From Candidatus Niyogibacteria bacterium (GTDB lineage: Bacteria; Patescibacteriota; Minisyncoccia; HO2-45-28), in assembly GCA_016432485.1 (NCBI GenBank), contig CP066691.1, forward strand, positions 740,944-804,943: a stretch of 64,000 nucleotides of DNA. The letters run 5' to 3'. This document shows, piece after piece, positions 1 through 64,000 of the stretch. The position numbers and the translations under genes are program-made. Every line of letters begins with the position of its first letter. Positions within the stretch are counted from its first letter, which is position 1. The notes below the pieces were generated by a model, which saw only the letters and a list, made by a program, of their open reading frames with translations, was not told the DNA's origin and searched no databases.

Positions 1-10
1 TGTCTCTTCT

Positions 11-1525
11 TTGGAAAAACTGGGTTCAGTCGAAGAAGTTTTAAAGATGCTTAAAGCGAGGCCTTATAAGTTTGACAGGCGAGTTGGAGAAGGCATAAGC
101 ATTTTTAATCCCGGAGACAAACCGGTCTGGAGTGCCGCTGAAGGAGTGCCCGTAGAGGGGTTTTCCGCTAATAGGCAAATTCAAGACAAGCTTGACGAAA
201 TTTTCGGTCCGAATGCCGTTAGATATGTTTTTTCTCCCTTGGCCAAGACGAATGGCGGGATATACGTTTTAATGGATATTAAGGCGCATAATAAGGAGAG
301 GTTTCTGGAGCTTCATAACGTAATTTCGGAAGGCGTGCGAAAGGTGGGAGACGTGGAAGAGTGCATAAATTCATTCTTTTTTGCTCTGATGAATCCGGAA
401 GATAAAGCGGTTATTGAAGAAGCGAAGATGGAGTCTTTCCAGGGAAGGATACACTATAACAAAATTCCCTACGTTTTGGAACCGGCCACAGAAGTTAATA
501 TTTATCGCAGCGTATTTGGGCGGTCAATAGACAAACATTTTTTACCGAGGGTTCTAGATAATTTTGCCAGAGTCATAATTTCCGGGCGCATGAACACGGA
601 ATGTGAGACCTTGAAAGGGTGGATTCCGAACCTTAAAAAATACGATATTTACTGTGATAAAGACGGTCTTTTGTTGAGAATGGAAATATACGGCGGGGTT
701 ATCCCGACATGGCTTTCCGAGGAAGAAAAAAAGAAGTTTACGGCGTCCGTTAGAAGGAGTCTGATCGCCGAGGGAGAAAAAGAGGGAAACAAGGGGTTTT
801 CCGGCAGGGACTCAATTGGTCTTTTCAACAGTTTCCTCGTTATTTATGGGGGAAGGTTGGGCTTGATTAACATGGAAAATGTCGTTGACTTCTTTAAAGA
901 CAAGATAGGAAAAGAACGTCGGGATAAGAATATACCAAAAGAATTTCTCGCTTCTCTCCTGGGCTCGTACGATTACGCTGTTTTAGGCGAAGTAAAAGAA
1001 GCCCTTTATTTTTACAATACGGATCAGATTCAAAAAGATATACTGAATTATCTTTGGGCCGTAAACTATGAAATTGGAAGTAAAACAAGGTGTGGATACA
1101 CGGGCGAAGAGTTGGAAGTCACGATTGATTTTTTTAAGTTGATGGCGGGCCGGATTAGCGGAGAAGAAATGACTAACACTGCGGCTCTGAAATTTGCCCA
1201 AGACATTCAGAAGAAATACGTCACCTCCATTGCCAGAGAGCGTGTCAATATCGTCGAAACAGAGCTATATAGGGAGATTTTCGGCGATTATGTTGGGAAT
1301 CTAAAGGAGAAAGTGCTGGAGCCCTTTGTCGGAAATGACAGTTTCCGGGAAGCAATAAAATCTTATGGAACCAAAGAATTTGATACTTTTGACAGGCGCC
1401 TTAGGGAACACGTGGCTTATATGATTAAGAGTCTGATGGGGAATTTCGGCTATACTCAGCAGGGCGCGAAAGAAATCTGTCTTTACGTTTTAGACAAAAA
1501 ACTGAATGATAAATTTTCTTCTTAA
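11..1525 (+). CDS. hypothetical protein; 5' end probably lies outside the window (frame open back to nt 2, first in-frame start is TTG at 11)
   Basis: 504-codon ORF followed by an intrinsic terminator; no family confidently recognised. Confidence 0.5.
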   Translation: MEKLGSVEEVLKMLKARPYKFDRRVGEGISIFNPGDKPVWSAAEGVPVEGFSANRQIQDKLDEIFGPNAVRYVFSPLAKTNGGIYVLMDIKAHNKERFLELHNVISEGVRKVGDVEECINSFFFALMNPEDKAVIEEAKMESFQGRIHYNKIPYVLEPATEVNIYRSVFGRSIDKHFLPRVLDNFARVIISGRMNTECETLKGWIPNLKKYDIYCDKDGLLLRMEIYGGVIPTWLSEEEKKKFTASVRRSLIAEGEKEGNKGFSGRDSIGLFNSFLVIYGGRLGLINMENVVDFFKDKIGKERRDKNIPKEFLASLLGSYDYAVLGEVKEALYFYNTDQIQKDILNYLWAVNYEIGSKTRCGYTGEELEVTIDFFKLMAGRISGEEMTNTAALKFAQDIQKKYVTSIARERVNIVETELYREIFGDYVGNLKEKVLEPFVGNDSFREAIKSYGTKEFDTFDRRLREHVAYMIKSLMGNFGYTQQGAKEICLYVLDKKLNDKFSS

Positions 1526-1536
1526 ATAGTATTTTA

Positions 1537-1566
1537 AACGCGGGGTCAGCCCGCGTTTTGATTTTT
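1537..1566 (+). terminator. intrinsic terminator (aacgcggggtcagccccgcgtt + T-run)
   Basis: GC stem-loop followed by ttttgattttt directly after stop of upstream ORF. Confidence 0.6.
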
Positions 1567-1613
1567 AACGGCAGGTCTTTTTTGTTTCGGTTTTTGAGGA
1601 TAAAATATCAAGA

Positions 1614-3149
1614 ATGGTTTATCCGTATCTGCATATAGCAAGCCACAAGGATTTAATCGGGCGCGACCGCGTTATTTACCGCGCGCTTGAAATTCTACCC
1701 GGATTTTTAAGCTGGGGGACTCTTGGCGCGGTAGTCTTTTTTTCGTGGGCTTCTCCGGTAGGCATAGCCATTTTTATAATAATTTTTGACGTCTACTGGC
1801 TGATAAAAACTTTTTATTTGTCTTTTCACCTTCGCGTGAACTGGAAAAGGCTTAAGCGTAATTTAATTATTGACTGGGAAGCGCGGCTTCAGAATTTAAA
1901 ATGGGATCATGTTTGGCAGATGGTTATACTACCGATGTATAAAGAGGATTATAAAGTTGTTGCCGAAAGTCTGGATGCTCTTTTAGGCGCAAAATGGCCC
2001 AAAGAAAAGATGATTATTGTGCTGGCCGCCGAAGAGCGCGCGAGACCCGAAACGGAAAACGCCGTTAAAAAACTGGAAGAAAATTATTCAGGCAAATTCG
2101 GTCGATTTTTGGTAACATGGCATCCTGTGGGTCTTGAGGGTGAAATTTCCGGCAAGGGCTCCAATACCGCGTGGGCTTCTAGAGAAGTTAAAGAAAAAAT
2201 AATTGACGCTGAACAAATTCCTTATGAAAATATTCTGGTTTCATCTTTTGATATAGATACACAGGTTTATCCGCAGTATTTTTTATGCCTTACTTATAAT
2301 TTTCTGGTTGCCGAAAATCCTTATCGTTCGTCATATCAGCCGGTTCCGATTTTTAATAATAATATCTGGAATACTCCGGCCTTTTCGCGGGTGGTGGCGA
2401 CCTCCGGAACTTTTTGGCAGATGATGCAGCAGGAGCGCCCGGAGCGGCTATCCACTTTTTCTTCGCATTCAATGAGTTTCAAAATGCTTGTTGATGTGGG
2501 GTTTTGGCAGAAAAATATGGTTTCTGAAGATTCTAGAATTTTTTGGAACGCCGTTTTGTTTTACGACGGCGATTACGAGGTTATGCCGCTCGCTTATCCG
2601 GTTTCAATGGACGCTAATGTCGGAAGAAGTTTGTGGCAGACGATGAAGCAGGTCTATAAACAGCAAAGACGTTGGGCTTGGGGCGTTGAAAATGTGCCGT
2701 ATCTTTTATTCGGTTTTTTGAAAAATAAAAAAATACTTTTCGCGAAAAAACTGCGTTTTATTCTTACTCAGCTTGAGGGGTTTTGGAGTCTGGCCACAAA
2801 TCCCATTTTGATTTTTATTCTTGGATGGCTGCCGTTGGTTTTAGGAGGAGATGAGTTTAATGCCACGCTTCTCTCTTATAATCTGCCGCGTATAACCAGG
2901 ATTTTGATGACTATTGCGATGCTTGGCTTGGTTGTTTCGGCTATAATTTCAACTTCTCTTTTGCCGCCGCGGCCCGCCGGAGTGAAAAAATCAAAATTCG
3001 CCCCAATGATTTTGCAGTGGCTTTTAATTCCTTTCACCATAATAATTTTTGGCGCGATTCCCGGCCTTGATTCGCAAGCGCGATTAGCTCTGGGTAAACC
3101 TCTGGGGTTTTGGGTCACGCCAAAAATACGCAAAACTGTTTTAGATTAA
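1614..3149 (+). CDS. membrane-bound processive glycosyltransferase, GT2 / cellulose-synthase-like
   Basis: multi-TM N- and C-terminal segments; QQRRWAWG matches the QxxRW motif of processive GT2 enzymes. Confidence 0.55.
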   Translation: MVYPYLHIASHKDLIGRDRVIYRALEILPGFLSWGTLGAVVFFSWASPVGIAIFIIIFDVYWLIKTFYLSFHLRVNWKRLKRNLIIDWEARLQNLKWDHVWQMVILPMYKEDYKVVAESLDALLGAKWPKEKMIIVLAAEERARPETENAVKKLEENYSGKFGRFLVTWHPVGLEGEISGKGSNTAWASREVKEKIIDAEQIPYENILVSSFDIDTQVYPQYFLCLTYNFLVAENPYRSSYQPVPIFNNNIWNTPAFSRVVATSGTFWQMMQQERPERLSTFSSHSMSFKMLVDVGFWQKNMVSEDSRIFWNAVLFYDGDYEVMPLAYPVSMDANVGRSLWQTMKQVYKQQRRWAWGVENVPYLLFGFLKNKKILFAKKLRFILTQLEGFWSLATNPILIFILGWLPLVLGGDEFNATLLSYNLPRITRILMTIAMLGLVVSAIISTSLLPPRPAGVKKSKFAPMILQWLLIPFTIIIFGAIPGLDSQARLALGKPLGFWVTPKIRKTVLD

Positions 3150-3191
3150 CAATTAAACCAGCAAACAGCGTTATAAACAGCATTACTAATA

Positions 3192-3215
3192 ATTAACATT
3201 CACTTACGGCCGTTA
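3192..3215. repeat. left arm of perfect 24-bp inverted repeat (attaacattcacttacggccgtta)
   Basis: exact reverse complement of 3843-3866; brackets ORF 3237-3827. Confidence 0.85.
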
Positions 3216-3236
3216 ACCTGTGTTATTGTAAAGTCT

Positions 3237-3827
3237 ATGGCTAGTAAAAAGGGAAAAATCGCTAGAATCAGAAAAAGCGTCTTAAAGTCAACCGTTTTGG
3301 AGGTTTTGAACGCTCTTGGTGAGGCGTCTATTGAAATTATTGATCAGGGTTTCCTTAATCCAAAATATGCTTTTACCCACCCAACCAGAGAACTCCTGGG
3401 TTTAAATAAAAAATATAAATATTACAGCGCAGAAGAACGTAAAAATCTGTTTGCTGTGGTTGTAAGCCGTCTTCAAAAAGAAGGTCTTATTGAGAAGTTA
3501 ACGACAAAAAAAGGAATGTTGTGGAAAATTAATTCCAAAGGGTTAAGTTTTTTAGAAAACCATGACGGACTTTATAAATTGCCTCCAAAAGACGGCAAAA
3601 CCCGCATTTTTAGTTTTGATGTTCCGGAAAAGGAGAGGTGGAAAAGAGACAGACTGAGAACCATCCTGGTTTCTTGCGGTTATGAAATGCTTCAGCAAAG
3701 TCTCTGGATGGGAGAGAGTCCCATGCCCGCCAAGGTTTTTGACGAATTAAAATCTTTGAATCTAATGTCTAAGATTCACTTTTTTGAAGTTTCTAAAAAG
3801 GGCACGCTTAAACAAATTAATATTTGA
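3237..3827 (+). CDS. wHTH + Cas2/VapD-like domain protein (standalone, no cas neighbours)
   Basis: N-terminal ~100 aa looks like a winged helix (VLKSTVLEVLNALGE). C-terminal RIFSFDVPEKERWKRDRLRTILVSCGYEMLQQSLWMGE...IHFFEV matches the Cas2 beta1-Asp / basic helix / SVF pattern. Confidence 0.5.
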   Translation: MASKKGKIARIRKSVLKSTVLEVLNALGEASIEIIDQGFLNPKYAFTHPTRELLGLNKKYKYYSAEERKNLFAVVVSRLQKEGLIEKLTTKKGMLWKINSKGLSFLENHDGLYKLPPKDGKTRIFSFDVPEKERWKRDRLRTILVSCGYEMLQQSLWMGESPMPAKVFDELKSLNLMSKIHFFEVSKKGTLKQINI

Positions 3828-3842
3828 CTATTTAACATTCGA

Positions 3843-3866
3843 TAACGGCCGTAAGTGAATGTTAAT
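3843..3866. repeat. right arm of perfect 24-bp inverted repeat
   Basis: reverse complement of 3192-3215. Confidence 0.85.
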
Positions 3867-3909
3867 AAAGATATTTCCATCATGTTTTTAGGGTAAGAAC
3901 GGGACGCCT

Positions 3910-6006
3910 TTACTCAAAATGAAGATTTTCAAAGCGAGGCACAAGCGATTTGAGCGCGGGATAATTTTTTAATTCAAAGTCCTTTTGCAAAAGTTTTTGT
4001 GCTTCCAATCTCGCGGCTTCAACCATTTTTATATTCTTCAGGGCCTCCATTCCGATATCCGAAATGCCCCACTGTTTTGAGCCCGAAAGCTCTCCGGGTC
4101 CGCGAAATTGCAAATCGTATTCGGCAAGCTCAAATCCTGTATTCGCATCAGTCAGCGCTTTAAGGCGGGCTAGAGTTTTTTGAGAAGGGGATTCGGTAAA
4201 AATAAAACAATACGCCTGGTGAGTGCTTCTTAAAATTCGTCCGCGAAGCTGATGCAATTGCGCAAGGCCAAAGCGCTCCGCGCCCTCAATCATAATAATT
4301 GTGGCATTAGGCACGTTTACGCCCACCTCAATTACTGAAGTCGCCACGAGTATTTTAGTTTTATTTTCTCTGAACGAGTTCATCTCTTTCTCTTTTTCTT
4401 TGGGTGTCATTTTGCCGTGGAGTATTCCGATTTCAAATTCGGGGAAGATACTCGCGGAAAGTTTTTTATGTTCCTCCTTTACGGATTTCATCTCAAGAGA
4501 TATTTTTTTTGCGGCAACAGAATTTTCTTCAATGCGCGGGCATACGACATACGCCTGGCGTCCTTGCGAAATTTCCGCGCGCATTTGCTCGTAAGCGCGG
4601 GCGCGCTGGCTCGGAGGCACTATGACCGTTATCACTTTTTTTCTTCCCGGCGGCATTTCATCCAGTATTGTCAGGTCTAGGTCGCCGTAAATAGTCAGCG
4701 CCAGCGTTCTCGGTATCGGAGTGGCGGTCATGCTTAAAAGATGTGGCGTGGATTTTTGGGCGAGCATTGCCCTTTGATTGACTCCGAAGCGATGCTGTTC
4801 ATCTATCACAACCAAACCAAGGTTCCTGAATTTTATTTTATCCTGAATAAGCGCGTGCGTTCCGATTAGAATCGGCACTTGCCCGGACCCGACGAATTTA
4901 ATGAGCTGGCTCCGGCTTAAATGGGTGTCTTTTGCGGGGTATGCTTTTGAGGGAAATTTGCGGAATTCCGCCGATGTGGCGAGCGCCACCGCCAAGCGAT
5001 AGTTTCGGAACCGCTCTATGAATTCCTGGTAGAGTTGACGCGCCAAAACCTCGGTCGGCGCCATATAGGCCACTTGTTTTCCGTTTGAGGCCGCGGCGTA
5101 CGAGGCTATGGCCGCGATGACAGTTTTTCCGGAGCCGACATCTCCTTCCAAAAGGCGCGACATCGGTTTGGAGTAGCTTATGTCCGCCAATATCGCGGCC
5201 ACGGATTTTTCCTGCGCCGAAGTTAGGGCATACGGAAGAGACGACCGGAATTCTTTTATTTTTTCTTGGTCAATATTTATGGCTCCGGCTTCAAGTTTGT
5301 CGCGTTCAATCCTTTTTCTTTGGCGGTCAAGCTGTATTAAAAATATTTCTTCAAAAGCGAATCGTTTGCGCGCCGCCTCGGACATTTTTTCTTTTTTGGG
5401 CAGATGTATTGCCAGAAGCGCGGTCCTTAACGACGGCAGATTATAATTTTTCAAAATTTCCGCGGGAATCGGGTCATTTAAACCGGCCGGCAAGTTTTTT
5501 AGTATTTTTTTAATAGCGAACTGGAACCATTTTGAATGCAAACCTCTGGTTTCCGGATAAATCGGACTAAGCCCGTCTTTATTTTCTTGTTCGTATTGAA
5601 CTACGCCTTCGCGATAGTCGGGATTGGCCATGTAGAGCCCTTTTTTATTCCGCTGCACTTTTCCGGAAAATGAGTACTCTTTTTCGGGAGTTAAAATGTT
5701 GGCCATATACGGCTGGTTGAACCAGGTTATGCGAAGTGTCCCCGTGCCGTCGGACACTATCGTTTCGGCAATCGCCATTCTTCTGCGCCAGGTTTTAAGC
5801 GTTTTTGAAGATATGACACGGCCGGAAACGGCGGCTTCGTCTCCTTCCGCGAGATCGGCTGCGGCCTTGGGAATATGGAATTTTTCGTATCTGGCCGGAA
5901 AATGCCAAAGTAAATCACGCACGGTTTTAAACCCCGCGCGCTCTAAAATGTTTTTTTGTTTTTCGGTCAGGCGGAGATGATTATTTAAGGCGTCGTTAAA
6001 ATCCAT
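3910..6006 (-). CDS. recG: ATP-dependent DNA helicase RecG
   Basis: GDVGSGKT Walker A, DEQHRFGV, helicase C motifs, N-terminal wedge domain; 698 aa. Confidence 0.9.
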   Translation of the reverse strand: MDFNDALNNHLRLTEKQKNILERAGFKTVRDLLWHFPARYEKFHIPKAAADLAEGDEAAVSGRVISSKTLKTWRRRMAIAETIVSDGTGTLRITWFNQPYMANILTPEKEYSFSGKVQRNKKGLYMANPDYREGVVQYEQENKDGLSPIYPETRGLHSKWFQFAIKKILKNLPAGLNDPIPAEILKNYNLPSLRTALLAIHLPKKEKMSEAARKRFAFEEIFLIQLDRQRKRIERDKLEAGAINIDQEKIKEFRSSLPYALTSAQEKSVAAILADISYSKPMSRLLEGDVGSGKTVIAAIASYAAASNGKQVAYMAPTEVLARQLYQEFIERFRNYRLAVALATSAEFRKFPSKAYPAKDTHLSRSQLIKFVGSGQVPILIGTHALIQDKIKFRNLGLVVIDEQHRFGVNQRAMLAQKSTPHLLSMTATPIPRTLALTIYGDLDLTILDEMPPGRKKVITVIVPPSQRARAYEQMRAEISQGRQAYVVCPRIEENSVAAKKISLEMKSVKEEHKKLSASIFPEFEIGILHGKMTPKEKEKEMNSFRENKTKILVATSVIEVGVNVPNATIIMIEGAERFGLAQLHQLRGRILRSTHQAYCFIFTESPSQKTLARLKALTDANTGFELAEYDLQFRGPGELSGSKQWGISDIGMEALKNIKMVEAARLEAQKLLQKDFELKNYPALKSLVPRFENLHFE

Positions 6007-6008
6007 TG

Positions 6009-6080
6009 TGCCCTCGAGAGGAATCGAACCTCTATTACAAGCTCCGCAAGCTTGCGTCCTGTCCGTTGAACGACGAGGGC
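6009..6080 (-). tRNA. tRNA-Arg; anticodon reads as GCG, which is uncommon and should be verified
   Basis: cloverleaf folded by hand: acceptor GCCCTCG/CGAGGGC, T-loop TTCGATT, anticodon stem CAAGC/GCTTG with loop TTGCGGA. Confidence 0.6.
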
Positions 6081-6096
6081 CTCACACCTGCTTGGT

Positions 6097-6351
6097 TTAA
6101 GTAATACAACCTTTAATTCTTCTTTTCAACTGTAAATATGCGTTGCCCCTTAATTTTATACTATATTCTCTGTGTTTTGCATTATTTTCATTACAATAAG
6201 CTTCATAATAAACAAGTTGCCACCCGCCTCTGTTTTTGGTTGATAGCACTTCGTTGGAGTTGTGTTGTGTAAATCTTTTCTTAAGATCACTAGTGTAACC
6301 AAAATATAAATTGTCGTTTTTGGTGTTTTTCAAAATATAAAAATAATACAT
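6097..6351 (-). CDS. GIY-YIG nuclease domain protein (stand-alone, 84 aa)
   Basis: YFYILKN...LYFGYTSDLKKRFTQH matches GIY-YIG core; directly abuts tRNA-Arg. Confidence 0.7.
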   Translation of the reverse strand: MYYFYILKNTKNDNLYFGYTSDLKKRFTQHNSNEVLSTKNRGGWQLVYYEAYCNENNAKHREYSIKLRGNAYLQLKRRIKGCIT

Positions 6352-6382
6352 AAGTCAAGTAGGTGTGAGGCCGAGGGCATTT

Positions 6383-6865
6383 CTAAAAACCAAGACGCTC
6401 AGCGATTATTTCCGAAAGCGATTCTTTGGTTTCTTCTTCTTTCAAGGCGCGGCCGATGATAGCTCGTATTTCATTAGGGTCGGCCGACCCGAGCGGCAAT
6501 ATAAATCGAGACATTAGAACTCTTTTTGATATTATTTCAAGCTCTTTTTTTCGCGGCGGCTCGTATTTTATCCAGAATGACCGCAAGGATTCATACGGAT
6601 AAAATCTGTCGGCAATTTGAACGCCCCGGGCGTTTATTATAAATTTTATTGTCCGCGGCCTTTTCGCGCCGTAAAGCGCTATGGTAAATCCGGCAAGCAC
6701 AATAAAACTAGCAAAAAGAATGTTTTTGATCAACAAAGCGACGATAGCCAGAGCCAGCGTAAAAACGCCCAAAATCCAAAACCACTCCGCGGATTTCGGC
6801 GCGTGTTCGTATTCTGGCGCCGACCACAAAACGGAATTACTGTCCATAATATAAATATAACGCAA
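6383..6865 (-). CDS. hypothetical membrane protein (2 TM)
   Basis: ORF with hydrophobic segments; no family recognised. Confidence 0.5.
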   Translation of the reverse strand: MRYIYIMDSNSVLWSAPEYEHAPKSAEWFWILGVFTLALAIVALLIKNILFASFIVLAGFTIALYGAKRPRTIKFIINARGVQIADRFYPYESLRSFWIKYEPPRKKELEIISKRVLMSRFILPLGSADPNEIRAIIGRALKEEETKESLSEIIAERLGF

Positions 6866-6888
6866 CCGGCGAAAAGAAAAAGCCCGGC

Positions 6889-7293
6889 TTATTGGCCGAG
6901 CAACTCTTCAATCAGTTTTTTTTCTTCCAAAATCTTTTGAACTTCTCGTTTCTGTTCGTCAGCCATTTCTTTAAATCTTAGTTTTGGAAAAAACAGAATT
7001 GTATCATTGGGGCATGATGAGCCCTCAACATTCCCACTGATTGTATAGCGAACCAATACGCGGTCCCGGTTCTCGGCAATGATGGTGATTTTGCCGCCGG
7101 TTTTAAGATGGCACATGTCCCCGTAGGCAAATTCGTCGGGCCCGTTTTTTATCGGTTTTAGATTTTTTACGATTACCAGTTCCGGCGAGGTGACTTTTAT
7201 GGTATCACCCTTTTTTATTTCAGACGTGGCGCCGGAGGTGGCGAGCGCGAAGAGACCGACAATTAACGATATCAGCCAGACCTCTTTTTTCAT
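6889..7293 (-). CDS. hypothetical secreted protein (signal peptide)
   Basis: N-terminal MKKEVWLISLIVGLFALATSGA signal-like segment. Confidence 0.5.
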   Translation of the reverse strand: MKKEVWLISLIVGLFALATSGATSEIKKGDTIKVTSPELVIVKNLKPIKNGPDEFAYGDMCHLKTGGKITIIAENRDRVLVRYTISGNVEGSSCPNDTILFFPKLRFKEMADEQKREVQKILEEKKLIEELLGQ

Positions 7294-7790
7294 TTGGCAC
7301 CTCTTTTGCGGTCGGGTTTTATTGACACCTGATTATCCCCGCCCGTTATTGCGTGCTTGGCAATTTTCACGTTGGGGAATAATTTCACAATAATTCGTCT
7401 CAGCACTCGATTTCTTCGTTCAATTTTCAGTTCGCCATTGATGAAATCTTTGGGAAGCATGTCTGTATCGGTTAGGGTAATTGTCCGAATAAAGTGTTCT
7501 TCGCCGATAAATTCTTCAAAGCAGAGTCGTCCAAAATGTAGCATGCCGCTGTCTTTGTAGAAATTATCCCGGCGGGTCGGTTCCAAGCCAGGAATCAATG
7601 ACACCATAAGCTTTTGAAGCTCTTCCATCTTGAAAGTGCCCTTTACGGGAGCTACATGGCAATAAACAATTTGGCTATAGCAAGTAAATTCAGTTGACAA
7701 GTGCTCTGACAGAACGGTTTCAAAAAATATCTTTTTATTTCTCTTAAGCGCATCTAGTATCTTCGAGTATTTGGTCGCGGGCTTGCTCAC
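7290..7790 (-). CDS. hypothetical protein
   Basis: 166-aa ORF, 4-nt overlap with downstream gene suggests operon. Confidence 0.45.
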   Translation of the reverse strand: MSKPATKYSKILDALKRNKKIFFETVLSEHLSTEFTCYSQIVYCHVAPVKGTFKMEELQKLMVSLIPGLEPTRRDNFYKDSGMLHFGRLCFEEFIGEEHFIRTITLTDTDMLPKDFINGELKIERRNRVLRRIIVKLFPNVKIAKHAITGGDNQVSIKPDRKRGAK

Positions 7791-7926
7791 CTTTTCTCCT
7801 TTTCGGGTTTTTGGTTTTCAATATCCGAGGCAATTATGGCATAGCGTATATAAAAAATCAAGCGCTTGACCGGAGCGGAAAGGAGGATTTCAAGTTTTTC
7901 GCGGGCGTTAGCCCGCTAACAAAATC

Positions 7927-8667
7927 TTACAGATTTTGTTCTTTGACGGCAAATTCTTTTTTGGTACTGTCAAAATTAATAAAAAATATTATGGATACAA
8001 CCGTAAAGAATGAGTATACAACATCAATTAGTGTGTCTGTTGCAATACTTGTAGCAAAGTTATCGGGTAGAAACCAATAAGGCACTCCTGCAATAACTCC
8101 AACAATCAACCCCAATAACCCAAATACTAAAGAGTATCCGGCGACTTTCCACCACCTACCTTTTACAATGGCCTTACTATAATCTAAAGCACTTTTTCCA
8201 GATTTGTCTTGCAAGACAACAATATACAATACGAATGACCAGTAAACATAGTAGATAATTCCTGGAATTATTAACAATAATGTTAATCCCAATAAAAAGA
8301 TACCAAACAAGATATTAGTTCCTATTGCTGCTGGCCATCTAGACATGGATTTTTTAAGTGCTTGGCCAAAACTGATTGTTTGCCCATCTATCTTGGATTT
8401 AATAATATACGCAATTGCCATTGATGCGATTATTCCAATTAAGCCCTCAAAAATCTGAATAACTTTCATGTAAATCTTAAAACCCCGCAAAGTGCCCCAT
8501 TGTTCCATTAATGCATCAATGGGAATAAAAGCCAATATAATATTAACCGGTATGTAAACAACTAAAGTTATTAGCAAAATTAACTGAAAATTTTCTTTAA
8601 ATTTCTTCCAAGATTCTGAAAGAATTTTCCCAATAGTATATTCTTTATTATAGATTTCTTGTTCCAT
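7927..8667 (-). CDS. hypothetical polytopic membrane protein
   Basis: ~6 predicted TM helices; co-directional with and immediately downstream of XRE regulator. Confidence 0.55.
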   Translation of the reverse strand: MEQEIYNKEYTIGKILSESWKKFKENFQLILLITLVVYIPVNIILAFIPIDALMEQWGTLRGFKIYMKVIQIFEGLIGIIASMAIAYIIKSKIDGQTISFGQALKKSMSRWPAAIGTNILFGIFLLGLTLLLIIPGIIYYVYWSFVLYIVVLQDKSGKSALDYSKAIVKGRWWKVAGYSLVFGLLGLIVGVIAGVPYWFLPDNFATSIATDTLIDVVYSFFTVVSIIFFINFDSTKKEFAVKEQNL

Positions 8668-8687
8668 ATTTTTAGGTTAGTTAATTA

Positions 8688-8894
8688 TTATTTTAACAAA
8701 TCCTCTATATTAACATCAAGCGCCCTAGCGATCTTCGCCATAGTTTGGACGCTCGGCTTATTAACTGTGCCACTTTCGACCTTCATAAGCGTTGTATATT
8801 TAATATCAGCTTTCTTGGCTAAATCGTCTTGGGTTAAGCCAAGTTTAGCGCGTAATTTCCTGATATTCCCGCTGATTGTTTTTCCACTTATCAT
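8688..8894 (-). CDS. XRE-family HTH transcriptional regulator
   Basis: LGLTQDDLAKKADIKYTTLMKVESG...ARALDV is a Cro/C1-type HTH. Confidence 0.75.
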   Translation of the reverse strand: MISGKTISGNIRKLRAKLGLTQDDLAKKADIKYTTLMKVESGTVNKPSVQTMAKIARALDVNIEDLLK

Positions 8895-9395
8895 ATAAAT
8901 AAAGTTTTGGTAGTATTATGATATATGAGAATTTTATCTCTAATGTAATACCACCAAATAAAATGAATTTAATCAATAAAAATTCGAAAAGCCCGCTTCT
9001 GGCCTTACTGAATTCAAAACGGCTTGAAATTTCCCCGAAAAACGGCTGGCGAGCCCGCGTAGCGGGCGAGCCAATGACTTCATTTCCTAACTGGCGGGGA
9101 CGATGTCCGCAACTTTGAACCGGTGGTATCCCGCAAAACCATTAGTTTTGCTCGTACGGATAAAATTATATGCAAACTGCGACGAATATACAAAGAAAAT
9201 CCTGCCTCTTTTGATATTCCTATTTTTGCCCAAAAACAGTATTAAACACCCTCTCCACTTCTTTGCCAGACAGCTTTGAGCCCGCAAGACGAGTTGATGC
9301 GCCTGTGGAGGTTATCAGAGTGACACGACGAAGTTCCGCCAATCTTTCTGGTGAAATACCAGAAAGCTTTTTGATAGATTTAGGATTTTTCATGT

Positions 9396-9881
9396 CTATT
9401 TTTTTAATTTTGTCCTAAATATTTTAACTTGCTCGAGGTCATGCTCAATTGGGCTGCGCGCCATTTCAATTTTTTCTCCCTCCATTTCATCTTCGGCGTT
9501 CTCTTCCAGGGCATCAAATTCCTTAAGGCTTTGTTCTAGCTCCTGCTGTCGTTGTGCAAGTAACTCATCGGCCTTAGTCGGATCAATATCAATGATAGAA
9601 ATTTCAGGGCTTGAATCGTAGTATTCCGCCATTGCATTATCATCGTAATCAAAATCAGCCGGGTCTATCTTCTCCGGTATTTTTGAACTGTCATAGAGTC
9701 CTTTTTTAATTTTTGGCGTTCCATCCGTATCAAATACTAGACTAGTAAGCAAACGCCTTCCTTCCGGAACTGTAGTATCTACTCCGAGTTGCTCCGATCG
9801 AAATTTTATTCCCCCATGAAATCTTCCCTCTTTTTGTTCTAACTTTGAACGAGAATCGGGGGCTTGCTCAGGATTTTCCAT
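9396..9881 (-). CDS. hypothetical acidic protein
   Basis: 161-aa ORF, D/E-rich C-terminal half; no family recognised. Confidence 0.45.
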   Translation of the reverse strand: MENPEQAPDSRSKLEQKEGRFHGGIKFRSEQLGVDTTVPEGRRLLTSLVFDTDGTPKIKKGLYDSSKIPEKIDPADFDYDDNAMAEYYDSSPEISIIDIDPTKADELLAQRQQELEQSLKEFDALEENAEDEMEGEKIEMARSPIEHDLEQVKIFRTKLKK

Positions 9882-10025
9882 ATATTTATATTAAGTTAAA
9901 GTATTATAAATGTAAATCTTTCTTGTATAGTTCGAATCCCTTCAGGGTTCTTACATTTTACCACTTTCCCATTTTGAAATGTTGCGTAAAATAAGGGAAT
10001 TTTTACTGCTATTTTCTAAAACTAC

Positions 10026-10115
10026 TGGCGGAGACGGGAGGATTCGAACCTCCGGTACCCTTTCGGATACTCCGGTTTTCAAGACCGGTGCCTTCAACCG
10101 CTCAGCCACGTCTCC
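10026..10115 (-). tRNA. tRNA-Ser(TGA), class II with long variable arm, CCA encoded
   Basis: GGAGACG acceptor, anticodon stem CCGGT/ACCGG loop CTTGAAA, T-loop TTCGAAT. Confidence 0.8.
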
Positions 10116-10119
10116 CTAT

Positions 10120-10419
10120 TTATTGCACAAGCAATTTTTGAAGTTCTGCGGGAAGGTTATTTTGGATGCCCTGCGTTTGGTTTAATGTTCCCAACAACCC
10201 TTGATATAAATTCAAAACGTTATTGAGATAGGGCTGTATCTGCCAGAAGCCAAGGATGGTCAGGGCAATTATAACGACCCATTTTGCCGTTTTCAAGGCC
10301 CTTTGCCAAAAAATCCTCCGTTCCATTTTTTTCACTATGCCGAGAACTTTTCGCGACAGCTCCAGGTTTTCCGTCAATAATTTTCGTTCGTCATCACCCA
10401 TTATTAGATTATAAAACAA
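10120..10419 (-). CDS. hypothetical small membrane protein
   Basis: 99-aa ORF with one TM; weak support. Confidence 0.3.
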   Translation of the reverse strand: MFYNLIMGDDERKLLTENLELSRKVLGIVKKMERRIFWQRALKTAKWVVIIALTILGFWQIQPYLNNVLNLYQGLLGTLNQTQGIQNNLPAELQKLLVQ

Positions 10420-10805
10420 AAGCCGGCCCCAAAAAAGAAGCCGGCTGGTTTCGCGCGTTTAGTTCAGTCGAAAGACTTTTTAACCGCTCTATATACTGTT
10501 ACCGATGCCGCAGAAACACATACCACAATCATAAATACTGAAAAAATAAAAATTACGTAAGTATTTTCCAAAAACCGTTTGAGATTCTTTTTGTTCATTT
10601 GACCTCCCTACCCCCTCTCTTGATTGGAAATGTGCTACTCGGCTAACAGTCTAGCACTATGTTTAATGAATTGTCAAACGAAAACAGAAACTCTTTCGAG
10701 TTTTTGTTTTCAAAAAATTAAGATGAAAAAATTTCTTTTGCTCTCATTGATAAATCTTTTTCCTTTTCGCCAAAAAAAGCCCTTTCAAATCGTGAAGTTT
10801 CTATT

Positions 10806-10868
10806 GGCGGAGGGGGTGGGATTCGAACCCACGCGAGGCTTTTTAGACCCCCACGGATTAGTCCCGCA
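10806..10868 (-). pseudogene. 3' fragment (~60 nt) of a class-II (Ser-like) tRNA, lacking acceptor 5' strand and D-arm
   Basis: contains partial anticodon loop, long variable arm, T-arm GTGGG/TTCGAAT/CCCAC, acceptor 3' CCCCTCC-G-CCA; no matching 5' half upstream. Confidence 0.6.
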
Positions 10869-10872
10869 AGAA

Positions 10873-10964
10873 TGGCGGTGGGTAGAGGATTCGAACCTCT
10901 GTGGCGCTTTTTACACGCCCGTGGATTAGCAATCCACTGCTTTAAGCCGCTCAGCCAACCCACC
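10873..10964 (-). tRNA. tRNA-Ser(GCT), class II, CCA encoded
   Basis: acceptor GGTGGGT/ACCCACC, anticodon stem GTGGA/TCCAC loop TTGCTAA, long variable arm, T-loop TTCGAAT. Confidence 0.75.
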
Positions 10965-11160
10965 GCCATTCCGACGGGATCCTCGAAAAATATATTCGCT
11001 TCACTCGTTATTTTTCGGGACAATCCGCTCCGTTAAACCGCTCCGGCACGCTTCCAAGTTCTTTTGAATCATACAAAAATTATCGTTTGGCGGCAACTTT
11101 TTCTTACCTCGCAACCAGGTAGTGAAAATCCGACTAATTGATTTTGCTCGCGCCGGATTT

Positions 11161-11379
11161 TTATTTGTTTCTAAAGTCGGATTCTTTTAGTCCCGACTGA
11201 AGTAAAATTGACCGAAAAGTCCCATACGGAATTTGCTTTTTGGCCATTTTCACGATGACAGTTTTTGCTGGTGAATCAAGTTTACGAAACTTAGCATGCG
11301 CGCCTTTCTGCGAAACGAAAAAGAAGCCCTTAACTTTAAGAACTCTAATAATAATTCTTAAATCTACCGGTTTAGGCAT
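11161..11379 (-). CDS. hicA: type II toxin HicA (YcfA-like mRNA interferase)
   Basis: VLKVKGFFFVSQKGAHAKFRK...IPYGTFRSILLQSGL matches HicA family. Confidence 0.75.
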   Translation of the reverse strand: MPKPVDLRIIIRVLKVKGFFFVSQKGAHAKFRKLDSPAKTVIVKMAKKQIPYGTFRSILLQSGLKESDFRNK

Positions 11380-11590
11380 GCTGGAGTTCCAGCGGAATTA
11401 TATCAGGTCGTTCCACACTAGATGCTTTGGAAAAAGGAATGTCTTCAAAATATAGTTCTAACGCTTCCCGCAAAGCTTCAAAAGCTTTTTTCCTGGTGTC
11501 GCCAAAGCTGGAAATTCCCGTATTTAGATTCCACGAAACATAATTTTTGCCTTCTTTCCAGATAACATTTTTTAAAATGATTTTACGCAT
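11372..11590 (-). CDS. hicB: antitoxin HicB (UPF0150-type N-terminal domain)
   Basis: overlaps hicA by 8 nt; NYVSWNLNTGISSFGDTRKKAFEALREALELY matches HicB N-domain. Confidence 0.7.
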   Translation of the reverse strand: MRKIILKNVIWKEGKNYVSWNLNTGISSFGDTRKKAFEALREALELYFEDIPFSKASSVERPDIIPLELQHA

Positions 11591-11657
11591 ACGATTATAT
11601 TCCCAATTATATAATAAAAGGAAAACAAGTCAAAGCCACAATGTATTCCGAAATTCA

Positions 11658-12341
11658 CTACCTGGCGACCGCCGCGCAGATTATTTTTTTAACTCCGGCT
11701 TTTTTTAAAACGCGGCCAGCTTCTGCCATTGTCGCGCCCGTAGTATAAATATCGTCCACTATGACGGCAAATTTCGGCGGAGAAAAGTTTTCTTTAAGCG
11801 CGAAAACCCCTTTAATATTTTCCAGGCGTTCGGCGCGGTTTTTAATTTCGGCCTGCGGTTTTGTTTCGCGGACTTTAATCAAAATAGGCGAGTGTTCAAG
11901 ATTTAAAATTCTTGCCAGATGGCAAGCCAAAAGTTCGGCCTGATTAAAACCGCGGGCTCTTTTTCTTCGCTCGGTCATTGGAATGGCGGCAATGATCGGC
12001 TTGAGATCGTATTTTAGATACGGTCTCAAGTCTTGAGCCATTATTTCAGCAAGCTCCTCGGCAATGTCGCTAGCCGATGAATATTTTAATTTACGCAAAG
12101 CCATTTTTATTGCCGGCTCGCGGTAAGAAAAAGAGGTCAAGGCGAAATCCATATTTTTCGGATAGAAAATGTCGGGATCGCGGATTTCCGTCAGGCATTT
12201 CAAACACAAGTACTTTCCTTTTGCGCCGCAGCTGAAACAGGAACGCGGGAATAGAATTTCTGCCAAAAAAGCCCAAATTTTATGGGGACTAAGGATGCGT
12301 TGCGCGCGTAATATTGATTTGTGGATAAACAATGGCATCAA
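11658..12341 (-). CDS. comFC: ComF-family protein (phosphoribosyltransferase-like competence protein)
   Basis: N-terminal CFSC...CLKC zinc finger, C-terminal PRTase motif VIVDDIYTTGATM. Confidence 0.8.
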   Translation of the reverse strand: MMPLFIHKSILRAQRILSPHKIWAFLAEILFPRSCFSCGAKGKYLCLKCLTEIRDPDIFYPKNMDFALTSFSYREPAIKMALRKLKYSSASDIAEELAEIMAQDLRPYLKYDLKPIIAAIPMTERRKRARGFNQAELLACHLARILNLEHSPILIKVRETKPQAEIKNRAERLENIKGVFALKENFSPPKFAVIVDDIYTTGATMAEAGRVLKKAGVKKIICAAVAR

Positions 12342-12421
12342 TAGCGATTATCCTATGATATAATAAAGTAGGCAAAGCCCAGCAGAATTGGGGGTCGGAA
12401 TAATTTTGCCATTGGATATGC

Positions 12422-13558
12422 ATGTCCGCGATTTCATTTTTCAAGAATCTGTCATTGCCGTCAGGCTTTTGGCCCTGGAAAAAGGAGGGCGAGAGCGTTT
12501 TGGGTATTGATTTCGGCTCTTCTTCAATTAAATTAGTTGAGCTCCATAGACACCAAGAGCGGGCAAAGCTGATGACTTACGGAGAATTGGCGCTGGGTCC
12601 TTACGGCGGAACAGAAGTCGGAAGAGTCAGCAAGCTGGTTGAAATCAAGGCAAAAGAATCTTTGGAAGACCTGATGCGTGAAGCGTCCGCAAAATCCAAA
12701 GAAGCCATTGTCGGAATACCGGTGCGCTCAAGTTTCGTCACCATAATTGAAATGCCGCTGATGAGTGAAAAAGAAGTGGGCGAGGCTATAAAATTTGAGG
12801 CAAGACGCTACATTCCCGTTCCGCTTTCGGAGGTGATTCTTGATTGGTGGGTAATTCCCGAAACATTTGCCGTAAATCACGAGGGAGGAGATGACGAAGG
12901 TTTGGTTAAGAAAAAAAAGGTAATGTCAGTTCTTTTGGTCGCGATTCATAATGAAGTCGTTGAAAAATACAGGTCTTTTATGGCCGCGGCCGGAATCAAA
13001 ATAGCCGGATTTGAAATAGAAATATTCAGTGCTTCGCGTTCGTTAATCGGTAATGACTTGGCCCCCATGCTTTTGATGGATTTCGGCGCTTCATCAGTGA
13101 AGATGACCATAGTTGATTATGGAATCGTGCGGATGGTTTACGCTTATGAGCGCGGCGCGCAAGCCATAACCGATGCTATTTCGGGAGCGCTGAGCGTGGA
13201 TTTCGCCCGAGCCGAAGAAATGAAGCGCGCTATCGGCATATCGTCAAAACCGGAGCATCTGGAGCTTAAAAGCGTTATTGAGCCGATTTTGGACGCGTGT
13301 CTCGCGGAAGCCAGCCGTCTAATGGTTGATTACCGGCTTAAATCCGGCAGATCAGCAAGCAGGGCAGTGCTTTACGGCGGAGGCGCGATGCTGAAAGGAC
13401 TAGCGGACAAAGTAGCCGAACGCTTTGGTCTGGAAGTTTCAATAGGCCAGCCGTTTGGCCGTCTGGAATATCCTCTTTTGGTGCAGCCGGCGGTAAAAGA
13501 TGTCGGGCCGGCGTTTGCCACAGCCATCGGACTCGGTCTAAGGGGGTTACAGCAATAA
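12422..13558 (+). CDS. pilM: type IV pilus assembly protein PilM (actin-like ATPase)
   Basis: LGIDFGSSSIKLVEL N-terminal actin-fold motif; first gene of pil operon. Confidence 0.8.
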   Translation: MSAISFFKNLSLPSGFWPWKKEGESVLGIDFGSSSIKLVELHRHQERAKLMTYGELALGPYGGTEVGRVSKLVEIKAKESLEDLMREASAKSKEAIVGIPVRSSFVTIIEMPLMSEKEVGEAIKFEARRYIPVPLSEVILDWWVIPETFAVNHEGGDDEGLVKKKKVMSVLLVAIHNEVVEKYRSFMAAAGIKIAGFEIEIFSASRSLIGNDLAPMLLMDFGASSVKMTIVDYGIVRMVYAYERGAQAITDAISGALSVDFARAEEMKRAIGISSKPEHLELKSVIEPILDACLAEASRLMVDYRLKSGRSASRAVLYGGGAMLKGLADKVAERFGLEVSIGQPFGRLEYPLLVQPAVKDVGPAFATAIGLGLRGLQQ

Positions 13559-13578
13559 TCAAGAAACAATAATCAAAC

Positions 13579-14136
13579 ATGGTTGATCAGACAACATTTA
13601 TTCCAAAAACCTCGGCGGTTAAATTGCCTTATCGGGCAAGAGGTTTGGGATGGCTTAGCGGTTTGTCTTTGATTTTTTTCATACTCTCATTACTTTTGTC
13701 TTTCGGCCTGTTTTTTTACCGAAGTTATCTTGAGGGTCAGATAAAAACCCTCGCGAATAATTTGCAAAAAGTTGAAAAAGAGTTTGAACCCGGGCTTATT
13801 ATTGAATTGCAAAAAACGGTCAAAACCATAAATTCAACCGGAGATTTGCTTAATAAGCACGTGGCTCTTTCGAGACTTTTTGATTTTTTGGAGGAGAATA
13901 CCATTTCAGACGCGCGTTTTTTTAATTTTTCTTATGATAAAAGCGGCGTGCAGATGTCCGGAACCGCGAGGTCTTACGCGGCGCTGGCTCAGCAATCCTT
14001 GGTTTTTGAGCAAAGCCGTCTGATTAAAAACGTTTCTTTTTCCAATTTTAATCTGGCCTCGGATGGTTTTGTTAATTTCAACGTTAAATTTACCGCCGAA
14101 CCCGAGCTTATTTTTTATCAAGCGTCAACAAATTAA
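13579..14136 (+). CDS. pilN: PilN-like bitopic inner-membrane protein
   Basis: single N-terminal TM, size and position after pilM. Confidence 0.55.
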   Translation: MVDQTTFIPKTSAVKLPYRARGLGWLSGLSLIFFILSLLLSFGLFFYRSYLEGQIKTLANNLQKVEKEFEPGLIIELQKTVKTINSTGDLLNKHVALSRLFDFLEENTISDARFFNFSYDKSGVQMSGTARSYAALAQQSLVFEQSRLIKNVSFSNFNLASDGFVNFNVKFTAEPELIFYQASTN

Positions 14137-14137
14137 G

Positions 14138-14641
14138 ATGCGTTTAGCCATTTCAATCATTTTATTGCTCGCGGCGCTCTCCCTGCTTTTTTTCTGGGGG
14201 AGAACTCTCTGGAACGATATACAGGTTCTTCGCGTTGAAAAAAGTTCTTACGAATCCGTAATTGCCCGCCTCAATACGCTGCGTAAAACCCGCGATAATC
14301 TTTTAGCAAGCTATAATGCCATTTCGGCTCAAGAGCTGAAAAAAATTAAAAATTTCTTGCCGGAAAACGCGAATCACGGTTTGTTCGTGGTGCAGATGTC
14401 TAATATGGCCAATGAAAGCGGGCTTTTGTTGAAGAATATAAATATCGCGGCGCGCGAAGAGCGGTCGTCTGAAGTGCCGGTGTCAATTTCCGTTTCCGGA
14501 AGCTACCAAAATTTTATTGGCTTTTTAAATCGTCTTGAACGCAGTTTGCGGCTGATTGACGTTGCTAAATTGTCCTTTACTGCCGGCCGCGACGGTTTCT
14601 ATGATTTCAATTTAGAAGCTAAAACTTATACTCAAAAATAA
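14138..14641 (+). CDS. pilO: PilO-like bitopic membrane protein (start taken at ATG 14138, not upstream TTG)
   Basis: single TM + coiled coil, operon position. Confidence 0.5.
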   Translation: MRLAISIILLLAALSLLFFWGRTLWNDIQVLRVEKSSYESVIARLNTLRKTRDNLLASYNAISAQELKKIKNFLPENANHGLFVVQMSNMANESGLLLKNINIAAREERSSEVPVSISVSGSYQNFIGFLNRLERSLRLIDVAKLSFTAGRDGFYDFNLEAKTYTQK

Positions 14642-14940
14642 TGTCAGGCAATTTGCGTTCAACAATATTAATAATCCTGATTGTGGCTGCCATTTTGGGT
14701 TCGGCCGTGATTTGGTACAGGTTTTTTACTTCCCGGCCGGTGGAGCCCGTAACCGGCGTTTCATTCAACAATATGGCGGTCGGTTCGCAAAGTTTGCTTA
14801 CGCTTCTGGAGTCTTTGGAGGGCCTCAAATTTGACTTAGGGATTCTTGATAATCCGCTTTATAAAAGTTTGCAGGATTTTACGCCGAATATCCAAGCGCC
14901 CGAACTGCGCGGACGCGCCAATCCCTTTGCTCCGTTATAA
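14641..14940 (+). CDS. small membrane protein (possible PilP-like)
   Basis: 99-aa ORF with N-terminal TM, inside pil operon. Confidence 0.4.
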   Translation: MSGNLRSTILIILIVAAILGSAVIWYRFFTSRPVEPVTGVSFNNMAVGSQSLLTLLESLEGLKFDLGILDNPLYKSLQDFTPNIQAPELRGRANPFAPL

Positions 14941-14958
14941 AAATAACTTTAAATAGAT

Positions 14959-16671
14959 ATGGTTGATGTTTCTTTTATTGACCGCCTGGCAGAATACGGA
15001 GTTTTAAGCCAGAGCGATGCTAATCAGATAAAAACAGATGCCGCGTCCGGACGGGCTGACGCGGAGTCTTTGCTCGCGGCTAAAAACGTGCCGCCGAAAG
15101 AAATCCTAAGAGCCAAAAGCGAAACTTATGGCGTGCCGGCCTATGAGCTTGAGGGCAGAAAAGTCCCTTTTGATGTTTTGAAATACATTCCCGAAGAATC
15201 GGCCCAGCATTATAGATTCGCGCCGCTTGACGTTAAAGACGGAGTTTTGGAAGTGGGGGTTTTGGACCCGGCGAATATCGAAGCCAGGGAGGCGTTGAAA
15301 TTCATAACTTCAAAAACCAATGTGCCCTTTAAAATTTACGCGATATCTCTGAAAGATTTAAATGAGATTCTGGAAGAATATAAAAGTCTGGGTGGCGAGG
15401 TGACCAAAGTTCTTTCGGAATTTGAAATTGCTTTGCAGGAAGAAAAGCCGGAGGTTTCGGCTAAAGAAATGATGAAAGAGGGGGGGTTTGTGGAAGAGGC
15501 GCCGGTTACCAAAATGGTCGCGGTGATAATAAAACACGCTACTGAAGGCCGGGCGTCGGACATTCATATTGAACCGGCAAAGGATAAGATCCGCGTCAGG
15601 TTCAGGGTGGACGGCATTCTTTATACGAGTTTATTGCTGCCGCTCAATATGCGTGAGGCCATTGTTTCCAGATTGAAAATAATGACCAATATGAAGCTTG
15701 ATGAGAAGCGAAAACCTCAAGACGGGCGCTTTTCGGCTAAAGTTGAGGGGAGGGAAATAGATTTCAGAGTTTCAACCTTGCCCACGGCTTTCGGGGAAAA
15801 AGTCGCCATACGAATATTGGATCCCGAAAGCGCCACTCTTGATTTGACAAAACTTGGCCTTGAGGGCCGCAATTTCTCGGTAATTGAGCATGCCTTGAAG
15901 GAGCCTTACGGCCTGATTCTTCTTACGGGGCCGACCGGCTCCGGCAAGACAACCACTCTTTATGCCATGCTTAAGACCATCAATAACGAGAAATACAACA
16001 TAATAAGCCTTGAAGACCCGATTGAATATAATATCGCCGGCGTTAACCAATCTCAGGTGCGGCCGGAGATAGGATATGATTTTTCTTCCGGCCTTCGTTC
16101 TATTTTGCGCCAAGATCCTGATATAATATTGGTAGGAGAGATTCGGGACAAAGAAACAGCCGGCCTTGCTATACACGCGGCGCTTACGGGACATTTGGTT
16201 TTATCAACTCTGCACACTAACAATGCCGTAGGCGCGATACCAAGATTGGTAGATATGGGGATAGATAGGTATCTGATAGCGCCGACATTGGTTGCGGTAA
16301 TAGCTCAAAGATTGACCCAGACTTTGTGTCCGGATTCGCGCCGTCCCATGAAAATAGCCGGCAATCTGAAAGAAAAAATAGAGGATGAATTGAAAGACGT
16401 TCCGGAGCCGACCAAAAGCACCATAAAAATGCCGAAAGAGATTTATGAAGCCCAACCGTCGGCAATGTGCCCCAAGGGAACAAGGGGGCGAATAGGAGTT
16501 TTTGAAGTTTTGGCCGCGAGTAAAGAGCTGGAAAAAGTTATTTTGACCGAACCAAGCACTGAAAATCTGGAACGTGAAGCTCGGCGCCAGGGAATGATTA
16601 CCATGCGCGAAGACGGGGTGCTTAAAGTGCTGAAAGGCCAGATAGGCATTGAGCAGTTGGCGCAATTATAA
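14959..16671 (+). CDS. pilB: type IV pilus assembly ATPase PilB (GspE family)
   Basis: N-terminal GSPII_E-N domain, Walker A GPTGSGKTTT, Asp box, tetracysteine region. Confidence 0.9.
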   Translation: MVDVSFIDRLAEYGVLSQSDANQIKTDAASGRADAESLLAAKNVPPKEILRAKSETYGVPAYELEGRKVPFDVLKYIPEESAQHYRFAPLDVKDGVLEVGVLDPANIEAREALKFITSKTNVPFKIYAISLKDLNEILEEYKSLGGEVTKVLSEFEIALQEEKPEVSAKEMMKEGGFVEEAPVTKMVAVIIKHATEGRASDIHIEPAKDKIRVRFRVDGILYTSLLLPLNMREAIVSRLKIMTNMKLDEKRKPQDGRFSAKVEGREIDFRVSTLPTAFGEKVAIRILDPESATLDLTKLGLEGRNFSVIEHALKEPYGLILLTGPTGSGKTTTLYAMLKTINNEKYNIISLEDPIEYNIAGVNQSQVRPEIGYDFSSGLRSILRQDPDIILVGEIRDKETAGLAIHAALTGHLVLSTLHTNNAVGAIPRLVDMGIDRYLIAPTLVAVIAQRLTQTLCPDSRRPMKIAGNLKEKIEDELKDVPEPTKSTIKMPKEIYEAQPSAMCPKGTRGRIGVFEVLAASKELEKVILTEPSTENLEREARRQGMITMREDGVLKVLKGQIGIEQLAQL

Positions 16672-16689
16672 CGCGAAACAAATACACGA

Positions 16690-17139
16690 ATGCGCACAAA
16701 TGATACGAATAAAAAAATAATGGGGTTCACCTTAATCGAGCTCGTGGTGGTCGTGGCCATAGCATTTTTTATTTTATCTCTTGTCTTTGTTTTAATGCGT
16801 GACGCCAAAACTCGTTCCCGAGATGCCAGGCGCGAAGAGGATGTCAAGCAAATTCAAAATTCTTTAGGCGTCTACCAGATTAATCGCCGTCAGTTTCCGT
16901 CTTGTTCTCTCGGCGTAATTAACGGCGCAAGCGATTGTTTGTCGCAAGCTCTTTTTGACGAAGGCGCTGTCGGCGCGGTCGCGATTGATCCTTTGGGCGG
17001 AGGCAGCGGCACGTGTCTGGCCGGAGGCTCTTATGTATATTGTTACGAATCCGGGGGGCTGGATTACACCTTGCATTATAATTTAGAAACTGATTCCATA
17101 CCCGGCAAATCGGCTGGTTGGCAGCAGGTTAAACCTTAA
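16690..17139 (+). CDS. prepilin-type N-terminal cleavage/methylation domain protein (pilin/pseudopilin)
   Basis: leader MRTNDTNKKIMG followed by FTLIELVVVVAI. Confidence 0.8.
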   Translation: MRTNDTNKKIMGFTLIELVVVVAIAFFILSLVFVLMRDAKTRSRDARREEDVKQIQNSLGVYQINRRQFPSCSLGVINGASDCLSQALFDEGAVGAVAIDPLGGGSGTCLAGGSYVYCYESGGLDYTLHYNLETDSIPGKSAGWQQVKP

Positions 17140-17151
17140 ATTCTAAGCATT

Positions 17152-17541
17152 ATGACTGATGAAATAAAGAAAAAAATACTTATTGTAGATGATGATGAAT
17201 TTTTACTGGATATGTACGCGATTAAATTCCGCGAATCGGGCTTTGAAATTGAAGTGACTATTTCCGGCCCCAGCGCTTTGGATAAAATAAAAAACGGATT
17301 TAGTCCCGACATCATACTTTTGGATATAGTTATGCCCGGAATGGACGGCTTTGAATTTTTAAAACAGCTGAAAAAAGAGAATCTTGCTCCGAGTGCTGAG
17401 GTGGTTATTTTGACCAATCTCGGCCAAAAAGAGGACGTGCAAAAAGGGCTGGCTATGGGCGCTAAGGATTATGTGATTAAAGCCCATCACACGCCGTCGG
17501 AAATAGTGGCCAAGGTTAAAAGCATCCTTTCAAATTTATAG
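17152..17541 (+). CDS. single-domain response regulator (CheY-like receiver)
   Basis: ILIVDDDEF...DIILLDIVMPGMDG...K receiver signature. Confidence 0.8.
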   Translation: MTDEIKKKILIVDDDEFLLDMYAIKFRESGFEIEVTISGPSALDKIKNGFSPDIILLDIVMPGMDGFEFLKQLKKENLAPSAEVVILTNLGQKEDVQKGLAMGAKDYVIKAHHTPSEIVAKVKSILSNL

Positions 17542-17542
17542 T

Positions 17543-18613
17543 ATGACTGACGATTACAAAAAACGGTTTGAAGAACTCATAACACTGGCGGCTAAAGAAA
17601 AAGCGTCGGATTTGCATCTTTCGGTCGGCCGTCATCCGACTCTCAGAATTTCAGGAGAGCTTACGGCTTTGGTTAAGTATCCGGTACTGACCGCGGCCGA
17701 TACCGAGGGCATGATTTTTTCAATACTTACGTCGGAGGAAAAAAGCGAGTTTTTGAAACAAAAGACATTTGATTTTTCTTATGCCTACGAAGATAAGGCT
17801 CGTTTCAGAGTTAATATTTTTTTCCAGCGCGGATTTATTTCGGCCTCTTTCCGTCTGATTCCGGTTGAAGTTTTGGGACTTTCTGATTTGAATTTGCCTC
17901 CGATTCTCGCGGACTTCGCGCGTAAAGAACAGGGATTTTTTCTGGTTGTCGGCCCCACCGGACATGGGAAGTCCACGACCCTGGCCTCAATGATTGATAT
18001 TATAAATCGTGAAAGGGCCGAGCACATCATTACGGTTGAAGACCCGATAGAATATTTGTTCACCCAGGATAAATCAATAATAGACCAGCGCGAAATCGGG
18101 CGGGATGCTATGAATTTTGCTTCTGCTTTAAGGTCAATGTTCCGTGAAGATATCAATGTGGCCATGATTGGCGAGATGCGTGATCCGGAAACAATTTCTG
18201 CGGCCGTGACTGCCGCTGAAACCGGTCATCTGGTGCTTTCCTCGCTTCATACTAATAGCGCTTCGCAAACTATAGACCGCATTATAGACACATTCGCGCC
18301 CGGACAACAGAATCAGATACGCACGCAGTTGGCCGGTTCATTGCTGGGCATTTTTTCGCAAAGACTTGTTCCGCGGGTATCGGGCGGCCGCATTCCGGCT
18401 TACGAATTGCTGATTGCCAACACTCCGGTGCGAAATCTGATTCGCGAAAACAAAATACACGAAATAGATTTATACATAGAAACCAGTTCTGAAGCCGGAA
18501 TGATCTCTTTGAATCAATCGTTTATTGATTTGGTTCAAAAAGGCGAGGTGACTATGGAGACAGCCCGCGCTTATTCGTTAAACGCCCACGGTCTTGAAAA
18601 TTTAATGAGATGA
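17543..18613 (+). CDS. pilT: twitching motility ATPase PilT
   Basis: Walker A GPTGHGKSTT, PilT-type His/Asp boxes, 356 aa. Confidence 0.85.
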   Translation: MTDDYKKRFEELITLAAKEKASDLHLSVGRHPTLRISGELTALVKYPVLTAADTEGMIFSILTSEEKSEFLKQKTFDFSYAYEDKARFRVNIFFQRGFISASFRLIPVEVLGLSDLNLPPILADFARKEQGFFLVVGPTGHGKSTTLASMIDIINRERAEHIITVEDPIEYLFTQDKSIIDQREIGRDAMNFASALRSMFREDINVAMIGEMRDPETISAAVTAAETGHLVLSSLHTNSASQTIDRIIDTFAPGQQNQIRTQLAGSLLGIFSQRLVPRVSGGRIPAYELLIANTPVRNLIRENKIHEIDLYIETSSEAGMISLNQSFIDLVQKGEVTMETARAYSLNAHGLENLMR

Positions 18614-19818
18614 TTTTTAATTATTCTGCAAAAACCGCGCAAGGCGAGGAGAAAACGGGGACGGTTGAAGCCGCGAGCCAGGATTTGGCCGTGTCGGCTC
18701 TTCAAAGGAGGGGGCTGATTATAGTTTCTCTGGAGTCGGCGGAGGAAGCCGTTTCTTTTTTTGGAAAATTTTTTTCTTTTTTTGAACGGGTCAAGGACCG
18801 CGATGTCGTCATATTTTCCAGGCAATTGGCCACTTTGTTTTCGGCAAAAGTGCCGGTTGTTGACGCGTTAAGGATTTTAATGAGTGAAGCGTCAAATGAA
18901 TCTTTCAAAAAAAAATTAAGCGCGATCGCCGACGATATTCAAGGCGGACTTCCGGTCTCTCAAGCACTGTCTCGGCATCCGGACATCTTTTCAAACTTTT
19001 ATATTCAGATGGCGCGTTCCGGGGAAGAATCCGGAAAACTTGATGACATTCTGAATTATCTCGCCGATTATCTTGAACGTTCTTACGACCTTACGTCAAA
19101 GGCCCGCAACGCTTTAATTTATCCGGCGTTCGTGCTCGGAGTTTTTTTGGTTGTGGTCGGCATAATGCTGGTTGTGGTCGTGCCAAAACTTTCTTCAATT
19201 ATTCTTGAAGTTGAGCAGAATGTTCCGATTTACACCAAATTTATAATTGGCCTTTCCGATTTTATTAGGACTTTCGGCGTTTTTTTTCTGGTTTTAGCGG
19301 CTTTGGGCGTGATTTTTGTCTGGCGCTGGCGCCTTACTCCTGCCGGCCGAAAGTCGGTGTCCAGACTTCAGTTATCCATACCGGTTTTTAAAAATATGTA
19401 TCGCCAGATTTATCTGGCGCGTTTTGCTGACAATTTTCAAACTCTTCTTTCGGGCGGCGTAAGCGTTGCCAGGTCCCTTGAAATATCCGCTGACGTGGTA
19501 GGCAACGAAGTTTATGCTGAAATAATACGAGAGGCCCGCGATTCCGTGAAAGGAGGAACGTCAATTTCCGCGGCTCTGGCGCGCTATGAAGACATTCCGC
19601 CGTTAGTCGCCCAAATGATTCGGGTTGGAGAAGAAACAGGAAAGCTGAATAAAATATTGGAAACTCTTTCGCGGTTTTACCGGCGCGAAGTTGATAACAC
19701 CCTTGAAAGGATGGTCAGTCTTATAGAGCCGGCGCTTATCGTTTTTCTCGGATTGGGAGTCGGCATTATTGTGGCGGCCATACTTGTTCCGATATACGGC
19801 ATATCTGCCGGAATATAA
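18610..19818 (+). CDS. pilC: type IV pilus platform protein PilC (GspF family)
   Basis: two GspF repeats, 3 TM, 402 aa. Confidence 0.85.
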   Translation: MIFNYSAKTAQGEEKTGTVEAASQDLAVSALQRRGLIIVSLESAEEAVSFFGKFFSFFERVKDRDVVIFSRQLATLFSAKVPVVDALRILMSEASNESFKKKLSAIADDIQGGLPVSQALSRHPDIFSNFYIQMARSGEESGKLDDILNYLADYLERSYDLTSKARNALIYPAFVLGVFLVVVGIMLVVVVPKLSSIILEVEQNVPIYTKFIIGLSDFIRTFGVFFLVLAALGVIFVWRWRLTPAGRKSVSRLQLSIPVFKNMYRQIYLARFADNFQTLLSGGVSVARSLEISADVVGNEVYAEIIREARDSVKGGTSISAALARYEDIPPLVAQMIRVGEETGKLNKILETLSRFYRREVDNTLERMVSLIEPALIVFLGLGVGIIVAAILVPIYGISAGI

Positions 19819-19923
19819 CGTTATACACATAAGGGGTTTGCTTATAAGTTAATAGAATTTATAATTAAATTATTGATATTTTAAGGTCGATTATTTACAG
19901 CTTTTATTTTTATTAAATTTTTT

Positions 19924-20436
19924 ATGTTTAAATTTTTGAAAAAGAAATGGTTTGGGGGCGGAAGAGGGGGATTCACTCTAATTGAGCTTCTGGTGGTTAT
20001 CGCCATAATCGGCGTTCTGGCTTCGGTTGTACTTGCTTCTTTGAATAGCGCTCGCAGAAAGTCGCGCGACGCCCGCCGCGTTGCCGATGTAAAGCAAATG
20101 CAATTGGCGCTTGAACTTTATTTTGACACTGAAGGCGAATATCCCGATGCGACCTCTAAACTCGCGCCCGATTACATTCCGGCAGTGCCTACGGACCCAG
20201 TGGGTCAAGTGGCTTATCCTTATAACGCCTATACTGCTACGACTATCAGCGCGGGCAATGATTGCGACGAGGCCACGGAGACTTGTCTTTATTACCACGT
20301 GGGAACCAATCTTGAAGAGAGTACCAATCCGGCCTTGCAAAGCGACCGCGATGTTGACGGCGATGTAGTTGACGGTCCGGACGCTGACGGTTGCGCCGAT
20401 GAAGCCAGCAGATATTGCTACGATGTAACGCCGTAA
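19924..20436 (+). CDS. pilA: type IV major pilin (PilA-like)
   Basis: GGFTLIELLVVIAIIGVLASVVLASLNSARRKSRDARR N-terminal pilin helix. Confidence 0.85.
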   Translation: MFKFLKKKWFGGGRGGFTLIELLVVIAIIGVLASVVLASLNSARRKSRDARRVADVKQMQLALELYFDTEGEYPDATSKLAPDYIPAVPTDPVGQVAYPYNAYTATTISAGNDCDEATETCLYYHVGTNLEESTNPALQSDRDVDGDVVDGPDADGCADEASRYCYDVTP

Positions 20437-20459
20437 ATTAGATTCCAGATTCTGGACAG

Positions 20460-20495
20460 GAAATCCCCCGCTTTATCGGGGGATTTCTGTTTGTG
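20460..20495 (+). terminator. intrinsic terminator after pilA (gaaatcccccgctttatcgggggatttc)
   Basis: long perfect stem-loop followed by tgtttgtgg. Confidence 0.6.
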
Positions 20496-20508
20496 GTAAA
20501 ATTTATTA

Positions 20509-21315
20509 ATGGAGAATGCGTTTATTTTTATCCTGGGCCTTTTTTTCGGAAGTTTTGCCAATGTTTTAGTTTATCGCCTTAATACCGGTGAGCCGATAAT
20601 GTTTTCAAGGTCGCGGTGTTTTTCCTGCGGGCAAAATCTAAAATGGTTTGAGCTTATTCCGGTTTTTTCTTTCTTGTTTTTGAAAGGCCGGTGTCGGGTC
20701 TGCGGCTCAAAAATTTCCTGGCAGTATCCGCTCGTTGAGCTCGCAAGCGGATTTTTGTTTTTGATACTTTATGTTTATATTCCCAGTGGTCCAAGTCCGA
20801 CTTGGACCAGTTGGGCAATTGCGGCCTTATTTTTCTGGCTGCTTTTTGTTATTTCCGTCTATGACCTCCGCCATAAGATAATTCCCAATAATTTGGTTTA
20901 TTTATCAACGGCAGCCGTCGCATTGTTTTTGATAATTGGAAATTTAGATTTCATTGAAAATTGGAAATTGTTAATTGAACATTTTGCCGCGGGAATCGGC
21001 CTTTTTGCTTTCTTCGGCGGCCTGTGGTTTATCTCTCGCGGCCGCTGGATGGGTTTTGGGGATGCTAAAATGGCATTCGCCCTCGGATTATTTTTGGGCT
21101 GGCCCGAAACGCTCGCCGCTTTCTTTTTTTCTTTTTGGATTGGGGCCTTCTTTGGCCTTATTCTTGCCTTTTATAACTATAAGCTAAAAGCTAAAAGCTA
21201 TAAGCTGTTGAGCGGGACGCAAGTTCCTTTTGCTCCCTTTATTTTTTTGGGCGGGCTTGCCGCGTATTTATGGGCTGACGCGATTATATTTTGGTATTTG
21301 TCGTTACTCGGTTAG
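20509..21315 (+). CDS. pilD: prepilin peptidase PilD (A24 family)
   Basis: N-terminal CFSC...CRVC zinc motif, multi-TM, conserved Asp residues. Confidence 0.85.
   Translation: MENAFIFILGLFFGSFANVLVYRLNTGEPIMFSRSRCFSCGQNLKWFELIPVFSFLFLKGRCRVCGSKISWQYPLVELASGFLFLILYVYIPSGPSPTWTSWAIAALFFWLLFVISVYDLRHKIIPNNLVYLSTAAVALFLIIGNLDFIENWKLLIEHFAAGIGLFAFFGGLWFISRGRWMGFGDAKMAFALGLFLGWPETLAAFFFSFWIGAFFGLILAFYNYKLKAKSYKLLSGTQVPFAPFIFLGGLAAYLWADAIIFWYLSLLG
21177..21210 (+). repeat. 34-bp segment ctataagctaaaagctaaaagctataagctgttg built on (aaagcta)3, in-frame within pilD (encodes YKLKAKSYKLL)
   Basis: 33/34 identical to 59735-59768 in an unrelated GT4 gene; core shared with 61358-61389. Confidence 0.85.
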
Positions 21316-21353
21316 AAATCGTCATTTTCAACCGAGTTTGATATAATAAATAA

Positions 21354-21911
21354 ATGAAAACGGGGTTTACCCTATTAGAACTCGTGGTAACCGTGGGTGT
21401 TGTCCTGATAATTTCGCTTTTGATTCTGGCCGATTTTCCAGAATTCACCAGGCGACTTGAACTTTCACGGACAGCGCAAGCGGTGGCGTCTTCTTTTCGT
21501 CAGGCCGAGTCCGCGGCGCTGGCGGTTCGCGAGTTTAGCGCGGAAGTTTTTCCGGCTTACGGCCTGCATTTTGAAAACTTGCCCGCGAAATCTTATGTTT
21601 TTTTCGCGGATATTGATCAGGATTATAAAACTTCGTCTCCGGATGGTTTTTACGACGGACCAAGTGAGGAAGTGGACACGTTTACTATCAATACTCCCGT
21701 TGAAATCTATAAAATATGCGGCGGCGAATCCGGTGAGGGCGCGGATTGTTCAATTACTCGCCTTGACGTGCTGTACGCCCGTCCAAATCCCGATATTTAC
21801 ATTATTACCGACAAAGGATCTTTTTTGAATGTTGAAATATTCGTTCGTTTAACAACCGGCGCGGAAAAGAAAATAGCAATTTGGACAACCGGACAATTAT
21901 CCATTGAATAA
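21354..21911 (+). CDS. minor pilin / pseudopilin (prepilin N-terminal domain)
   Basis: MKTGFTLLELVVTVGVVLI. Confidence 0.75.
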   Translation: MKTGFTLLELVVTVGVVLIISLLILADFPEFTRRLELSRTAQAVASSFRQAESAALAVREFSAEVFPAYGLHFENLPAKSYVFFADIDQDYKTSSPDGFYDGPSEEVDTFTINTPVEIYKICGGESGEGADCSITRLDVLYARPNPDIYIITDKGSFLNVEIFVRLTTGAEKKIAIWTTGQLSIE

Positions 21912-21913
21912 AT

Positions 21914-22438
21914 ATGTTGAAATTCTCAATCCTCAATTCTCAATCTTCAATTAAGCGCGGATTTACGCTACTCGAAACTTTAGTGGCCATAGCCGTATTG
22001 TCGCTGGCTCTTGCCGGAGTATTGTCACTTTCTTCAATCGGCATACGCTCGTCTTCCGGAGCCAGCAATCAAATTAAAGCTTTCTTTTTAGCAAGCGAAG
22101 GAGTGGAATACGTCAGGAATAAGCGCGATGCCAATATTCTTGCCGGTTCTAATTGGATAAGCGGTCTTAACGGCTGCGAAGGAGGCTGTTATGTTGATGT
22201 GTACGCGCCGGGTGGCATTGTTCACTGTTCCGGCGCTTGTCCGAAACTGAGATTTGATGCGTTTAGCAACCGTTTTGATTATGACCCGGACAGCCAAGAG
22301 ACGATCTTTACTCGCAAAATAATCATTGTTCCGATTAACTCGCAAGAAATCAGTCTTTCATCCGAAGTTTCTTGGGTCCAGGGAGGAATTACCCGCGGTT
22401 TTTCTTTGGAGGAACATCTTTTTGATTTGTCTTTTTAA
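21914..22438 (+). CDS. minor pilin / pseudopilin
   Basis: long leader then GFTLLETLVAIAVLSLAL. Confidence 0.75.
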   Translation: MLKFSILNSQSSIKRGFTLLETLVAIAVLSLALAGVLSLSSIGIRSSSGASNQIKAFFLASEGVEYVRNKRDANILAGSNWISGLNGCEGGCYVDVYAPGGIVHCSGACPKLRFDAFSNRFDYDPDSQETIFTRKIIIVPINSQEISLSSEVSWVQGGITRGFSLEEHLFDLSF

Positions 22439-22460
22439 TTAACGCGATACGAATATACGA

Positions 22461-23009
22461 ATGCGCACGAACGATACGAATAAAAAAATAACGGGGTTTA
22501 CGTTATTGGAAATGGTGGTGGCTATCGGCGTTTTCTCCGTAGCGGTTTTGCTTGCTGTGTCTTCATTTTTGAGTTTGCAAAATGCTGAGAAAAAAATTCA
22601 ATCGTCGGTTAATCTGCAAAATAATTTGCGTTTCGCTTTGGAAATTATGGCCAAAGAAATTCGCACCGGCGAATTTTATCATTGCGGTTTGGGCGGCGGC
22701 GTTGATCCTGCGGATTGTCTGTCGGGTGAGTCATCTTTGACCTTTCAAAACGCCCTCGGGCAAACTGTTATATACAGAAATATTGATTCAAAGATTCAAA
22801 AATCATCCGATGGCGGCGTTGTCTTTCAGTCCCTTAGTTCGGGAGATATCACCGTTGACGATTTAAAGTTTTACGTTGTCGGTTCGCCATCAGGCGATAA
22901 TTTACAGCCGAGGGTTACTATAACCGTTAAAGCGTCCAAGCGGGTTGGCGCGAATGTCAGCGAATTTAGCTTACAAACATCCGTTTCTCAGAGAAAATTA
23001 GCGCCATGA
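22461..23009 (+). CDS. minor pilin / pseudopilin
   Basis: leader MRTNDTNKKITG then FTLLEMVVAIGV; leader DNA near-identical to 16690 gene. Confidence 0.75.
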   Translation: MRTNDTNKKITGFTLLEMVVAIGVFSVAVLLAVSSFLSLQNAEKKIQSSVNLQNNLRFALEIMAKEIRTGEFYHCGLGGGVDPADCLSGESSLTFQNALGQTVIYRNIDSKIQKSSDGGVVFQSLSSGDITVDDLKFYVVGSPSGDNLQPRVTITVKASKRVGANVSEFSLQTSVSQRKLAP

Positions 23010-23452
23010 TGAAAAAGTTTTCAATCTCCAATCTTCGATTTTCAATTAACGGCGGGTTTACGCTGCTTCTCGCCGTTCTTTTTGTTTCGGCTTTTTTGGC
23101 TTTAAGTCTGGGTTTGTCCAATCTGATTATCGGCCAGATTCAGCTTTCCGGAACCGGCCGAGATTCGCAGAGCGCTTTTTTCGCCGCTGACTCCGGAGCC
23201 GAGTGCGCCGTTTATTGGGATAGGTCATCCGGCAGTTTTTCAACTTCAAGTCCTTCCACGATAACTTGCGCTGGAGAAAGTCGTCCGGTAGGAGGAGCGC
23301 CGACAAGCTCGTTTGATTTGAATTTTTCCAACGGTTCCTGCGTCAGCGTGGTTGTTGATAAATCATCTCCGTCCGAGACGATTATTACTTCAATAGGCCA
23401 TAGTCCCTGTAACGGGAGGAAAGTTGAAAGAGGGTTGGAGGTGCGTTATTGA
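23006..23452 (+). CDS. minor pilin (PilX-like N-terminus)
   Basis: GGFTLLLAVLFVSAFLALSLGL; 4-nt overlap with previous gene. Confidence 0.7.
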   Translation: MMKKFSISNLRFSINGGFTLLLAVLFVSAFLALSLGLSNLIIGQIQLSGTGRDSQSAFFAADSGAECAVYWDRSSGSFSTSSPSTITCAGESRPVGGAPTSSFDLNFSNGSCVSVVVDKSSPSETIITSIGHSPCNGRKVERGLEVRY

Positions 23453-23500
23453 AAGACGCCGCAAAATTCATTTTTTCTTAACTCGCAAGATCCTCAAAGC

Positions 23501-23687
23501 GTCGCAAAATTGTTTTCTTATGACGGTGCTCCGGGTCTTGAAAATTATAGTCGTTTTGTTCGCGAAAAATAACGCTCCATCGTTCCTCCTTCGCTACGCT
23601 CAAGAATTTCCTACTCGCTATTTTTCGCTTCAAGACTCTTTAATTTTCAAAGTCCCTTCGCAAGCCAACGAAAATCAATTTTGCGAC
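23501..23687. mobile_element. MITE-like ~187-bp element, copy 1 (TIRs gtcgcaaaattgttttc / gaaaatcaattttgcgac)
   Basis: ~90% identical to 26011-26200; own terminal inverted repeats plus internal inverted repeat cgaaaaataacg.../...cgctatttttcg. Confidence 0.7.
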
Positions 23688-23710
23688 GCTTGAGGACGAG
23701 TTTACTGTAG

Positions 23711-23847
23711 CGAATCCGGAAGATTTATTTTAGGGGCTCCGCAGGCGCTTTGCAGGGCGTCCCGCGGCTGCGGGACAAAGCGCCCAGGACTAGAGTTTGA
23801 ATTTCGCTGGAAATTCAAACGTACCCTAAAATGAATTTCCGGATTCG
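23711..23847 (+). ncRNA. candidate structured RNA / long imperfect palindrome (family not recognised)
   Basis: 25-bp closing stem cgaatccggaagatttattttaggg / ccctaaaatgaatttccggattcg enclosing nested hairpins gcgctttg/caaagcgc, gtcccgc/gcgggac and gtttgaatttc/gaaattcaaac. Confidence 0.35.
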
Positions 23848-23978
23848 CAAAATAAGCCGGAAAAAATGAATCCCGTTAGAAAGACATTAAATAATATTTC
23901 TAAATAAAAATATGTTAAAGAAAGTTGGACAAAGGGCTTTCTAACGGGATGAATTTTGCGGCGGTTATAGTAGAATAA

Positions 23979-26010
<2,032 letters not shown>

Positions 26011-26012
<2 letters not shown>

Positions 26013-26200
26013 CCACAAAACTAATTTTCTTATGACAGCGCTTCAAAACTTGAAAATTATAGTCGTTTTGTTCACGAAAAATAACGCTCCATCGTTCCTC
26101 CTTCGCTACGCTCAGGAATTTCCTACTCGCTATTTTTCGTTTCAAAACTCTTTAATTTTTAAAGTTTTTCCGCAAGCCAACGAAAATTAGTTTTGTGGTT
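26011..26200. mobile_element. MITE-like ~190-bp element, copy 2 (perfect 19-bp TIRs aaccacaaaactaattttc / gaaaattagttttgtggtt), overlaps ligA stop codon
   Basis: direct-orientation copy of 23501-23687; TIR sequence differs from copy 1 but remains self-complementary. Confidence 0.7.
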
Positions 26201-26213
26201 AAATATAGATAAA

Positions 26214-26438
26214 ATGATTTCTCCAAAAGATGTGAAAAAAGCGGCGGAACTCTCAAGATTGAAACTTTCCGCCAAAGAGGAAAAAGAATTAAGCCGAGAA
26301 CTTGAGTCAATTCTGGGTTACATAGATAAGCTTAAAGAAGTTAATGTTTCGGGCGTTGCCGAAACAAGCCATGTTTTTCATGTTAATGATTTCAGAGAGG
26401 ACATCCGGCCGAAAGAAATTTTTGATTCATCTACTTGA
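26214..26438 (+). CDS. gatC: Asp/Glu-tRNA amidotransferase subunit C (start at ATG 26214 rather than TTG 26193)
   Basis: ISPKDVKKAAELSRLKLSAKEEKELSRELESILGYIDKL matches GatC. Confidence 0.75.
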   Translation: MISPKDVKKAAELSRLKLSAKEEKELSRELESILGYIDKLKEVNVSGVAETSHVFHVNDFREDIRPKEIFDSST

Positions 26439-27880
26439 CAGTTTCCAAAGTCAAAAACCTTTTGCATAAAGGAGAAATTTCCTCTAGGGAACTGGTTACG
26501 ATTTATTCCGAAGAAATTAAATCAAAAAATAAAAATTTAAACGCGTATCTTGAGACCTTTAATGATGTTTTTGATGAAGCCGAAAAAATTGATGAACATT
26601 TAAAAAGAGGCGAGGAGCCGAGGGCGCTTGAGGGTATTCCGTTCGCGATTAAAGACAACATTTTAATTCAGGGCAAAATTTGCTCGGCGGCTTCCCGCAT
26701 GCTTGAAAATTACAGGGCTTCTTATGACGCTTTTGTCATTAAAAAACTGCGTAAGGCCGGCGCGATTTTTTTAGGCCGTACCAATATGGATGAATTTGCG
26801 ATGGGTTCATCCACCGAAAATTCGGCGTTCGGCGCGACTAAAAATCCTTATGACGAGACGCGCGTTCCCGGAGGTTCTTCGGGCGGTTCGGCCGCGGCGG
26901 TTAGCGCGAATATGGCTTTAGCCGCTCTGGGTTCGGACACCGGCGGCTCCATCAGACAGCCGGCGGGATTTTGCGGGGTCGTCGGACTTAAGCCGACTTA
27001 CGGCGCTGTTTCCCGCTCGGGACTTATCGCCATGGCTTCGTCTTTAGACCAAATCGGGCCGATTACGAAAACTGTTGAGGATGCGGAACTTATTTTTGAT
27101 ATTATCAAAGGCAAAGATCCTAAAGATTCAACTAGTGTTGAATCCAACATCCAACATCCTCCGACTTCATCGAGAGTCCTCGATAAGTTCGGGACAACAT
27201 CCAACATCCAAAAGTTGAAAATAGGAATACCGAAGGAGTTTTATAGTGGAGGGATTGATAAAGATGTTTTGGAGATTGTGAATCGTGCGGCCGAGACATT
27301 TCGGGGGCTCGGACACGAAGTTAAAGAGGTTTCCTTGCCCCATGCTCCTTACGCTCTGGCCGTTTATTACATCGTTGTTCCGGCGGAGGTTTCGGCGAAT
27401 ATGTCTCGTTTTGACGGCCTGCGTTACGGCCTTCATAAATCCGGAAAAAATTTACTTTCCGAATATATGGAAACGCGCTCGGCCGGTTTCGGCCCGGAAA
27501 CCAGGCGCAGGATAATTTTGGGAACCTATGTTTTATCGGCCGGATATTACGACGCTTATTACGCGCGCGCATCTAAAGTGCGCGCGCTCATTAAAAAGGA
27601 TTTTGAAAAAGTATTCGGCGATGTGGATGTTCTGCTAGCGCCCGCTTCTCCGAACCCCGCTTTTAAAATCGGAGAGAAAATCAATAATCCTCTTTCAATG
27701 TATCTTGAAGATATTTTTTTGGTGCCGGCCAATCTCGCCGGCCTTCCGGCAATGTCTTTACCTTTCGGCTCGGCTACCCGCGACGGTGTTAAATTGCCGG
27801 TCGGAATACAACTCATAGCGCCGTGGTTTGAAGAAAAGACCCTCTTTGAAGCCGGCCGTCTTCTTGAGGCGCATAAGTAA
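26435..27880 (+). CDS. gatA: Asp/Glu-tRNA amidotransferase subunit A (amidase signature)
   Basis: GGSSGGSAAAV amidase signature, 481 aa, overlaps gatC by 4 nt. Confidence 0.9.
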   Translation: MTVSKVKNLLHKGEISSRELVTIYSEEIKSKNKNLNAYLETFNDVFDEAEKIDEHLKRGEEPRALEGIPFAIKDNILIQGKICSAASRMLENYRASYDAFVIKKLRKAGAIFLGRTNMDEFAMGSSTENSAFGATKNPYDETRVPGGSSGGSAAAVSANMALAALGSDTGGSIRQPAGFCGVVGLKPTYGAVSRSGLIAMASSLDQIGPITKTVEDAELIFDIIKGKDPKDSTSVESNIQHPPTSSRVLDKFGTTSNIQKLKIGIPKEFYSGGIDKDVLEIVNRAAETFRGLGHEVKEVSLPHAPYALAVYYIVVPAEVSANMSRFDGLRYGLHKSGKNLLSEYMETRSAGFGPETRRRIILGTYVLSAGYYDAYYARASKVRALIKKDFEKVFGDVDVLLAPASPNPAFKIGEKINNPLSMYLEDIFLVPANLAGLPAMSLPFGSATRDGVKLPVGIQLIAPWFEEKTLFEAGRLLEAHK

Positions 27881-27894
27881 AAAATTTCACTATG

Positions 27895-27968
<74 letters not shown>

Positions 27969-28071
27969 ATATTATTTTACAACCCCCTTTGATTTTTGCA
28001 AATTTTAAGGGTAAAATATGAAAAGTCGCCTTGTCCATCGAAGCTCTGGTGGTAAACCAGAGCGAAGTTGG

Positions 28072-28143
28072 GCCAGCGTAGTTCAACGGTTAGAACGAGG
28101 GACTCATAAGCCTTAAATAGAGGTTCGACTCCTCTCGCTGGTA
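28072..28143 (+). tRNA. tRNA with CAT anticodon (elongator Met or Ile2/lysidine type)
   Basis: acceptor GCCAGCG/CGCTGGT, D-stem GTTC/GAAC, anticodon loop CTCATAA (one A:G mismatch in anticodon stem), T-arm AGAGG TTCGACT CCTCT. Confidence 0.55.
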
Positions 28144-28146
28144 CTT

Positions 28147-28896
28147 ATGAAAATACTGAAAGTTAGAAATAAAAACGCGATGATGGAGCTTCTGCGAAGC
28201 GGCGCCAATTTTGATAAAATTTCAATAGTCAATGATCTGGAGCAGGATAATCTGACAAAAGAAATTATTACTCTCGCAAAGAGCAGGGGAATACGGATTG
28301 TGACGGCTCCCATCGGGAAAATGGCTAAAAGAAGAAGCGGGCAAACCAGAGAAGTTCTGGTCGGTTTTCTTGTGCCGGAAAATATCCGGACGCTCGGCGA
28401 TCTTCTAGACGAGATTTACAAAAAGAACCAAGACCCCTTTTTTCTTCTTGTTAACAGGGTTGATTTTGAGAGCAATATCGGGGTGATTGCCCGAACGGCT
28501 TTCGCGTCCGGCGTGAACGGTTTGATTTTTCAGGGAGACGAGGACAGATTTTTTAACGAGGAAACGACTCATTTTTCCATGGGCGCGATCGCGAGAATTC
28601 CGCTTATTAAAATGAACATTTTTGAAGCTTTGAAAGAACTGCGGAAAAATGGCATTAAAACATTCTGCGTTCAAACAGGGGGCGGGGCGTATTACGGCGA
28701 AAATTTTTTGGGGCCGGTCGCGTTTGTGCTGGGAGCGGAAGGAGAGGGCTTATCGGAAGGAGTTTCAAGCAGATGCGATAAAAAAATATCCATTCCCATG
28801 CGTAAGGGCATTGATTCTCTTAATGTCGGAGTTAGCGCCGGAATCGTGCTTTATGAGAAAGTGCGTCAAAATGGGGGCGCCATCTCGAATTTTTAG
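28147..28896 (+). CDS. SpoU/TrmH-family RNA 2'-O-methyltransferase (RlmB-like)
   Basis: SPOUT motifs: NIGVIARTAFASG, VLGAEGEGLS, SLNVGVSAGIVLYE. Confidence 0.8.
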   Translation: MKILKVRNKNAMMELLRSGANFDKISIVNDLEQDNLTKEIITLAKSRGIRIVTAPIGKMAKRRSGQTREVLVGFLVPENIRTLGDLLDEIYKKNQDPFFLLVNRVDFESNIGVIARTAFASGVNGLIFQGDEDRFFNEETTHFSMGAIARIPLIKMNIFEALKELRKNGIKTFCVQTGGGAYYGENFLGPVAFVLGAEGEGLSEGVSSRCDKKISIPMRKGIDSLNVGVSAGIVLYEKVRQNGGAISNF

Positions 28897-28949
28897 GCCC
28901 CGCGATTTTTTGACCTTTTTCTCGCCGGCTGAAATGGTATAATTAAAAA

Positions 28950-29588
28950 ATGTCTTCAACGATCAGCCGCGCCATATATATTTTGACCTCGGCCGACATT
29001 CTGATTGTTTCGGCTTACAGTTTCATCATCCCGCTTTTCGCCATTTTCGTAACCGACCAGATTGAAGGCGCGACCATAACCACGGTTGGGTTTTACACCG
29101 CTATTTATTGGATTGTAAAGTCAATCGTTCAGATTCCGATTGCCCGATATTTGGACAAAAAAGAAGGGGAGGTTGATGAATATCACGCGCTGATACTCGG
29201 CTATTTTATCGCCGCCGGAGTCGCCTTCGGATATATTTTTGCCAGAAACGTTTGGCACATTTATCTTCTTGAAGGAATTTTGGGCATTGCCGATGCTCTC
29301 GGAGTGCCTTCGTATCTATCCATTTTTTCTCGGCACCTTGATCGCGCTCGCGAAAACATGGAATGGACCCTGCGCAGTGTCGGAGTCGGAATAACCGCGG
29401 CCGGAGCCGGGGCCCTTGCCGGAATTCTGGTTAAAAATTTTGGATTTAATTCGGTTTTTGTTCTCGGCGGCGTTTTGAGCTTGATTTCAGCATCTTCTCT
29501 TTTTCTTCTTAAACCATATTTAAAAACCAGAGACGGCAGGTCAATGGTTTATCAAATATCAAAGCCGCCTCGCAAGAAAACTTTTTAG
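28950..29588 (+). CDS. hypothetical polytopic membrane protein (MFS-half-like)
   Basis: ~6 TM helices, 212 aa. Confidence 0.5.
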   Translation: MSSTISRAIYILTSADILIVSAYSFIIPLFAIFVTDQIEGATITTVGFYTAIYWIVKSIVQIPIARYLDKKEGEVDEYHALILGYFIAAGVAFGYIFARNVWHIYLLEGILGIADALGVPSYLSIFSRHLDRARENMEWTLRSVGVGITAAGAGALAGILVKNFGFNSVFVLGGVLSLISASSLFLLKPYLKTRDGRSMVYQISKPPRKKTF

Positions 29589-29637
29589 CGCTTGTTATAG
29601 CCCCCGATTTATGCTAAATTTTTAAAAAGAAAATTAT

Positions 29638-29711
29638 GCGGGTGTAGCTTAGCGGTTTAAAGCGCTGCCCTGTCACGGCAGAGATCGCCGGTCCAAATCC
29701 GGTCACCCGCG
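29638..29711 (+). tRNA. tRNA-Asp(GTC)
   Basis: acceptor GCGGGTG/CACCCGC, anticodon stem CTGCC/GGCAG loop CTGTCAC, T-loop TCCAAAT. Confidence 0.75.
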
Positions 29712-29812
29712 CTTTAGAATATTTCACTCATTGATTCATCTCTCTTGACTTCCGGTCTGGATTTATCTAGTATTTTTGAGAATCCTTTGAACCATATTTT
29801 GGAGGTAAGGGC

Positions 29813-37437: not shown

Positions 37438-37983
37438 ATGGCAAAACAAACTGGGGAATACGGCAGAAATTGGTACGCGGTGCACACTTATTCCGGCTAC
37501 GAAGACGCCGTAGCTCGAAATCTCAAACAGCGCGTGGAATCGCTTGGCTATGAAGACAGAATTTTTAACATCCTTGTTCCCAAGGAAAAGAAAATAAAAA
37601 TAAAAGGCGGAAAGAGGCGGATTGAAGAAGAAAAAATATACCCGGGATATGTTTTGGTTGAAATGATTGTCACCGATGATTCTTGGTATGTAGTTCGCAA
37701 TACTCCACGCGTTACCGGTTTCGTTGGTTCAGGCATAACGCCCACTCCGCTTTCACGTGAAGAAGTTGACACTCTTTTTCAGCGAATGCAGGCCGGCGAG
37801 CCTAAATATATGATTGATGTCGCGGCCGGCGATACCGTAAGAATCAATGACGGGCCGTTTAAAGATTACGAGGGCAAGGTGGCGGAAGTTGACGAAGCCA
37901 GAGGCAAGGTAAAGGTTCTGGTTTCTATTTTCGGACGCGAGACGCCGGTGGAGCTGGACTTTCTTCAAATAAAAAAACTATAA
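37438..37983 (+). CDS. nusG: transcription termination/antitermination factor NusG
   Basis: NGN domain + KOW motif (GDTVRINDGPFKDYEGKVAEVD). Confidence 0.9.
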   Translation: MAKQTGEYGRNWYAVHTYSGYEDAVARNLKQRVESLGYEDRIFNILVPKEKKIKIKGGKRRIEEEKIYPGYVLVEMIVTDDSWYVVRNTPRVTGFVGSGITPTPLSREEVDTLFQRMQAGEPKYMIDVAAGDTVRINDGPFKDYEGKVAEVDEARGKVKVLVSIFGRETPVELDFLQIKKL

Positions 37984-37993
37984 ATAAAGTATT

Positions 37994-38419
37994 ATGGCAA
38001 AACCAATTAAAACAATAATTAAATTACAGATACCCGCTGGCAAAGCTACGCCGGCGCCTCCGGTTGGGCCTGCTTTGGGACAGCATGGCGTAAATATCGG
38101 CGAATTTGTAAGTAAATTCAATGAAGCGACTCGCGAAAAAGGCGACAGTATTATTCCGGTTGAAATTACGGTGTATGAAGACCGCAGTTATGATTTTAAA
38201 TTAAAAACTCCGCCGGCTTCGGATTTGCTTAGAAAAGCGGCGGGCATTGAAAAAGGCGCGGCCAATCCTTTAACCGGAAAAGTAGGTAAGGCGACTAAAG
38301 CCCAAATCAGGGAAATCGCCGAGCAAAAGATGGAGGATTTAAATGCCAATGACATTGAAGGCGCTATTAAAATTGTGGAGGGCACTGCCCGCTCAATGGG
38401 CATTGAAATAAAGGATTAA
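37994..38419 (+). CDS. rplK: 50S ribosomal protein L11
   Basis: [35 protein letters not shown]; note no rplA follows. Confidence 0.9.
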
Positions 38420-38488
38420 ATCTATTTCATTTTTTTTGTACGCGCACTAAACTTTTTACAGGTTTCTTTGCTATAATGGGAGCGTAAT

Positions 38489-39112
38489 ATGCGCGGAATT
38501 TTTATCGTTTTTGAAGGCGGGGATTTTTGCGGAAAAACCACTCAGTCCAAACGGTTTTACGAGGATTTGAAAGCGCGCGGACTTGATGTCATCTGGACCA
38601 AAGAGCCCGGCGGGACGCCTGAAGGCGTTGAAATCAGGCAAAAACTTTTGCATGGCAACATAACTCCCGAAGAAGAAATCGACCTTTTTTGCGAAGACAG
38701 AAGAATTCACTACGAAAAAGTAATAAGACCGGCTCTTGAAAGGGGTGCCATAGTCATTTGCGACAGGAACGAATATTCAACAATCGCTTATCAAGGCGCG
38801 GGCCGTGGCTATGATATCACCGAGATAAAGCGTAAAAGTGGCGAAGCCCGGGGCGGGATTGAGCCGGATTTGGTAATTCTAGCTGATTGCGACCCGGAAA
38901 TTTTGCAAGACAGGGCAAAAAAGCGGGGCGAGATGCTGACCCGCTTTGAAAAGTTGGGAATGGATTTTCATCACAGAGTTCGCATCTCCTTTTTGGAGCA
39001 GGCCGAAGAAAAACCGGAGAAATGGCGTGTTTTAGACGCGTCTCGAAGCATTGATGAGATATACGAAGATGTAAAAAGGCATACGGGGCCCCTCTTGTCA
39101 AAAACCAAATAA
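38489..39112 (+). CDS. tmk: thymidylate kinase
   Basis: FIVFEGGDFCGKTTQ P-loop, DRY-like motif, lid region. Confidence 0.85.
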   Translation: MRGIFIVFEGGDFCGKTTQSKRFYEDLKARGLDVIWTKEPGGTPEGVEIRQKLLHGNITPEEEIDLFCEDRRIHYEKVIRPALERGAIVICDRNEYSTIAYQGAGRGYDITEIKRKSGEARGGIEPDLVILADCDPEILQDRAKKRGEMLTRFEKLGMDFHHRVRISFLEQAEEKPEKWRVLDASRSIDEIYEDVKRHTGPLLSKTK

Positions 39113-39192
39113 ACATTTCTTAACACTTATCCCCAAGCAATTGGGGAATTTTTTTGTGAAATAAAGGCGAAACACCTTAAAATGAGAATAAC

Positions 39193-40038
39193 ATGAAAGC
39201 GTATCTTAATGCTCTTAAATATGTGATGGAAAACGGCGTGGACAAGCCGAATCGCACAGGTATAGACACACGGGCGGTTTTTGCTTTGCCGTTAAGATTC
39301 AAAATGTCAGACGGCTTTCCGGCGATGACCACAAAGAAACTCGCGTTCAAAAGTGTGGCAAGCGAGCTTTTATGGTTTATTGAGGGCTCAAGCGATGAGA
39401 GGCGGCTTGCCGAGATTCTTCACGGGACGAGAATTCCCGAAAAAACGACAATATGGACGGCAAACGCCGAGGCGTCTTTTTGGAAGCCAAAAGCCAGATT
39501 TGTGGGCGACCTCGGCAGAGTGTACGGCGTGCAATGGCGGTCGTGGAAAACTCCGGACGGCGCTGAAATTGACCAGTTAAAAAATATCATAGAACGAATA
39601 AAAAAAGACCCCTATGACCGTCGTCTCGTTGTTTCGGCCTGGAATCCGGCCGAGATTGACCAGATGGCTCTGCCCCCCTGCCACATGCTTTTTCAGTTTT
39701 TTGTGGCCAAAGGCAAATTATCTTTGGCCATGACCCAACGCTCATGCGATATGTTTTTGGGCGTGCCGTTTAACATCGCTTCATACGCCTTGCTTTTGAA
39801 TATGGTTGCTCAAGCGACAGATTTAGAGCCGGACGAAGTCATACTGACGCTGAACGACGCTCATATTTACCATAATCATTTTGATCAGGTGCGCGAACAA
39901 CTTTCTCGAGAACCTTACCCGTTGCCGAAACTCTGGTTGAATCCTGAAATAAAAGATATTGATAAATTCACGATGGACGGCATCAAGCTTATTGATTATC
40001 AGCATCATCCGCCGATTAAAGCCGAAATGGCCGTGTGA
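39193..40038 (+). CDS. thyA: thymidylate synthase ThyA
   Basis: NRTGIDTR, ELLWFI, ALPPCH active-site Cys, QRSCDMFLGVPFNIASYALL. Confidence 0.9.
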   Translation: MKAYLNALKYVMENGVDKPNRTGIDTRAVFALPLRFKMSDGFPAMTTKKLAFKSVASELLWFIEGSSDERRLAEILHGTRIPEKTTIWTANAEASFWKPKARFVGDLGRVYGVQWRSWKTPDGAEIDQLKNIIERIKKDPYDRRLVVSAWNPAEIDQMALPPCHMLFQFFVAKGKLSLAMTQRSCDMFLGVPFNIASYALLLNMVAQATDLEPDEVILTLNDAHIYHNHFDQVREQLSREPYPLPKLWLNPEIKDIDKFTMDGIKLIDYQHHPPIKAEMAV

Positions 40039-40048
40039 GGATATGACC

Positions 40049-40534
40049 ATGAAAATTTCTCTTATTGCGGCAGTTTCTAAAAATGGCGTTATCGGGAAGA
40101 CCAACTCTTTGCCGTGGCATTTGCCGGCGGATCTCAAAAGGTTTAAAGAGGTTACGATGGGCAAGCCCATTATTATGGGCCGAAAAACTTACGCATCAAT
40201 CGGTCGTCCGCTTCCGGGAAGAAAAAATATTATTCTTACTTCTGATGAAAATTTTACGGCCGAGGGGTGTGTTATCGTCCATTCCAAGGAGGATGCGCTG
40301 AAAGAGGTTGGGGATGTCGAAGAGGCGATGGTTATCGGCGGAGGGATGACTTATGAACAATTTTTGCCCGTTGCTTCGAGGATTTACCTGACGGAGGTTG
40401 ATGCCGGCATTGAGGGCGATATTTATTTTCCGAAATTTGACCGAAACGAGTGGCGTGAAGTTTTTCGCGAGCGCCACGAACCAGACCAAAAAAATCAATA
40501 TTCCTACTCGTTTGTAATTTTGGAGAAAGTTTAA
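40049..40534 (+). CDS. folA: dihydrofolate reductase (start at ATG 40049)
   Basis: ISLIAAVSKNGVIGKTNSLPWHLPADLKRFKEVTMGKPIIMGRKTY. Confidence 0.85.
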   Translation: MKISLIAAVSKNGVIGKTNSLPWHLPADLKRFKEVTMGKPIIMGRKTYASIGRPLPGRKNIILTSDENFTAEGCVIVHSKEDALKEVGDVEEAMVIGGGMTYEQFLPVASRIYLTEVDAGIEGDIYFPKFDRNEWREVFRERHEPDQKNQYSYSFVILEKV

Positions 40535-40560
40535 GCCCCTTGCGCACCAAGGGGTTTTTG
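40534..40560 (+). terminator. intrinsic terminator after folA
   Basis: ccccttgcgcaccaagggg + ttttt. Confidence 0.65.
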
Positions 40561-40599
40561 TTAAGATGTGTTAGGAGTTTTTATTTAAGGAAAAACAAA

Positions 40600-41310
40600 A
40601 TGCCGTACGTTCCAAGCAAAAAAACGAACCCGCCGGCGGATGACAGGGAAATTCTTGATCCTCATATTGAAGCGCTCGCGCAAAGAGCCGCTAAAAGAAT
40701 AGTGGATAATGAGGCGCTATCGGAGGTCTACGCGAATATTTTTTATGAAGTCGCGATTCACTTGGATGATTTATTTTCAGCCAACAGAATGTTGGGCGAC
40801 GGCGAGGAATGGAAGTTAGCCGAAGCGATTTATGAAGTCAGTAAAAAATACGGCTATTGGGGCGCGCATCTCGGGGAATTGAATTACTCAATTACCCGGT
40901 TTATTCAGCGCGTTCCGCAGATTAAAGTGGAGAATGGTCAGTGGGAAGAAAAAAATGAGCTTCGCTACTGGATTTACTCCGCAACTGTTTCGACATTAAT
41001 CAGAGCTTCGCATCTGACCGAACATTTAGACATAGCGGTTGATGGCGTTTTTGAAGACATCAAAGACGAATACAAGTGGAAGGTGAACAGGCCATATGAG
41101 ATCGCGCAGATTCTAAAAAGCGGCGATGCGTATGACACTCCATATTACATGAAGGTCATCGAGCTTGTGGACGAAGAAGGAAATGTCATTGGCCATCAGG
41201 AAATCGCGCTTAAGCGAAGTCCCGAAACCGCGGGCTTGGATTTGCTTCCCTGGCAGATTATTGTCGGAAAAAGGAATGCCGGAAAAAAGAACATCAAAAA
41301 AAAGAAATAG
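40600..41310 (+). CDS. hypothetical protein (start at ATG 40600)
   Basis: 236 aa, Lys-rich C-terminus, no family recognised. Confidence 0.45.
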   Translation: MPYVPSKKTNPPADDREILDPHIEALAQRAAKRIVDNEALSEVYANIFYEVAIHLDDLFSANRMLGDGEEWKLAEAIYEVSKKYGYWGAHLGELNYSITRFIQRVPQIKVENGQWEEKNELRYWIYSATVSTLIRASHLTEHLDIAVDGVFEDIKDEYKWKVNRPYEIAQILKSGDAYDTPYYMKVIELVDEEGNVIGHQEIALKRSPETAGLDLLPWQIIVGKRNAGKKNIKKKK

Positions 41311-41358
41311 AAAAAAGAGGCCGCTGGCCTCTTTTTTGTTTTAAACTATAATTAAAAT

Positions 41359-42426
41359 ATGTCTAAACTAATCATTACAACCGCCATTTCGGGGTCTCGC
41401 AGGAAAGAATATCTGCAAAAATTTGAAGAAAGGGCTAAGGCGAGCGGCAAAAAAGTAAAAATTTACCATGTGGGCCAGATGATGCTGGAACACTCTAATC
41501 ATATTGGTGTTAATTTTACGCCGGAAAATGTTTTAAACGCCCCGCCGTCGGTCATAGGCGCGGTTCGTTCCGCCGTTTTTGAGCGAATAGCTGGCGAGCT
41601 CCCGAAAGAACTCAAAAAAAACGACGTGGTTTTCATAAATATCCATGCCTTCTTTTACTGGAAAAATGTTTTTGTCAGAGCGTGGGACAATTATTACGTG
41701 AGTCAGCTTAATCCCGATATGTTTCTGGCTTTTGTTGACGACGTCATCGGCATTGACCGCGAATTGCGGCGGCGCAAGCAATGGAAGAAAGAAAAACTGA
41801 CTTATAATGAAATACTTTTATGGCGAAATGTGGATGTTGAGATGACTGCCTCCTGGGCTGAAATGAAAAGGAAGCTCTTTTACGTGATTCCTTCCCAGTC
41901 AAACGAAAAACTTTTATATCGCATGATTTTTGAGCCGCATTTGGAAAAGATTTATATCGCCATGCCTCTGACTCACTTTATGAATCCCGCGGGACAGAAG
42001 ATTGTGGATAATTTTATAAAAAAACTTGAAAAATATTTTGTAATTTTTGACCCGCGCGAAGTTGAAATGGTGGAGCAATGGAAGCCGTCTATGAGAACCG
42101 AAGAGGTTTTAAATCAGATAGTCAATCGCGATATGTATTGGCTGATTAAGCAGGTGGACAGGGTCATCGCTTATTTCCCGAAACCCGTACTTTCGCCGGG
42201 CGTTATAAACGAGCTTCGCGAAGCCCATGAGACCAATAAAGAGGCCTGGCTGGTATATCCAAAAGGCGAAACAATGAGCCCTTTTTTGACCTATTATTCA
42301 AACATGGTTTTCAGGGGGCCGGACCAGCTTCTGAAATTTTTAGGCGAAAAAGACCAAGCTCATGATTTGCCAAAATCCAGAAAATCGGCAAAAACTAAAA
42401 AAGGTTCTTCAAAAAAGAGGAAATAA
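41359..42426 (+). CDS. hypothetical protein; C-terminal half possibly nucleoside 2-deoxyribosyltransferase-like
   Basis: 355 aa, preceded by terminator 41313-41341; weak recognition only. Confidence 0.4.
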   Translation: MSKLIITTAISGSRRKEYLQKFEERAKASGKKVKIYHVGQMMLEHSNHIGVNFTPENVLNAPPSVIGAVRSAVFERIAGELPKELKKNDVVFINIHAFFYWKNVFVRAWDNYYVSQLNPDMFLAFVDDVIGIDRELRRRKQWKKEKLTYNEILLWRNVDVEMTASWAEMKRKLFYVIPSQSNEKLLYRMIFEPHLEKIYIAMPLTHFMNPAGQKIVDNFIKKLEKYFVIFDPREVEMVEQWKPSMRTEEVLNQIVNRDMYWLIKQVDRVIAYFPKPVLSPGVINELREAHETNKEAWLVYPKGETMSPFLTYYSNMVFRGPDQLLKFLGEKDQAHDLPKSRKSAKTKKGSSKKRK

Positions 42427-42428
42427 AA

Positions 42429-42962
42429 ATGGCAAAAATCCGCGACAATACTTCGGTCGGAGAGATAATCCGCGATGGAGAGAAAATTGTCGTAATTGAA
42501 CGGGCGAATTATCCCGAATCATTTGCTCTGCCAGCCGGGCATGTGGACGGCGATCCGAATTTCATAAGTGCGGTGACAAGAGAGTTGGAGGAAGAAGTGG
42601 GATTAAGGGTTGATAAGAACAATATTGTTTTTGAGGAAGATATAGATAATCCTTGCAAGCGCGAAGGCGGAACGCATCATTTATGGAAAGTGTATGAAGC
42701 GTTGAATTGGTCGGGAGAGTTAAGGGCCGGAAGCGACGCCAAAAAAGCCGTTTGGTTTTCAAAAGACGACTTGCAAAAGATAGCCGCGCGGACGGAATAC
42801 TTTATGAAGAAGTACGGCATATCTTATGATAAGGTTGGCAAACTTACTGTCGCAATTTTCGGCAAAAACCCGGCTGAAAAAGCTACCGATCAAGAATGGA
42901 AGCAGGAAATGGGTCTTGAGCCGGTTTGGTACTATATTTTGAAAAAACTCGGCCTAATTTAA
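42429..42962 (+). CDS. NUDIX hydrolase
   Basis: Nudix box GHVDGDPNFISAVTRELEEEVGL. Confidence 0.8.
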   Translation: MAKIRDNTSVGEIIRDGEKIVVIERANYPESFALPAGHVDGDPNFISAVTRELEEEVGLRVDKNNIVFEEDIDNPCKREGGTHHLWKVYEALNWSGELRAGSDAKKAVWFSKDDLQKIAARTEYFMKKYGISYDKVGKLTVAIFGKNPAEKATDQEWKQEMGLEPVWYYILKKLGLI

Positions 42963-42999
42963 AAAAACACCCCACTTGGCGTTAAACCGCCAAGTGGGA

Positions 43000-43413
43000 T
43001 TAATTTTTCTTTTTGTTTCTTCTTGTTATATCGCCGTCTAGTTCAATACAAGCCATTTTGACAAGCTGAAGCGGGAAATTTATCCAGTTGCCATCTTTCG
43101 TGGTGTGCTCAACTATTTTTATCCCGGCCCTTTTTGCGGTGTTAAAACAATGGAGGCACGGCTGGCAAAAAACGAATCTGCCGTTTCTTTTTCGTCTTCC
43201 GGCAATCGTCAGAATCGCGCCTTTTAATCTTTTTCGGTTGGCCTGTTTGATTGCTTTACGTTCGGCGCACATTCCGAAGCCGTCTCCGATGTTATTCCAA
43301 TACCAGGCAAAAATTCCATTTCTGTCGCTTAAAACCGCCGCGACCTGAATATTGCAAGGCGAGCGATGCAAAAGGTTTAAAGCTAGTTCCCTGGGCCCGC
43401 AACCCTTTTTCAA
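43000..43413 (-). CDS. cytidine/deoxycytidylate deaminase family zinc enzyme
   Basis: CAE (MCAERKAI) and PCxxC (CQPCLHC) zinc-ligand motifs. Confidence 0.7.
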   Translation of the reverse strand: MKKGCGPRELALNLLHRSPCNIQVAAVLSDRNGIFAWYWNNIGDGFGMCAERKAIKQANRKRLKGAILTIAGRRKRNGRFVFCQPCLHCFNTAKRAGIKIVEHTTKDGNWINFPLQLVKMACIELDGDITRRNKKKN

Positions 43414-43434
43414 TTTTCAACCCTCCTTTCAAAG

Positions 43435-43593
43435 TCAGTCGCCGACTCCGTGGTCAATCCATTCGGAAAACGATTCCTCGTTTTCGTACAGCCCGGGAAA
43501 CCAATTGCAGTGTTCGCATTTTCGGCTCGCGCCATTGTCATGGGTTTCGCGAAGTTCCGGTTCTTGGCAAACAGGGCAATGCTCGTTGTTCAT
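43435..43593 (-). CDS. small zinc-ribbon protein (52 aa; CPVC...CEHC)
   Basis: SD aaggaggg 6 nt upstream of ATG; not in the supplied track because shorter than 60 aa. Confidence 0.45.
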   Translation of the reverse strand: MNNEHCPVCQEPELRETHDNGASRKCEHCNWFPGLYENEESFSEWIDHGVGD

Positions 43594-43730
43594 TTCCGAA
43601 TCCCTCCTTTTGAGTTATTGTGAACAACTTCCGGTATTTTAAGATATTTTAATAAAAAAGTCAAATAAAAAAGACATTTTTTCGCTTTTTTATTGCTGTG
43701 GATAAAGTTTTGGTGATATAATTCTTTCAT

Positions 43731-44189
43731 ATGCGTTCAGTTGTTTTTTGCACCAGCCAGCGTTTCAGGCATGAGCTGGATGAATTTGTTAATCATTTAA
43801 AAGACGCCGCTGAAAAAAGGGGTACGCATATTCATATTTTAAAACCCAATTTTGACGGCGACGATTTGGAATTGGCCCATCTTTCCGAGAAAGACCGATT
43901 GCGTGACGATTTATACCGCGCGACCGTCGCCGGAAAAGTGTACGACCACCTTTTTAGAAAAGTAATGGTTGCCGATGTCTGTTTTATTTTTAACAAAGAC
44001 GGCTATATCGGCGCAAATACTAACGGCGAGCTTTTTGCCGCCGCGGTTCTCGGAAAAACAATTTACGCCCTTGAAGACAAAACTTTAATGGGCTCTTATC
44101 CCGACGGCCTTTACGAAGAACCTTCAAGCCGTAAGTTTATCCACGATGTCGTTTCAAGTCCCGAAGAACTTTTGAAACGTTTGCACTAA
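43731..44189 (+). CDS. hypothetical protein, possibly nucleoside 2-deoxyribosyltransferase-like
   Basis: 152 aa; weak resemblance only. Confidence 0.4.
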   Translation: MRSVVFCTSQRFRHELDEFVNHLKDAAEKRGTHIHILKPNFDGDDLELAHLSEKDRLRDDLYRATVAGKVYDHLFRKVMVADVCFIFNKDGYIGANTNGELFAAAVLGKTIYALEDKTLMGSYPDGLYEEPSSRKFIHDVVSSPEELLKRLH

Positions 44190-44227
44190 AAATTTTCGGA
44201 ACAACATTACTAATTTCTTCTCGTAGC

Positions 44228-44263
44228 CAAACGGCTCAACGGGGTGCTCCGTTGAGCCGTTTG
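44228..44263. repeat. palindromic hairpin caaacggctcaacgg-N6-ccgttgagccgtttg (second copy of REP-like element)
   Basis: arms identical to 31853-31886. Confidence 0.75.
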
Positions 44264-44278
44264 CGTTATAATATAAAA

Positions 44279-46063
44279 ATGGTAAAAGCTGACTCAAAAA
44301 AACGGGGCGCTGGGCAGATTTTCAAAGAGCTTGCGCCTATAATGAAACGTATTTTTGCGCCTCACAGAAAAACGCTACTCGCGGTTGCAGTTTTTTCTTT
44401 GATCGTCGCGGGGGCTGATGCCATGGTGCCTTTTCTTGCCGGACGTTTTTTTGACGGTTTAATCGCTGTCGCGGCCGGCGCCGGCTCATTTGAAGCGGTT
44501 TTTATAATTCTTTCTTTTTGGCTGGTTTTGCATGTTTTTTCGGATATTCTCTCTTGGAGAATTGACCGTAATCAGGGTATTTTGGGAGCTGAATTGGAGG
44601 CCGAATATATTTCCGAATCTTACTCGCGTCTTATTGAAAAACCGCTTGAGTTTCATAAAAAAACCAAAGGTGGGGAATTGCAGAATAGAATCTATAACGC
44701 AAGAAATTTAATTGACGTCATCGCCGAGGTCTTAATAAGCTTCTTGCCTATGTTTTTGAGCATTGTGGCGGCGGTCGCGCTTTCGTTTTTTATTCACTCG
44801 GGTATTGCCTTAATAATGCTTTTTGCGATTTCGATTTATCTTTTAATTTTAAGATTTATTGCCCCAAAACTTACTCCGCTCCAAACAAAAATGAATCGTG
44901 CTTACAACATCGCTTACGGGGATTCGAGCGACGTCTTGTCCAACATCAAAGAGGTTAAACAATTTACGACTGAAAAGCACGAATCAAGGCAAATTTTTAA
45001 AAAATTCTTTTTGGGCGCTGCCAAAAGCTGGATTGTAATTCACCGGCTGTGGGCCGGTTTGAGTTTTTCCCAGCGCGCGCTGGTAACCGCGACCCAGCTT
45101 ACTATTTTTATTTACTCCGTTTTTTTAATTTCTCATGGCAATCTTACTCCTGGAGAATTGGTAACTCTCAACGCCTACGCAGCAATGCTTTTCGGGCCTT
45201 TTGTGCGTCTTGGAAACAACTGGCAGAGAATTTCAAATGGCGCGGTGGCCATGATTGAAGCCGAAAAGGTTTTTAGCGCTCCGCCCGAAATTTATGTTCC
45301 CGCGCGGGCGGTTATTGTGAGCAACATAAAGGGCGAGGTCGTTTTTGAAAATGTTTCATTCGGCTATAAGGGCGGGCGCGAAGTTTTGAAAGAAGTTTCT
45401 TTTTCTGCTGAATCAGGCCAAAAAGTCGCGCTTGTGGGTGAGTCGGGAGTCGGCAAGACGACGATCATTGATTTATTGATGGCGTTTTACTTTCCCAAAA
45501 AGGGTCGGGTTTTGGTTGACGGACACGATGTCCGTCGATTTGACTTGAGAACTTATCGCGGATTTTTGGGAGTTGTGCCGCAGGAAGTAACTCTTTTTAA
45601 TGACACGGTTTTTAACAACATTCGTTACGGAAGTTTTGATAAATCGGAAGAAGAGGTCAAGAAAGCCGCCAAAATCGCTTATGCTTCGGAGTTCATAGAA
45701 AATTTTCCTAAAAAATACAAGCAGGTTGTTGGGTGGCGCGGGGTAAAACTTTCGGCGGGACAGAAGCAAAGAATCGCGATTGCCCGCGCGGTTCTTCGCG
45801 ACCCAAAAATTTTGATTTTAGACGAGCCGACATCGGCTCTGGATGCCAAGTCGGAAAACTTCATTCAGGAGTCGCTTCGCGAATTGATGAAAGGCAGAAC
45901 GACTTTTATTATCGCTCATCGTTTAAGCACAGTTCGCGAAGCCGACAAAATTATCGTTCTTGACAAGGGCCGTGTTATGGAGCAGGGCAGGCACGAGGAA
46001 CTTCTCAAAATTGAAAGCGGGGTGTATAAAAGGTTATATGATTTACAGTTTAAGGGAAGATAG
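44279..46063 (+). CDS. ABC transporter, fused permease/ATP-binding (MsbA-like exporter); start at ATG 44279
   Basis: 6-TM domain + Walker A GESGVGKTT, signature LSAGQKQRIAIARA, Walker B ILILDEPTSALD. Confidence 0.85.
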   Translation: MVKADSKKRGAGQIFKELAPIMKRIFAPHRKTLLAVAVFSLIVAGADAMVPFLAGRFFDGLIAVAAGAGSFEAVFIILSFWLVLHVFSDILSWRIDRNQGILGAELEAEYISESYSRLIEKPLEFHKKTKGGELQNRIYNARNLIDVIAEVLISFLPMFLSIVAAVALSFFIHSGIALIMLFAISIYLLILRFIAPKLTPLQTKMNRAYNIAYGDSSDVLSNIKEVKQFTTEKHESRQIFKKFFLGAAKSWIVIHRLWAGLSFSQRALVTATQLTIFIYSVFLISHGNLTPGELVTLNAYAAMLFGPFVRLGNNWQRISNGAVAMIEAEKVFSAPPEIYVPARAVIVSNIKGEVVFENVSFGYKGGREVLKEVSFSAESGQKVALVGESGVGKTTIIDLLMAFYFPKKGRVLVDGHDVRRFDLRTYRGFLGVVPQEVTLFNDTVFNNIRYGSFDKSEEEVKKAAKIAYASEFIENFPKKYKQVVGWRGVKLSAGQKQRIAIARAVLRDPKILILDEPTSALDAKSENFIQESLRELMKGRTTFIIAHRLSTVREADKIIVLDKGRVMEQGRHEELLKIESGVYKRLYDLQFKGR

Positions 46064-46068
46064 AGATC

Positions 46069-47403
46069 ATGTTTAAAATCCGCATTTGGGCTTTTGTTTT
46101 GCTTTTGGCTGGCCTTACTCTCGGCTATTTTGCGGGCGCGAATTTTGTGAAGTCCGATTGGTTTTTGGGCAATATCGGATATCGCCTGGGGCTTGATTTG
46201 CAGGGAGGGGCGCATTTGGTCTATCAAGCCGATGTTTCCGCGATTGAAGGCGTTGAAGTCAGCGAATCAATGGAAGGGCTTCGGGATGTGATTGAACGCA
46301 GAATCAACGCCTTCGGCGTTACCGAGCCGGTAGTGCAGGTACAAAGATCGGGCGACGATCGCCGTCTTATCGTGGAGATTGCCGGCGTTTTTGACACCGA
46401 TGAAGCAATTAAAATGATAGGCCAGACGCCGTATCTTGAATTTAAAACCGAAAGGCCCGAAGAAGCGCGAGACGTAATCCTTGCGGCGCTTGAAAAAGGG
46501 GAACAGGTTTCGGAGGACCCTTATTTTGTTCCATCTGGGCTTACCGGCAGGTTTCTTAAAAAATCACTCCTTGATTTTGACCAGACTACCGGAGAGCCTG
46601 TGGTGCTTTTGGAGTTTAACAAAGAAGGAGCCGAACTTTTCGGACGCATCACAAGAGAAAATGTTGGCAGGCGCGTAGCAATTTATCTGGACGGATTGCC
46701 GATAAGCGTGCCGGTGGTTCAGCAGGAGATAACCTCGGGTAATGCCCAAATTTCCGGAAAGTTTACGCCGGAAGAGGCCAGAGTTTTGGTGCGTCGCCTT
46801 AATTCCGGGGCCTTGCCCGTTCCAATCAGTCTTATGGCCCAGCAAAGCGTCGGCGCTTCTTTGGGCGGAGAGTCGCTTGCGCGAGGAATTATTGCCGGAA
46901 TTTACGGCATATTGGCCGTGGCCTTATTCTTAATTTTGCGATACCGCCTGCCGGGCTTGGTCGCGATTTTCGGCCTTATGTTCTACGTGGTTTTAGTTTT
47001 AAGTATTTTTAAAATTTTGCCGGTTACGCTTACCGCGGCCGGCGTTGCCGGATTTCTTTTGTCGGTCGGCATGGCGGTTGACGCCAATATTTTGATATTT
47101 GAGCGCATGCGAGAAGAGATACGTTGGGGCGGGAATTTGGAAAATGCCATGGAAAGCGGATTTAAGCGGGCCTGGCCTTCAATTCGCGATTCAAACATTT
47201 CAACGCTGATAACCTCCGCGATTCTTTATTGGTTTGGAACAAGCATGATTCGCGGTTTTGCCCTGACTTTGGGCGTCGGAGTTTTATCAAGTATATTTTC
47301 GGCGCTTGTGGTTACCAGATTTTTTCTTTATGCCGCGTCTTTCAGGCAAAACAGGTTTTCGTTTATTCTTTACGGCGCAAAACATCGGGAACCGGAACAA
47401 TAA
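46069..47403 (+). CDS. secD: protein translocase subunit SecD
   Basis: N-terminal TM, periplasmic domain, C-terminal 5-TM bundle; followed by secF. Confidence 0.85.
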   Translation: MFKIRIWAFVLLLAGLTLGYFAGANFVKSDWFLGNIGYRLGLDLQGGAHLVYQADVSAIEGVEVSESMEGLRDVIERRINAFGVTEPVVQVQRSGDDRRLIVEIAGVFDTDEAIKMIGQTPYLEFKTERPEEARDVILAALEKGEQVSEDPYFVPSGLTGRFLKKSLLDFDQTTGEPVVLLEFNKEGAELFGRITRENVGRRVAIYLDGLPISVPVVQQEITSGNAQISGKFTPEEARVLVRRLNSGALPVPISLMAQQSVGASLGGESLARGIIAGIYGILAVALFLILRYRLPGLVAIFGLMFYVVLVLSIFKILPVTLTAAGVAGFLLSVGMAVDANILIFERMREEIRWGGNLENAMESGFKRAWPSIRDSNISTLITSAILYWFGTSMIRGFALTLGVGVLSSIFSALVVTRFFLYAASFRQNRFSFILYGAKHREPEQ

Positions 47404-47406
47404 TTT

Positions 47407-48315
47407 ATGCTGATTATACGTTTTAGAAAAATTTTATACGCGTTTTCAGCAGTCGTTTTGGCGATAAGCTTATTCGGTATTTTAGCTTTTGGATTCAGGT
47501 CCGGAGTCGATTTTTCCGGCGGGTCTATTTTAGAAGTGGAGTTTTTGGAAGAGCGCCCCGATATTTCTTTTTTGGAGGCGGATATATCGGCGCTGAATTT
47601 GGCGGCATTCAGAATTCAGCCTACCGGCGACAAGGGTTTAATCATAAGATTCGGCGATACTTCAAACGAAAGCCGCGAAATTCTGCTACAAACTTTATCC
47701 GCGGGCAAAGATCCCGCGTCGGTTTTGACTGAACGCAGGTTTGACGCCGTGGGTCCGGCCATAGGTTCTGAACTAAGAAAAAACGCCGTTATTTCAATAA
47801 TTCTGGTGATAATTTTAATTCTTGGTTTTGTTAGCTGGGCATTTCGTCATGTTTCAAAACCTGTGGCCAGCTGGAAGTACGGGATGGTGGCGATTATCGC
47901 TTTAGCGCATGACATAGCAGTGCCGGCCGGACTTTTCGCGTATCTCGGGCGTTTTTACGGGGCTGAAGTTGATGCGCTTTTCGTAACCGCGCTTTTGACC
48001 ATCCTGGGTTTTTCCGTGCACGATACCATAGTGGTTTTTGACCGCATACGCGAAAACCTCCGCAAAGCCGAAGGCCGCGGAGAATTTGAAGATATTGTCG
48101 GAAAAAGTTTAAACGAGACATTCGGCCGGTCTTTGGCTACATCGTTCGCGCTGTTTTTGGTTTTGTTCTCTCTTTTTTGGCTCGGGGCCGGAGCCACCCG
48201 TTATTTTGCTCTGACTTTGCTGGTCGGAGTTGTTGCCGGCACTTATTCTTCAATATGCCTCGCCAGCCCCCTTTTAGTCACGTGGCATAAATTCTCCGGC
48301 AAGAAAAATATTTGA
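47407..48315 (+). CDS. secF: protein translocase subunit SecF
   Basis: 302 aa, 6 TM, canonical secDF arrangement. Confidence 0.85.
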   Translation: MLIIRFRKILYAFSAVVLAISLFGILAFGFRSGVDFSGGSILEVEFLEERPDISFLEADISALNLAAFRIQPTGDKGLIIRFGDTSNESREILLQTLSAGKDPASVLTERRFDAVGPAIGSELRKNAVISIILVIILILGFVSWAFRHVSKPVASWKYGMVAIIALAHDIAVPAGLFAYLGRFYGAEVDALFVTALLTILGFSVHDTIVVFDRIRENLRKAEGRGEFEDIVGKSLNETFGRSLATSFALFLVLFSLFWLGAGATRYFALTLLVGVVAGTYSSICLASPLLVTWHKFSGKKNI

Positions 48316-48360
48316 CAAGGGCCTTTTAAGGGTTTTCTATTAAGTTAGAGATTTTTAACT

Positions 48361-49278
48361 TTGGAGGACGCTGCTTTGCTCTTCTACGCCGGGCTTTCGG
48401 TTTTGGTTTTGGCGGGTCTTGCGGTTTGGCGCGGAATTTATCTGATAAACAAATTCACCTTTCGCGATCTCAAAAAGCTTTTTTTGAAAATAGAGGAATA
48501 CGATAAAGAAGGCATCGGCGTTTTAATTAATGTCGCCGCCGAAAATTGCCGCAGCGAAAAAGAAGCCGGCTTTTTACTGAGGTCTTACTTTTTGATTTTA
48601 AGTATTCTGAACGGCTCGGGAGGGATGAAAAACGGCCATATAAGCGTTAAACCCTCGTCCTTTGTTTTATCAGGATGGCCCGCAGAAAAGAAAAAGGAAA
48701 AATTTGAAGCCGCGCTTTCTCAGCTTGCCGATTTTGCCGGAAAAAGAAATCGCAGGGTGTGGCTGGATGAGGAACGTTCAGCCGATGAAGAATGGGTTGA
48801 ACCGGTTAAGCGCGCTCTGGTCTGCGATAGGGGTATAACCAATCTGTCTTGGCGAATCAGATGTTACCGCAGGGACGCTTTCCGGCGCATCACAGAATAT
48901 GTTAATTGGCATAAGCAAGGAGCCAGTTTCAGCATCGGACTTTGCCGGGGCGCCTATCCCGAAGACGGGGAATTGGATGAAAATGAAACTGCCGAAAATA
49001 TTTTAAGATGCGCCCGACTTTTGGCTGATAATTCAATTGATTGCGTCATCGCTTCACATACGGCAATTAAACCGATTACAAACGCGAAAAGCGGAACTTT
49101 TTCACTGCACATGCTGCATGGCCGAGAAGAAGTTGATACGGCATTGAAATCCATTTTAGTTAAAGAATTGGCAAAAAGTCGGGGGGTCTACATGATTTAC
49201 GGAAGAAGTTTACGTTCCCTTCTGCCATATGTTTTGCGCCGTTTACTGGAAAAGCCGGCCCTTTTTTGGACCCAGTAG
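48361..49278 (+). CDS. proline dehydrogenase family protein (PRODH-like)
   Basis: C-terminal YMIYGRSLRSLLPYVLRRLLEKP resembles the PRODH YxPYG...RRLxExP tail; GLCRGAY. Confidence 0.45.
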   Translation: MEDAALLFYAGLSVLVLAGLAVWRGIYLINKFTFRDLKKLFLKIEEYDKEGIGVLINVAAENCRSEKEAGFLLRSYFLILSILNGSGGMKNGHISVKPSSFVLSGWPAEKKKEKFEAALSQLADFAGKRNRRVWLDEERSADEEWVEPVKRALVCDRGITNLSWRIRCYRRDAFRRITEYVNWHKQGASFSIGLCRGAYPEDGELDENETAENILRCARLLADNSIDCVIASHTAIKPITNAKSGTFSLHMLHGREEVDTALKSILVKELAKSRGVYMIYGRSLRSLLPYVLRRLLEKPALFWTQ

Positions 49279-49365
49279 TGAAAAATGGCATAGTGAGTCG
49301 CGGCATCTAAATAAAGATTATGATACACAGCCGCAATGCCATTTTCTACTAACGGGGTGGGGGGC

Positions 49366-49394
49366 TTGACATATAAGAGGCGTGATGCTATAAT
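49366..49394 (+). promoter_or_regulatory. consensus sigma-70 promoter P3: TTGACA-17-TATAAT
   Basis: exact hexamers; 12-bp inverted repeat gaaaaatggcat/atgccattttc just upstream. Confidence 0.6.
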
Positions 49395-49449
49395 ACAAGT
49401 ATTGAAAAGAGTGGAGTTTCGTAACCCATTCCAACAACAAGGAGGAAAG

Positions 49450-49689
49450 ATGGGAAAATCAATATCGTTGTTTGTGACAGAAGGGACGGAAGACGGCCTT
49501 GGAAAGCATTCTGCCGACGAAAGCGGAGAAACGCCCCTCGCTCGCGGGATCGGGTTCAAGCCCCCGGGCTACACGGGGGGAAGATTGTTTCGTCCGGGAC
49601 CTGGAGGCACGGTGGAGCCGGTTTCCGATCGGTCCCCCAAGTCCGAGCGAACCGTTTCGCGAAGGATCACGACCCCGTCCTTCAAGTAG
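49450..49689 (+). CDS. small Gly/Pro-rich hypothetical protein O3 (79 aa), ~60% GC
   Basis: SD aaggagga 6 nt before ATG 49450 (the longer 49336 ORF would start upstream of the promoter). Confidence 0.5.
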   Translation: MGKSISLFVTEGTEDGLGKHSADESGETPLARGIGFKPPGYTGGRLFRPGPGGTVEPVSDRSPKSERTVSRRITTPSFK

Positions 49690-49708
49690 GGCGCGGTCAC
49701 GGTGAAGT

Positions 49709-49742
49709 GCCCCCCGAGAAGTTTTCGGGGGGCGCGTTTTTT
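49709..49742 (+). terminator. intrinsic terminator (ccccccgagaagttttcgggggg + T-run)
   Basis: perfect stem-loop then gcgcgtttttt. Confidence 0.7.
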
Positions 49743-49835
49743 AAATTTATAATTTATAAAGGGGGAATATTATTTTTGATTTGACCCCTTGACTTGACAG
49801 AAAAATCGCTGTAAGCTAGGATTGAATTAAATATT

Positions 49836-50861
49836 ATGGTCAAGACCGGTAATAATTTTGAGGATTTATCAAAGTCAATGCTAAAGGAGCTGTCGGGCAG
49901 AGCGCGCGATGTTATTGAGCGTCGTTTCGGCATAGGCAGCCGTTCCAAAAAGCAGACCTTAGAATCAATAGGCGGGCTCTATAAAATAACCCGCGAGCGC
50001 GTTAGACAAATTGAAGCCGCGGCTATCGGTAAAATTAGAAATTCCGAGGTCTTTTCCGCTTCCAAAGAACTTTTTGCCGATTTGGAAAAAGAGTTTAACC
50101 TTAGGGATAAGGTATGGCGTGAAGACGAAGTTCTGGCTCATTTTGCCGGCAATGATTCCGGGAAGAATTATGTTTACTTTTTCTTATCGCTGGGACGCCC
50201 TTTTGAAAGGATTGGGGCGGATAATGAATTTTATCACCGCTGGACAAATGACGCGGCGGGGGTTGCCGAAGTTGAGAAAACTATAAAAAATTTTTGCAGA
50301 GGATTAGGAGAGGAGCCTTTGAATCGCGAGGAGATAGCTGATAAATTCAAAAAACATGTCGAATCGGATTTGAGCCGGAAGATTTCAGCTGATGCTGTTT
50401 TTTCATGGCTCGGCGTGTCAAAAAATATAAATTCAAACAATTTTGGCGAGTGGGGGCTCACAAGTTCTCCTTTGGTCAAGCCTTCGGGCATGCGCGATTT
50501 CGCTTATTTGGTTTTAAGAAAGCATGGTTCCCCTTTGCATTTTCGCGAAGTGGCTTCGCGCATTGAAGGCCTGGCCAATAAAAGAGCCCATGTCCAGACG
50601 GTTCATAATGAGCTGATTAAAGACAGACGTTTTGTGCTTGTCGGCCGCGGGCTTTACGCGCTTGCCAGCTGGGGCTATCAGCCCGGAACCGTAAAGGACA
50701 TCATTAAATCCATTTTGGAAAAACAGGGTCCGTCTTCAAAGGAGGAGCTGGTTAAATTGGTAAAGCAAGAGAGGCACGTTAAAGACAATACCATTTTCAT
50801 AAATCTTCAAAACAAGGCTCGCTTCAAAAGACTTCCCGACGGGCGGTTTCATGTGGCATAA
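49836..50861 (+). CDS. sigma-70 region-4 domain protein (not a complete sigma factor)
   Basis: ESIGGLYKITRERVRQIEAAAIGKIRN is a region-4 HTH; no region 2. Confidence 0.6.
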   Translation: MVKTGNNFEDLSKSMLKELSGRARDVIERRFGIGSRSKKQTLESIGGLYKITRERVRQIEAAAIGKIRNSEVFSASKELFADLEKEFNLRDKVWREDEVLAHFAGNDSGKNYVYFFLSLGRPFERIGADNEFYHRWTNDAAGVAEVEKTIKNFCRGLGEEPLNREEIADKFKKHVESDLSRKISADAVFSWLGVSKNINSNNFGEWGLTSSPLVKPSGMRDFAYLVLRKHGSPLHFREVASRIEGLANKRAHVQTVHNELIKDRRFVLVGRGLYALASWGYQPGTVKDIIKSILEKQGPSSKEELVKLVKQERHVKDNTIFINLQNKARFKRLPDGRFHVA

Positions 50862-50869
50862 TATAAGTA

Positions 50870-52213
50870 ATGCCGCAGATTAGGGAATCTTTTTATCTTT
50901 TATATCAGACAGCTTTGCTTCCCGGTTTTAAAGTAATCGCCAGATTATGGTGGCTTTGGCTTTTTATTTTCTCGGTGGTTCTGGTTAAGAATATGATCCG
51001 CTATTGGCGGACTCTTGTTTATAGAAAAGACATGCGTTGGGTTCTTCTTGAAATTTTGATTCCGCGCGAAGTCAGGAAGTCTCCCAAGGCGATGGAACAG
51101 ATTTTCAGTCAGATTTACAGTCTGCGCAATTCTGCCGAAAACTGGAGTGAAAAATATGTTGAAGGCGAAGTTACGGCCTGGTGGAGCTTTGAAATAGCCA
51201 GTTTCGGCGGCGAGATTCATCTTTTTATCCGCACGCTCGCGAAATATAAAAATATAATTGAGTCAAACATCTATTCCGTATATAACGACGCCGAAGTGGT
51301 GGAATCGGCCGATTACGTTGACCGTTTGCCGGCAAAAACTACGGATATTTACAAAATGGGCATGGATTTGTTCGGGTTGGAATTGGCTTTGGGCCGGGAA
51401 GACGCTTATCCTATTAAAACCTATCCCGAATTTGAAAATATGGAGGAAGAAAGGTCGCTTGACCCTTTGTCTAACCTTATTGAGGTTTTGTCAAAAATAA
51501 AAAAAGAAGAACAGTTGTGGCTGCAATTGGTCGTGAGGCCGGTTGACCCAGCCGGAGATTACCAAAAGAAAGGCCGGAAATTAGTGAAAGAAATGAAGGA
51601 AAAAACAGTTGGCAAAGCTAAGGTCATCGGAAGCGACAAAGACACGGTTATGATTTCACGCACTCCGGGTGAGATTGAAGTCATTGAAACAGTTGAAAAA
51701 AATCTGGCCAAAGCCGCTTTTGAAACCGTCATACGCTATATTTATTTATCGCCGCGCTCTATTTTTAACCGCAATCTGCCTTATCGCGGGGTGCGCGGAG
51801 CGTTCGCCCAGTACTCCACTCAGAATATGAATTATTTTATTCCCAATATCCCGACCAGAACAATGGTCTGGTGGGGCAAACCGCCGTTTCTTTTCCCGAA
51901 AAAGCGCGAGGAAGCCCGCAAACAAAGAATTCTGCAAAGTTACCGCAATCGCGCTTTGCCGGAAGAAATGCTCATTGGCAAAATTTTTAATTCCCAAATT
52001 TTTTATTTTGACAAGAAGTCGCGTATCAGCGTTTTCAACACCGAATCTTTAGCGACATTGTTTCACCTGCCGTCTTTTTTGGTTTTAACCGCGCCCTTTA
52101 TTAAAAGAGTGGAAGCCAAGCGCCTTGGTCCTCCGGCCGGCCTTCAGATTTTCGGCGGGGAGGAAGACGTGCCCGGACTTAAAGTGTCGGAAGGAAATAA
52201 AAACGGTAAATAA
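50870..52213 (+). CDS. hypothetical membrane-anchored protein (2 N-terminal TM)
   Basis: 447 aa; first gene of an operon with the TraD/VirD4-like ATPase. Confidence 0.5.
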   Translation: MPQIRESFYLLYQTALLPGFKVIARLWWLWLFIFSVVLVKNMIRYWRTLVYRKDMRWVLLEILIPREVRKSPKAMEQIFSQIYSLRNSAENWSEKYVEGEVTAWWSFEIASFGGEIHLFIRTLAKYKNIIESNIYSVYNDAEVVESADYVDRLPAKTTDIYKMGMDLFGLELALGREDAYPIKTYPEFENMEEERSLDPLSNLIEVLSKIKKEEQLWLQLVVRPVDPAGDYQKKGRKLVKEMKEKTVGKAKVIGSDKDTVMISRTPGEIEVIETVEKNLAKAAFETVIRYIYLSPRSIFNRNLPYRGVRGAFAQYSTQNMNYFIPNIPTRTMVWWGKPPFLFPKKREEARKQRILQSYRNRALPEEMLIGKIFNSQIFYFDKKSRISVFNTESLATLFHLPSFLVLTAPFIKRVEAKRLGPPAGLQIFGGEEDVPGLKVSEGNKNGK

Positions 52214-52216
52214 TAT

Positions 52217-52738
52217 ATGGATTTTTTGAACGCTGCTTTTTGGTCCAAGATTTATACGGCAGTTCAGGACGTTTTAGCGATTCTGTCTTTTATATTTCTT
52301 GCGGTATCTATCTTTGTTTTTGTAAAAATATGGCCCTTAAGACAGCGGCTTTACGTCTTTGAAGGACACCGGGCTAACCGTGCTCCGCAAAAGCAAGTTT
52401 CTTTTGAAGATGAGCAAAGACGCGCTAACCGCCGCAAGTGGGACGCCATAATCAAAAAAGCCGAAACCGCGGGTTCCCGGGGGTATCCGATGGCTATTAT
52501 TGAAGCCGACATATTGCTTGAAGACGTTATGGGCCGGATGGGGTTTTTAGGCAAGAATTTAGCCGAACGTCTGCGTTCTTTAGCTCCGGGGGAATTGCCG
52601 AGTTCCAACTCTGTCTGGGAAGCTCATAAGCTTCGCAATAAAATCGCCCACGAACCGGATTTTCATCCAAGCCGTGAAGAGACAACGCGCACGCTCGGCG
52701 CTTACAAAAAAGCTCTGGAAGAATTAAAAGTCATCTAA
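52217..52738 (+). CDS. hypothetical membrane-anchored protein
   Basis: 173 aa, one TM. Confidence 0.5.
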   Translation: MDFLNAAFWSKIYTAVQDVLAILSFIFLAVSIFVFVKIWPLRQRLYVFEGHRANRAPQKQVSFEDEQRRANRRKWDAIIKKAETAGSRGYPMAIIEADILLEDVMGRMGFLGKNLAERLRSLAPGELPSSNSVWEAHKLRNKIAHEPDFHPSREETTRTLGAYKKALEELKVI

Positions 52739-52748
52739 TAAGTGAAAC

Positions 52749-54233
52749 GTGGCACGAGAAGGAAAAATCCAGATAATAAAATATGCTCCGCCGCCGCCGG
52801 AACTTCCGGTCTATAAGCAAGTTGACCCGAAAGAGGCCGTTTTTTTCGGACGCACCAATTACGTAGCCGGACTTGAGGAAAAGCGGTTCATATTCGGTAT
52901 CAAGCGAAGAGACCGCCGGCGCCATATGTATATAATCGGAAAATCGGGCGTCGGAAAAAGCAAGCTTTTGGAATTGATGTTAAGGCAGGATATTCAATAC
53001 GGCCATGGCGTTTGCTTGATTGATCCGCATGGAGACGTCATAGAAGAGGTCTTAAAATTTATTCCTGAAGAGCGCGTTAGAGACACCATTTTAGTTGATC
53101 CGTCCGATACTGCCTGGCCGATTTCTTTTAATCCGCTACAGAATATAAATCCGGAATTGAAACATCAGGTGGCTCAAGGCCTGATTGAAGTTATGGAAAA
53201 ACAATTCGGCGCGAATTGGACCCCCAGGCTTGAGCACGTTTTTCGTTTTACTGTTCTTGCTCTTCTTGATTTTCCAATGGCGACTATGCGCGGAATGATT
53301 TCAATGCTCGTGGATCGTAAATACCGTCAAAAGGTTGTTGAGTATATTGAAGACGAAATGGTCAAGCGTTTTTGGGCGATTGAATTTGCCGATTGGTCCG
53401 AAAAATTTGATACCGAAGCGATCATTCCGCTAGTCAATAAACTCGGCCAGTTTTTGGCCAATCCTTATCTGCGCTACATTTTTGGTCAGCGCGAAAATAA
53501 AGTTGACCTTGAGCGCGCGATGAACGAGAAAAAAATTCTTTTAATCAATCTTTCAAGAGGAAGGCTTGGAGAGGAAAATTCAAGTTTTTTGGGTTCAATG
53601 TTTATCACTAAAATAAAGCAAGCCGGAATGGCGCGCGCGTCAATGTCCGAGGAAGATCGCGAAGATTTTTATCTATACGTAGATGAGTTTCATAATTTGG
53701 TTACGGCCACATTTGTTAACATTTTTTCCGAAGCCAGAAAATACGGAGTTTCTTTGACGGTGGCCCATCAGTTTTTCGGCCAGCTTATTCAGCATGTTCG
53801 CGAATCAGTAATCGGTAATGTCGGCACTATGGTTGTTTTCAGAGTCGGCGGTGACGACGCGGCGAAGCTGGAAGCGGAGATGACGCCGGTATTCAAAGCA
53901 AAAGATATGGTTAATCTCGGCACTCAGCAATTTTACATAAAAATGACTATTGACGGCGACACCTATGACCCGTTTTCCGCCGAAACTTTGAAAGTTTTAC
54001 CGCCGGTCCACAAGTCTTTCAAAGACGAAATAATTAAATTCAGCCGCGAGAATTATGCCGCTCCGGCCGAAGAAGTGAAAAGAAAAATTCTTGAAGAAGA
54101 AAACGAACTTTTGGGGCTTGCCTCCGCGCCCGGGAAAACACTCGGTGTTGAGACCTTAAAAACACCGGGTGTTGAGTGGGGCGCGGTCAAAGAATCCGCT
54201 CTTCCCGATTCACCTCCCGAACCGATAGTATAA
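52749..54233 (+). CDS. soluble TraD/TrwB/VirD4-like (AAA_10/DUF87-type) P-loop ATPase
   Basis: HMYIIGKSGVGKSKL Walker A, YLYVDEFHN Walker B, AHQ, GNVGTMVVFRV; no TM segments. Confidence 0.6.
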   Translation: MAREGKIQIIKYAPPPPELPVYKQVDPKEAVFFGRTNYVAGLEEKRFIFGIKRRDRRRHMYIIGKSGVGKSKLLELMLRQDIQYGHGVCLIDPHGDVIEEVLKFIPEERVRDTILVDPSDTAWPISFNPLQNINPELKHQVAQGLIEVMEKQFGANWTPRLEHVFRFTVLALLDFPMATMRGMISMLVDRKYRQKVVEYIEDEMVKRFWAIEFADWSEKFDTEAIIPLVNKLGQFLANPYLRYIFGQRENKVDLERAMNEKKILLINLSRGRLGEENSSFLGSMFITKIKQAGMARASMSEEDREDFYLYVDEFHNLVTATFVNIFSEARKYGVSLTVAHQFFGQLIQHVRESVIGNVGTMVVFRVGGDDAAKLEAEMTPVFKAKDMVNLGTQQFYIKMTIDGDTYDPFSAETLKVLPPVHKSFKDEIIKFSRENYAAPAEEVKRKILEEENELLGLASAPGKTLGVETLKTPGVEWGAVKESALPDSPPEPIV

Positions 54234-54344
54234 TAAATTTCCCTCTGTTCAATATGGGTAGATTGAACATTAGAGCTAAAAATCCTTATTTTAAGCCATT
54301 TTTTAGCTTTTTGGTGTTGCGAAGCTATTGAACCATTGCAAGAG

Positions 54345-54372
54345 CTTGACGAGATGCGGTGAGGTGGTATGA
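54345..54372 (+). promoter_or_regulatory. sigma-70 promoter P4: TTGACG-16-TATGAT, preceded by 18-nt motif aagctattgaaccattgc shared with P1
   Basis: near-consensus hexamers; same motif-to--35 spacing as the ancestral form inferred for P1. Confidence 0.55.
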
Positions 54373-54435
54373 TGGCAACGGTTGGGACACGGTGTCCCCG
54401 CACATTAAACTATTTTTGAGAAAAGAGGAGGAACG

Positions 54436-54858
54436 ATGGACCTGGAAAAGCTGGAAGAAGTTCTTGATCAAATTTTGGAAGCGATAGGGAATGGCGCAAA
54501 CGAAGACGTAGTGAGGGATCTGTTTGATGTCCTCTATGAAGGCGTGGTTTCAGAATATCGTCCTGTTCTGAAGGTTCTCCCGCATGTGGCTGATAAGGTT
54601 GCTGCTGATTTGGTTCCCATCATACAAGTTTTTGTCAGAATATTTAATGCTGTAGAATCAGACAAAACTTTGCAGAAGGAACTCGCTGCATATAAAAACG
54701 ACCGCGCAAAGAAGCGTTTTGCCGCTCTTAAGATTTATCAGAAAGCCGGATTTACTCGTCATGAAGCAATGCAGTTGGTATTACAAGACATTGCTAATTT
54801 TAAAGCTCTGCGACAGGAGGTATCAAAGATAAAAGGACCCACCTCCTCAAAGAAGTAG
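54436..54858 (+). CDS. hypothetical protein O4 (140 aa, all-helical prediction)
   Basis: SD gaggagga before ATG; own promoter and terminator; splits two paralogous ATPase genes. Confidence 0.55.
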   Translation: MDLEKLEEVLDQILEAIGNGANEDVVRDLFDVLYEGVVSEYRPVLKVLPHVADKVAADLVPIIQVFVRIFNAVESDKTLQKELAAYKNDRAKKRFAALKIYQKAGFTRHEAMQLVLQDIANFKALRQEVSKIKGPTSSKK

Positions 54859-54875
54859 AGAGGAAAAATTTTATT

Positions 54876-54907
54876 GCCCAACCTTTTTGGATTGGGCGAT
54901 TTTGTTT
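54876..54907 (+). terminator. intrinsic terminator (gcccaaccttttt ggattgggc + T-run)
   Basis: stem-loop followed by gattttgttt. Confidence 0.65.
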
Positions 54908-54947
54908 GGCATACAAATTTATATATAAATGTGGCATAATATAATTA

Positions 54948-56840
54948 ATGGCAAAAGATACGGTTTATTTCGCGAGAACGAATTTCAGAGGCGAAAATAA
55001 AATTTTCGGCATTAAGGTTTCTGACCGTCGCCAGCATACTTATATCATCGGAAAAACCGGCACCGGAAAATCGGCGCTTATCAAGAATTTCGCGATTCAG
55101 GATATTAATTCCGGAAAAGGAATTTGCGTGGTTGATCCTCACGGAGAGCTGGTTGAGGAATTGCTGTCCAGAATTCCTAAAGACCGGATTAAAGACGTCA
55201 TTTATTTCAACCCGGCCGACACCGACTTTCCTTTGGGTTTTAACGTTCTTGAAGTTCCGGATAAAAAATACAAACACCTTGTGGCGCAGGGCCTGATAGG
55301 CATATTTACTAAAATTTGGGCGAATGTCTGGTCGGCGCGCATGGAATATATTTTGCAGAATTGCATCTTGGCTTTGATTGAGACTCCGGGCACGACACTT
55401 TTGGGAATCCAAAGAATTTTGACCGACAAAGATTACCGCCAAAGGATTTTAGCTAATGTTACAGATCCGGTGGTGCGAGCTTTTTGGGTTAACGAATATG
55501 AAGTGTGGCAGGAGCGTTTTCGCAACGAAGCCATCGTGCCGATTCAAAATAAAGTCGGCCAATTCGTTTCAACGTCATTGATACGTAATATCGTCGGGCA
55601 GACCAAATCTAGCTTTGATGCTTATGAATTGATGAATGAAGGCAAAATACTGCTGGCCAATATTTCAAAGGGCCGGGTGGGGGAGGAAAACTCAATGCTT
55701 TTGGGGGCCATGCTCATAACTAAAGTCCAGCTCGCGGCAATGGAAAGGGTCAGGATCCCGGAAGAGGAACGAGAGGACTATTATCTCTATGTTGACGAGT
55801 TTCAGAACTTTGCTACTGAAGCTTTCGCGTCTATTTTGTCCGAGGCCAGAAAATACCGTTTGAATCTTATTATTGCTCATCAGTATACCGGCCAATTGGT
55901 TTCGGAAACTTCAACTAAAGTGCGCGACGCGGTTTTTGGCAACGTCGGCACGATGATCGCTTTCAGGGTCGGGGCGACGGACGCCGAATTTTTAGAAAAA
56001 GAATTTGAGCCGGAATTTACCATCCAGGACCTTGTTGATTTGCCGAACTATAATATTTATTTGAAGCTTATGGTCAACGGCGTGGCTAGCCGGCCATTTT
56101 CGGCAATTACTCTGCCGCCTCTGGAGACGACTAAAGATATGGTTTCTCCCGAGGAAATTATTGAATCTTCGCGCGAAAAATACGGCCGTCTGGTGGACGA
56201 AGTGGAGCTGGATATTAAAAAATGGAGCGGTTCTCTGCCGAGCGTTGATACTGAAAATGATAAAACCGAAGCCGAAAGTGCTGCGTCAAAAAGCGAGCGT
56301 TTCGAGACCCCCTGCTGGATTTGCAAAAAGTCGGCAACGATTCCTTTCAAGCCGGATGGCCGCCGGCCGGTTTATTGCTCGGATTGTTTGAAAAAAATTG
56401 AATCAGGCCAATTGCAGCCGCTCAGGCCGCTTCCGACATCCAGGGCGGACCGAGAGGAATTTGGGGGCAACTTGGGATTAATGGGCATTGAATTTTTAGG
56501 AAAGCCGGCCCCATCTTCTTCCGGCCGTTTTACGCAGCCGAAGACTCCGGAAAAATCAGCATCAAGAGCGGGAAATACGGGACGCCAAAGTGGCGCTATG
56601 CCGATTACAAGCGGAGGGCCGGTAATAAAAAAAACTCCGTCCGAAAAAACACTTTCGCTTGATGATTTGAAAGCCAAAGCGTGGCAGAACATGAAAAGAG
56701 ATAAAAATATTCAAATTGAAGAGTTGCGTAAGGCCTTAAAAGAAAGCATGGCTGACGAAGAAAAAAGCGAAAAAAAACCGGAAGAAGAACATTCTAAATC
56801 TAAAACGCTTAAACCCGGCGACAGCATAAAGTTCAATTAG
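54948..56840 (+). CDS. TraD/VirD4-like P-loop ATPase paralog with C-terminal CxxC...CxxC zinc ribbon and Lys/Glu-rich tail
   Basis: YIIGKTGTGKSAL, YLYVDEFQN, AHQYTGQL; paralog of 52749 across the whole ATPase domain; CWICKK...CSDC. Confidence 0.6.
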   Translation: MAKDTVYFARTNFRGENKIFGIKVSDRRQHTYIIGKTGTGKSALIKNFAIQDINSGKGICVVDPHGELVEELLSRIPKDRIKDVIYFNPADTDFPLGFNVLEVPDKKYKHLVAQGLIGIFTKIWANVWSARMEYILQNCILALIETPGTTLLGIQRILTDKDYRQRILANVTDPVVRAFWVNEYEVWQERFRNEAIVPIQNKVGQFVSTSLIRNIVGQTKSSFDAYELMNEGKILLANISKGRVGEENSMLLGAMLITKVQLAAMERVRIPEEEREDYYLYVDEFQNFATEAFASILSEARKYRLNLIIAHQYTGQLVSETSTKVRDAVFGNVGTMIAFRVGATDAEFLEKEFEPEFTIQDLVDLPNYNIYLKLMVNGVASRPFSAITLPPLETTKDMVSPEEIIESSREKYGRLVDEVELDIKKWSGSLPSVDTENDKTEAESAASKSERFETPCWICKKSATIPFKPDGRRPVYCSDCLKKIESGQLQPLRPLPTSRADREEFGGNLGLMGIEFLGKPAPSSSGRFTQPKTPEKSASRAGNTGRQSGAMPITSGGPVIKKTPSEKTLSLDDLKAKAWQNMKRDKNIQIEELRKALKESMADEEKSEKKPEEEHSKSKTLKPGDSIKFN

Positions 56841-56855
56841 ATTTGACTTTAAGGC

Positions 56856-64000: not shown

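Follow-up and report, generated by a model that had tools for sequence, protein, structure and literature searches.

ORF X encodes a short PaaX-like protein, in which a winged-helix (wHTH) domain is followed by a Cas2-like domain, and the gene lies between two related 34-bp near-palindromes, O1 and O2. We lean toward the view that ORF X is an autorepressor of a minimal PaaX type, flanked by two operators; the 34-bp palindrome is most probably the sequence to which the protein itself binds. As read from sequence comparison, the cassette is conserved, probably self-regulating, and not a transposon, since its layout recurs in most of about 89 related loci. CPR bacteria (Patescibacteria) have tiny genomes and few known transcription factors, and their promoters and regulation are little known; a search of the literature found no published description of a wHTH-Cas2-like CPR family.

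Locus and palindromic sites

The window, that is, the whole 64-kb stretch of DNA analyzed here, represents 7.6% of the source genome, and site counts given for the source organism refer to it. The perfect 24-nt inverted repeat (IR) reported in the initial annotation is present as described, with ATTAACATTCACTTACGGCCGTTA at positions 3192 to 3215 and its exact reverse complement at 3843 to 3866, and so is the single 196-aa ORF between the two arms (Table 1). Profile matches agreed with the earlier assignment of the flanking genes as GT2-like and recG; the profiled neighbors of ORF X comprise PrkA-like, GT2, RecG, and GIY-YIG genes. No cas genes occur among the five profiled neighbors on each side, and the 64-kb window holds no CRISPR array, as had been noted for the vicinity of the gene. 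Arrays were likewise not seen around the relatives' genes in the loci inspected.

Table 1. Features of the ORF X locus (positions in the window)
Feature	Position	Strand	Remarks
GT2-like gene	1614-3149		PF13632, marginal
O1, upstream 34-bp near-palindrome, proposed operator	3193-3226		TTAACA-TTCACTT-ACGG/CCGT-TAACCTG-TGTTAT; halves TTAACATTCACTTACGG and CCGTTAACCTGTGTTAT; includes left IR arm (3192-3215)
Putative extended -10, TGtTATTGT	3221-3229	+	Overlaps last O1 bases; 7 nt before ATG
ORF X, 196 aa, short PaaX-like protein (wHTH + Cas2-like domain, no PaaX_C)	3237-3827	+	Stop TGA 3825-3827
N-terminal winged-helix half of ORF X	3237-3566	+	AF2 secondary structure, Foldseek matches
Cas2-like ferredoxin-fold domain, residues 117-190, Pfam PaaX_M	3585-3806	+	Profile and fold matches
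O2, downstream 34-bp near-palindrome, proposed operator, possibly also 3'-end hairpin	3832-3865		TTAACA-TTCGATA-ACGG/CCGT-AAGTGAA-TGTTAA; halves TTAACATTCGATAACGG and CCGTAAGTGAATGTTAA; includes right IR arm (3843-3866)
RecG	3910-6006	-	RecG_wedge, DEAD, Helicase_C, RecG_dom3_C

Each 24-nt arm belongs to one half of a separate 34-nt near-palindrome centered on CGGCCG, so that the locus contains four related half-sites and not two terminal repeats; the description of the unit by terminal repeats is therefore incomplete. The sites are built from lineage-specific outer hexamers (here TTAACA/TGTTAA, with a separation of 22 bp), an AT-rich 7-bp spacer, and the core ACGRYCGT. O2 begins 5 nt past the stop codon of ORF X, and the centers of O1 and O2 are 639 bp apart. 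The 64-kb window contains no third full site, even at 2 mismatches, and no further copy of the IR arm with up to 3 mismatches allowed (0 of 100 shuffled controls gave any match).

Domain organization of the ORF X protein

The winged helix that the initial annotation had proposed for the N terminus is supported by the top Foldseek match of the protein, E. coli PaaX (8A39), which spans 178 columns including the N-terminal domain; the next matches are a PaaX-like protein (3L09) and Cas2 chains. The winged-helix half itself matches the PaaX N-terminal domain, MarR, TubR, and other wHTH proteins, and from the AF2 secondary structure, residues 65 to 81 (nt 3429 to 3479) are predicted to form the recognition helix and residues 85 to 98 the wing. 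No match to PF07848, the N-terminal PaaX winged helix, was found by hmmscan in the ORF X protein.

The C-terminal domain has the Cas2-like fold claimed for it earlier, as indicated by PaaX_M (PF20803; E value of 2.8e-13, 50.2 bits against a cutoff of 24), by the Cas2 model TIGR01573 (24.9 against a cutoff of 24.5, with residues 123 to 159 on model positions 3 to 40 alone), and by the Cas2 chains recovered with Foldseek (E values of 0.04 to 0.1). The PADLOC Cas2 models gave weak matches to the first ~40 residues of Cas2, and the NCBIfam PaaX model TIGR02277 aligns with residues 74 to 189 at 27.4 bits, against a cutoff of 264.55. A sequence search of the PDB returned nothing useful from either the single protein or the family profile; the fold search alone recovered PaaX and Cas2. 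Within the domain, the FDVPE motif (nt 3615 to 3629) places D128 at the position of the Cas2 β1 Asp, and a basic helix, EKERWKRDRLRTILVS, is encoded by nt 3627 to 3674.

Both PaaX structures (E. coli W 8A39 and the Jannaschia PaaX-like 3L09) resemble ORF X in placing a winged helix at the N terminus, ahead of a Cas2-like domain, but E. coli PaaX has 316 aa, whereas ORF X has 196, ends 6 residues past the PaaX_M match, and lacks PaaX_C (PF08223), about 125 C-terminal residues being missing in the alignment. The protein lacks the effector-binding domain at the C terminus. Conversely, ORF X has an FD[VI]PE motif and a basic helix, both absent from E. coli PaaX. With Cas2 it shares the β-α-β-β-α-β ferredoxin fold and the Asp at the end of β1, and the Cas2 proteins of S. 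pyogenes and E. faecalis are 22 to 27% identical to it over about 75 residues; in contrast to Cas2, it has a DNA-binding winged helix fused to this fold.

The family comprises about 1,660 clusters at 50% identity (E ≤ 1e-10), and its members are inconsistently annotated as hypothetical, "Cas2," or "PaaX." The FD[VI]PE motif is invariant among relatives down to 18 to 28% identity, several relatives pass Pfam CRISPR_Cas2 (PF09827), and one is named Cas2 by NCBI. In this family, the Cas2 fold appears to be used far outside CRISPR and in a form closer to Cas2 than that of canonical PaaX, which bears on the relationships of Cas2, VapD, and PaaX.

Conservation and covariation of the sites among relatives

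The comparison set consisted of the loci of 89 relatives with 27 to 86% identity to ORF X. The region upstream of the homologous gene contains a CGRYCG-centered palindrome in 74 of 82 assessable loci, and the downstream region in 71 of 84, at positions between -13 and about +160 nt relative to the stop codon; 58 of 77 loci have palindromes on both sides, with centers 592 to 809 bp apart (median, 680 bp). Sites of one locus agree at 28.4 of 34 positions, against 15.5 of 34 for sites of different loci. The outer 6 nt are nearly always identical between the two sites of a locus, and the arms differ among lineages. Because the scan was built on them, the core C and G are 100% conserved; an A before the core CG is the majority base (67%, 150 of 224 half-sites), and this position is paired in 94%. 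In 50 of 56 loci, the two sites share their type of center (ATCG or GGCC). We had also considered an independent reading of the two central bases in each half-site, a proposal softened by the rarity of hybrid centers (CGACCG/CGGTCG; just 11 of 112).

Loci that share arms also share recognition-helix sequences, a correspondence that is confounded with phylogeny; the sites covary with the protein lineage. That nearly every member lies between two cognate palindromes predicts a testable protein-DNA recognition code, and the family may offer repressor/operator pairs that are naturally orthogonal to one another.

Relative to each other, the two sites are in direct orientation in 10 loci and inverted in 9, with 37 loci ambiguous; agreement is equal, at about 14/17, in each of the four half-site comparisons, the outer halves being no more alike than the inner ones. 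Having no fixed orientation and equal half-sites, the palindrome is a symmetric site and not a terminal inverted repeat (TIR).

Evidence bearing on mobility of the unit

The enclosure of a single small gene in a perfect 24-nt IR had led the initial annotation to compare the unit with a minimal insertion sequence (IS) or MITE with cargo. In its general form, this reading takes the 675-bp unit to be mobile or rearranging, now or recently, whether as an IS/MITE with TIRs, as an element of the IS200/IS605 or REP-RAYT type, or as a hin/hix-like invertible segment with the Cas2-like protein as nuclease or recombinase. Palindromes on both sides of a gene superficially resemble hixL-hin-hixR or REP-RAYT-REP; the invariant residues D128, E131, R141, and S155 could be catalytic; the genes around distant relatives differ, being varied housekeeping or envelope genes; and the gene and operator regions evolve faster than their flanks. 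Against mobility, GT2-X-recG synteny is kept in relatives with similar divergence of the three genes (69 to 86% identity for X, 75 to 83% for GT2, and 83% for RecG), homology is continuous through the left palindrome into GT2, no pair of loci has the unit in unrelated flanks, and neither the 64-kb window nor any of the loci has more than one copy of the gene. Inspection of the outer IR edges for target site duplications, as had been suggested, found none (left flank ...ctaata, right flank aaagat...), and no matches to transposase, recombinase, or HUH families were obtained. Together with the nonconserved orientation of the sites, these observations count against the IS/MITE comparison and make mobility in any form very improbable; the reading is already largely refuted, and the cassette illustrates how such a unit can tempt misannotation as a transposon or as CRISPR related.

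Specific types of element were rejected one by one. An IS200/IS605 or REP-RAYT element is not supported, because there is no Y1_Tnp match, a nonconserved HxH triplet is confined to one homolog, and the window has two sites. A Hin-type inverton would require a recombinase domain, which is absent, and eight independent assemblies of the source organism are all colinear with the window, with no inverted variant. Although ORF X shares with hin/hix and REP-RAYT the layout of a single gene between two near-palindromic sites, it lacks the recombinase or HUH fold, the inversion variants, the dispersed repeats (in the window), and the fixed orientation of those systems. A phage or plasmid origin was discarded, as no relatives were found in IMG/VR, INPHARED phages, or PLSDB. 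A replication terminus or fork trap (Tus-Ter or RTP-like), prompted by the convergent genes, was likewise set aside, since GC skew is positive on both sides and the minus-strand gene block from 3.9 to 12.3 kb is a local island.

Putative promoter and proposed model for autorepression

Typically, 10 to 13 nt separate the end of the upstream site from the ATG, and this interval contains a -10-like hexamer. A TAnnnT hexamer starts at -2 to +1 of the gene-proximal edge of this site in 35 of 61 loci, against 17 to 22 of 61 to 62 at three control edges, and exactly at +1 in 17 of 61 loci, against 3 to 7 at the control edges; the distance from the -10-like hexamer to the start codon is 6 to 7 nt in about 12 loci. 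Against a promoter at this position, a generic σ70 scan found none at the ORF X locus. The arrangement suggests a leaderless or near-leaderless promoter that would be blocked by the bound protein, and the position of the upstream site would then be indirect evidence for leaderless promoters in CPR.

In the autorepressor model, the Cas2-like domain most likely forms a dimer, as in PaaX, that would recognize the 34-bp palindrome. The two winged helices would read the lineage-specific outer hexamers, and the dimer center, possibly through the basic helix (KERWKRDRLR), the family-wide core ACGRYCGT. O1 would cover the -35/spacer part of the promoter of ORF X; the putative -10 TATTGT is at 3224 to 3229, and the ATG follows 7 nt beyond. 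Protein bound there would exclude RNA polymerase and so repress its own synthesis. O2 may cooperate with O1 through looping of the 639-bp gene; alternatively, it may be a roadblock or hairpin that marks or insulates the 3' end. As one alternative, the initial annotation had proposed an autoregulated gene with paired operators, and the comparative data favor this reading.

PaaX is the repressor of the phenylacetate catabolon. The operator bound by E. coli PaaX is TGATTC-N27-GAATCA, and the protein blocks RNA polymerase at its own promoter, which it thereby represses (PMC9493321). The hexamer-N22-hexamer design of the ORF X site is analogous to this hexamer-N27-hexamer operator, both having widely spaced inverted hexamers; unlike the PaaX operator, it has the extra invariant core ACGRYCGT, and unlike paaX, the gene is bracketed by a second candidate operator past its stop codon and, like its relatives, has no adjoining paa catabolic genes.

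Small dimeric repressors with palindromic sites at their own gene are found among toxin-antitoxin antitoxins, the C proteins of restriction-modification systems, and the lac O1/O2 and gal OE/OI circuits, and a second site several hundred base pairs away, in or past the coding region, could strengthen repression through looping. ORF X differs from the self-targeting controllers in having no associated toxin, restriction, or metabolic gene, and from the looped two-operator repressors in that its second site is consistently located just past the stop codon.

Folding of the palindromes

The palindromes might instead, or in addition, act as nucleic acid hairpins, with the protein controlling its own mRNA posttranscriptionally; we consider this unlikely. 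The upstream copy would terminate or insulate read-through from GT2, or lie in the 5' untranslated region, the downstream copy would form the 3'-end hairpin of the X mRNA, and the winged helix plus the RRM-like Cas2 fold would bind or cleave the hairpins. Cas2 and VapD proteins are reportedly ribonucleases. Many relatives do have perfect 34- to 44-nt palindromes (often 17/17), with folding energies of -23 to -28 kcal/mol and z scores of -8 to -10; the 7-bp spacer is 64 to 88% self-complementary; the invariant center would make a C-G-closed GRYC tetraloop; and the better palindrome of a locus is more often the downstream site (29 loci) than the upstream site (13). When the two sites of a locus are compared, compensatory double changes make up 50 of the 76 two-sided changes, but these are outnumbered by 140 one-sided, pair-breaking changes. 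A reader of arms and core alone does not explain the self-complementary spacer, the compensatory changes, and the stable perfect palindromes of many relatives, which count against the autorepressor model and hint at an additional hairpin or cruciform role or at homogenization within the palindrome.

In the window, however, O1 folds no better than shuffled sequence (-4.2 kcal/mol; z score, +0.4) and O2 only weakly (-9.0 kcal/mol; z score, -1.8); the poor hairpin of O1 points to duplex recognition, not folding, as the common denominator. The 10- to 13-nt interval with its -10-like hexamer would, moreover, place the upstream site outside a leaderless transcript. Plain intrinsic terminators were rejected, as the region from 2900 to 4200 contains no terminator-like site by scan and no T-run, and with such weak RNA hairpins, the terminator part of the alternative first put forward has little force for the copy in this window.

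Distribution of the sites and alternative functions

In the autorepressor model, a sensorless repressor with visible targets solely around its own gene brings no obvious benefit to the cell, which counts against the model. The same restriction would suit a self-regulated effector module of the toxin or defense kind, in which the winged helix and the two operators repress a Cas2/VapD-like nuclease domain. The sole detectable sites flank ORF X itself in the window, and in one Saccharibacteria genome (L022), the only two matches flank the homologous gene, which fits the autorepressor model as well; protein-operator pairs diverge fast between lineages, as expected of circuits with very few targets. 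The retention of the Cas2 β1 motif, lost in E. coli PaaX, and the CRISPR_Cas2 and Cas2 assignments of family members also fit. Against this, there is neither a partner gene (antitoxin or immunity) nor a conserved neighbor, the PADLOC matches are weak and confined to the start of Cas2, the gene is chromosomal, vertically inherited, and absent from mobile-element collections, and the conservation of the Asp may be structural. We therefore regard an effector role as distinctly improbable.

We give equally little weight to a broader proposal, in which an unrecognized, CPR-wide class would exist whose winged-helix-Cas2 proteins are each tied to a pair of CRISPR-repeat-sized palindromes around their own gene. 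The Cas2-like dimer would then be more than a dimerization scaffold, namely, a functional nucleic acid module that uses its Asp motif and basic helix to read or cut the ACGRYCGT center or an extruded hairpin. The cassette would be a self-contained element of the selfish or defense type, or else a present-day link from stand-alone Cas2/VapD nucleases to PaaX-type regulators.

A GTDB collection without the source genome was scanned with the pattern AACA-N5-T-N-ACGGCCGT-N-A-N5-TGTT. Three of the 25 matches adjoin an X-like gene, a count to be read with the caveat that perfect hairpins of any sequence raise chance matches to a palindromic pattern; four matches, in Chloroflexota, lie inside conserved coding sequence. 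L022 is the one related GTDB genome in which both sites fit the pattern. Counting against the autorepressor model, palindromes of the same design adjoin housekeeping genes in other CPR genomes, far from X-like genes.

Palindromes at the X locus

The initial annotation placed perfect 24-nt inverted repeats around a single 196-aa ORF (X), between a GT2-like gene and recG and with no obvious target-site duplication; the repeats and neighbors hold, and no target-site duplication is found at the repeat edges. The arms are thus real, but it had been overlooked that each is one half of a separate 34-nt near-palindrome centered on CGGCCG, O1 upstream and O2 downstream, so that the window contains four related half-sites (TAACA-N7-ACGG). 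A half-site search of the window recovered all four and one extra (chance expectation, 0.29); this lone half-site fits the pattern and lies within chance (shuffle maximum, 2). The search for additional arm copies that had been proposed, performed on the 64-kb window, yielded none with up to 3 mismatches (0/100 shuffles matched), and no third full palindrome site was detected in the window even at two mismatches. Downstream of X, recG belongs to a minus-strand gene block with locally reversed GC skew, which is surrounded by plus-strand genes with positive skew.

Coordinates of features in the window and in loci of relatives (L handles)
Feature	Position	Strand	Remark
PrkA-like protein	11-1525	+	immediately 5' of GT2-like gene; PrkA C-terminal domain, E 8e-36
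GT2-like glycosyltransferase	1614-3149		upstream neighbor of X
Left arm, ATTAACATTCACTTACGGCCGTTA	3192-3215		exact reverse complement at 3843-3866
O1, TTAACATTCACTTACGG/CCGTTAACCTGTGTTAT	3193-3226		near-palindrome, center CGGCCG
Putative promoter hexamer region, TGtTATTGT	3221-3229		then 7 nt, then ATG
ORF X	3237-3827	+	196 aa, sole gene inside repeats
O2, TTAACATTCGATAACGG/CCGTAAGTGAATGTTAA	3832-3865		near-palindrome, center CGGCCG
Minus-strand block	3910-12341	-	also holds several small proteins of no known kind
RecG	3910-6006	-	block member, downstream neighbor of X
GIY-YIG	6097-6351	-	block member
Xre-type HTH	8688-8894	-	block member
Exact DnaA boxes	12320, 42003, 43697		none beside X
Lone half-site, TAACAATCTCGAACGG	62715-62730	-	
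L002, GT2 fold-back	4-632		residues 294-374 (minus) joined to 373-510 (plus)
L006, two sites	2073-2106, 3338-3371		enclose two genes
L043/L044, sites	2864, 2954, 3553		two in tandem upstream, each followed by AGATTGAAT..ATG
L047/L048, bracket variant	984-1017, 1477-1510		
L107, third site	3923-3956		
Gene pair, L065	3859-6538		
Gene pair, L071	791-1801		
Gene pair, L094	1098-2657		
Gene pair, L104	3561-4962		
DnaA boxes, L060/L072, L065, L066, L068, L071, L091, L094, L096, L099, L103, L112	18-205 nt after stop		

In the loci of 89 relatives of X (27 to 86% identity), a CGRYCG-centered 34-nt palindrome lies within ~200 nt upstream of the start in 74/82 assessable loci, and a downstream one, located between 13 nt ahead of the stop and ~160 nt past it, in 71/84; both sides are occupied in 58/77, and the remainder of the window gives only weak 10-11/17 matches. 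Counted from outside, positions 0 to 5 form a lineage-specific arm (94 to 97% self-complementary; outermost base, 88%) that is nearly always identical between the two sites of one locus. Positions 6 to 12 are an AT-rich spacer (64 to 88% self-complementary), the main place where those two sites differ. Positions 13 to 16 form the core ACGR, whose C and G are 100% by construction because the scan required the CGRYCG center; the A ahead of them predominates (67%, 150/224 half-sites) at a position that is 94% paired. Sites agree at 28.4/34 positions within a locus versus 15.5/34 between loci, and the center type (CGATCG, 79 sites; CGGCCG, 22; hybrid, 11) is shared by both sites in 50/56 loci. A 28%-identical gene from Saccharibacteria (L022) is flanked by the same design and the same TAACA...ACGGCCGT...TGTTA sequence, and the only two matches in that whole assembly flank this gene. 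Variant arrangements include two tandem upstream sites, a third site, and an L006 site that follows an extra 139-aa gene without an assigned family.

The X protein is related to PaaX and Cas2

The suggested Cas2-like pattern in the C-terminal part is substantiated by Pfam, in which residues 117 to 190 match PaaX_M, the "PaaX protein central Cas2-like domain," beyond its cut-off (E 2.8e-13). The AlphaFold2 model (pLDDT 73.8) predicts a winged helix, consistent with the anticipated N-terminal fold, with a recognition helix (65 to 81) and a wing (85 to 98), followed by a β-α-β-β-α-β domain. In Foldseek comparisons, the top PDB match is E. coli W PaaX (8A39; E 4e-5, 178 columns), followed by the Jannaschia PaaX-like 3L09, MarR-type winged helices, and Cas2 chains (22 to 27% identity across ~75 residues). 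F127, D128, P130, E131, L140, R141, L144, and S155 are invariant in the family down to 18 to 28% identity.

E. coli PaaX binds widely separated inverted hexamers, TGATTC-N27-GAATCA, and shuts off its own promoter by keeping RNA polymerase out (PMC9493321). The X sites are similarly built, with N22 instead of N27 and an additional core between the hexamers, whose C/G are fixed by the scan design. Unlike E. coli PaaX, X has no C-terminal domain (PaaX_C), whereas it retains the Cas2-style β1 motif FD[VI]PE and the strongly basic next helix KERWKRDRLR, both lost in the E. coli protein. X would work like PaaX but falls outside PaaX proper: besides the missing PaaX_C, no paa genes lie near it, and its NCBIfam PaaX score is far under the equivalog cut-off (27 versus 264.55 bits). 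It is also outside Cas2 proper, because there is no cas1 among the five neighboring genes profiled on each side and no repeat array in the window, and its NCBIfam cas2 match is borderline (24.9 versus a cut-off of 24.5) and partial, covering only the first 40 model positions.

The protein comes from a Candidatus Niyogibacteria MAG (CPR) and matches HYY55_04140 at 100% identity. Its family comprises 1,659 clusters at 50% identity (E<=1e-10), with lengths of 135 to 242 aa in nearly all of the best 150 matches; members are variously named "hypothetical," "Cas2," or "PaaX" across data sources. Literature searches, whose limited coverage is not proof of absence, found no paper on the family or its bracketing palindromes.

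The X unit is not a mobile element

Perfect terminal repeats around one small gene had been likened to a minimal IS/MITE with cargo, a reading of the 675-bp unit that we reject on conserved synteny, single copy, mixed site orientation, colinear assemblies, and the lack of a target-site duplication. Relatives at 69 to 86% X identity retain the GT2-like gene upstream (75 to 83% identity), and one retains recG downstream (83% identity) with two extra genes in between; in L038, nucleotide homology runs unbroken from GT2 via the left palindrome into X. X occurs once in the window and once in each relative's locus, all-against-all comparison of the loci gave no case of the unit in unrelated flanks, and searches of IMG/VR and of phage and plasmid collections returned no X relatives. 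The region is colinear in eight independent assemblies of this organism, none of which shows the segment inverted. The two sites have direct orientation in 10 loci and inverted orientation in 9, with 37 loci undecidable, and half-sites agree at ~14/17 whether outer is compared with outer, inner with inner, or one kind with the other; the perfect 24-nt repeat of the window is therefore a chance local outcome of having four half-sites so alike.

X and, above all, the operator regions change faster than the flanks (L044 versus L048: flanks 90 to 100% identical, X ~80%, operator regions 30 to 50% with indels). Near-identical copies lose homology abruptly: L070/L077 at codon ~8 (L077 has neither palindrome), L060/L072 within the gene, and L055/L056 at 581 nt upstream; strain rearrangement or chimeric assembly may explain these breaks. 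The GT2 fold-back in L002 is probably a chimera from assembly or amplification, unrelated to the palindromes.

A candidate autorepressor cassette

A TAnnnT hexamer adjoins or overlaps the gene-proximal edge of the upstream site in 35/61 loci (17 to 22 at three control edges) and begins exactly at +1 in 17 (3 to 7 at control edges). In about a dozen loci, including the window's, 6 to 7 nt separate it from the start codon, the layout expected of a leaderless mRNA. The upstream palindrome is placed like an operator, and a dimer on O1 would occupy about -46 to -13. The PaaX precedent and this placement make a minimal, sensor-less PaaX-type autorepressor the most likely reading of the cassette; the alternative in the initial annotation, paired operators of an autoregulated gene, is favored by the comparative data, with palindromes on both sides and the promoter placement. 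The winged helices would read the lineage-specific arms, and the center of the Cas2-like dimer, perhaps through its basic helices, would read the core, a division of labor that we infer.

What makes the cassette unusual is its downstream site. It could loop with O1 (center-to-center spacing, 639 bp in the window and 592 to 809 bp in relatives) or act as a roadblock, and because it is the more perfect palindrome in 29 loci versus 13 for the upstream site, it could double as a 3'-end hairpin.

Just past the downstream palindrome of relatives, the exact DnaA-box 9-mer TTATCCACA is ~25-fold enriched, with 12 in the 250-nt stretches that follow the stop in 73 unique loci (~18 kb) versus 8 in the other ~300 kb, and none upstream of or within the gene in those loci; origin proximity or DnaA-controlled downstream promoters could account for this. 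In the DnaA-box subgroup, the X-like gene precedes a conserved same-strand gene pair, the first protein (~190 to 220 aa) read as membrane associated and the second as large and secreted, beginning ...AY(G/D)xETHAYLT..., with a Lamin Tail Domain match in L065. Within that lineage, the pair may be regulated through the downstream operator.

Symmetry and distant palindromes

Spacer symmetry exceeds what a protein reading just arms and core would need. Between the two sites of a locus, 50 compensatory double changes compare with 140 one-sided, pair-breaking ones; many relatives carry palindromes that are perfect and fold at -23 to -28 kcal/mol, whereas the window sites fold weakly (O1, -4.2; O2, -9.0 kcal/mol). 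The palindromes may have a further role as hairpins or cruciforms, or may homogenize themselves. A repressor whose sole visible targets flank its own gene would bring little evident benefit, which suggests further sites in the 92% of the genome outside the window or that the Cas2-like domain acts as an effector; a reading in which a Cas2-type module, functional on nucleic acid, is tied to palindromes of repeat size is unlikely.

In GTDB loci from CPR genomes (L018, L020, L021, L023, L025, L026, L029, L030, L032, and L036), with no X-like gene within 8 kb, perfect palindromes AACA-N7-ACGGCCGT-N7-TGTT lie directly 3' of housekeeping genes (RluD-type pseudouridine synthase, HD-domain protein, holA-like). 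These palindromes could serve as remote operators or be generic hairpins, or they could represent a dispersed repeat; in L021/L025 (Vogelbacteria) and L023/L032, separate contigs of one genome carry identical or nearly identical copies.

Follow-up and report, generated by a model that had tools for sequence, protein, structure and literature searches.

AGCTAAA-family heptanucleotide repeats in frame in a prepilin peptidase gene and two glycosyltransferase genes of Candidatus Niyogibacteria

Bacteria carry an excess of heptameric simple-sequence repeats, for which polymerase slippage is the proposed origin (PMC4679880, PMC4692102). Described examples are the over-represented heptanucleotides among the 'long SSRs' that PMC4679880 and PMC4692102 cite from Mrazek et al. 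2007, the GGGAATC family in Xanthomonas and the GGGGAYT family in Nostoc (PMC4692102), and the STRR heptamers of Calothrix (as cited in PMC4692102). Direct repeats of the heptamer TAACTGA are found in Beggiatoaceae, Cyanobacteria and Bacteroidetes (MacGregor 2015, PMC4679880). Most TAACTGA arrays directly precede a start codon, and their scattered occurrence points to horizontal transfer by no mechanism yet known (PMC4679880). A heptamer is also the unit of the (AAGACTC)n poly-heptad of NeuO in E. coli K1, which has 3–53 perfect units at the 5' end of the gene. This tract is OFF in 66% of genomes, and variants of ±1 unit reach 2–5% within a culture (PMC13001214).

Three further kinds of repeat bear on the tracts described here. 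Neisseria pglE, which encodes a surface-glycan enzyme, carries an in-frame heptanucleotide repeat, (CAAACAA)n. Rickettsia palindromic elements, of ~100–150 bp, are palindromic, true insertions that lie in frame in unrelated genes, essential genes included. The DNA uptake sequences of Pasteurellaceae and Neisseriaceae are lineage-specific and occur about once per kb. The searchable literature held nothing specific on the AGCTAAA unit of this study, on the peptides it encodes or on heptamer repeats in CPR bacteria.

A preliminary description of a 64-kb stretch of DNA, the whole of which we call the window, reported a nearly identical 34-nt segment in a prepilin peptidase gene and a GT4 glycosyltransferase gene, with a related core in a second GT4 gene. 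The segment proves to be a heptanucleotide microsatellite of the AGCTAAA family, short and interrupted. Array B of pilD (21177..21210, + strand) has the sequence CT ATAAGCT AAAAGCT AAAAGCT ATAAGCT GTTG and is read Y-K-L-K-A-K-S-Y-K-L-L. The array of the first glycosyltransferase gene, GT4-1 (59735..59768, +), shares 33 of its 34 bases with the pilD copy, as described. The sole difference falls at position 28 (G in pilD, T in GT4-1), and the array is read Y-K-L-K-A-K-S-Y-N-L-L. The related core in the second gene, GT4-2, was confirmed as a tract at 61357..61389 (+; GCTAAAA GCTAAAA GCTATCA GCTAAAA GCTAA), read (A)L-K-A-K-S-Y-Q-L-K-A-N. TRF reports a period of 7 at the three sites, with 4.3, 3.6 and 4.7 copies, and direct reading of the sequence gives the same period, which bears out the earlier suggestion of a heptanucleotide simple-sequence repeat. 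Each tract is an interrupted array that comprises four or five units, of which just two are perfect.

The host genes are those first named. pilD (20509..21315, +), which carries array B and a second array, A, encodes a prepilin peptidase (A24; Pfam PF06750 and PF01478), and its protein matches that of a Candidatus Niyogibacteria MAG (836,981-bp contig) at 100%. GT4-1 (59472..60650, +) was assigned by Pfam (PF00534, PF13692, PF13439) and homologues, and GT4-2 (60647..61762, +) by Pfam. The GT4-2 start, set by a 371-aa database protein (P0241), overlaps the GT4-1 stop (ATGA). The tracts lie at codon 223 of 268 in pilD, 89 of 392 in GT4-1 and 238 of 371 in GT4-2, and the positions in the two glycosyltransferases are non-homologous. 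The 18-mer GCTAAAAGCTAAAAGCTA, with up to two mismatches, has eight overlapping matches in the window, against 0.02 expected from shuffles. All fall at the three tracts, and the check for further copies that had been proposed, run on both strands of the window, returned no other place. Both hosts modelled with AF2 place the tract at a helix end and the following loop, with lowered pLDDT. For array B of pilD this would be the end of transmembrane helix 200–226 and loop 227–241, the least confident part of the model; the GT4-1 array is predicted to span the end of helix 68–92, a loop and the start of strand 98–103.

Only one of the six reading frames is free of stops in the 19-mer of the repeat, and likewise in the 34-mer. 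All three tracts are read as the peptide (Y)KLKAKSY, as had been noted, but with one frame in six open, a shared strand, frame and peptide are forced within any ORF; the observation is true and is not independent evidence. An intragenic AGCTAAA repeat is possible only on the coding strand, in the frame ...K-L-K-A-K-S-Y.... A longer perfect AAGCTAA run would bring TAA into frame. At the unit where TAA would be in frame, it is changed to TAT.

Exact matches to the 19-mer come from at least 120 genome stretches, where chance would give 4–12. The matches listed come from Patescibacteria, Bacteroidota, Cyanobacteria, Acidobacteriota, Planctomycetota, Chloroflexota and others. About 40 of the matches listed lie inside long ORFs, nearly all in CPR/Patescibacteria records, where the hosts include LepA, Fmt, TrmD, TsaD, four tRNA synthetases (LeuRS, IleRS, ValRS and GlyRS), MurB, TpiA, PurH, MiaA and GT4. 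In Bacteroidota and Cyanobacteria, among the matches listed, the 19-mer is intergenic and often adjoins a start codon. The emphasis first placed on surface-structure hosts holds in the window only; in the survey across genomes most hosts are housekeeping genes, though GT4 genes recur. The best matches to the 34-mer in other genomes reach 25–28 nt, and Fmt orthologues of only ~45% identity share an identical 19–27 nt at the same site. A search of 2.9 million viral contigs gave a single match, and phage was ruled out as a vector on this count.

Heptamer arrays of other families show the same phenomenon. An AATTCTC/AATCCTC array of four units (21921..21952, +) encodes the leader peptide of a pseudopilin, and an ATCCAAC array of 2.6 units (27142..27159, +) lies in the gene of a GatA-type amidase, a housekeeping enzyme. 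Array A of pilD (20953..20983, +; ATTGAAA ATTGGAA ATTGTTA ATTG), read I-E-N-W-K-L-L-I, belongs to a family other than that of array B and has a clean +21-nt (three-unit) indel relative to locus L001. The window holds seven period-7 tracts versus about one in shuffles, and other periods give mostly A/T runs. CPR loci have 73 period-7 tracts versus 2–11 for other periods, and loci from other phyla 124 versus at most 14 for any other period; these loci were chosen for bearing one such array, and about half of the counts are the seed. GT4 genes are array-rich, with four arrays across three adjacent GT4 genes in one locus (L128).

Judged from the orthologous sequences, the GT4-1 and GT4-2 arrays evolve in concert: period 7 is kept and the unit changes in all copies. 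The GT4-1 array is the centre of a hypervariable patch (59706..59780, ~66% identity) within a 1.9-kb stretch that is otherwise 97–100% identical to two relatives. This 75-nt patch also replaces 25 nt of non-repeat sequence. No donor for it was found among all fetched loci, where only the repeat core matches. The window GT4-1 34-mer is separated from its close relatives by six changes, five of which bring it into agreement with the pilD copy. Six GT4-1 orthologues have a tract of the same length, every one heptamer-periodic, built of TAAAAGC, TAACAGC, TACRAAC, TACNAAA, TCCAAAT (4.3 perfect copies) or degenerate units. Most of 80 GT4-1 relatives from JGI metagenomes (43–66% identity) lack an array and are shorter at the site. 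Real arrays occur among them only in the closest clade (L136, L138), the remaining JGI segments that the periodicity score picked out are A-rich and of low complexity, and no frameshifted allele stood out in this distant set.

At the GT4-2 site, orthologues of 66–87% protein identity share the same tract codons, and the flanking GSGP codons vary. Units at this site are CTAAACG in L003. In L133 there are five perfect CAAGCTA units, and the length exceeds that of the window by 6 nt, equal to one unit more and one nucleotide less. The window tract involves no length change versus homologues. Slippage-type change between relatives is present in the joint unit changes at GT4-1 and GT4-2, in the array A indel and in the L133 difference.

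Alignment of pilD orthologues, which the preliminary description had proposed, shows array B to be an insertion of ~6–7 residues relative to 30 of 31 aligned sequences. The array lies at the 3' edge of a ~190-bp recombination patch (21035..21225) that is 97–100% identical to GCA_964574495.1, against a background of ~72%. Its left junction has a TATAA microhomology, beyond which no target-site duplication was found. The non-repeat tail CTGTTG is common to the pilD and GT4-1 copies and looks native to GT4-1. Given this shared tail and the microhomology, the pilD copy probably derives from a GT4-1-type array. We infer that it is the youngest copy, an in-frame addition of ~11 codons, and it may later have passed between lineages inside the ~190-bp patch. 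For the pilD flanks, too, all fetched loci were searched for a donor, and the repeat core alone matches elsewhere.

How such tracts arise can be asked first of mobility. The preliminary description had proposed a tiny in-frame insertion element, an idea at odds with the tracts, which have no termini, inverted repeat or notable fold (single-stranded folding z-scores of −0.8 to +1.1). No inverted copy exists within the window. Nor is a constant length inserted: pilD gains ~6–7 residues and, relative to solved homologues, TrmD has a 9-residue insertion, LepA is one residue shorter and Fmt, like GT4-2, is unchanged in length. Mini-hairpins at the AGCT palindrome were rejected as a driver of slippage, since neither the three tracts nor a perfect array out-fold shuffled sequence, and the GT4-1 site's AAATTCC array lacks any structure. 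A related proposal is a selfish microsatellite, in which AGCTAAA and sister families (AAATTCC, AAAAGTC) are copied between loci and lineages by short-patch or ectopic gene conversion or by biased uptake and recombination of transforming DNA, in CPR progressively overwriting tolerant stretches of genes, essential genes included. This would be a molecular drive of the sort proposed for DNA uptake sequences. The intragenomic pair, 33/34 identical with its CTGTTG tail where other genomes reach 25–28 nt, is consistent with copying of this kind, as are the five GT4-1 changes toward the pilD copy and the different heptamer families held by the GT4-1 site in different lineages. So are the tracts of LepA, Fmt and GT4-2, which replace similar native segments at unchanged length, the identity of the unit in orthologues of 45% identity, and the type IV pili encoded in the window. 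The arrays also lie within or border short recombination patches. With boundaries about every 600 nt, though, closeness to a boundary is weak evidence, and arrays as recombination hot spots were rejected as not significant (for two arrays a boundary is no more than 60 nt away, and the third sits in its own patch). Three copies per 64 kb is far below the density of known uptake sequences, and the motif is spread over many phyla in place of a single lineage. The same unit is intergenic in unrelated phyla, the donor for the GT4-1 patch flanks is absent among the fetched loci, and only one viral contig in 2.9 million matches. On balance we consider the selfish reading unlikely.

Function was weighed at three levels: gene expression state, nucleic acid signal and peptide. 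The proposed switch, in which gain or loss of one 7-nt unit would frameshift pilD or the glycosyltransferases and turn pili or surface glycans off and on, has NeuO (AAGACTC)n as precedent (PMC13001214). The 7-nt unit is not divisible by 3, and the repeat lies here inside the ORFs of three surface-related genes, with GT4 genes recurring as hosts elsewhere. Relatives have 4–5 perfect units at the same GT4 sites, and the L133 difference looks like a compensated frameshift. Against a switch, each site here has only two perfect units in place of a long perfect run, and tract length is identical in the array-bearing orthologues examined (58–94% identity). Three independent assemblies, built from separate sequencing runs, show 100% identity, and unit number is unchanged in two relatives (L002 and L128). 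Unit-number polymorphism was found in none of these. The identical motif is also present in the LepA, Fmt, TrmD and tRNA synthetase genes of CPR bacteria, where an OFF state would be lethal. With two perfect units and stable length at the assembly level, the tracts here would not be effective switches; contingency loci are a doubtful explanation that we rate quite improbable, and repeat-driven phase variation in this genome appears unlikely. A cis-acting signal, that is, a DNA or mRNA binding site for, e.g., a translation or RNA-stability factor, with ORF copies functional or tolerated, would fit the arrays outside ORFs. Among the matches listed, 16 of 85 of these have the ATG of a long ORF no more than 5 nt from their end, and 34 of 85 have it within 53 nt, versus 14% for random positions. 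Many intergenic arrays are paired with an inverted array, synonymous sites in the tracts are conserved, and TAACTGA repeats offer a parallel (PMC4679880). The three window copies, however, lie deep in ORFs without an inverted partner, their fold is not notable, and in the window only six tRNAs reach Rfam thresholds, none at the tract sites. Orthologues also differ in unit at the same site, a variation incompatible with specific binding, and we regard such a signal as very unlikely. Selection for the K/L/A-rich peptide KLKAKSY, with similar codons arising by chance, has in its favour a likeness between this peptide and the native sequence whose place it takes (LepA YKAKDG..YKL, Fmt ..LALEPDL, GT4 LKFKIKNLKLEN). 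Yet among orthologues the codons are kept, not just the residues, and the tract is more conserved than its variable flanks, at synonymous sites too, which upholds the earlier claim that the identity is at the nucleotide level. The peptides at the GT4-1 site differ by lineage (KLKAKSY, KLTANSY, ELQTMNY, QIQNTKY, KFQIPNS) with the 7-nt periodicity kept, and the identical 19-mer is present in non-coding DNA of other phyla. Codon conservation and differing peptides over a conserved DNA periodicity rule out protein-level convergence. By these comparisons peptide selection appears largely refuted already, and we give it hardly any credence.

We therefore favour, as the probable though far from certain explanation, an AGCTAAA-type microsatellite of a dispersed 7-nt class, made and kept by templating and recombination, with no element or switch. 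Arrays would be created, and their periodicity preserved, when replication or repair uses a template misaligned in a 7-nt register, and also through gene conversion or short-patch recombination; the genomes are fine-scale mosaics, with patch boundaries about one per 600 nt. Neither a dedicated element nor a selected function would be required. Several observations sit poorly with simple slippage. It leaves unaccounted for the recurrence of one unit across phyla and the identical 19–27 nt in Fmt orthologues of ~45% identity, and a unit-specific or copying process seems to be required. Unit-by-unit growth in essential genes, as for the nine residues of TrmD, would mean lethal frameshifts. The GT4-1 patch, with its 25 nt of replaced non-repeat sequence and no donor among the fetched loci, also counts against the favoured explanation, and the 4–5 perfect units of some relatives leave room for a switch function elsewhere in the clade.

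For the window itself, the result is mostly deflationary, with neither a mini-transposon nor a convincing pilus or glycan switch. The wider pattern, one heptamer repeat across many phyla, seems not to have been described before. In CPR bacteria, AGCTAAA and its sister families lie in frame in dozens of conserved housekeeping proteins, and the arrays would be kept periodic at fixed sites by concerted evolution. This affects the annotation and alignment of CPR proteins with odd low-complexity inserts. It also provides a natural system for the origin and persistence of microsatellites under reading-frame constraint, and it sharpens an old question: why repeats of 7 nt, why particular units are favoured, and why they appear to spread between distant lineages.

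Among described systems, NeuO shares with these tracts an in-frame heptamer in a surface-glycan-modifying enzyme (PMC13001214). In both, three units equal seven codons, and the gene is in frame only at a fitting unit count. The tracts differ from NeuO in their two perfect units, internal position and fixed length, with no variants in the assemblies compared. Like Rickettsia palindromic elements, they are a nucleotide-level repeat in frame at positions the protein tolerates; unlike them, they are 20–35 bp, tandem and without notable structure, and often replace sequence with no change in length. Uptake sequences are likewise short motifs that accumulate in genes where their translation is tolerated and are associated with recombination, but they are far denser than three per 64 kb and are not common to many phyla. 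The known bacterial heptanucleotide SSRs resemble these tracts in having tandem 7-nt units, typically ~4 per array, in many arrays per genome, with perfect and heterogeneous arrays, inverted arrangements and variation between close relatives. Those are reported mainly from intergenic DNA, whereas the CPR arrays lie in frame in genes, some of them essential, with stops edited out. TAACTGA repeats resemble AGCTAAA in being short direct repeats (2–6 copies) of one heptamer in scattered taxa. Their occasional ORF copies also encode a 7-residue periodic peptide, in the stop-free orientation only and at the protein periphery. AGCTAAA differs from TAACTGA in its unit, in CPR arrays that are mostly internal to conserved housekeeping proteins, and in orthologous arrays that appear to evolve in concert.

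An AGCTAAA-family tract is carried in near-identical form by one prepilin peptidase gene, pilD (20509..21315), and by two GT4 glycosyltransferase genes, GT4-1 (59472..60650) and GT4-2 (60647..61762), all on the forward strand. The preliminary description had reported these segments, and their sequences, coordinates and hosts were borne out. The window belongs to a Candidatus Niyogibacteria genome (Patescibacteria/CPR), and the three host proteins match at 100% those of a MAG whose contig measures 836,981 bp. Read directly from the DNA, the pilD tract (array B, 21177-21210) is CTATAAGCTAAAAGCTAAAAGCTATAAGCTGTTG and the GT4-2 array (61357-61389) is GCTAAAAGCTAAAAGCTATCAGCTAAAAGCTAA. The GT4-1 array (59735-59768), CTATAAGCTAAAAGCTAAAAGCTATAATCTGTTG, is identical to the pilD copy at 33 of 34 bases. 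With up to two mismatches, the core 18-mer occurs at only these three sites in the window, where shuffles predict 0.02 matches. Tandem Repeats Finder reports period 7 at all three, with 3.6-4.7 copies per site. The tract positions in GT4-1 and GT4-2 are non-homologous.

That every copy is in frame and encodes the same peptide had been taken as further evidence, and it adds no weight, since stop codons in five of six frames force both. This holds for the 19-mer core GCTAAAAGCTAAAAGCTAT and for the 34-mer. The sole open frame reads L-K-A-K-S-Y in the former and Y-K-L-K-A-K-S-Y-K-L-L in the latter. Therefore, any surviving copy within a gene must lie on the coding strand, in that frame, with that peptide. 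The third unit is TAT because a perfect (AAGCTAA)3 would put TAA in frame.

We compared orthologous DNA at the two GT4 sites. At the GT4-1 site, six orthologues (58-94% protein identity) have equal length and are all heptamer-periodic. The unit is TAAAAGC in the window, TAACAGC in L002 and L128, TACRAAC in L127, TACNAAA in L126 and a perfect TCCAAAT repeated 4.3 times in L125; L003 has a degenerate version. The encoded peptides are wholly unlike (KLKAKSY, KLTANSY, ELQTMNY, QIQNTKY, KFQIPNS). DNA periodicity is conserved at this site and the protein is not. At the GT4-2 site, orthologues at 66-87% identity share codons (CTA AAA GCT AAA AGC TAT ...), while synonymous sites of the four flanking GSGP codons vary. 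There L003 has CTAAACG units, and L133 has five perfect CAAGCTA units, its additional 6 nt corresponding to the gain of one unit and the loss of 1 nt. The preliminary description had named the same peptide in other codons as grounds for refutation. No orthologue encoded it that way, so the identity lies at the nucleotide level, and constraint or homogenisation at the tracts acts on nucleotides. Protein-level selection is rejected by the differing GT4-1 peptides with periodicity kept and by the conserved GT4-2 codons. In most of the more distant GT4-1 relatives (80 metagenome loci, 43-53% identity) the array is absent and the site is shorter by about six residues; the GT4-1 array thus arose within one clade.

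Whether the tract is an insertion depends on the gene. In pilD it lengthens the protein by about 6-7 residues compared with 30 of the 31 orthologues aligned, and only the relative GCA_964574495.1 shares it. The insertion reading does not extend to GT4-2, where the tract sits at the place in which more distant homologues usually have an L-K-x-K-I-x-N-L-K-L-x-N helix. In other genomes, TrmD of a CPR (Patescibacteria) bacterium has a 9-residue insertion at the tract relative to solved structures, the LepA tract stands in place of a native YKAKDGNTYKL hairpin with one residue fewer, and the Fmt tract replaces ..YEKVLALEPDL.. with length unchanged. AF2 models place the pilD tract at a transmembrane helix end and the next loop, the model's least confident region, and show the GT4-1 tract running from the end of helix 68-92 through a loop into the beginning of strand 98-103.

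The window has seven tracts of period 7 where shuffles give about one; what other periods yield is mostly A/T runs. A separate unit family, ATTGRAA, forms array A of pilD (20953-20983; ATTGAAA ATTGGAA ATTGTTA ATTG, read IENWKLLI), a clean in-frame 21-nt (three-unit) indel relative to GCA_964574495.1. The loop holding it has similar W/E/I/K/L-rich inserts in pilD orthologues. Four AATTCTC/AATCCTC units (21921-21952) encode the leader peptide of a pseudopilin, MLKFSILNSQSSIKRGFTLLE (gene 21914..22438). ATCCAAC units occur at 27142-27159 and 27195-27211 in a GatA-type amidase gene (26435..27880). Because this is a housekeeping gene, the arrays of this genome are not limited to surface genes.

We then searched bacterial genomes, one per species, for exact copies of the 19-mer. 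It occurs in at least 120 genome stretches, where chance predicts 4-12. Two classes appear among the matches listed: intergenic arrays in non-CPR phyla and arrays inside ORFs in CPR. The intergenic class covers Bacteroidota (Chitinophaga and others), Cyanobacteria (Moorena, Pleurocapsa and others), Acidobacteriota, Planctomycetota and Chloroflexota, reaches at least 10 units, and is strongly enriched just upstream of start codons among the matches listed. An inverted array, (AGCTGTT/AGCCGTT)n, frequently adjoins, preceding many (AGCTAAA)n arrays in Bacteroidota, Cyanobacteria and others. The start codon is often supplied by the array's own terminal ...GCTATG (L005-L124, for example L008, L015, L026, L029, L088 and L093).

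In CPR, about 40 of the matches listed lie within long ORFs of widely differing genes: LepA, Fmt (three lineages), TrmD, TsaD, LeuRS, IleRS, ValRS, GlyRS, MurB, TpiA, PurH, MiaA, MnmA, alanine racemase, a pilin leader and several GT4 enzymes. The proposed link to surface structures is therefore not general, but GT4 genes recur. Period 7 outnumbers every other repeat period in the fetched loci too, and the same CPR proteins hold other heptamer-coded peptides. In aminoacyl-tRNA synthetases and GT4 enzymes (L045, L107, L041, L125) these include SQKSKVKSQK (AAAAGTC), IPNSKFQ/KFQIPNS (AAATTCC) and LPITNY. Coding regions are colonised by several heptamer families. GCA_964574495.1 has four AGCT-core arrays across three adjacent GT4 genes (L128, 8811-12201), and a Moranbacteria contig (L059) has at least four arrays inside 8 kb.

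Two Niyogibacteria-like genomes, that of the window and GCA_964574495.1, form a fine-scale mosaic. Overall identity across the pilus locus is about 72%, and short patches reach 97-100%. Patches against the relative's two loci, L001 and L128, lie at 17199-17470, 19985-20100, 21035-21225, 24052-24589 and 59536-61450 and range in size from about 100 bp to 2 kb, a pattern that indicates frequent short-tract homologous recombination. It fits the window's type IV pilus locus, for which a competence role is putative. Array B lies at the 3' edge of the patch at about 21035-21225. Across 59536-61450, identity to L128 and L002 is 97-100% except in one 75-nt patch (59706-59780, about 66%) with the GT4-1 array at its centre. 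The GT4-1 34-mer differs from L128/L002 at six positions, five of which carry the pilD copy's base. The CTGTTG tail common to the pilD and GT4-1 copies lies outside the repeat and corresponds to Leu-Leu before the conserved LWGMM of GT4-1 orthologues; the pilD left junction is TATAAC|TATAAG. We infer that about 11 codons of a GT4-1-type array were copied in frame to give the pilD tract, either through a template switch primed by microhomology or through ectopic conversion, and that homologous recombination may later have moved the tract into the other lineage. No fetched locus is a donor for the 25 differing non-repeat nt upstream of the GT4-1 array. L131 and L132, two of the three independent assemblies, start at window 59562 and 59529, each breaking no more than about 30 nt from the left boundary (about 59536) of the high-identity segment, which suggests strain-level heterogeneity at a recombination junction. 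Flanking the GT4 cluster (52749-56840, 61772-63493) are two TrwB/TraG-like ATPases that carry treble-clef zinc fingers, and a Cys-rich protein of 573 residues whose own treble-clef match is marginal and sub-threshold. The order ATPase, LTD-PKD protein, GT4 is kept in L002, L003 and L128.

A mutational origin is the best-supported reading of the arrays. Misaligned templating in a 7-nt register, together with short-patch recombination, would create and homogenise heptanucleotide microsatellites, which reading frame and protein tolerance would then filter. This agrees with reports that heptameric repeats are over-represented, for which slippage was proposed (PMC4679880, PMC4692102). It leaves recurrence of the unit across phyla unexplained, and also at the Fmt site, where orthologues only about 45% identical carry the same unit at the same site. 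A propagated sequence, with AGCTAAA arrays spread by inter-locus conversion or uptake bias, is therefore kept alive beside the mutational origin. For the start-codon-adjoining arrays of other phyla, where 16 of 85 among the matches listed end no more than 5 nt from a long ORF's ATG, a cis-acting signal is a plausible reading, but it fits poorly with the window copies, which are internal to genes. The miniature mobile element proposed earlier failed its tests, as defined ends are absent and insertion is not constant. A DNA uptake sequence fails on density and lineage specificity. Hairpin formation by the tracts, a known RNA family at them and a phage vector for the arrays were tested and rejected.

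The window's specific finding is thus largely explained, and the general heptamer phenomenon merits genome-wide study. The searchable literature holds no description of the AGCTAAA family, its multi-phylum spread or its in-frame colonisation of CPR housekeeping genes; as far as it shows, these are new, as is the concerted evolution at fixed sites. The tracts themselves belong to an established class, the bacterial heptanucleotide simple-sequence repeats. Closest in working are the TAACTGA and GGGAATC heptamer families, and the placement of the start-codon arrays, which parallels TAACTGA repeats, suggests a role in 5' leaders. The phase-variation switch suggested earlier finds its closest precedent in NeuO, which has 3-53 perfect units, is OFF in two thirds of genomes and has +/-1 variants that make up 2-5% of a culture (PMC13001214). 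Unlike NeuO, the window tracts have two perfect units each, a length that is fixed across array-bearing orthologues, and no variants among the genomes and assemblies compared: unit counts in L002 and L128 equal the window's, and three Logan assemblies from separate sequencing runs are 100% identical to it over 4.4-6.4 kb, both GT4 arrays included. By this comparison the window tracts are unlikely to be contingency loci.

Follow-up and report, generated by a model that had tools for sequence, protein, structure and literature searches.

The genomes of the CPR bacteria (Patescibacteria) are small and hold many genes without known function, and the locus considered here raises the question of what a conspicuous expression unit, built around a short orphan reading frame, is doing in one of them. 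It lies in a MAG of Candidatus Niyogibacteria (Patescibacteria/CPR), within a stretch of 64,000 nucleotides that is referred to below as the window. The initial annotation of this stretch took the unit for a cassette of foreign composition, of a kind typical of phage morons, small toxins or anti-defence peptides. Alternatively its product may be an RNA, it may be a device that acts on the adjacent gene, or it may be a resident gene for a small protein.

The transcription unit and its surroundings

The neighbourhood is as it was first described, with secD, secF and a Pro_dh-like gene (Pfam E = 1e-12 for Pro_dh) on the 5' side and, on the 3' side, a sigma70_r4/HARE-HTH gene, referred to below as the anchor gene, followed by DUF8128 and then by a TrwB/VirD4-like ATPase. 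The view of the unit as insulated is borne out, since it has a promoter, Shine-Dalgarno (SD) sequence, ORF and terminator of its own (Table 1). The exact TTGACA-17-TATAAT promoter, the SD (given initially as aaggagga) and the Gly/Pro/Arg-rich ORF of 79 aa and about 60% GC were all recovered, and two further features had to be revised. The terminator, which had been called perfect and credited with a run of nine T residues, is indeed a strong one, with a 13-bp stem (9 of the pairs being GC) and a 3-nt loop, but its T-run is six residues long. A repeat does exist where an inverted repeat of 12 bp had been reported, but it consists of a 10-bp perfect core (aaaatggcat/atgccatttt) within the imperfectly complementary arms of a longer hairpin, the 44-nt loop of which contains an inner GCGGC/GCCGC stem. 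This long hairpin folds with an MFE of -29.5 kcal/mol (z = -2.2), overlaps the stop codon of the Pro_dh-like gene, for which it may act as a terminator or stabilise the 3' end. It is restricted to the window and its close relative L017, in which it is 100% identical; L006, L007 and the remaining copies lack it, and it is outside the conserved unit.

Table 1. Features of the unit and of the hairpin that precedes it (positions are those of the window)
Feature	Position	Strand	Details
Imperfect long hairpin	49271-49356	+	arms 49271-49291 and 49336-49356, 21 nt each, 81% complementary
Perfect sigma-70-type promoter, TTGACA-17-TATAAT with TG extension	49366-49394	+	12/12 match
5' leader	49401-49449	+	start inferred, about 7 nt past the -10 box
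Shine-Dalgarno sequence AGGAGGA	49440-49446	+	4 nt 5' of the ATG at 49450
79-codon ORF, MGKSISLFVTEGTEDGLGKHSADESGETPLARGIGFKPPGYTGGRLFRPGPGGTVEPVSDRSPKSERTVSRRITTPSFK	49450-49689	+	60% GC; ATG start
Intrinsic terminator	49707-49742	+	stem-loop 49707-49735, then G, then T6 (49737-49742)

Six promoter-like sites were found in the region scanned (48500-50500) against 2.5 expected, that of the unit being the sole perfect one, and just two others in the 64 kb as a whole are perfect. The only promoter-like match on the minus strand of the same region is a weak 9/12 site (49348-49320), situated upstream of the ORF and pointing away from it. The leader begins with AUUGAAA, which is kept across the family of related units described below, and contains a local hairpin at 49409-49431.

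The composition of the unit is atypical for the genome, as had been stated. A GC island at 49459-49751, among a handful of such islands in the window, reaches 0.67 at its peak, the mean of the window being 0.445, and the GC3 of the ORF is 0.65 (z = +4.6) compared with 0.457 +/- 0.042 for ordinary genes of the window. GC3 ranges from 0.57 to 0.80 in every copy of the family, and from 0.40 to 0.53 in NusG, L11 and the neighbouring genes. Expression-linked codon bias was rejected on the strength of the latter figures, and the high GC3 of all the relatives, taken together with the values for NusG and L11, implies that the deviation would stem neither from amino-acid composition nor from expression-linked bias nor from recent import.

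The unit had also been likened in layout to two cassettes on the pheS side of the window, and all three do have a perfect promoter and a GC3-outlier ORF. The three perfect 12/12 promoters of the window drive exactly its three GC3 outliers, namely O1 (32114-32788), O2 (33230-33805) and the present ORF. No nucleotide similarity of the three cassettes to one another was found in the 64-kb window, and a Trp-rich C-terminus which O1 and O2 seemed by eye to share proved to be a wrong impression, the two being unrelated as proteins. A 47-nt direct repeat lies on either side of the O1 cassette. Perfect promoters are not linked to GC3-rich ORFs in Parcubacteria at large, since only the present family shows the association in 1.35 Mb of loci. 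It is doubtful that the unit is one of a class of high-output expression slots, three of them in this window alone, in which a near-invariant chassis of perfect sigma-70 promoter, leader, strong SD and strong terminator would host fast-exchanged or rewritten GC3-rich orphan ORFs and a non-native codon composition would be actively maintained for some function of the products, DNA or RNA at a symbiont-host interface. If that were true, the products of such slots might be, for example, effectors, or the cassettes might be adapted to expression in a partner cell of higher GC content.

Copies of the unit in related genomes

Relatives were found by anchoring on the downstream sigma-r4/HARE-HTH gene, which gave some 160 Parcubacteria loci, to which the contigs of the closest homologs were added. 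The anchor gene directly follows secF in most Parcubacteria. In a Niyogibacteria-like clade (anchor identity of 65% or more) there is a gap of 340-560 nt before the anchor gene that holds the same kind of unit, directly upstream of that gene and co-oriented with it in about 10 lineages. The bearers form one clade when the anchor proteins are placed in a crude NJ tree, and dS of the anchor gene between bearer lineages is greater than 1. Within the bearer clade a single replacement was encountered, in L094, where the slot is filled by a different, AT-rich gene of 171 aa; in the outgroups the slot is occupied by a HAD hydrolase (L010, L011, L097) or a TsaC-like gene, or, in the more distant Parcubacteria, by nothing.

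The signals around the ORF have changed little. The -35 element TTGACA and the 17-nt spacer occur in 11/11 copies, and the promoter matches the consensus at 12/12 positions in seven of these, at 11/12 in two and at 10/12 in two. The family leaders are 47-61 nt long. An SD, a start codon and an ORF (53-80 codons, 52-66% GC) are present in all 11 copies, the SD being of the GGAGG type in most of them and weaker in L017 (GGGAG) and L102 (AAGGGGG). The subtypes do not cleanly follow the anchor tree, and the B-type proteins look modular. Shared position and shared expression signals argue for a common origin of the ORFs of the slot, though the ORFs might not all be homologous.

The same position throughout one clade, together with a high GC3 kept in all copies, indicates that the unit is an old, vertically inherited resident that has undergone one replacement, and no recent import. 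The slot would have arisen once in the Niyogibacteria-like clade, directly 5' of the sigma70-r4/HARE-HTH gene, a proposal that shares the reasonable confidence placed in the best explanation as a whole, which is given below.

The proposal of a recently acquired and variably present foreign cassette, be it a phage moron, a small toxin or an anti-defence gene, could call on the strong promoter and terminator that the unit owns, its atypical composition, its orphan and fast-evolving protein and the HTH gene next to it; on the other genes that hold the slot in some relatives (L094, and L010, L011 and L097 with their HAD hydrolase); and on the 47-nt direct repeat that flanks the sister cassette O1. 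Against these stand the constancy of position in about 10 lineages with an anchor dS > 1 and the retention of high GC3 in all of them, and the proposal is largely refuted by synteny. Comparison of synteny had been recommended at the outset, a fixed position in all relatives and a conserved protein of known function being the outcome that would speak against mobility; the identical position was found in the relatives of the clade, but the encoded protein is not one of known function. A search of viral and plasmid collections, which had likewise been suggested, gave no match in phages (50,697 records), plasmids or IMG/VR, and neither PHROGs nor PADLOC contained a counterpart, PADLOC yielding no family at E <= 0.1 when queried with the window ORF and with four of its relatives. 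There is no phage context, the neighbours being secD, secF, Pro_dh and a core Parcubacteria sigma-like gene, and no direct repeats of note flank the window unit. A type I or membrane-active toxin was rejected, the protein being hydrophilic (GRAVY -0.70) and no antisense promoter being found over the ORF. An Acr with an Aca partner was also rejected, as the ORF is separated by a strong terminator and a further, conserved promoter from the HTH gene, which is moreover a core Parcubacteria gene present in roughly 160 loci, unlike an Aca-type partner. Like a phage moron, the window unit is an autonomous promoter-ORF-terminator module of atypical composition set between unrelated genes; unlike one, it does not lie in a prophage, has no viral relatives, is conserved in position and appears to be vertically inherited. 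A foreign cassette is accordingly regarded as highly improbable.

The constant association with the anchor gene invites another explanation, that the unit is a regulatory or insulating device for the sigma-like gene, such that transcription or terminator read-through, or a translated leader, would act on the promoter of that gene at 49794-49822 and the peptide itself would be unimportant. It would fit with this that the unit always adjoins the anchor gene and is co-oriented with it, at a distance of 90-150 nt upstream of its conserved TTGACTTGACA...TAAGCT promoter, and that the signals are conserved much more than the ORF. The terminators of the family are, however, all very strong (-24 to -33 kcal/mol). 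The anchor gene is served by a conserved promoter of its own and works without the unit in most Parcubacteria, and dN/dS values below 1, presented in the following section, suggest that the sequence of the peptide matters. A device of this kind is therefore thought to be quite unlikely.

Protein or RNA as the product

The coding status of the ORF was judged chiefly by comparison within the family. In the B subtype, which is the best sampled (L006, L007, L085, L089, L093), the ORF frame had the top cross-lineage BLOSUM score in 7 of the 10 pairs and third codon positions varied most. Over the 36 pairs formed by nine members of the family, the ORF frame scored 1656 and the other five frames 1203-1402. 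The dN/dS of the ORF lay between 0.17 and 0.59. The same pairs of genomes gave 0.09-0.23 for the anchor gene next to it, and the dN of the ORF was 3-5 times that of the anchor gene. By this measure the body of the ORF is under purifying selection in the relatives while evolving 3-5 times faster than its neighbour, and a dN/dS below 1 implies that the peptide sequence matters.

The window ORF has a codon-usage score of +0.08 per codon, compared with +0.12 to +0.43 for real genes. It went undetected with profiles built without the window copy and L017, only L096 being marginal (E = 0.058, top of 1190 peptides), and was missed by the B- and C-type profiles; the L017 ORF is clearly related to it. 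Motifs picked out by eye as common to the window protein and the B and C types (GFK, YTG, RRI[VT]TP and a C-terminal P-x-F/Y) had no statistical support. Gene callers call the window ORF on Logan contigs; in the relatives they choose the opposite strand in L089-L091 and call nothing in L093 and L095, and the ORF is absent from the NCBI annotation of the genome record. Taken as a whole, the comparisons of sequence lead to the conclusion that small proteins are the products of the slot, and the window ORF is probably one of them.

The only close relative of the window type is L017, a scaffolded MAG, in which the promoter, the inverted repeat, the terminator and the downstream spacer are 100% identical to those of the window and the body is 42-67% identical. 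The L017 ORF has a GTG start and encodes 74 aa, with the same start site and stop as in the window, net in-frame indels and 35% nucleotide divergence; in a neutral simulation the ORF stayed open in 15% of trials when substitutions alone were allowed and in 4% when random indels were included. In the nucleotide alignment of the two copies the substitutions are evenly spread over the codon positions (19/28/29), and the ORF-frame protein score of 122-128 is barely above those of two other frames (115-121). A dN/dS of 0.43 was obtained in the protein-guided alignment only, with a dS of about 1 for the body, and comparison of the RNA structures showed double changes in 5 of 78 pairs. Flanks that are identical to those of L017 on either side of a body with such a dS imply allele replacement, which would have come about by homologous recombination with the conserved signals serving as anchors. 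That the body might be a DGR target was considered and rejected, A being involved in 21-23 of the 77 differences (no bias), indels being present and no second copy of the body being found in the 64-kb window.

In a genome that leans towards AT, a GC-rich unit running from promoter to terminator around an ORF of low complexity is what one would classically expect of a structured RNA. At gathering scores Rfam identified only six tRNAs in the whole window, and at E <= 10 the interval 49250-49800 gave only terminator-driven noise, with a best score of 22.6 bits against a gathering score of 50; a tmRNA was not found with ARAGORN. The whole transcript folds better than shuffled sequences (z = -3.3), because of the terminator and the pairing of the A-rich leader with the T-tail, and the z for the body of the window CDS is +0.6. 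The fold energy of the mRNA is -0.35 to -0.43 kcal/mol per nt. RNAalifold, applied to six relatives, found only the terminator hairpin to be conserved and returned a covariation term of +0.75, which gives no support for structure. A structured ncRNA was accordingly rejected, there being no Rfam match, no better folding of the ORF body than of shuffles and no conserved element other than the terminator.

A broader form of the same idea is that the product is an abundant, GC-rich sRNA of about 340 nt, or a dual-function RNA, with a conserved 5' end (AUUGAAA..., and UUUUCCGCC in the relatives), and that the ORF is incidental or secondary. The promoter, the start of the leader and the terminator are indeed far better conserved than the ORF, GC3 is at 0.57-0.80 in all copies beyond what amino-acid composition would give, and the bodies of the family have z values below 0 in 9 of 10 cases, with a mean of about -1.6 against 0 +/- 1.2 in controls. 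Moreover, at 65% GC long ORFs arise in several frames, the gene callers are inconsistent in the five relatives already named (L089-L091, L093, L095) and the codon-position pattern between the window and L017 is flat. The RNA reading has to contend with the lack of an Rfam match even at E <= 10, with the z of +0.6 for the window body and with an RNAalifold result that conserves no element but the terminator and has a positive covariation term. It has also to contend with an SD at the proper distance from a start codon in all copies and, in the better-sampled subfamily, with an ORF frame that is the best conserved and a dN/dS below 1. An RNA product is thus considered unlikely.

A motif in the leader of most of the relatives, UUUUCCGCC, can pair with the SD, GGAGGAAA, 8 of 9 positions being complementary, and the predicted MFE structures show the two paired. 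The window and L017 are without UUUUCCGCC and their SD is predicted to be mostly unpaired (0.77 and 0.68), and the predicted accessibility of the SD in the relatives (0.31-0.46) overlaps that of ordinary genes (0.30-0.80). Sequestration of the SD as a conserved switch was therefore dropped, accessibility overlapping the controls and the SD of the window being open, and the complementarity, real in most relatives, is best treated as a lead for the relatives and no feature of the window copy. The pairing of UUUUCCGCC with GGAGGAAA in the relatives is reminiscent of RNA thermometers and translational-control hairpins, compared here by structure only; the overlap with ordinary genes, the lack of the motif in the window and L017 and the lack of a match to any Rfam thermometer set the unit apart from them.

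Nature of the protein and comparison with known systems

The window protein contains 16% Gly, 10% Pro and 9% Arg, as against 7, 4 and 6% in ordinary proteins of the window, and is also rich in Ser and Thr. Hydrophobic residues make up 20% of it, its GRAVY is -0.70 and its pI is 9.7. The proteins of the family have GRAVY values from -0.24 to -1.21, are mostly basic (pI 9.6-10.7) and contain much Gly, Pro and Arg and few hydrophobic residues. AlphaFold2, run on a shallow alignment of three sequences, gave a pLDDT of 55, a pTM of 0.12 and no secondary structure, and the product is probably intrinsically disordered. A search with the single sequence against 5.8 billion clusters, an exhaustive HMMER scan of 1.84 billion representatives and a search with a family profile recovered nothing beyond the ORF itself or two known relatives. 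The protein had no match in Pfam, NCBIfam, PHROGs, PADLOC or the PDB, and a search of the literature found no description of the gene.

The best explanation, in which we place reasonable but incomplete confidence, is that the unit is an autonomous, monocistronic gene with a very strong promoter, encoding a small (79 aa), basic, hydrophilic and predicted disordered protein, and that it is situated in a slot that is conserved in the clade. As far as can be told from sequence, it is a real lineage-specific small-protein gene, vertically inherited and not a moron. The expression signals (-35 and -10 boxes, 17-nt spacer, leader of 47-61 nt, strong SD and terminator) are held nearly constant across the clade, and the coding body turns over rapidly through point change, in-frame indels and allele replacement by recombination, with purifying selection on the protein in the relatives. 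It may well be the case that the product is abundant and acts by its composition or by a few short linear motifs, and not by a fold, perhaps as a small protein of hydrophilin-like or adaptor type with a binding partner in the cell. One of two forces could keep GC3 high at the locus, either selection for an mRNA that is stable and rich in GC or, at a site prone to recombination, GC-biased gene conversion, the latter being a candidate cause because recombination would be frequent there.

A perfect consensus promoter kept throughout a clade suggests that the product is probably among the most abundant ones of these cells, and yet it is missing from annotation and from the family libraries. The gene gives searches of groundwater metatranscriptomes and metaproteomes something concrete to look for, and the tryptic peptides of the ORF product, as derived from its sequence, include HSADESGETPLAR, LFRPGPGGTVEPVSDR and GIGFKPPGYTGGR. 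The combination of frozen signals with a fast-changing, GC3-rich body is unusual and provides a natural case for the study of disordered small-protein evolution and of locally deviant base composition.

Two groups of known proteins invite comparison with a resident gene of this kind. Hydrophilins and small disordered stress proteins, which include the YciG-type KGG-repeat proteins of E. coli and LEA-like proteins, are small and Gly-rich. The window protein has the Gly content above 6% and the hydrophilicity by which hydrophilin/LEA-like stress proteins are recognised (16% and a GRAVY of -0.70), which is a likeness in composition only. It resembles the YciG-type and LEA-like proteins in being small, very hydrophilic and predicted to be disordered, with a composition that is conserved more than the sequence, and differs from them in being basic and rich in Pro and Arg and in having no KGG or LEA Pfam match. 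The other group consists of the lineage-specific small proteins that are missed by annotation, to which the unit is similar in having fewer than 100 codons with a promoter, SD and terminator of its own, and in being an orphan, fast-evolving and inconsistently called. It is unlike them in that its consensus promoter is unusually perfect and conserved, its GC3 lies far above the genomic norm throughout the clade and it occupies a conserved slot.

Occupancy of the slot upstream of the anchor gene

The slot, the site of the small-ORF unit upstream of the sigma-r4/HARE-HTH (anchor) gene, is occupied by a different gene in L094 (2175-3000), a single lineage nested within the sORF-bearing clade, that is, the Niyogibacteria-like lineages in which the unit precedes the anchor gene. 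The occupant is an AT-rich ORF (39% GC) of 171 aa with its own TTGACA promoter, a strong SD and a terminator. The promoter region of the anchor gene (window 49779-49835; TTGACTTGACA ... TAAGCTAG) is kept in the Niyogibacteria-like loci inspected, among them the two without the small ORF, L010 and L011. For the 5' end of the small-ORF unit, contigs from one population disagree: AT-rich sequence opens both L005 and L086, and the promoter and start codon present in L085 are thereby lost. The AT-rich start is probably an assembly-end artefact and the disagreement is a warning about gene calls at contig ends.

Sister cassettes on the pheS side

The two sister cassettes, O1 and O2, are each closed by a terminator and their ORFs have a third-position GC of 0.73 and 0.74, respectively, but there is no detectable relationship between them (E = 0.29). 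Searches for viral, PHROG and PADLOC relatives of O1 found none, and O2 had no match in PDB, plasmid, phage or IMG/VR searches.

Features of the sister cassettes and of a further promoter (window positions; a perfect promoter matches TTGACA/TATAAT at 12/12)
Feature	Position	Description
O1 cassette	31784-32935, direct repeats included	promoter, leader, ORF, terminator
Inverted repeat before the O1 promoter	31920-31984	perfect, 22 nt, ACCCACACACCCACTTTGCCAT / ATGGCAAAGTGGGTGTGTGGGT, arms 21 nt apart
O1 promoter	31984-32011	perfect
O1 leader		~100 nt, many hairpins
O1 ORF	32114-32788	224 aa, orphan; NCBI HYY55_04350, hypothetical
O2 cassette	33061-33850	promoter, leader, ORF, terminator
O2 promoter	33061-33089	perfect
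O2 leader		~140 nt
O2 ORF	33230-33805	191 aa, Trp-rich, orphan; NCBI HYY55_04355, hypothetical
11/12 promoter	36900-36960	TTGACC-16-TATAAT; interval includes the hairpin that follows

O1 lies between 47-nt direct repeats (31784-31830 and 32889-32935, 94% identical). The upstream gene (ORF 30683-31828) has the first copy as its 3' end, an arrangement that is the hallmark of a target-duplicating insertion. The inverted repeat ends right at the O1 promoter's -35 box and is a candidate operator or upstream terminator. Within about 12 nt of the 11/12 promoter comes a hairpin that resembles a terminator and carries a T-run (ccccctcgggggg tttttt); for the convergent gene 35894-36868 it could act as a bidirectional terminator, or a very short transcript could arise here.

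Differences from the related MAG L017

Comparison of window 47595-50380 with 3758-6557 of the relative L017, a scaffolded MAG that contains N-runs, gave a mosaic in which kilobase stretches of 100% identity are broken by patches of 40-75% (e.g. 48255-48414, 48535-48654, 49405-49700 and from 50092 onward). Either recombination of diverged lineages or strain-switching during co-assembly could have produced this pattern. L017 lacks both the gene for the TrwB/VirD4-like ATPase and the 140-aa ORF behind it (window 52749-54940); the genes that flank this pair in the window adjoin each other there (9028-9066). Close relatives thus differ in whether they carry the "DNA-transfer-like" gene.
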